25,144 nt of DNA, taken from the IMG/VR virus record IMGVR_UViG_3300037851_000085, positions 1-25,144 of that record. One strand, given 5' to 3'. Made by a program: the position numbers and the translations under genes. The DNA comes from a virus (taxonomy: Duplodnaviria > Caudoviricetes). This document shows, piece by piece, positions 1 through 25,144 of this stretch. Numbering within the stretch: the first letter of the stretch is position 1; each line of letters begins with the position of its first letter. The notes under the pieces were generated by a model that was not told where the DNA came from, ran no database searches, and was given only the letters and a program-made list of their open reading frames with translations.

Positions 1-627
1 GTGAATGTAAATTCGCTTGTTACCTCCTCGTCCAACGATAATTTTATTACCTTCAGGCCAAGGATCAACAAATCTACGCTTTACCCAACTATGCCCAATT
101 CCGCCCGGCATACCTGCTGCACGAATAATAGCAGGTAGACCAGAATCTCTGGGAGAACGAACTCGCTGGAATCCAATATAAAGATAAATCCATTCCGTAT
201 ATGAAGTTAACTCATCTGGCGTATATAGACTGATTTCCATTGAGTCATACTTGTGAACGTCATCATCGTTCTCACAGTGACCCAAGAAAATCATTGCACC
301 CAAATTACCCATTCCCGTCCCACCTAATTGGTCAGGTCGCGGGAATGTCCATGCCATATCAGTGCGATTAAATGTAGCTCCAAATTTTAAATATAGTTCA
401 CGGCTTCGCGGAACGATCTCATTCTTTAACTCAGGAAACGTTCGGCGTTGAAAGACCTGTTTGAATCGCGGGTTTTCATGTAACCGATGAACGATTCCAT
501 ACACAAGTAATACGTCTGATTTTCCGGAACCAGCTCCACCACCATAAAACGCTTCTTTAATCGACCAGGGGATAGCAAGAAATGGTTCTTGTTTTCTATT
601 TGGTCGCCACTCGTTCCGGTCAGCCAT
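1..627 (-). CDS. terL: Terminase large subunit, N-terminal ATPase part (runs off window edge)
   Basis: Not in the ORF track. My translation from ATG 627 gives MADRNEWRPNRKQEPFL...EAFYGGGAGSGKSD (Walker A), RRTFPEL, YTPDELT (Walker B) and GMPGGIGHSWVKRRFVD (motif III region), open to base 1. Confidence 0.93.
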   Translation of the reverse strand, partial: MADRNEWRPNRKQEPFLAIPWSIKEAFYGGGAGSGKSDVLLVYGIVHRLHENPRFKQVFQRRTFPELKNEIVPRSRELYLKFGATFNRTDMAWTFPRPDQLGGTGMGNLGAMIFLGHCENDDDVHKYDSMEISLYTPDELTSYTEWIYLYIGFQRVRSPRDSGLPAIIRAAGMPGGIGHSWVKRRFVDPWPEGNKIIVGRGGNKRIYIH

Positions 628-628
628 A

Positions 629-919
629 CTACTTCACAGAACCCACAACAGTAGCCGTGCCAGATGTATAAGTTGTCATTTTTGCACGAAGAACTCGAAT
701 ACCATTCAGTGTTGCTGTAAATACATTACCCGTAGTCGAACTTGTCACAGCAGTAGTTGAATTAGCAGGCATCATCAGAACTGGTAGAAAGTTTGCACCG
801 TCTACAGAAGCCTGAAATGAGACTGTTCCTGAAAATGTTCCCCCGACCTGAACCGCGACACCTGATGCACCAGACGTAAATACATCGGTGTATGCGTTGG
901 TGGTAGATAAATCAGCCAT
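629..919 (-). CDS. Small beta-rich protein, probably virion-associated
   Basis: 96 aa, Thr/Ser/Gly/Val-rich (GTFSGTVSFQASVDGANF). GGAG RBS upstream; abuts the terL start. Confidence 0.65.
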   Translation of the reverse strand: MADLSTTNAYTDVFTSGASGVAVQVGGTFSGTVSFQASVDGANFLPVLMMPANSTTAVTSSTTGNVFTATLNGIRVLRAKMTTYTSGTATVVGSVK

Positions 920-927
920 TGATGCTC

Positions 928-1401
928 CTAATGAGGAATCCCTAACTTATTCATAATCTGGGATAACGCCCAACCATGATGGTCATAAATCATCTGATCT
1001 AATTGCGTGCCCATAGGAGGCTCAGAACCAGATGGTGGAAATACACCATTCAACGAATCAAAGGCTTCAACGGCTACAAATACTTGACCAGCGATATTGA
1101 TAGAATCAGGATTATCAACTACTGTAGTCGAGTCAGTTCCAACACCACCAAATAAATCCCAAGCAAGCAAAACACCGCCTGAGTTATTAGCCACAGTATC
1201 CTTACCAATTGGCGCACCTTCAGAAGACCTCTTAACTCCCCATCCTTTAGATGGTTCAGAAAATACTAATTGCCTCGCAAATCGAGCACACCAGTTTCGG
1301 AATACTTCATCTTTGGATGAACCCGGTTCCATATTGTATGGAAGTGAATACACTTCTAACAGTGCATCCCTGATATCTAGAACCCTATCCGGTAGTTTCA
1401 T
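928..1401 (-). CDS. Hypothetical protein next to holin-like gene
   Basis: ORF track gives 928..1437. ATG 1401 (MKLPDRV) is preferred because it overlaps the upstream gene by only 17 nt. Confidence 0.65.
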   Translation of the reverse strand: MKLPDRVLDIRDALLEVYSLPYNMEPGSSKDEVFRNWCARFARQLVFSEPSKGWGVKRSSEGAPIGKDTVANNSGGVLLAWDLFGGVGTDSTTVVDNPDSINIAGQVFVAVEAFDSLNGVFPPSGSEPPMGTQLDQMIYDHHGWALSQIMNKLGIPH

Positions 1402-1639
1402 CTTGTTGCTCTTGATGTTTATGATTAAATGCTGCACAAGTCACTTTAATACCAACGATAGTTCGTTCTATTCTATCTAACTGTGCAAGTATTCTAGAGA
1501 ACATTAGATCATTCTGTTTATTAGAATTCTCTAATAGAGTCTCAACTAAATTCACTCTGCCCTCTAATCTGACCGCCCAAACAATTGAACCAACTGCCCA
1601 GGCAACTATAGCGATAATTACGGCATAAAAAGGCTGCAT
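1385..1639 (-). CDS. Holin-like membrane protein
   Basis: 84 aa with a single N-terminal hydrophobic helix (FYAVIIAIVAWAVGSIVWAV) followed by an amphipathic/coiled-coil segment, typical of small phage holin-like proteins. Confidence 0.55.
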   Translation of the reverse strand: MQPFYAVIIAIVAWAVGSIVWAVRLEGRVNLVETLLENSNKQNDLMFSRILAQLDRIERTIVGIKVTCAAFNHKHQEQQDETTG

Positions 1640-1641
1640 GG

Positions 1642-2544
1642 TTATTTTTTAAACCTCTTTACAAACCTTTTTCCTTTATACCTTTTCCATGGAATTCCCT
1701 TAATATGGGGATTAATCCTTTTCCACTTATTCTGAGAAAGTAAATTTTCAATCTCAGGGCCAGCAGAAGGTAATGAACTCCTATCTGCAATTAATAAATC
1801 TAAAAATGATAACTGGCCTCGCGCTGATATTGCAATTTCAAGTTCTAACTGACTGACCTGACCTCTAGTAGGAGTTAGAACAAATGAAGGAGTTTCAAAT
1901 TCTACGAATGATAACTGACCTCTAGTTGGAGCTAATGGAGTCTCAAATTCAACGAATGAGACTTGACCTTTAGTCGATTTATTAGGAGTCTCAAATTCAG
2001 CCTGACTGACCCGACCGCGAGTGACTAAATTAGGAACTTCTAATTCACTAAAAGATAATTGGCCTCGCGTTAGTAAATTAGGAGTTTCTAATTCTGCATG
2101 ACTGACTTGACCTCTAGTTTGAATAGTTGGGACTTCGAATTCGGCCTGAGAAATCTGACCTCTAGTTTCAACTGATGGAACTTCTAATTCTGTTTGACTT
2201 AATAAGCCTCGCGTTTGAACGATTGGAACTTCGAACTCAGCCTGACTTAACTGACCGCGAGTTGATTTATTTGGTGTTTCAAATTCAGCATAACTTAACT
2301 GGCCTCTAGTTGATAATGATGGAGTTTCTAACTCCGCCTGACTTAATTGTCCTCTAGTAGGAACTACAGGAACTTCAAATTCCGCCTGACTTAGTTGGCC
2401 TCTAGTAGTTTTTAATGGAACTTCTAATTCAGCCTGACTGACTTGACCTCTGGATGCTAAACTAGGAACTTCTAACGTAGCATGAGATACCTGACCTCTT
2501 GTTGGTACAGGACCAGAAGAACTGAAGAAGATAATAAGTGACAT
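1642..2544 (-). CDS. 16-aa tandem-repeat protein (putative fibre/virion appendage) with basic C-terminal tail
   Basis: About 15 copies of xTRGQ[LV]SQAE[FL]E[VT]Pxx; C-terminus KWKRINPHIKGIPWKRYKGKRFVKRFKK. Confidence 0.75.
   Translation of the reverse strand: MSLIIFFSSSGPVPTRGQVSHATLEVPSLASRGQVSQAELEVPLKTTRGQLSQAEFEVPVVPTRGQLSQAELETPSLSTRGQLSYAEFETPNKSTRGQLSQAEFEVPIVQTRGLLSQTELEVPSVETRGQISQAEFEVPTIQTRGQVSHAELETPNLLTRGQLSFSELEVPNLVTRGRVSQAEFETPNKSTKGQVSFVEFETPLAPTRGQLSFVEFETPSFVLTPTRGQVSQLELEIAISARGQLSFLDLLIADRSSLPSAGPEIENLLSQNKWKRINPHIKGIPWKRYKGKRFVKRFKK
1790..2508 (-). repeat. Degenerate 48-bp coding tandem repeat, about 15 units
   Basis: Units such as TGACTxAxxTGxCCTCTAG and GGAACTTCxAAxTC recur with a 48-nt period matching the 16-aa repeat. 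Confidence 0.85.
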
Positions 2545-2557
2545 CGCATGTCTTTAA

Positions 2558-3232
2558 CTATTCATTAGTAAAGACAATGACTACGTTGACACTACCAACC
2601 GATGAGTTAGTAGTCTGGTCAATCTTGATCCCATAACCTTCGCGTAAGACTATGGGTTCAATTCCTTTAGTTAAAATACCAGAGACATGATTGAGTTGCG
2701 AAGCTAATGTCGCATAAGAGTTAGTTTCTTCTGATGAACCATTACAGTAAAGTAAAGTAGTAGCAGTAGTAGCACCACCAGTAGGCTTAGTCCTCGCAGT
2801 TACTTGCGCTGGTAATGCAGCACTAGCTGTATCATATGCCGCAGGAGTAGCTGTAGAACCACCAGTTCCTACTGCGCTAGTTCTAATGATTTCATATGTC
2901 TGACCAACACCAGTTACACCAGCTAATGTTGGAATAATAAAAATACCACGAACCTTAAGAATCTTACCTGAACCTGATGCATTGAACAGGTCAAGTAATG
3001 TAGTCCTCGTGGCTGCTACGTGAGCAGTATTACCAGTCGAAACTGCCCATGTTGGAAATGTAGGAGTTCTGGTAATATCTACATCTAATCCATATGTAGC
3101 ATCACCCTTAATGCCATCAGTTCCATCAGCAGTTCCATCTACCAGTTTGATCTTCTGGTAATGGACACCACTGACATCATCTGTAGCAACAGTAGTTCCT
3201 GATCCCGCAGTCCATGAGACATTATCAGCCAT
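2558..3232 (-). CDS. Putative virion structural protein
   Basis: 224 aa, Thr/Gly/Ala-rich. N-terminus MADNVSWTAGSGTTVATDDVSGVHYQKIKLVDG resembles N-termini of phage tail/appendage proteins; lies in the late operon. Confidence 0.6.
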   Translation of the reverse strand: MADNVSWTAGSGTTVATDDVSGVHYQKIKLVDGTADGTDGIKGDATYGLDVDITRTPTFPTWAVSTGNTAHVAATRTTLLDLFNASGSGKILKVRGIFIIPTLAGVTGVGQTYEIIRTSAVGTGGSTATPAAYDTASAALPAQVTARTKPTGGATTATTLLYCNGSSEETNSYATLASQLNHVSGILTKGIEPIVLREGYGIKIDQTTNSSVGSVNVVIVFTNE

Positions 3233-3242
3233 AGTAATTCAC

Positions 3243-3689
3243 CTACGGCTTGTTCATTACGACACGAAGATACAGATCAGAATAGTCAGTAATTGAATTA
3301 GCCTCGCCTGCGGAAAGATTATAAGAGTAATCAGTGAATGACCCCGCGCTAATATTACTCTGAGTCAATGTTGCAATCAGAGTTCCTGGAGTTCCTTCAC
3401 TGACATAACCCTGTCTTAATTGAACAGTCGCATCAATCTGATTACCACCAGATGATACGTCTGTTCCCATTCTTGCACGAATGGTATGACCAGTAGATGA
3501 AACTGGATCTGTTACCGCAGTTAATTTGGTAACATATGGAGCATTCGAAGGGTCTGCAACTGATCTGATATAATCAGCGTCAGATGCAACTGTTTCATTG
3601 ATAGTATCCCAGATATTGGTGGTTCCTCCACCTTGATCTGTATACGCACCAATAGAAGCATCGGTTGAGGGTCTACCATATTGAGGCAT
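3243..3689 (-). CDS. Putative virion structural protein (beta-rich)
   Basis: 148 aa, Ser/Thr/Asp-rich, ending ITDYSDLYLRV; tightly packed in the minus-strand operon. Confidence 0.6.
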   Translation of the reverse strand: MPQYGRPSTDASIGAYTDQGGGTTNIWDTINETVASDADYIRSVADPSNAPYVTKLTAVTDPVSSTGHTIRARMGTDVSSGGNQIDATVQLRQGYVSEGTPGTLIATLTQSNISAGSFTDYSYNLSAGEANSITDYSDLYLRVVMNKP

Positions 3690-3691
3690 GG

Positions 3692-4261
3692 TTATTCCTT
3701 AACTGTGATAACGTCGAATGACTCCTCTTTAGTAACTCGCGGTGCATAAAATACGAAAGTAGGCCCATTAGTCTGGCTGACACCAGAATCAGGTTCCATA
3801 TCTTTAACGATAGAAGACATAGCCTTAGCGACAACTGCTAAAACAGCGGGCTTCGCATTAATCAGCTTATCTTCTGTAATGTGATGAATTGCGCGAAGTA
3901 GGCGAGACTGAGCTTTCTTAGCAGAGAGCAACTTACGAGAATTGATATGACTTAATAAGTCTTCATTTTTCTCTTTATATGTCGCAAGGGAAGTAGCACC
4001 GGCAGAATATGCATCAACTGACTGCGGACTGATCTGTAATTCCCTCGCGAGTTCTATCGCGTCTTGTCTTCCTTCGATCTGCGAGGTCTCCGCCAGAATT
4101 CGTTGAATCGCGCGAGGAACATTATTATCCCCTTCTTTTCTACCAGGGGATGATAATTCTTTGACTAAAGAAACTGAATCTGACTGAATTGACTTGACCT
4201 CAAGACGACAATTCTCTAACTCTTTATCCAGTTCTTCGTCTGATACTATCTTGAGAGGCAT
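3692..4261 (-). CDS. HTH protein, possible terminase small subunit
   Basis: HTH-like AIELARELQISPQSVDAYS, helical middle, C-terminal beta segment GPTFVFYAP. First gene of the operon that contains terL. Confidence 0.5.
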   Translation of the reverse strand: MPLKIVSDEELDKELENCRLEVKSIQSDSVSLVKELSSPGRKEGDNNVPRAIQRILAETSQIEGRQDAIELARELQISPQSVDAYSAGATSLATYKEKNEDLLSHINSRKLLSAKKAQSRLLRAIHHITEDKLINAKPAVLAVVAKAMSSIVKDMEPDSGVSQTNGPTFVFYAPRVTKEESFDVITVKE

Positions 4262-4318
4262 GATTTGATCCTAATAGAGTCAATCTTTCAGTCCCTCTTA
4301 CACCCTTCCCGCAAGTGC

Positions 4319-4347
4319 ATTATACCACAAGACCGGCTGAAAATCAA
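4319..4347 (-). promoter_or_regulatory. Sigma70-type promoter for the leftward operon
   Basis: Minus strand TTGATT-17 bp-TATAAT with an extended TG (TGGTATAAT), about 58 nt upstream of ATG 4261. Confidence 0.8.
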
Positions 4348-4354
4348 ATTTTTA
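4342..4354 (+). promoter_or_regulatory. IHF consensus site overlapping the -35 box
   Basis: AATCAAATTTTTA matches WATCARN4TTR. It lies in AT-rich DNA, so a chance match is possible. Confidence 0.35.
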
Positions 4355-4442
4355 TATACTTAATATATTCATATGGAACATAAATAGGGGACCCATTCAA
4401 TAATTTATAATATTTTTACCTAGTAAGATGATTGCTAGCCAC

Positions 4443-4458
4443 GCAATTCTCGTGCCAA
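4443..4458 (-). promoter_or_regulatory. Sigma54 (RpoN) -24/-12 site
   Basis: Minus strand TTGGCACGAGAATTGC matches TGGCACG-N4-TTGC exactly and points at the late/packaging operon. Confidence 0.65.
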
Positions 4459-4529
4459 CCTGTTGAGGCTCCACAGACATCGGTCGCGGGGGGTAGTTTG
4501 ACTCCCTACTGTCGTCCTAAGTCCTTACC

Positions 4530-4542
4530 TATCAACGAGTTA
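4530..4542 (+). promoter_or_regulatory. IHF consensus site
   Basis: TATCAACGAGTTA matches WATCAAN4TTR, within the quasi-palindrome TAAGTCCTT-N7-AACGAGTTA (4518-4542). Confidence 0.6.
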
Positions 4543-4585
4543 CGAGGTAGTTGCTACTCATAGTATGTAGTCCGACAATCATAGG

Positions 4586-4601
4586 GCAAGAAATATGCCG
4601 A
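4586..4601 (-). promoter_or_regulatory. Second, weaker sigma54-type site
   Basis: Minus strand TCGGCATATTTCTTGC has correct GG-N10-GC spacing and the same orientation as 4443-4458. Confidence 0.4.
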
Positions 4602-4710
4602 GTTTCAGGTGGAACCCTCAACCAGTCTGAAACCTGACAGACTCCTGACCAAAGCTTGACACTAAATCCTACACTTTTTCTTGATTCCATGCTGCACCGA
4701 GGTCCACTTG

Positions 4711-4719
4711 TGTTAGACT
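4711..4719 (+). promoter_or_regulatory. Possible extended -10 promoter
   Basis: TGTTAGACT about 40 nt upstream of ATG 4762. A similar TGGTAGACT lies at 5632-5640. No good -35 at 17 bp. Confidence 0.35.
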
Positions 4720-4761
4720 GCTCTTGTCGGGATTGTCCGACAGAGACAGGAGAGAGACAAA

Positions 4762-5103
4762 ATGAGAAACGACACTGGTACCTTCAGGTTCACTGTTCCT
4801 GCGGATTCCCCGCAGGGGCGAGGCGGCGAGAAGCTTGAAGTGGGATTCTCGTTTCCCGTGTGCGAGTCCGACGAGGACATCACAGCGGTTCTCGCGGAGC
4901 GCAAGACTTCCGTTTTGGAAGTCATCAACAGCGTTCTCAGGGACAAGGCGAAGGCTGCAGCATATCAGTCTTTGCTCGCGTCCCACAAACCTGCGGACTT
5001 GAGCGCCGAGGATGCTCTTCAGGGAGTTATTCGCACGCTCGTGCGCACCGGCCTGAGCGTGGAGAAGGCCACAGAGCGCGCCCGGAAAATGATGGACGAG
5101 TAA
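4762..5103 (+). CDS. Early hypothetical protein (GC-rich, own terminator)
   Basis: 113 aa, AGGAG RBS, GC-rich third positions and no TTA codons. C-terminus VIRTLVRTGLSVEKATERA looks like a small three-helix (UBA/RuvA-C-like) motif. Confidence 0.8.
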   Translation: MRNDTGTFRFTVPADSPQGRGGEKLEVGFSFPVCESDEDITAVLAERKTSVLEVINSVLRDKAKAAAYQSLLASHKPADLSAEDALQGVIRTLVRTGLSVEKATERARKMMDE

Positions 5104-5171
5104 CAGACTCTCAGGGTTTCGCCGGGTTCCCCCCGGTTCCAAAGGCTGAGAGACTCGGCGGTCGGGATTCG

Positions 5172-5208
5172 AAAAGGGTCGGGGATTCAATCCCCGGCCT
5201 TTTTTTTT
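5172..5208 (+). terminator. Rho-independent terminator
   Basis: AAAAGGGTCGGGGA-TTCAA-TCCCCGGCC followed by T9. The 5' A-run suggests it may act in both directions. Confidence 0.9.
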
Positions 5209-5416
5209 GTGCCTGATTTCTGAGTCCAGTTTCTATCCGGGATAAGGTCTGTCGGAATTCTATCGGATTCTGTCAGTTCATTCCCCTGTCAGACTATTCT
5301 ACCTAATCAAGTCAATTCTTCAGTTTACTTCCCGGTCAATTCCCCTACCTTTCGGGTATGTTTCAGTCCCCTTTCGGAGTCGTTTCCAGGGTGTTCTATC
5401 GGCGTAAGTCGTTCTG

Positions 5417-5429
5417 TATCAGTCACTTA
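5417..5429 (+). promoter_or_regulatory. IHF consensus site
   Basis: TATCAGTCACTTA, within TAAGTCGTT-N7-AGTCACTTA (5405-5429). Confidence 0.6.
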
Positions 5430-5688
5430 GCCGGATCTCCCTCTCCCCAGTCAGGTAGGATGCCCTGTCGGGACTGGTGAGGCGGGTCAGAGGGTTGAGA
5501 TTCTTATTCTCTTTTTTATTTTTTTTTTTAATCATAACTCCTAATCATAGTGTCCACTTTTGAGGACATGTCATCTGGAGAGGACAGTCCATTCCCTGAC
5601 AGTTCTGTGACACTCCAGCCCGGACAGACTGTGGTAGACTGGAGCCCGGCGAGGGTCCGGGAGACAGGGGTCAGGTCAACTACCGTGG

Positions 5689-5701
5689 AATCAGTCACTT
5701 G
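5689..5701 (+). promoter_or_regulatory. IHF consensus site
   Basis: AATCAGTCACTTG shares ATCAGTCACTT with the 5417 site. Confidence 0.55.
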
Positions 5702-5844
5702 CAGCGAAACGGCACCCTCGAAACAATCAGGATTCGAGACTGAAAGGACTCAGAAAGGGGAAAGAAATGAGTAGGAAGTAAACTGAAAAACTCAAATCAT
5801 TACTCAAATCCAACTAACTCAGAATCAGACAGGGAGAAAAAACA

Positions 5845-6018
5845 ATGTATCCTCAGAAGTCCACAGTCCTCGCGTTCCTCACGAAGTCGGATTCGGCTTG
5901 CTGCACGACGGCGGAATTGCTGAAGCTCAAGCGCGACAATCCCGAGGATGTCAATATCCTCAAGCAGTGGGCAGCGGAAGAAATGCAGGCCCGTGGAATC
6001 GAAATCGAGGAAAAGTAA
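5845..6018 (+). CDS. Small early protein, 57 aa (below ORF-track cutoff)
   Basis: GGGAG RBS, MYPQKSTVLAFLTKSDSACCTTAELLKLKRDNPEDVNILKQWAAEEMQARGIEIEEK*, GC-rich codons, followed by a hairpin. Confidence 0.8.
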   Translation: MYPQKSTVLAFLTKSDSACCTTAELLKLKRDNPEDVNILKQWAAEEMQARGIEIEEK

Positions 6019-6027
6019 TGACAGATT

Positions 6028-6060
6028 AGGCGAGGTTGAATCAATTCCTCGCCTTTCATT
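6028..6060 (+). terminator. Hairpin / weak intrinsic terminator
   Basis: AGGCGAGG-N11-CCTCGCCT followed by TTCATT. Confidence 0.55.
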
Positions 6061-6102
6061 CAAACTCAATCAGACTCAATCAAACAGACTTACAATTGGA
6101 GT

Positions 6103-6807
6103 ATGAAACGAGAAACTACAATGCATAATCATCCATTCGCCACCAGACCTAAGCCGGACGAATGCGAATGCTGCACTAATTCTCTCAAGGGAGAATGGGC
6201 TACATTTTTCAAAGATATGTGGCTCTGCAAAGAATGCTGGTCAAAGGATAGTTTCATTGCACCTATGCTACCTCAGCCGGTAAAGCCTATCACTCCGATT
6301 ACAGTTAGGACAGATATCTTCAATGCTGTCTGTAACAGCATTGAAGAATTGCGAGTCCAAATTGAATCGGACGAGTCAGTCCAAAATAAGCACTACACTT
6401 TGGCAGAGATTCTACAAACGAAGATAAACGATTACAAGAAAGTAATCTTCGACCTTAACGAATCACTGGTCAATACTCAGAATGAACTGCGAGGGACTCA
6501 AGAATACTTGAATACCCTCGCGGTCAAACTGCGGTCAGAGGAACGCGAGAAACTTCGCCTTATGGACGCGGCATATTCGCCTAAGCCGCTCACCAAAATC
6601 CCCAAGCCTGTAATCGTCAAGACAAAATTCAATCGGAACCAGCTCCGCAAGGTTGCATCAGAATTGTCTGAGGAATTGGGCGTTCCTATTCCTGAGCATA
6701 TGGTGCAAGTCCTTGCGGTTAAGCGAGGTTCTATGGAGAAGGCTATTTCTGAAATCAGAATCACCATTCGGCAGATCAAGTCAGAGGTGGCAAATGACCA
6801 AGAATGA
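6103..6807 (+). CDS. Zn-finger + coiled-coil hypothetical protein
   Basis: CECC...WLCKEC at the N-terminus and a long heptad-like central region; GGAG upstream. Confidence 0.75.
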   Translation: MKRETTMHNHPFATRPKPDECECCTNSLKGEWATFFKDMWLCKECWSKDSFIAPMLPQPVKPITPITVRTDIFNAVCNSIEELRVQIESDESVQNKHYTLAEILQTKINDYKKVIFDLNESLVNTQNELRGTQEYLNTLAVKLRSEEREKLRLMDAAYSPKPLTKIPKPVIVKTKFNRNQLRKVASELSEELGVPIPEHMVQVLAVKRGSMEKAISEIRITIRQIKSEVANDQE

Positions 6808-6967
6808 AATGCTCCAACTCATAGAAGAAAAAATTCGAGAAAGTCAGCATAATCTGAATATGCTGGCAAGGTCAGCAAAAGAATTGCAAAAGAGAATTAA
6901 TGACCAAATCGAAGACTTGAGTTTTCACAAGCGAGTCAAGACTGTTATTGAAAATCTTGAGGAGTAA
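6794..6967 (+). CDS. Small coiled-coil protein, 57 aa
   Basis: 3' part of ORF 6653..6967. GAGGTG RBS before ATG 6794 (MTKNEMLQLIEEK). Confidence 0.65.
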   Translation: MTKNEMLQLIEEKIRESQHNLNMLARSAKELQKRINDQIEDLSFHKRVKTVIENLEE

Positions 6968-6972
6968 CTACA

Positions 6973-7218
6973 ATGTCTAACTACTGTAAACAATGTAGTG
7001 AATACTATTTCTTCGGCAAAGACTTCGAGGATGCGAAGGGAATTTCGACTCCAGAAGATACAGAGAGAGGGCTATACGCCGAAATTCTTTGTGATGGATG
7101 CGGACTTACTTTGGTAAATCACAATGGAGAATGCATAGATTGCCCTAAGAATGGATATAGTGGAGCAAACTATCCTCGTGTTCATTCACTTGAATTGACA
7201 TTCGGTGAGAAATATTAA
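6973..7218 (+). CDS. Small Cys-rich Zn-binding protein
   Basis: CKQC, CDGC and CIDC pairs; GAGGAG RBS. Confidence 0.75.
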   Translation: MSNYCKQCSEYYFFGKDFEDAKGISTPEDTERGLYAEILCDGCGLTLVNHNGECIDCPKNGYSGANYPRVHSLELTFGEKY

Positions 7219-7220
7219 TC

Positions 7221-9296
7221 ATGACTAGAGAACAGGCTACTAAAACTACTCGCGAACTATTAGTCAAATATGGACTCAAGGATTGGGGAGTCCGTCTTAA
7301 CAATAATCCTAACTCCTACTATCTAGGTCTGTGCGTTTATTCTGATAAGTGTATCATTCTGAATGGGCATCATATTGACTTGCATGGTCAGGGAAACGAT
7401 GCAGAACTAATCAATACGATTAGACATGAAGTGGCCCACGCGATAGTTGGACCGGGGCATGGTCACAATGAGGTCTGGGCAGATAAAGCAAGGGAAATCG
7501 GATGCGACAATACTCTTCCTTGTGCGAACGTCAGTTTGAAGCCTGAACTAATCGACGCAATCAGGTCAGGCGCAACAATTGAAGTAGAGTTTACAGAACA
7601 GGTCATTAGGACTCCCCATTACAAAGTGACCAGACTCCAAGACCGCTGTATCGAATGCGGAGAAGTAGCGAAAGAGAAATTTTCCTTCGAAGACGAAGAT
7701 ATAGAAGGAAATTTCTGTAAATTCATTTACCTCGAATGCGGACACGTGAAGAAACTAATTATTCCTCGCGCTACTCCCTTCGAATCGCTGGTCAGTAATT
7801 GGTGGAAAGATGAAGTCTCTACTTGTGAACATGAGTGGAATACATCCTCCCATACCAAGTGCGAGAAGTGTGGAGAATTTAGACTCTATCCATTTCAAGT
7901 CGAGGGAGCGAGATTCATCGAAACTGCACTAGCTACAGGTAAGGGAGCAGGCATATTCGATGAAATGGGATTAGGTAAAACTGTTCAGTCCCTCGCATAC
8001 ATTCGATACCATCAGGAATTGACGCCAGTTCTTTTCATCGTCAAGTCTGGTATCAAGTTCCAGTGGTTCACAGAAATTCTACGTTGGCTCTCTCTGGATT
8101 TTACGCCACAAATTATTGAGACTAGTAGGGATTTCATTATTCCTCGTCTCAAGGCGTATATCATCAGTTACGACCTACTCCGGAGAATGTCGCAGGACAA
8201 GATTGATAAGATTGCTCCAAAGCTAGTGATTCTCGACGAATGTCAGCAGATTAAGAATGCTGATTCTACAAGAACACAAGAGGTCAGAAAGATTATTCGC
8301 AATCAGGAAGTAAAGGTCATTCCTTTGAGCGGGACACCTTGGAAGAATCGAGGTTCTGAATTCTTTCCCGTCTTGAATATGCTGGACCCAACTAAATTCA
8401 ACTCTCACCAAGGATTCATCAACAGGTGGGTAGACAGATATTGGGAAGGCAATAGATTGCGCGAGGGTGGTATCAAACATCCTGCGCGATTCAAGGAATA
8501 CGTTAAGGACATCATCATCAGGCGTGAGAGACAGGAAGTAATGAAGCAACTCCCTGTAATCAGCAGGACTAAACTGAATGTTCAGTTAGAAGAAATTGAA
8601 CAGAAAGCCTATGATGATGAAGTCAGTGAATTTGTAGAGTGGTATAACGAATTCATCAGCGAGGGTCATGAATTAGATGGTATGCAACTAATGGCGAAGA
8701 TGGCCAGAATGCGGCATATCACTGGACTCTCTAAGATTCCTGCTACTCTCGAATTCGTAAATGATTTCGTAGAGAATACTGAACGTAAGATTGTAGTATT
8801 CGTTCATCACAAGGATGTAGGGTCAATCCTTTACGACAGAGTTAAAGAGAATCACGGGACAGAAATGCCAGTCCTGAAACTCTCAGCGGACTTGGATAGT
8901 GAAGCGAGGCACGAGGTTCAAAAGACCTTCAATGAGTCTCCTCGCGCTATTCTAATCGCTTCGACCTTGGCAGCAGGTGAAGGTCTGAATCTTCAGACTT
9001 GTGCAGACTGTATCATGCATGAAAGACAGTGGAATCCTCAGAATGAGGAACAGGCAGAAGGGAGATTTATTAGAATCGGCCAACAGTCTAATACAGTCAA
9101 TGCAACATACGTCGAAGCCGATGACACAATTGATGCCCACATTGCAGGTCTGGTGGAGAAAAAACGCCGTGCATTCCACGCGGTAATGAATAAGGGAGAA
9201 CTTCCTCGCTGGAATGAATCGGCAATGGCTAAGGAACTGGCAGATATTATCGCTATGAGGTTCATGGCGAAGAATAGGAAGAAAACTAATGGCTAA
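7221..9296 (+). CDS. SprT-like metalloprotease - Zn fingers - SNF2-family helicase/translocase fusion
   Basis: N-terminal IRHEVAHA...GHGHNEVW (SprT-type HExxH..H); CIEC/ECGH/CEKC; LYPFQ, DEMGLGKT (I), ILDECQ (II), LSGTP (III), GEGLNLQ (V), QAEGRFIRIGQ (VI). Confidence 0.92.
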   Translation: MTREQATKTTRELLVKYGLKDWGVRLNNNPNSYYLGLCVYSDKCIILNGHHIDLHGQGNDAELINTIRHEVAHAIVGPGHGHNEVWADKAREIGCDNTLPCANVSLKPELIDAIRSGATIEVEFTEQVIRTPHYKVTRLQDRCIECGEVAKEKFSFEDEDIEGNFCKFIYLECGHVKKLIIPRATPFESLVSNWWKDEVSTCEHEWNTSSHTKCEKCGEFRLYPFQVEGARFIETALATGKGAGIFDEMGLGKTVQSLAYIRYHQELTPVLFIVKSGIKFQWFTEILRWLSLDFTPQIIETSRDFIIPRLKAYIISYDLLRRMSQDKIDKIAPKLVILDECQQIKNADSTRTQEVRKIIRNQEVKVIPLSGTPWKNRGSEFFPVLNMLDPTKFNSHQGFINRWVDRYWEGNRLREGGIKHPARFKEYVKDIIIRRERQEVMKQLPVISRTKLNVQLEEIEQKAYDDEVSEFVEWYNEFISEGHELDGMQLMAKMARMRHITGLSKIPATLEFVNDFVENTERKIVVFVHHKDVGSILYDRVKENHGTEMPVLKLSADLDSEARHEVQKTFNESPRAILIASTLAAGEGLNLQTCADCIMHERQWNPQNEEQAEGRFIRIGQQSNTVNATYVEADDTIDAHIAGLVEKKRRAFHAVMNKGELPRWNESAMAKELADIIAMRFMAKNRKKTNG

Positions 9297-9519
9297 AATG
9301 TATCTCACTCAAACTGTAGTTAGAAACGAAGTATATGATAAACTCCCAAAAAAGGGAGTAATTCTTGGTAAAAATGCTTCAGCTACTACACTGGAAGGTA
9401 AAGTTTGCGTAGCATATGTAATTCGATGGTTCGACGAAGAATTTCAAACTTTCAGGACTGCTGAATTCGACGTAATTACTGGTGAATACTTGGGAGAAAT
9501 AGGAGATAAGAATGGCTAA
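9289..9519 (+). CDS. Hypothetical protein
   Basis: 76 aa; overlaps both neighbours by 8 nt, consistent with operon coupling. Confidence 0.65.
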   Translation: MAKMYLTQTVVRNEVYDKLPKKGVILGKNASATTLEGKVCVAYVIRWFDEEFQTFRTAEFDVITGEYLGEIGDKNG

Positions 9520-10441
9520 AAAGAATGTCATCATGGACGCGACTAGCCTGTCGGCCTTAATGTCGTGTCCTCGCATGGCAAATTTCAGATTCGGTATGAA
9601 TCTAGTTCAGAATACTGGTAAGTCCAACTCATTGGAAGTTGGCAGTATTATGCACACGATTCTCGAACATTATTACAAGGCTAAGATTCAAGGATTCACT
9701 AATTCCCAGGCCATTAGTATGAGCATGGCTATGGGCGAGACAATGATTAAGGGTTGTCCAGTTTGCACAGGTTCTACAGATGATAAACCTCTCTGTGGAC
9801 ATAAGCCCAATGAATTTCCCGGTTTACAGAATACGCCAATGGAATCATCCACCAAGCCTAATCGTGTGGGCTGGAAACATGTATTGACCACGGCGGAACA
9901 ATACTTTGAATTCTATCGCAATGATTCATGGGTTCCTCTTGAAGTAGAAATTGTTAAGGGAGAGGTTCTCTATGAAGACGATGAAATCAGAGTTCTCTGG
10001 AAAGCTAAGTTAGACCTTGTAGCAGATACGAATCAGTCAATTCTGCCTATCGACCATAAGACTATGAGTCAACGTAGAGATACAGTCTCCATGAATAATC
10101 AGTTCATGGGTCAATGTATCATCATGAAGACTCGTAATGTGGTAATCAATAAGATAGGATGGCAGACTTCTCTTGAACCTAGGGAGAAGTTCATTCGAAC
10201 AATTCTATCTTATTCTTCAGATAGACTGCTAGAATGGCAAAGTGAGATTCTACCATTCTATGCATATCAACTCCTGACATTTGTAGAAAGTGAATACTAT
10301 CCCCCGCGATTTGACCACTGTGAGGGTAAGTATGGTCCTTGTCCTTATCTTGAGGTCTGTGAAGCCAATCGAGATATGAGACAGGACATTATCAATCAGA
10401 ACTTCATTATAACAGACGAATGGAATCCGACAAATGAATGA
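9512..10441 (+). CDS. Cas4/RecB-like PD-(D/E)XK exonuclease
   Basis: N-terminal SCPR, GSIMHTILE, EVE...KLDLV...IDHKT, Q motif, and C-terminal C-x6-C-x5-C (Fe-S-type ligands). Confidence 0.88.
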   Translation: MAKKNVIMDATSLSALMSCPRMANFRFGMNLVQNTGKSNSLEVGSIMHTILEHYYKAKIQGFTNSQAISMSMAMGETMIKGCPVCTGSTDDKPLCGHKPNEFPGLQNTPMESSTKPNRVGWKHVLTTAEQYFEFYRNDSWVPLEVEIVKGEVLYEDDEIRVLWKAKLDLVADTNQSILPIDHKTMSQRRDTVSMNNQFMGQCIIMKTRNVVINKIGWQTSLEPREKFIRTILSYSSDRLLEWQSEILPFYAYQLLTFVESEYYPPRFDHCEGKYGPCPYLEVCEANRDMRQDIINQNFIITDEWNPTNE

Positions 10442-10670
10442 CAGACTTATGTTAGTTAGTGAAACTCTGGGTCAAGCGTTAATAGCCTTGGCTAAAGAAG
10501 GATTTAGAATTACCGCAATTATTGAAGATAGTGGTGAGTTTGCATTTATTACTTCAGACTGTTTCGTTTGTCACAGTGATGTATTGACTGATTTCATTAA
10601 AGAGGAGTCTATTCCCCACGCGGTTACACGAGTCAATTTCGAGAAGGTTGATACTCAAGGAATGAACTGA
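10434..10670 (+). CDS. Hypothetical protein
   Basis: 78 aa, coupled overlaps at both ends. Confidence 0.6.
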   Translation: MNDRLMLVSETLGQALIALAKEGFRITAIIEDSGEFAFITSDCFVCHSDVLTDFIKEESIPHAVTRVNFEKVDTQGMN

Positions 10671-10948
10671 TGGCTAAGAAGCGAGGTCATTTACATAAGT
10701 ATAAGAGAGTTACACTTGGGATGCGCGGTTATAAAGTATACCGATGCATAATCCCCGGATGTCCACACTATATCTCTGTAGACCTAGTGGAAAATTCTCT
10801 CTGTGAATGTAACAGATGTGGACAACCTATGGTAATGACCAAAGCAGCCATGCAATTAGCTAAGCCACACTGTCAAGATTGTACAAAAAGTAAGAACAAA
10901 GAGACATTCACAGACATTACACAGTTCCTTGAGGAGAAATTAATCTAA
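10670..10948 (+). CDS. Zn-finger protein
   Basis: HLH..C-x4-C-x-H, CECNRC, HCQDC; basic N-terminus; TGATG and TAATG coupling. Confidence 0.75.
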   Translation: MAKKRGHLHKYKRVTLGMRGYKVYRCIIPGCPHYISVDLVENSLCECNRCGQPMVMTKAAMQLAKPHCQDCTKSKNKETFTDITQFLEEKLI

Positions 10949-11736
10949 TGCCCACAATGGATTCAGTCAAATCAGACGCATTATACTGCATGTTCAAAGG
11001 AGAACCCGGAACTCGCAAATCAACTCAGGCACTATCTTTTCCTACGCCACAGTATTGGTTCTCGTGGGACAGGAAGATGAACGGTATGCTTCTTCCTATG
11101 AAAATTTGGGGAATGAATCCGAAGGAAGTAACCTTCGATGATTATGACGACTGGACAAAAGCAAGAACTAAACTTGAACAGTTACAAGTGAATTGTCCAT
11201 ATAAAACTATTATCTTTGATTCTGTAACTTCCTGCGCGGATATGGCTCTCCGTCAGGTTTTGAAGTCAAAAGGAATCGACTCTAAGAAAGGTGGTAAACA
11301 GATTGGTGGTATCACAGTCAATACTATCGAAGATTTTGGAGCAGAAGCGTCTGCACTGCAAGAGTTAATTGCACTGAGTAAAGACATTAGCAGTTATCAC
11401 AAAGTTCATGTCATTCTCATTGCACACGTAGTTCAGGCGGAGTATAGAAATACGGTAACGAACGAGACTCATGTATCCCGTTCTATTGTCACGGCTGCTA
11501 AAAGAGTTGCAGCCAAACTACCCGCTTACTGTGGCGAAGTTTATCATTTCAACATTGAGCGGGGATTCGATGCATCAGCAGGGGGCAGCTATACACTATT
11601 AACAGAACACACAGGAGACGACTTCGCAAGAACCGCATTACCACTACCACGTAAAATCTCATTTGGGGGTGATAAACTATACGATAAATACTTACTTCCG
11701 GCAATCAGTCAACTCAGTCAACAGTCAACAAAGTAA
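10948..11736 (+). CDS. Sak4-like / AAA_24 P-loop ATPase (phage recombination protein)
   Basis: GEPGTRKST (variant Walker A), TIIFDSVT (Walker B), HVILIAH; lies between an exonuclease and an SSB-like gene. Confidence 0.8.
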   Translation: MPTMDSVKSDALYCMFKGEPGTRKSTQALSFPTPQYWFSWDRKMNGMLLPMKIWGMNPKEVTFDDYDDWTKARTKLEQLQVNCPYKTIIFDSVTSCADMALRQVLKSKGIDSKKGGKQIGGITVNTIEDFGAEASALQELIALSKDISSYHKVHVILIAHVVQAEYRNTVTNETHVSRSIVTAAKRVAAKLPAYCGEVYHFNIERGFDASAGGSYTLLTEHTGDDFARTALPLPRKISFGGDKLYDKYLLPAISQLSQQSTK

Positions 11737-11746
11737 GGACAGAACA

Positions 11747-12136
11747 ATGCCTATCATCACTTACAGTGAAAAAGACCTCCTCCGTGGCAAGATTGTGGAA
11801 CCTGCATGGTATCGGGTTCGCATCGACAACATTGGTGAGGCTCCGTCAAAGGATGGTGGTTCTACCAACTATCCTGTCGAGGGTGTTATTCTTCGCAATG
11901 CGGATAGCGGAGATGAAACATTCGCGGGTGTTCCGATTGAGTGGAATTTCAATTCCAAGGCAATCGGATTCTCAGTAGGATTCCTTCAGGCATTCGGTGT
12001 GGAAGTCAAGCCGAATACCCGTATGGAGTTGAAGGCTGCTGAAGGACATGAACTCGATGTTTTCATCGAGAACGATACTTGGCAGGGCCGGATGAAAAAT
12101 CAGGTCAATCACAAGTATCGTCAGCCTCGTTCGTAG
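11747..12136 (+). CDS. SSB-like protein (DUF669-type OB fold)
   Basis: AAGGA RBS and ATG 11747. VEPAWYRVRIDNI...SKDGG...WQGRMKNQV pattern; usual partner position after Sak4. Confidence 0.7.
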   Translation: MPIITYSEKDLLRGKIVEPAWYRVRIDNIGEAPSKDGGSTNYPVEGVILRNADSGDETFAGVPIEWNFNSKAIGFSVGFLQAFGVEVKPNTRMELKAAEGHELDVFIENDTWQGRMKNQVNHKYRQPRS

Positions 12137-12137
12137 T

Positions 12138-12269
12138 TAATGGCAGTTGCCGTTTCTGTAGCTAAACCTATAACCTACAGGAATACTGAAGACTTCAAGC
12201 CCTAGGCCACGGCAGAGAGTGTCTGAAATGAAAGTCAGGATAAAGTGGTCCTGTCCGGCAACTGCATTA
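12138..12269 (+). ncRNA. Candidate structured RNA (multibranch)
   Basis: Closing stem GCAGTTGCCG (12143-52)/CGGCAACTGC (12256-65) encloses TTCTGTAG/CTACAGGA, GACTTCA/TGAAAGTC and CAGGAT/GTCCTG helices. Confidence 0.5.
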
Positions 12270-12291
12270 TTCGGAAAGAAGGAGACTCCCA

Positions 12292-12486
12292 ATGTTCGAC
12301 ATTTTCCGCGAAATCGAGAATATCTTTACTGAGCGTATGGCGTATTCCGCTCAGCAAGATACTACGGAAGAAACTGACGAGCCGGAAGAAACTGATGAAG
12401 ACTTCGACGATGAAGACTTCGATGATGAAGACGAGAAAGACTACACGGATGAAGACGAGGAAGAATCTGAGGATTTGCCGGAATAG
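12292..12486 (+). CDS. Very acidic small protein
   Basis: 64 aa, AAGGAG RBS; the C-terminal two-thirds is mostly Asp/Glu. Confidence 0.8.
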   Translation: MFDIFREIENIFTERMAYSAQQDTTEETDEPEETDEDFDDEDFDDEDEKDYTDEDEEESEDLPE

Positions 12487-12609
12487 TTAGTCTATGTTCT
12501 TCTCCAGAATGGTGCCCGCCACCGTGGAGAAATAGTTAGACTGTTCCGGCAATAGGGGGAGTAATCGACTTAGTTCTTTTAAGAACTGTATATACTGATT
12601 ACTCCCCTA
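12475..12609 (+). other. Two long tandem RNA hairpins upstream of the cold-shock gene
   Basis: TTGCCGGAATAG...CTGTTCCGGCAA (12475-12552, inner TTCTCCA/TGGAGAA) and GGGGAGTAATC...GATTACTCCCC (within 12553-12609, inner AGTTCTT/AAGAACT). Confidence 0.65.
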
Positions 12610-12628
12610 CTTAATGGAGACAACTTTA

Positions 12629-12862
12629 ATGGAAACGGCTACTGATACACGTGTCTTAGGTAGAATTATTAAGGTTTCTGAAAAGGGCTACGGGTTCATT
12701 ATTAGTAAAGATATCGCATTCACTCGAATCTTCTTTCATTGGACTTCACTTACTGGAGATACTGTCAATTTCAAAGAATTGAAACAGGGTATGAATGTAG
12801 AGTTTACGCCTGTTAACGTTCCTGAAAAGGGTTGGAGAGCTATTAAAATTAAGGTAGTCTAG
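12629..12862 (+). CDS. Cold-shock domain protein
   Basis: RNP1 KGYGFI, RNP2 IFFH, LKQGMNVEF, KGWRA. GGAG at 12616 favours ATG 12629 over 12614. Confidence 0.9.
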   Translation: METATDTRVLGRIIKVSEKGYGFIISKDIAFTRIFFHWTSLTGDTVNFKELKQGMNVEFTPVNVPEKGWRAIKIKVV

Positions 12863-12863
12863 T

Positions 12864-13106
12864 ATGGATATAACATTAGAAGATTATAGGATTAGAAAGG
12901 AGTGGTATAATAGAGTTAAAATAATGGCTATTTACCACCTTATCCAAGTATACAAAGGTAAGTGGACTATTAGCCAAACTGCTGAACATTTTGGAGTAAG
13001 TGTTGCATTAGCTAGTGAGAACTTAAAGATATTCAAAGCTGCTGATAAAGACCCTCGCATCTTTACTTGTAGGACTAGAGATGAGGCATTGAAGAAACTG
13101 AGATGA
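12864..13106 (+). CDS. HTH DNA-binding protein
   Basis: WTISQTAEHFGVSVALASENL helix-turn-helix pattern. Confidence 0.7.
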   Translation: MDITLEDYRIRKEWYNRVKIMAIYHLIQVYKGKWTISQTAEHFGVSVALASENLKIFKAADKDPRIFTCRTRDEALKKLR

Positions 13107-15556
13107 CTAAATATGTTCCGGGACATGGACCTATTGGCGCTAAACTAATGATTCTAGGAGAATCTCCCTCTTATACTGAAGTAGAACAGGGTAGGCCATT
13201 TATAGGTCCATCAGGCAGAGAATTAGATAAGCTGCTCAAAGAAGCGGGAATCAACAGAGACTCCTGTTGGCTGACTAATGTCTGCAAATATTTCGTTCCT
13301 GCTTCTAGCAAATCAGATAGAATTCCTTTTTCTATACGAGCTAAAAACGCGGGGATAGATATAGCTCAACAACTAGCAGAGTTACAGAATGAAATAAATG
13401 ATATCAAGCCTAACTGTATACTCGCGCTTGGTAGGACTGCACTGTGGGCACTATCAGGTGAGACTAAGATTAAAAATCATAGAGGGTCAGTGAAGTTGGG
13501 TATGGGAAGGAAATTCGTTCCTACCTATCATCCTGCTCATTTACTATTTCTGGCAGACAGTGAAATCAAGGGATACTGGAATCGACAAGTAATGGTATTC
13601 GATTTCAGACGAGCCTATGAGGAATCACTATATGAAGAATATTCCCGTCCAGTTAGAACTCTTTCCGTTTGTCGAAATTCAGCACAATTGGCTGGATTTA
13701 TCCAACGATACAAGGGATATACAAGACCTGCAATCGACATTGAAGCAGGCGGCACATGTTTGCCTATATGTATCGGAATCTCATTTACCCCTAGTGAAGG
13801 AATTACTGTCCCTCTATGGAATTGCGACGGAATTAGTAATATTCCCGACTCAGACTTAACATCCTGTTGGTTACTATTAAATGAAATTCTAGCCAACAAT
13901 GATGTAGTAGGTCAAAACTTTAAGTATGACCAAGATAAGATTCTTCGACTAGGATTTACTGTTCGGTCCCTCGCGTCTGATACGATGCTTAAAGCATTCG
14001 TAATCAATCCTGAGTTACCGAAGGCCCTTGCGTTCAATACTTCTATTTATACGAAGGAACCGTTCTATAAAGATGAGGGAATGTATCAGGGTTCCGCTGA
14101 TGACCTATTGATAGGATGCGCGAGGGATGCTTGTGTAACAAAAGAAATAGACCTTGCAATGGACAAGGATTTAGATGAAATAGGTCAGAGGGAATTCTAT
14201 GAAAACTTTGTAATGCAATTACATCCTCTTTATCTGGAAATTGAACAACTTGGATTCAATATTGACCATGATAAGAGAGATGCACTGCTCAAAAAGTATA
14301 TCGAATGGGATGAGAGACTTCGATATGAGTTGTTCCGTGACTTAGGATTCGAATTAAATACAGCCTCGCCGCTACAGGTCAAGAATCTGTTACATGATGT
14401 ATTCGATATTAAGACTATCGAGTCAACCGGCGAGGAAGAAATTACTGCACTACTGAACAGTCAGAAACTAAAAAATGAGAATCATCGTAAAGTCCTTGAG
14501 AAAATTCTGGAGCATAGGAGAGTTAAGAAGACTATTTCTACCTACATGATGGCGTTACCAGATTATGATGGTAGAATGAAGACTACTTATTATCTGTGTC
14601 TTGAAACTGGTAGAACTTCAACGGGACAGCAAGACCCACCAATCAGACCTGCATTTGAATATAAGGATTGGGAAGGTCATAAGAAAAATAAATCATTAGG
14701 AATTGCATTTCAAACTATCACTAAGCATGGAGATATTGGTGGGGACGTGCGAGAACAGTATGTTCCCGATAAAGGTGAAGTATTTCTTAATGTAGACTCC
14801 TCGCAAGCTGAAGCGCGAGTTGTCGCACTATTAGCAGACGACGAAGATACTCTACGGATGTATGATGAGCATGATATCCACGCGCTTACAGCTAGCTGGT
14901 TTTTCGGTGGAACTGAAGATGACTATTCTAAGAAAAAACTTGGATTTGAATCACCTATTCGATTCGCAGGAAAAACTCTTAGACACGCTGGTCACTTGGG
15001 GGCAGGAAAACGGCGTGCTGCTACAGAGCTTAACACTCAAGCGAGAAAATACAAAATCCCCATAAAGATTAATGAAGCTACAGCAGAACGGGCGTTGAAA
15101 ATTTTTCATATGAAATCACCTAAGATTCAACAGGTGTTTCATAATGGAGTAATCGAGTGTCTTAAACGTAATAGAACCTTGATTGCGGCGGTGCCATATG
15201 GGTTTGATATTAAATACGGGGGACGAAGAACCTTCTTTGAACGGTGGGGAGACGAGTTATTCCGTCAAGCCTTTTCTTACATTCCTCAGCGTTCGGTATC
15301 TGACAATACTAAGGGTGCTGCGATACGTATTAAGAAACGTATTCCATCCATCAAGATTATCTTGGAAGCACATGACGCTTTGTTATTCAGTATCCCTGAA
15401 ACTTTACTCGATGAATTCATCCCCATTATTAAAGAGGAGATGGAGCGACCGATAGATTTTACTCATTGTAGTCTATCGAGACATCAGCTTATTATCCCTT
15501 GTGATATGGAGATAGGATATGACTACTCGAATCTCAAAAAATACAAAAAAGGCTAA
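13103..15556 (+). CDS. Family A DNA polymerase with N-terminal family-4 uracil-DNA-glycosylase-like domain and 3'-5' exonuclease
   Basis: UDG motifs GESP..E..GRPFIGPSG, TNVCK, LGRTA, TYHPA; exonuclease DIE, QNFKYD, CARD; polymerase TGRTS, DSSQAEAR (A), RFAGKTLRH (B), EAHDAL (C). Confidence 0.95.
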   Translation: MTKYVPGHGPIGAKLMILGESPSYTEVEQGRPFIGPSGRELDKLLKEAGINRDSCWLTNVCKYFVPASSKSDRIPFSIRAKNAGIDIAQQLAELQNEINDIKPNCILALGRTALWALSGETKIKNHRGSVKLGMGRKFVPTYHPAHLLFLADSEIKGYWNRQVMVFDFRRAYEESLYEEYSRPVRTLSVCRNSAQLAGFIQRYKGYTRPAIDIEAGGTCLPICIGISFTPSEGITVPLWNCDGISNIPDSDLTSCWLLLNEILANNDVVGQNFKYDQDKILRLGFTVRSLASDTMLKAFVINPELPKALAFNTSIYTKEPFYKDEGMYQGSADDLLIGCARDACVTKEIDLAMDKDLDEIGQREFYENFVMQLHPLYLEIEQLGFNIDHDKRDALLKKYIEWDERLRYELFRDLGFELNTASPLQVKNLLHDVFDIKTIESTGEEEITALLNSQKLKNENHRKVLEKILEHRRVKKTISTYMMALPDYDGRMKTTYYLCLETGRTSTGQQDPPIRPAFEYKDWEGHKKNKSLGIAFQTITKHGDIGGDVREQYVPDKGEVFLNVDSSQAEARVVALLADDEDTLRMYDEHDIHALTASWFFGGTEDDYSKKKLGFESPIRFAGKTLRHAGHLGAGKRRAATELNTQARKYKIPIKINEATAERALKIFHMKSPKIQQVFHNGVIECLKRNRTLIAAVPYGFDIKYGGRRTFFERWGDELFRQAFSYIPQRSVSDNTKGAAIRIKKRIPSIKIILEAHDALLFSIPETLLDEFIPIIKEEMERPIDFTHCSLSRHQLIIPCDMEIGYDYSNLKKYKKG

Positions 15557-15731
15557 GAAAAAGAAAGAAGAACCAGTCTATCTTTTTTCTTTTGACGAAC
15601 TACTCGCGTTACATAGAACGCTAGTGAGCGAATACATCTCTTACAAGGACCAAGTGGCATACAATCTTGTAAAACAGATTTCGGAAGCCGTCAATGAAGA
15701 ATTGGTTAGACGAGCTAGTCTTACAACATAG
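15519..15731 (+). CDS. Small hypothetical protein with basic N-terminus
   Basis: 70 aa, GGAG upstream; fills the gap between the polymerase and the DUF3987-type gene with 38-nt overlaps. Confidence 0.55.
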   Translation: MTTRISKNTKKAKKKKEEPVYLFSFDELLALHRTLVSEYISYKDQVAYNLVKQISEAVNEELVRRASLTT

Positions 15732-16935
15732 TGAGCTAGAATCGCCTAAATCATTTTGGATGTGGTCAGGTCTAGCAGCGATATCAGCGGTAATAAAAGA
15801 TAACGTTTGGCTGAATCGCGCGGGCGCTTATAAACTATATCCAAACATTTACGTGATTCTTCATGCTGACTCTGGATTGAAAAAGGGTCCACCGATATCT
15901 TTAGCTAAAGATTTAGTTAAATCGGTGAATAATACCCGTGTGATATCAGGTCGGTCTTCGATTCAGGGTATTCTGAAAAAACTAGGAACTGCATATACAG
16001 TTCCAGGGGGTAAGGTAATCAATAAATCTGTCGGTTTTGTTTGTGCTTCAGAACTATCTTCTGCACTAGTAGAAGACATGGCAGCATTAACTATTCTGAC
16101 TGATTTATATGATAGGCAATACAATGAAGGTGAATGGGAATCTCTCCTTAAGATGGAGAACTTCCAGTTAAAAGACCCTACCGTGTCTTTACTAGGTGGA
16201 ATCAATGACGCCCACGCGGAAGTGTTCTTCGGTAAAAAAGATATTCAGGGCGGATTCCTAGCACGAACTTTCATCGTATATGAGAAGGAAGAACAAACTA
16301 TCAATCCGTTAGTTAGACGGATGACTCACACACCAGATAGAGAATCTCTTATCAGGTATTTGAAAGAGGTGGCGCAATTACAAGGTCCACTTAATGAAAT
16401 GGTAGATGATAACAATAATCCTACACCTGTAGGGAAATATTACGAGGAGTGGTATTACGATTTCAAAAAACAAGTTAGACAAATGGGAGTTAAGGATGAG
16501 ACAGGGACTCTCAATAGATTCGGAGATTCAGTCCTTAAGGTCGCAATCCTTCTCTCACTGGCAGAGGAACCTAAATTGGAAATCTCATTATCGGCAATGG
16601 AGAATGCTATAACGATTGGAGAACGATTAATCGGTAATATCAGACAGACTACGATGGGTAAGCGAGGGACTTCAACCTCGGCCCAACTCAAGGCGATGAT
16701 TATTAAGGAGTTACTAGAAAGAGAGAATCACACAGTCAGTCGCGTGGTCTTGATGAAGAAGATGTGGTTACACTATTCCGATAGTAATGAATTTGATAAC
16801 CTAATGCAATCGTTCGATGCAGCACGATTAATCAAAACAGAATCTATCGGTAATCAAATAGTGTATAAGATGCCTGAAGGTCAGGCTAGAGAATTACAAG
16901 AATTCTTGGCAGGAAAGGTGAGAAAAAATGTTTAA
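15694..16935 (+). CDS. DUF3987-type ATPase, putative replicative helicase
   Basis: LYPNIYVILHADSGLKKG (P-loop-like), SELSSAL, LTDLYD, GGFLARTFIV (Arg finger), C-terminal winged-helix-like region. Confidence 0.75.
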   Translation: MKNWLDELVLQHSELESPKSFWMWSGLAAISAVIKDNVWLNRAGAYKLYPNIYVILHADSGLKKGPPISLAKDLVKSVNNTRVISGRSSIQGILKKLGTAYTVPGGKVINKSVGFVCASELSSALVEDMAALTILTDLYDRQYNEGEWESLLKMENFQLKDPTVSLLGGINDAHAEVFFGKKDIQGGFLARTFIVYEKEEQTINPLVRRMTHTPDRESLIRYLKEVAQLQGPLNEMVDDNNNPTPVGKYYEEWYYDFKKQVRQMGVKDETGTLNRFGDSVLKVAILLSLAEEPKLEISLSAMENAITIGERLIGNIRQTTMGKRGTSTSAQLKAMIIKELLERENHTVSRVVLMKKMWLHYSDSNEFDNLMQSFDAARLIKTESIGNQIVYKMPEGQARELQEFLAGKVRKNV

Positions 16936-17010
16936 CCAGTATGACCCGATTGCTAGAATGGCTTCTCCAATGTATACTTGAACCAATTGATTTAGAAGAA
17001 TAAATCAACA

Positions 17011-17097
17011 GCCGGGATGGTGAAACTGGCAAACACATCAGACTTAAAATCTGACGGTCGTAAGACCTTGAGGGTTCGATTCCCTCTCCCGGCACCA
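17011..17097 (+). tRNA. tRNA-Leu, anticodon TAA
   Basis: Acceptor GCCGGGA/TCCCGGC, anticodon arm TCAGA-CTTAAAA-TCTGA, long variable arm GGTC-GTAA-GACC, T loop GGTTCGATTCC, encoded A-CCA end. Confidence 0.96.
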
Positions 17098-17112
17098 TTT
17101 AAGAGACAAAAT

Positions 17113-17445
17113 ATGCCTCGCGTTCCGTTCTTCGTCGAAGCTCTTGATAAGATTAAGAAGATTCACGAAGCGAAGAATAATGACTATGCAGACTCAAATA
17201 ACCCGTTCAGTAATTTTGACTTTACTGAACAGGTTATGAGTATCTTTAAAAATGAAAGAGATAAGACATTCATCTGGCCGATTGCCACTAAGATTGCGAG
17301 GCTATCTACGCTTCTCAATAGTGGCAACCGGCCTCAGAATGAATCAATCGAGGATTCTTTCTTAGATATTGCTACATATATTCTTCTTTGGAGATGCGAT
17401 TATTTGAATCGAATTAATCGTCGGCTTCCTCCTACTGATGAATGA
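17113..17445 (+). CDS. DUF1599 / Nmad1-like all-alpha protein (nucleotide pyrophosphatase-like)
   Basis: AKNNDYA...NF...KIARL...ESIEDSFLDIATY motif set. ATG 17113 lies just after the tRNA. Confidence 0.75.
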   Translation: MPRVPFFVEALDKIKKIHEAKNNDYADSNNPFSNFDFTEQVMSIFKNERDKTFIWPIATKIARLSTLLNSGNRPQNESIEDSFLDIATYILLWRCDYLNRINRRLPPTDE

Positions 17446-20400
17446 ACTCTTGCAAGTCAATTACTTCTTCGGGCATAAATTGCCCACCAGTCCATGAACC
17501 GATAGGATCTTCTTCAGGGAAGAATACTGGCTGCTGTTGGCCCTTCTCGTAGGTTTGTGCCCCCATACCTACCGCAGAAGCCATACCTAATGGTAATGCA
17601 CTTGGGTCATCTCGATAAATCTGAGCTAAGTCTCCAAGAACCATTGGAATATATGCCTGAGCAATTCGGTCTGCGATATGGAACGGTTTGTATTCAGAAG
17701 CAGCTAGTAAGTCAAATCCTAACTTGAGTGTTGGGTGAAGTTTAGAAGTGCCAAAGTCATAGAGTAATTCTTCTCTAGTCTTTGCCTTGAATCCTTCACC
17801 CATTGTTTTCAATTCATTAGTAGTAGATGGAGTATAACCTCCTGAAGCGAATCTAGCAGCAAGAACTAGATACTGTTGAAATCCCCCTGCCACATCCAGT
17901 CGGTTATTTCCTACCTTAATTTTACCAAAGTCAGAGTTAGTTGGGTTAGTGCTAACTTCTGCACCACCCATTTTAGCGAGAGCCATAGACCCTAGCCAGA
18001 AACTTCCTATCGCAATCAGTGATTTTAGATATTGCTGTCGAATCTGTGGGGGCAGAAACATATATGTCCCCGGATTCAACATTCTGATTCGACTAGCCAT
18101 CAGTCGGCCAGAGAAGAATACATCAGAGAATAGTGGCGCGTGGCGTTCTAAGTCTAATGTCTGAGTAGTTTTATTTTTACCATACTGAAACTTATACTTA
18201 GCCCTACCTGTCGCATCATTGACAAATTCAGCTAACTGTCTCGCGTATAGAGGATTAGCTTTCAAGTCAATGCCCATATTCTGAGCATCCTTTACCAGTC
18301 GATTAAACGTGTTTGCACGCAAGTCATTCAAGTATGCAGTGTAAGCACGATTGGACGCGCGGACCATTTTCCCGAACATGGGAATCTGTTCAGCTAAGGA
18401 AGACTTGAGAATTTCCTCGCGCTGACTAATCAAGTCAGTCAGTTCAAGTCCTGCATCTTTAGCTAATCCATTCTTAACGTTCTCAATTTCCATTAATGCA
18501 TTCTTATGAGCTAAGTATGCAGTCTCATTTCCAAATGCTTCGAACATAGGCTTCCATGCCTTAGTCCATTCCCTAGTTCCAATTAATGCTAGTCCTTGAC
18601 GGAATGGTGCAGAGATATCACCTGCTGCGGTCATACCTCGTGCTAGTTCATAGATTTTCCGTCTAGTAGATTCTGGTTGGTTATTTCCTGAAGTAGTTTT
18701 TACTGTGTCTTCAGGTCCAACTCCACTATTTCTAGCGCCTTTAGGATTTTGTCCTTCTCCTTGCGTGAAATTCGATTGTCCGTCATAAGCAACTCCCGTT
18801 CCCAGGAGAGGGTCATCAGTGCTCGCTGGGCGTTTCCTGCTATTCTCATAGATTCGAAGAAGTTTTTGTACTTCTGGGTTAAATTGTCCACTTTTGATAT
18901 CTCCAAAAGGTTTAACTAACATATCCAATATAACATTAGTTTGTTGTCTACCAAGTTTATCTAATAGATCTGCATGACGATATGCAAAACTAGTATCATG
19001 GCCTCCCCCCGGAACATGGGCAAGTTCATGAGTTTGAGTTGCAAATAATCCGGTAGCAATTCTGTCTGTAGGATATGGATCTTTTTGAGCTACTTTTAAT
19101 AATTCAAAAAGATTAATTAGAATCGCAGATTCCTGCCCGGAAGCACTAGGGTTAGGAATATGAATTCCGAATGTTGCAGATTTATTAGCATCAGGTGAGG
19201 CAAATAAAATACCAAATTTCTTTAATTTTGTACTTGGCTTTTTTGCCCAGGGTAAATTTTCTGCAACATTTGATAATAATTGATTAACATTTAGGATTTT
19301 TCTAGTAATATTTACAAATATCGGATTAGTTTGAAGTTCTAATATTTCATCCGGAGTAAATCTTGCACCCTGATCTACGAAACTAACTTCTCCTTCAGGA
19401 TGGGAGTGTATAATAGACATTTCATCATAACTCCTTTGAATTTTATTAGTTTTATTAATTAGGGCATCTTTAACAATATTGTCTTGAACCCATTCTATAA
19501 TTTTAGTTGTAGTAGTATGATTTAACTGTTCTCGATTTGCCGTAAATGGATAATCTTTATGACCCTCCTCTACCAATGACCTGACATCTACAACAATTTC
19601 ATCGGGAGCATTGGGTAAAGATATCCCATAACTATCATGAGTAGTTTTTTGAAACAATCCTTTATTTAAGATTCTTGTAGTATAATCCCCAATTTCTCTA
19701 CCGGGGTTATCGTTAAAGTATATTTTAATTTCTGCTCCAGGGGTAGTAATTACACCTCTTTCAGGCATGTTATTAGTTAAAGAATTATAAGTATATTTAG
19801 AAAGAGAAAATCCAGGATCATTTGGATCATCTAACCAAGTTCTTAAATCGCCATCAATCTGACGATCATAAGATACTACAGATTCAATATTAGAAATATT
19901 TGTGGAGTATCCCGCAATATTTTCTATCATGTCCTTGGCCTGATAGAGACTAGTATGTTCAGGATAGAATGTTGTTACCTCTAATCCTGTAGGAGTATCT
20001 GGGGATACCCGAGTCTTTTGAACATTAACTCCAACAACTTGGTCTTTCCATTCTTTAGGATTGCCTTCAACAGTATATTTGTATCTTATTCCATCAGCTT
20101 CATCTACAATTGAAGTAATTCGAACGTAATCTCCTCCTAAAATAGGAGAAGCCTTAGCAAATCCAAATCCACCTGATGCAGTAGTGCTACCAGCTTTACC
20201 TGTTTCTCCTACATTTGTAAACTCATGAGCCAACTGTTCGTAAGTTAGTCCTCTACCATAGTCCCTTACTGTCATACTAGGGGCTTTTCTGCCTACAATG
20301 GTAGGATGATCAGTTTCTAATGCTCTAATAATTTTAATTGGAGCATTAGTTCCTATAAATCTGTGTTCGTCACTGGCATTCTGGATTAATTCCTTAGTTG

Positions 20401-22267
20401 CGATTACCGGGGGGTCTCCAGAATATAGAGAACTACCTAATACATCAAGAACTCTAGTAGTAGCACCACCCATTGCAATATTAGGAAGTCCTGAAGTTCC
20501 AACTGTAGTTGCTTTCATTTCCTGAGGTTCAGTTAGTTCTTTGAATCTTTGGATTGCAGCTTCTAAAACTTTTTGAGTTCTTTGTGCAGTCCTAGGATTA
20601 GGTAATTCCCATTCAGCATCAAGATTTTCTTTTAATACTCTGATATCTAATGCTAAAGATTCAAGGTCAGTTTCTTGTAAAATTTCAGATATTCTTGAAT
20701 CTGGAATGTCTCCACCCATTTTTTGAATATCTTCAATTGGGGGAGTTCTTACTGGTCTTTTTGGATTAACAAATTTAGGCCCAACAGTGGTGATAGGTGG
20801 AGCAGGTATTTCTGTAGACGTAACAGGTCTGGGAATTTCATCTCGAATTACACCTTCTAGACCAATCTGTCCTTCAAAAGTTAACTCTCCTGTCGGTTTA
20901 ATCAACGGTTTAGGTGGTTGTAAATTAATCGGTGCAGGAGGTTCTGGAGTTACCCCCGCGATTCGAGCAGCGACTTCAGGATTAAATCCCCTCTTAATTA
21001 ACGCCATCTGTGCCATGACTTGCATTTCAGGAGTATTTACCTGCTTTTGAACACGAGGTTCAGTAATAGGATTACCAGCGTAATCAAATCTTTTACCAGT
21101 AGTTAAGTCTATGAACTGTCCGGGACCAATCTGGAAAATTTCATGATTAGTCGGTAAGTCTGGACGAATTCCTTGATTAACTGCGAGGAATGGATCTGGT
21201 TGTGGATTTAATGCACCTTCTTGTCTAGCTAAATTATAGGGTAAAGTTGTATCTGCAATACCCTTATTACCTGCAAGGAATCTAGGCGCAATAGAACTAG
21301 GAATCATATCTCCGGGCGGAGTTGCATTCTCAGGAAGTAGACCTAATGGCGCACTAACTGATGGACCAGCATCCGCGGGGAGTTGTTTAGTTTTAGGTAA
21401 TGTAGTTGCTCTTTGAATATATTCATTCCTGAGAGCTTCATCTAACTGTTGAATTAATGGTTCAATACTATCTCTTGCATTCTTTTTAACTGTATTATCA
21501 ATTACTCTATCAATATTTCGACGTTCTTCTAATCTTAATAATCCTTCTGCTACTAGTTGTGCTTCTGTTTTGGGTTTAGGTGCATAATTCCCTACTTCGG
21601 GCATCCAGTTTTGCATTCCCAAAATGCCTCCTGCGATTTCAGGAATAGCCATATATTTTTTAGCTAAGTCCGGAGTATAACGGTCAAAATTACCAGAAAA
21701 TAATGGGTCCGCAATATCAAATACACTTGCAGGATTTTCAGGATCAAAAATAGTTCCTACTCCATGAATAATTTGAGGAGCAGATAATGCTTTTGTTGCT
21801 ATGGTGGCACGTTGTCCACTTTTAGCAACACCTGCCATAGCCTTACTCATTTCTTCAACAGTTTTACCTGTTTCTTGTAATGCTTTATATCCACGATGTA
21901 ATTGTTTTGCAGTTTGAGCAGTTCTTGCACCAGATAAAGTTAAAGCAGCACTCAGTGGACTAGTGAAACTACTAGCAACTTCACCTAGTCCTTGATATGA
22001 ACCGTATCCTAATCCCTTAAAAAATCCAGTCCAGTAGTCATCACTAGTATCTTTATTAGCCCATTCTTGAGCTTTCCTCGCGCCATGTTCAGCAGGTGCA
22101 GTTAATAGTGGTTTATTAGCCCAATTCCATGCTTTTTTAAGCACAGAGTCCCCGGAATCTCCAGTCTCCTCAGCAAATGGAGAATCAGGCTCATCAGGAA
22201 TAAATCCTGGTGGGTCAGGAATAAATCCTGGAGGATCTTTAGGCGCCATTAGCCAATCCTTTCCCAA
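17432..22267 (-). CDS. Large putative internal virion/ejection protein with GHKL (Hsp90-like) ATPase and HExxH metallopeptidase module
   Basis: N-terminal DPPGFIP x2 and Gly/Ala-rich helices; KELIQNASD, VRDYGRG, GGFGFAK, TGLEV (GHKL boxes); THELAH..GGGHD; helical C-terminal domain. Last and largest of three consecutive ejection-like genes. Confidence 0.85.
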   Translation of the reverse strand: MGKDWLMAPKDPPGFIPDPPGFIPDEPDSPFAEETGDSGDSVLKKAWNWANKPLLTAPAEHGARKAQEWANKDTSDDYWTGFFKGLGYGSYQGLGEVASSFTSPLSAALTLSGARTAQTAKQLHRGYKALQETGKTVEEMSKAMAGVAKSGQRATIATKALSAPQIIHGVGTIFDPENPASVFDIADPLFSGNFDRYTPDLAKKYMAIPEIAGGILGMQNWMPEVGNYAPKPKTEAQLVAEGLLRLEERRNIDRVIDNTVKKNARDSIEPLIQQLDEALRNEYIQRATTLPKTKQLPADAGPSVSAPLGLLPENATPPGDMIPSSIAPRFLAGNKGIADTTLPYNLARQEGALNPQPDPFLAVNQGIRPDLPTNHEIFQIGPGQFIDLTTGKRFDYAGNPITEPRVQKQVNTPEMQVMAQMALIKRGFNPEVAARIAGVTPEPPAPINLQPPKPLIKPTGELTFEGQIGLEGVIRDEIPRPVTSTEIPAPPITTVGPKFVNPKRPVRTPPIEDIQKMGGDIPDSRISEILQETDLESLALDIRVLKENLDAEWELPNPRTAQRTQKVLEAAIQRFKELTEPQEMKATTVGTSGLPNIAMGGATTRVLDVLGSSLYSGDPPVIATKELIQNASDEHRFIGTNAPIKIIRALETDHPTIVGRKAPSMTVRDYGRGLTYEQLAHEFTNVGETGKAGSTTASGGFGFAKASPILGGDYVRITSIVDEADGIRYKYTVEGNPKEWKDQVVGVNVQKTRVSPDTPTGLEVTTFYPEHTSLYQAKDMIENIAGYSTNISNIESVVSYDRQIDGDLRTWLDDPNDPGFSLSKYTYNSLTNNMPERGVITTPGAEIKIYFNDNPGREIGDYTTRILNKGLFQKTTHDSYGISLPNAPDEIVVDVRSLVEEGHKDYPFTANREQLNHTTTTKIIEWVQDNIVKDALINKTNKIQRSYDEMSIIHSHPEGEVSFVDQGARFTPDEILELQTNPIFVNITRKILNVNQLLSNVAENLPWAKKPSTKLKKFGILFASPDANKSATFGIHIPNPSASGQESAILINLFELLKVAQKDPYPTDRIATGLFATQTHELAHVPGGGHDTSFAYRHADLLDKLGRQQTNVILDMLVKPFGDIKSGQFNPEVQKLLRIYENSRKRPASTDDPLLGTGVAYDGQSNFTQGEGQNPKGARNSGVGPEDTVKTTSGNNQPESTRRKIYELARGMTAAGDISAPFRQGLALIGTREWTKAWKPMFEAFGNETAYLAHKNALMEIENVKNGLAKDAGLELTDLISQREEILKSSLAEQIPMFGKMVRASNRAYTAYLNDLRANTFNRLVKDAQNMGIDLKANPLYARQLAEFVNDATGRAKYKFQYGKNKTTQTLDLERHAPLFSDVFFSGRLMASRIRMLNPGTYMFLPPQIRQQYLKSLIAIGSFWLGSMALAKMGGAEVSTNPTNSDFGKIKVGNNRLDVAGGFQQYLVLAARFASGGYTPSTTNELKTMGEGFKAKTREELLYDFGTSKLHPTLKLGFDLLAASEYKPFHIADRIAQAYIPMVLGDLAQIYRDDPSALPLGMASAVGMGAQTYEKGQQQPVFFPEEDPIGSWTGGQFMPEEVIDLQEFIHQ

Positions 22268-23511
22268 CCTTCAGGAATAGGTTGATTAGCAGGGAGTTGA
22301 CCAGTTCGTCCATCTTGCTTATTACGAATTCTGATATAACCCTGTCTAGTGGGTTGAGGTCTATTATCGGATTTCGGAGCAGCTCCAATAGTAGGTTCTC
22401 TCTTACCATAAATGGCTTCTTGTAAATTTTGCCAATTCTGTTTAGATTCAGGACTAGCACCCGGACCTGGAGGTTTCAATTCAAATGAACCATTCTCAGG
22501 CTTACGCCTAAAGTATTTTCTTATTTGTGGATAACGCTGCCAAATTTCATTAGCTTTATTATACTGGTCAGTTCTTTGCTGAGTGGGAAGCATTCCTGCT
22601 TCACCACTATCTCTACCAACTTCTTTACTTCCCGCAGGGGGAGGTGGAATTTTTCTATCACGTGGATTCCCCACAACAGGTGGAGCATTGGGATCTGGTG
22701 GTTGATAGTATCCACTACCATAGACTAATGCACGATCATATGCAGCAGTATTATTAATACCTGCAAGTCGTTCTCTATTAGTGGCTCTAAGTGCCTCTAA
22801 ATCAGCATCACTTAAATGAATGGATTTAATACCAGTATTGAATCTCCTATTTGGATCTTTAGTATCAATTGCCCAAAGATATCCATCAGCACTAGACTGA
22901 ATATCATAATCAGGCATCATGGACTTTAATTCATAAATCTTAGTTCTAGCTTTTGCATTTTCATCCTGATTACGCCAGTGTTCTGACTGAGCTTCAAGAC
23001 GTTCATCTCGAATTCCAATACTACCTAACTGAGTGGCCAGCATTCTTTGATTGGAATTGTCTTGATTTTCATCTCTTGCGAGAGCCTGTAGCGGACCTAA
23101 TTGTTCTTTCCAGTCTCCTAACTGATCATTAAATCTTGCATCTAATACTGCATCTGCACCTTGAGGACCATAACCTAGTCCTACAATAGATGCACCTAAT
23201 TTACGCCAGAATCCCGGCTTCTCTCTTTGAGGATATTGTCCTAAATGTTCTTCTAACCTCTGAGAATATTCATTCTTAGGCTGATACATAGCCATGATTC
23301 TGTCGAACACACTCTGAGGCGAAGCCTGACCGCGAGGATCTTCTGCAATTTGGGGACTGATATTAAAATCCGGTGGAGTTAAATTTCCGAATCCTTCCTG
23401 AACATTAGGATTCAAGAAATCAACAGGAGGTAGCTGCTGCTGTTGACCAATCATCTGGTCAGGAGCAAACAGATTCTTCATCCTCAGATTGAAATACGGA
23501 TTAATTGCCAT
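22249..23511 (-). CDS. Putative internal virion/ejection protein
   Basis: Probable start MAINPYF at 23511, 1 nt after the upstream stop. Gln/Pro-rich, KPGFWRKLGASIVGLG amphipathic motif, C-terminus IPEGWERIG, no Cys. Confidence 0.7.
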   Translation of the reverse strand: MAINPYFNLRMKNLFAPDQMIGQQQQLPPVDFLNPNVQEGFGNLTPPDFNISPQIAEDPRGQASPQSVFDRIMAMYQPKNEYSQRLEEHLGQYPQREKPGFWRKLGASIVGLGYGPQGADAVLDARFNDQLGDWKEQLGPLQALARDENQDNSNQRMLATQLGSIGIRDERLEAQSEHWRNQDENAKARTKIYELKSMMPDYDIQSSADGYLWAIDTKDPNRRFNTGIKSIHLSDADLEALRATNRERLAGINNTAAYDRALVYGSGYYQPPDPNAPPVVGNPRDRKIPPPPAGSKEVGRDSGEAGMLPTQQRTDQYNKANEIWQRYPQIRKYFRRKPENGSFELKPPGPGASPESKQNWQNLQEAIYGKREPTIGAAPKSDNRPQPTRQGYIRIRNKQDGRTGQLPANQPIPEGWERIG

Positions 23512-23512
23512 T

Positions 23513-24610
23513 TTAAACCCAAGGATAAATTGCACCACCAACGGTTTGGCCTGCGGCACCAAGTCCAGCAATATTTTTCATTGCTTGCATCCAGTTACCT
23601 GGAATTTGAGCTTGTCCCTGTTGGGCTCCAATAAGTCCTAATGATAATGCATTCTGCAATCCGGCAGCTTGTAACTGTTGGCCCTGAGATTGTAACATTT
23701 GATTACCAAACATATTAGCCATACCAGGAGTAGCACCATACATACTGGTCATACCTCCCATACCAAATCGCTTACCCTGATTAGTCATTTCAGCAATTTG
23801 GGCTTCAATATTAGTAGAGGCATCAGAAGCAGTTTGAGACTGTTCCCTCGCCAATCGACTCATCGCAGCGTTATAACCGGGACTGTATCCGCCCTGTAAA
23901 GAACGGTTACGGTCCATTCCCTGACGTGCGGAGTCATAAATAGAACGAATAGGTGCAACACCACGCGCTCGAATATTCGATAAATCTTCAGGACTGTATC
24001 CACCAGTATCAGCCCACTTCTGATACTGATTCATTAAGTTAGAATAGTCTCCTAATGCCCCCTGCATAATACCATTGCCGTATCCCTGACCGGGAGCACC
24101 GTTAGTAGCGTCTAACCATTGGAATCCTTGCCCACCTCGCATTGCACCCTGAATGACATCAACAATTCTACCATCAGGTAATTGGACCTTACCTGCAACT
24201 CCCGCAGCATTACGAAGAACTTTAATACCCTGTTCCCCTAATTTACCTTCCATTGCAATTAGTTCATCAGGAGTTCTGGGAGTTCCGAACTGCTGACTAA
24301 AAGATTGTTCATTCCAGTTTTGTCCTCCTCCGCCACCATATCCAGTAGAATATGGCTGTCCCATTCCTCGCGTTGGAGTATCAGTTCCATTACCCTTGTA
24401 ATAGGGACTACCTGTAGGACTGTAATGAGGGACAGTAGAACCATAACCAAAGGTGCTACCATACTGGGGTTGATTAGACCCAAAGTAGGCATTATTTAAC
24501 GCACCAGTTTGATTACCTAATCCTTGCTGAACACCAGTAAGATATCCTTGAGACATCTTCTGTTGTTCATTTAACTTATTTTGCCCACGTTTCTGATCGC
24601 CTTTTGCCAT
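23513..24610 (-). CDS. Gly/Gln-rich putative pilot/ejection protein
   Basis: 365 aa, G/Q/M-rich, no Cys, C-terminal IAGLGAAGQTVGGA; GGAGGAGG RBS. Confidence 0.72.
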   Translation of the reverse strand: MAKGDQKRGQNKLNEQQKMSQGYLTGVQQGLGNQTGALNNAYFGSNQPQYGSTFGYGSTVPHYSPTGSPYYKGNGTDTPTRGMGQPYSTGYGGGGGQNWNEQSFSQQFGTPRTPDELIAMEGKLGEQGIKVLRNAAGVAGKVQLPDGRIVDVIQGAMRGGQGFQWLDATNGAPGQGYGNGIMQGALGDYSNLMNQYQKWADTGGYSPEDLSNIRARGVAPIRSIYDSARQGMDRNRSLQGGYSPGYNAAMSRLAREQSQTASDASTNIEAQIAEMTNQGKRFGMGGMTSMYGATPGMANMFGNQMLQSQGQQLQAAGLQNALSLGLIGAQQGQAQIPGNWMQAMKNIAGLGAAGQTVGGAIYPWV

Positions 24611-25067
24611 TATCCTCCTCCCAAACCAGTGTAAACACTGGACTACTCAGAAACATCCCAGGAGAGATATCTCCCGGACAGAAATGCGAAGCAAATGCTA
24701 AGAATTTACTAGCGAAATAATAACAAGTAGCTGCTTCAGAACAGAACAGTTTATTAATATTCCACTTGCCTAAACGGAAAAATCTAAGTAATCCCCACCA
24801 ATCATACTTCCTACCCCTAACAGTTTCTGCCCAGGAATTACCAAGATTTAAATCAATATATCCAGTGGGTCGGAGAACATACACTAAGTTTTTATCTTTA
24901 AATTCATAAACATTCACACCTTCACTACGGCTCGCAAATGCTTTACCACCTCCTAGATACACCTCAACATGAGATACATCTGACCACGTTTTAAGGCGAA
25001 TAAACCATCCGAATGGGCCATGAGAACTATAAAGTAAACAGTCTCCTGGCTTAAGATTTAGTTCCAT
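24576..25067 (-). CDS. Permuted papain-like amidase (NlpC/P60 permuted, YaeF/YiiX-like)
   Basis: LKPGDCLL, SHVEVYLG (His before Cys), YDW, LFCSE, ISPG. ATG 25067 is the likely start. Confidence 0.85.
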   Translation of the reverse strand: MELNLKPGDCLLYSSHGPFGWFIRLKTWSDVSHVEVYLGGGKAFASRSEGVNVYEFKDKNLVYVLRPTGYIDLNLGNSWAETVRGRKYDWWGLLRFFRLGKWNINKLFCSEAATCYYFASKFLAFASHFCPGDISPGMFLSSPVFTLVWEEDNGKRRSETWAK

Positions 25068-25143
25068 CTTTCTTATCCTTAATAGAGTGGATAATTGAAA
25101 TAATTTGGGGGGCATTTTCAGCAATAACCTTTAAAACTTGCCA
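25051..25143 (-). CDS. Possible 3' end of an upstream gene (partial)
   Basis: Open frame ...WQVLKVIAENAPQIISIIHSIKDKKDGTKS* overlaps the amidase start by 17 nt. Confidence 0.35.
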   Translation of the reverse strand, partial: WQVLKVIAENAPQIISIIHSIKDKKDGTKS

Positions 25144-25144
25144 A

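Follow-up and report, generated by a model that had tools for sequence, protein, structure and literature searches.

The gene and its surroundings

The window analysed here, a stretch of 25,144 nucleotides, is the entire linear virus record IMGVR_UViG_3300037851_000085, which is approximately 53% complete. Replication genes on its plus strand (encoding an SNF2 helicase, a PD-(D/E)xK nuclease, a UDG-fused family A polymerase and a 413-aa primase/helicase-like protein) abut a minus-strand block that ends in genes for proteins of 365, 440 and 1611 aa. The gene for the 1611-aa protein, an ORF at 17432..22267 on the minus strand (1605 aa counted from the first ATG), is the last of the three, and the sizes rise steadily towards the replication block on the opposite strand. 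The two genes upstream of it occupy 22249..24610 on the minus strand (365 aa, 23513-24610; 440 aa, 22249-23571). This gene order is conserved in relatives, and homologs of the two smaller genes sit ahead of the large gene in phages of the same clade. Searches of Pfam and PHROG with the 365-aa and 440-aa proteins returned no matches; their position suggests that they are the first two ejection proteins, and the 1611-aa protein is likely the third and largest, of the polyvalent type.

For the 1611-aa protein, Pfam yielded a weak match to HATPase_c alone (E 0.057), and PHROGs yielded the N-terminus of rIIA alone (phrog_2979, E 1.4e-5); we therefore turned to the relatives of the protein. Neither collection revealed a curated LPD or internal-virion domain. 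A conserved N-terminal block (aa 7-335; 21263..22249, minus strand) is common to orthologues that lack the central module described below. The profile of this block matches the window protein with an E of 1e-23, the window protein itself being part of the training set, and the block is present in 16 of the 28 clade loci that lack the module and in 14 of the 28 that have it, counted without dereplication. The other end of the protein is formed by a conserved C-terminal domain (aa 1200-1580; 17528..18670, minus strand), which appears to be an LPD38-like chassis of the putative ejection protein. A relative of this domain is encoded in 356 viral stretches; among phage records it was found in one, from an uncultured phage. 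The model of the domain (pLDDT 86.7) resembles predicted structures of viral "large polyvalent proteins" (best named match, E 5.7e-4), and an LPD38 cluster is among its Atlas look-alikes (0.95). In the window protein itself, the C-terminal domain passes none of the curated polyvalent or virion profiles, and its best match among 48,161 solved chains had a Z of 4.2.

The initial annotation had described the 1611-aa product as a putative ejection protein. Gene order and the company of polyvalent proteins both point in this direction. In two loci, L003 and L008, proteins with the same C-terminal domain come after a tail gene (phrog_376) and a gene for an internal virion protein (phrog_418), a slot that we take to be the one held by gp16 in the gene order of T7. 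PHROG matches were absent from the 12 structural genes of the clade that were scanned (four from L006, three from L013 and five from L016). Features typical of polyvalent ejection proteins are present together, i.e., a large multidomain protein, unrelated enzyme domains, and a place in a virion gene block.

A predicted GHKL ATPase joined to a zincin

Motifs and the predicted structure indicate that aa 592-1148 is a GHKL ATPase with a transducer domain that a long helix connects to a Wss1/SprT-like zincin, all encoded on the minus strand. The GHKL (Bergerat-fold) ATPase domain with its N-terminal strap (aa 592-789; 19901..20494) is recognised by motifs, profile and structure match; its key residues are E626, N630, D669, G671, G673, G699-K705 and T760-G761. 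The S5-fold transducer domain (approximately aa 835-935; 19463..19765) contains the loop YPFTANRE with the invariant R912, and a helix of 32 residues (aa 917-948; 19424..19519; model helix 319-350) joins it to the zincin domain (aa 955-1148; 18824..19405), identified by an HExxH motif, a third ligand and a fold match. The zincin site, H1080-E1081-H1084 with H1090 as third ligand, lies at nt 18998-19030. Every motif is located where the initial annotation had placed it in the ORF: ELIQNASD at aa 626-633, DYGRG at 669-673, GGFGFAK at 699-705, TGLEV at 760-764, YPFTANRE at 906-913, and HELAH at 1080-1084, followed by H1090.

A homologue search with aa 595-1145 as query returned 72 matches, including the window's own protein, in proteins of 886-2820 aa. 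The HExxH motif is found downstream of the ATPase in every one of them, and most share the C-terminal domain. In an alignment of 71 of these proteins, the window's included (P0074, of which only the ATPase part aligned, was dropped), E626, N630, D633, D669, G671, G673, K705, R912, H1080, E1081 and H1084 are found in every sequence, H1090 in 66. A wider alignment of 61 sequences with 18-46% identity comprises the window and those 60 of the 78 viral modules that were left once near-duplicates and a few more had been taken out. E626, N630, D669, G673, K705, R912 and the HExxH motif are present in all 61; position 671 is occupied by G in 40 and by A in 21. As third metal ligand, 45 sequences have H and 16 have E, a swap that a metal ligand would be expected to show. 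The four GHKL boxes are invariant or nearly so in both alignments and are real rather than chance resemblances. The same holds for the suggested likeness of YPFTANRE to an Arg loop, as R912 is invariant in both alignments and falls within the transducer of the model, and for the proposed zincin site with its third histidine, whose HExxH motif is equally invariant and is placed on a helix by the model. With four Bergerat motifs and an S5-fold transducer that carries a conserved basic residue, the ATPase has the motif and fold hallmarks of the long GHKL (GHL) ATPases.

Structure prediction, proposed as a check in the initial annotation, recovered both the Bergerat-type ATPase and the zincin fold in a model built from the module aligned to 60 of the 71 relatives (pLDDT 90.7, pTM 0.83). 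Model residues 3-334 align as a single unit to GRP94, SMCHD1, MORC2, ParE and MutL. The Z is 20.3 for GRP94 (rmsd 3.4, 275 residues aligned) and 17.9-18.9 for TRAP1, ParE, SMCHD1 and MORC2; for the ATPase domain, a profile search matched TRAP1 (E 1e-7). Because SMCHD1, MORC2 and ParE match within approximately two Z units of the Hsp90s, the predicted structure by itself does not settle the branch within the GHL ATPases. Model residues 357-514 match yeast Wss1 (Z 8.0, rmsd 3.6, 119 residues) and AQ_1354 (Z 7.8), with the HExxH motif at the end of model helix 468-485. Taken alone the Wss1 match appears modest, a Z of 8.0 being at the level that the tool calls common, and it draws its weight from the invariant motif. 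Pfam WLM matched the homolog L042, one of 19 relatives scanned, with an E of 8.5e-4, below the cut-off; the window protein matched neither WLM nor SprT in Pfam.

A chaperone in the Hsp90 sense, as part of the reading put forward in the initial annotation, was not supported. The module shares with the Hsp90 family (TRAP1, GRP94, HtpG) the N-terminal ATPase and the first middle subdomain (Z 18.9-20.3), as well as an arginine in an N-x-R-E-like loop. However, the module continues with a long helix and the zincin where Hsp90 has the remainder of its middle domain and the C-terminal dimerisation domain. Membership in Hsp90/HtpG was rejected, as NF010683 scores 15 bits against a cut-off of 455 and covers only the N-terminal 123 residues, whereas the residues after position 350 or so match Wss1. 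The module appears to work like the front part of an Hsp90 or MORC protein. A second candidate family, the T4 rIIA-type proteins, are phage GHKL ATPases as well and provide the nearest PHROG and many of the top viral structure matches, but the likeness by sequence stops after about 130-190 residues and concerns the ATPase part only. Membership was rejected here too (phrog_2979 positions 14-134 of 846 only; TM approximately 0.35-0.38), and none of the 15 window proteins scanned, from this partial record, matched rIIB. In the available text of PMC7824862, GHKL is named only for topoisomerase and rIIA, the latter described as a GHKL domain with a variable C-terminus. A protein of the rIIA type stands alone, whereas the module is embedded in what is probably an ejection protein and has a zincin at its end.

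The zincin resembles the Wss1/SprT minigluzincins in fold, in its HExxH motif and in the third ligand six residues on, but unlike them it is covalently joined to a GHKL ATPase. Such a pairing of folds has a cellular precedent. According to bioRxiv 10.64898/2026.09.30.754977, Tiamat combines a GHL ATPase with a transducer arginine and then Wss1-like folds without HExxH, and fusions of an ATPase with DUF3684 often end in a metallopeptidase. Tiamat differs from the module in that it acts on the side of host defence, exceeds 1000 aa, and contains TPR-like repeats and a nuclease in addition to the Wss1-like folds that lack HExxH (same source). Assignment of the module to Tiamat was rejected; Pfam and PADLOC matched neither a DUF3684 core nor a PD-(D/E)xK nuclease in the protein, and between transducer and zincin there is no room for a DUF3684 core. 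PADLOC gave no match of any kind for the window protein or its module.

An optional and exchangeable cassette

The block between the two conserved ends is an optional, swappable cassette. The initial annotation had viewed it as cargo and had proposed comparing relatives. In four module-less orthologues of 691-711 aa, the conserved ends are joined directly, with 10-35 residues between the N-terminal block and the C-terminal domain, and across the relatives the module is whole, reduced to its zincin or absent between these ends. For a census of the clade we searched with the C-terminal domain alone and considered the best 80 of 356 stretches in one search, counting distinct proteins with the same neighbouring genes. 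The 39 clade proteins comprise four with the whole module, four with the zincin only, 27 without the module and four that are cut off; none of 40 more distant proteins with the C-terminal domain contains the module. In the zincin-only orthologues (L108, L110, L127 and L141), the match starts at the long helix and HExxH is kept. The ATPase was lost four times independently with the zincin left intact (AU test, p 3e-49), which suggests that the protease is useful without ATP gating.

The distribution of the module was also compared with a quickly computed tree of the adjacent helicase, with 50 rows that include loci found through the module. The 17 module carriers require 13 changes on this tree, a count in which gain and loss are indistinguishable and which is no lower than that obtained with shuffled labels (112/500). 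The three nearest neighbours of the window on the helicase tree (L100, L125 and L134) all lack the module, and in the zincin tree the window groups with L016, whose helicase is distant. The cassette is real, conserved and mobile.

Base composition does not add to this picture. The initial annotation had described the module as richer in AT than the flanking gene. Overall GC is indeed lower in the module (0.356) than upstream (0.39-0.40) or in the C-terminal domain (0.43), but third-position GC does not set the module (0.19) apart from the N-terminal part (0.18-0.19), both lying below the C-terminal domain (0.36). It is low throughout the first 1150 codons, both here and in relatives, and 17 orthologues examined have much the same GC profile. 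Low GC is therefore a trait of the family rather than a mark of recent import, and composition as an argument for a recent foreign origin was rejected. The hexamer CTCGCG is over-represented in the window (29 observed, 4.4 expected) and absent from the module, as had been noted, but this gap is a weak marker (P = 0.14). The core CTCGC, picked post hoc and uncorrected for the lower GC, occurs 0 times in the module where 4.6 would be expected (P = 0.009).

The module family is not peculiar to the window phage and comprises more than 100 distinct sequences, stand-alone members included. HExxH lies downstream in 106 of 114 distinct ATPase-bearing ORFs (median length 2394 aa), a set in which complete copies are favoured, as the ORF searches rank by whole-module similarity, and to which one search contributed only L241-L250, the remainder of that search coming largely from the same contigs as another. 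Among the eight ORFs without HExxH, three run off the contig, one is interrupted by an N gap and has its zincin in the following ORF, three have early stops, which fall inside the module, and one is an N-terminal match only. Giant carriers contain PLxRFG/DarB-like ends and LPD1, LPD5, LPD39, ART-PolyVal, DdrB-ParB, InPase, MutS-I or RadC domains; others have a 2H phosphoesterase or an N-terminal transglycosylase, and in L059 the cassette is fused to a lytic transglycosylase. ATPase and zincin also occur as a stand-alone unit of 543-613 aa (P0077, L094, L289 and L294). In such a unit there is no polyprotein to process, and together with the near-obligate pairing this argues that the zincin belongs with the ATPase.

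Word-index searches for further stand-alone forms returned two and four matches from 8000 candidates each, among them P0077, a clear stand-alone member, and P0078, a weak ATPase match with no zincin motif after it. L096 (558 aa, ATPase and HExxH) was rejected as a close member, as only 114 N-terminal columns align to the family profile. With P0077 as query, the 25 of 92 matches listed were all partial (at most 30% cover) and mostly N-termini of rIIA. Atlas look-alikes of the module are mostly viral clusters of 495-631 aa (whole proteins or fragments), some with MPN635_N, and those at 0.95 carry PF25856 (MPN635-like GHKL proteins). No module match was found among 50,697 phage records, searched for cultured carriers. 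The genome collection contained seven, all from metagenome bins, and the two archaeal ones among these are contigs of the same phage clade.

Possible roles of the cassette

Textbook ATP-dependent proteases use AAA+ rings, and the passengers best known from ejection proteins are polymerases, transglycosylases and ADP-ribosyltransferases. As cargo of polyvalent, putative ejection proteins, the cassette stands a fair chance of being a new kind of ATP-dependent protease. Polyvalent proteins as described in PMC5512222 (Iyer et al. 2017) are large, multidomain products of the late region with swappable enzyme cargo, in which HExxH zincin-like MPTases form a hub. The window family resembles them in its large multidomain protein, its HExxH zincin and its exchangeable enzyme cargo, but differs in that its zincin is a fixed partner of the ATPase and the pair is also found alone. 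The terms GHKL, HSP90 and HATPase do not appear in the main text of that study; its supplementary domain tables may bear on this point. GHKL ATPases and zincins are handled apart in the available text of PMC3417536, and PMC13434306 reports an HExxH domain in the ejected polymerase of N4. The literature searched, largely without subscription papers and supplements, gave no account of a compact cassette in phage proteins that bears both active sites.

The reading that we prefer, at slightly less than an even chance, is that the cassette is injected with the DNA inside the ejection protein and attacks a host protein as a protease gated by ATP. The protein would be packaged and ejected, and the N-terminal block and C-terminal domain would do the ejection job, as orthologues of about 700 aa contain little else. 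ATP-driven closure of two copies through N-terminal straps is established for long GHKL ATPases; here, ATP binding in the cytoplasm would close two copies in this manner, and R912 and the long helix would relay the nucleotide state to the zincin. As the zincin would be placed where Hsp90 holds its clients, capture and cutting would be coupled. The target may be a factor present in only some hosts or niches, e.g., a protein of host defence or one bound to DNA; this would account for how fast the cassette is gained and lost. Since the cassette is dispensable, a role in conflict would fit better than one in assembly. We are more doubtful about the fuller version, in which an ATP-dependent protease built on a GHKL clamp, not on an AAA+ ring, is injected, released at a junction tag, swapped among unrelated ejection proteins, and destroys a host defence or DNA-bound protein before phage genes are expressed.

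The tag in question is PQEMK (aa 581-585; 20513..20527, minus strand), which may be cleaved during processing, act as a docking peptide or belong to the strap. It leads to a different explanation, namely that the zincin is the processing protease of the polyprotein, which would cut the tag and free the cassette, the ATPase being a separate payload (an rIIA-like clamp) or a trigger that responds to host ATP. Of 66 proteins, 37 contain, in the 28 aa preceding the module, a pattern devised after viewing the alignment, P-x-x-[MA]-[RK]; of 692 background windows, 5 do. The tag lies at a variable distance, 23 to 31 residues ahead of a conserved LGSSLY, and in the 23-residue class the M/A of the tag coincides with the start of the stand-alone P0077. 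A matrix built from the same sites, and hence circular for module-bearing proteins, found the tag in none of 31 module-less clade proteins, four of which are cut off at the 5' end. Extra copies of the strict pattern number 11 (3.4 expected) in 21 zincin-bearing proteins and 4 (3.1 expected) in 27 without the zincin. Self-processing would also fit the retention of the zincin through the four losses of the ATPase, and autoproteolysis has been proposed for polyvalent MPTases (PMC5512222). However, all tests of the pattern are post hoc, 29 of the 66 proteins lack the tag, two looser patterns give little or no contrast, and the stretch that separates the module from the C-terminal domain yielded no tag. 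Moreover, the stand-alone members keep the zincin although they have nothing to release, and four long orthologues (1348-1983 aa) are without HExxH before the C-terminal domain. We consider this explanation unlikely as an alternative, but self-processing and an ATP-gated attack on a host protein may hold together. In more distant carriers, looser look-alikes of the tag were seen by eye.

Three further explanations appear quite improbable. The top structure and sequence matches to TRAP1 and GRP94, and the need of ejection proteins to refold once through the tail (PMC13434306), would suit an aid to ejection, i.e., an Hsp90-like chaperone that refolds ejected proteins and trims or clears them, or a motor helping to draw DNA in; but 27 of the 39 clade proteins manage without the module, the shortest orthologues join their conserved ends directly, and the client-binding and C-terminal domains of Hsp90 are missing, so that we give this little credence. 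There is a similarly slim chance that the ATPase clamp drives a zincin fold that serves as a binding module or as a metal hydrolase of nucleic acid or nucleotides. AQ_1354, presumably of the YbeY family and a nuclease, is tied with Wss1 as a structural match; to our knowledge, however, YbeY has no glutamate at the position that matches E1081, the general base, which is invariant in the module. The Wss1-like folds of Tiamat are judged non-proteolytic in bioRxiv 10.64898/2026.09.30.754977, but these are the folds that lack HExxH. Finally, the closeness of the ATPase domain to rIIA among phage families could mean that the protein is made late, stays out of the virion and acts in the infected cell, e.g., against superinfection, as rIIA-type ATPases may. 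We regard this as no more probable than the two preceding explanations, given the position behind tail and internal-virion genes seen in L003 and L008, the fusion of a homologous cassette to a lytic transglycosylase, and the early end of the likeness to rIIA.

On the reading of the cassette as an injected, ATP-gated protease, a small zincin gated by a GHKL ATPase, which phages acquire, lose and exchange, would point to counter-defence or takeover in the first minutes of infection. The junction tag provides a concrete handle on the autoprocessing proposed in 2017 for polyvalent proteins (PMC5512222). The unit has approximately 550 residues, a confidently predicted fold, and natural stand-alone and ATPase-less versions, and this makes ATP coupling, self-cleavage and substrate trapping directly testable. 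One of the stand-alone members, L094, lies among housekeeping genes.

Zincin-only orthologues and carriers of the module

The zincin has been retained, with its HExxH motif intact, in orthologues of four loci or locus pairs (L108, L110, L126/L127 and L141) that have lost both the ATPase and the transducer, and these zincin-only forms have four independent origins.

The module also occurs in proteins of other architecture. The giant protein of L034 (positions 5870-12634) combines it with a pyridine-nucleotide-disulphide oxidoreductase domain of the FAD-dependent type (E = 3e-9), and in L038 (9809-15150) the carrier is split into an 812-aa module protein followed by a separate 970-aa fragment of the giant protein. 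A shortened carrier of 887 aa, P0054, has its C-terminal end just past the module. On the bacterial contig L094 a stand-alone ATPase-zincin of 613 aa with an N-terminal extension (9779-11620) sits amid housekeeping genes, which by eye we take to be ones such as tgt, radC and hflX.

Further genes of the window

The window genome encodes a second predicted protease-ATPase fusion, an SNF2 helicase whose N-terminus carries a SprT-like zincin (7221-9296, plus strand; PF10263, E = 7e-6). Within a tail-like gene cluster close to the terminase lies the gene for a 300-aa protein (1642-2544, minus strand) that is built mostly from a unit of about 16 residues, with TRGQ at its core, repeated in tandem.

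Over-represented words and archaeal bins

Words with a CGCG-like core are in strong excess in the AT-rich genomes of the window, L023, L125, L134, L164 and other loci of the clade that shares the window's neighbouring gene order. The window (1-25144) contains 29 copies of CTCGCG (4.4 expected) and 42 of CCTCGC (5.5 expected); GCGCGC occurs 98 times in L164 (4.7 expected) and CGCGCG 58 times in L023 (1.2 expected). This excess is present in module-bearing and module-less phages alike, and several clade members have no over-represented CGCG-like word. GTAC and GATC are under-used.

Some clade contigs and proteins (L090, L091 and P0034) were placed in Nitrososphaerota metagenome bins, which may reflect either mis-binning or an archaeal host. 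The L090 protein and its counterpart in the viral locus L023 are identical in length and in domain coordinates.
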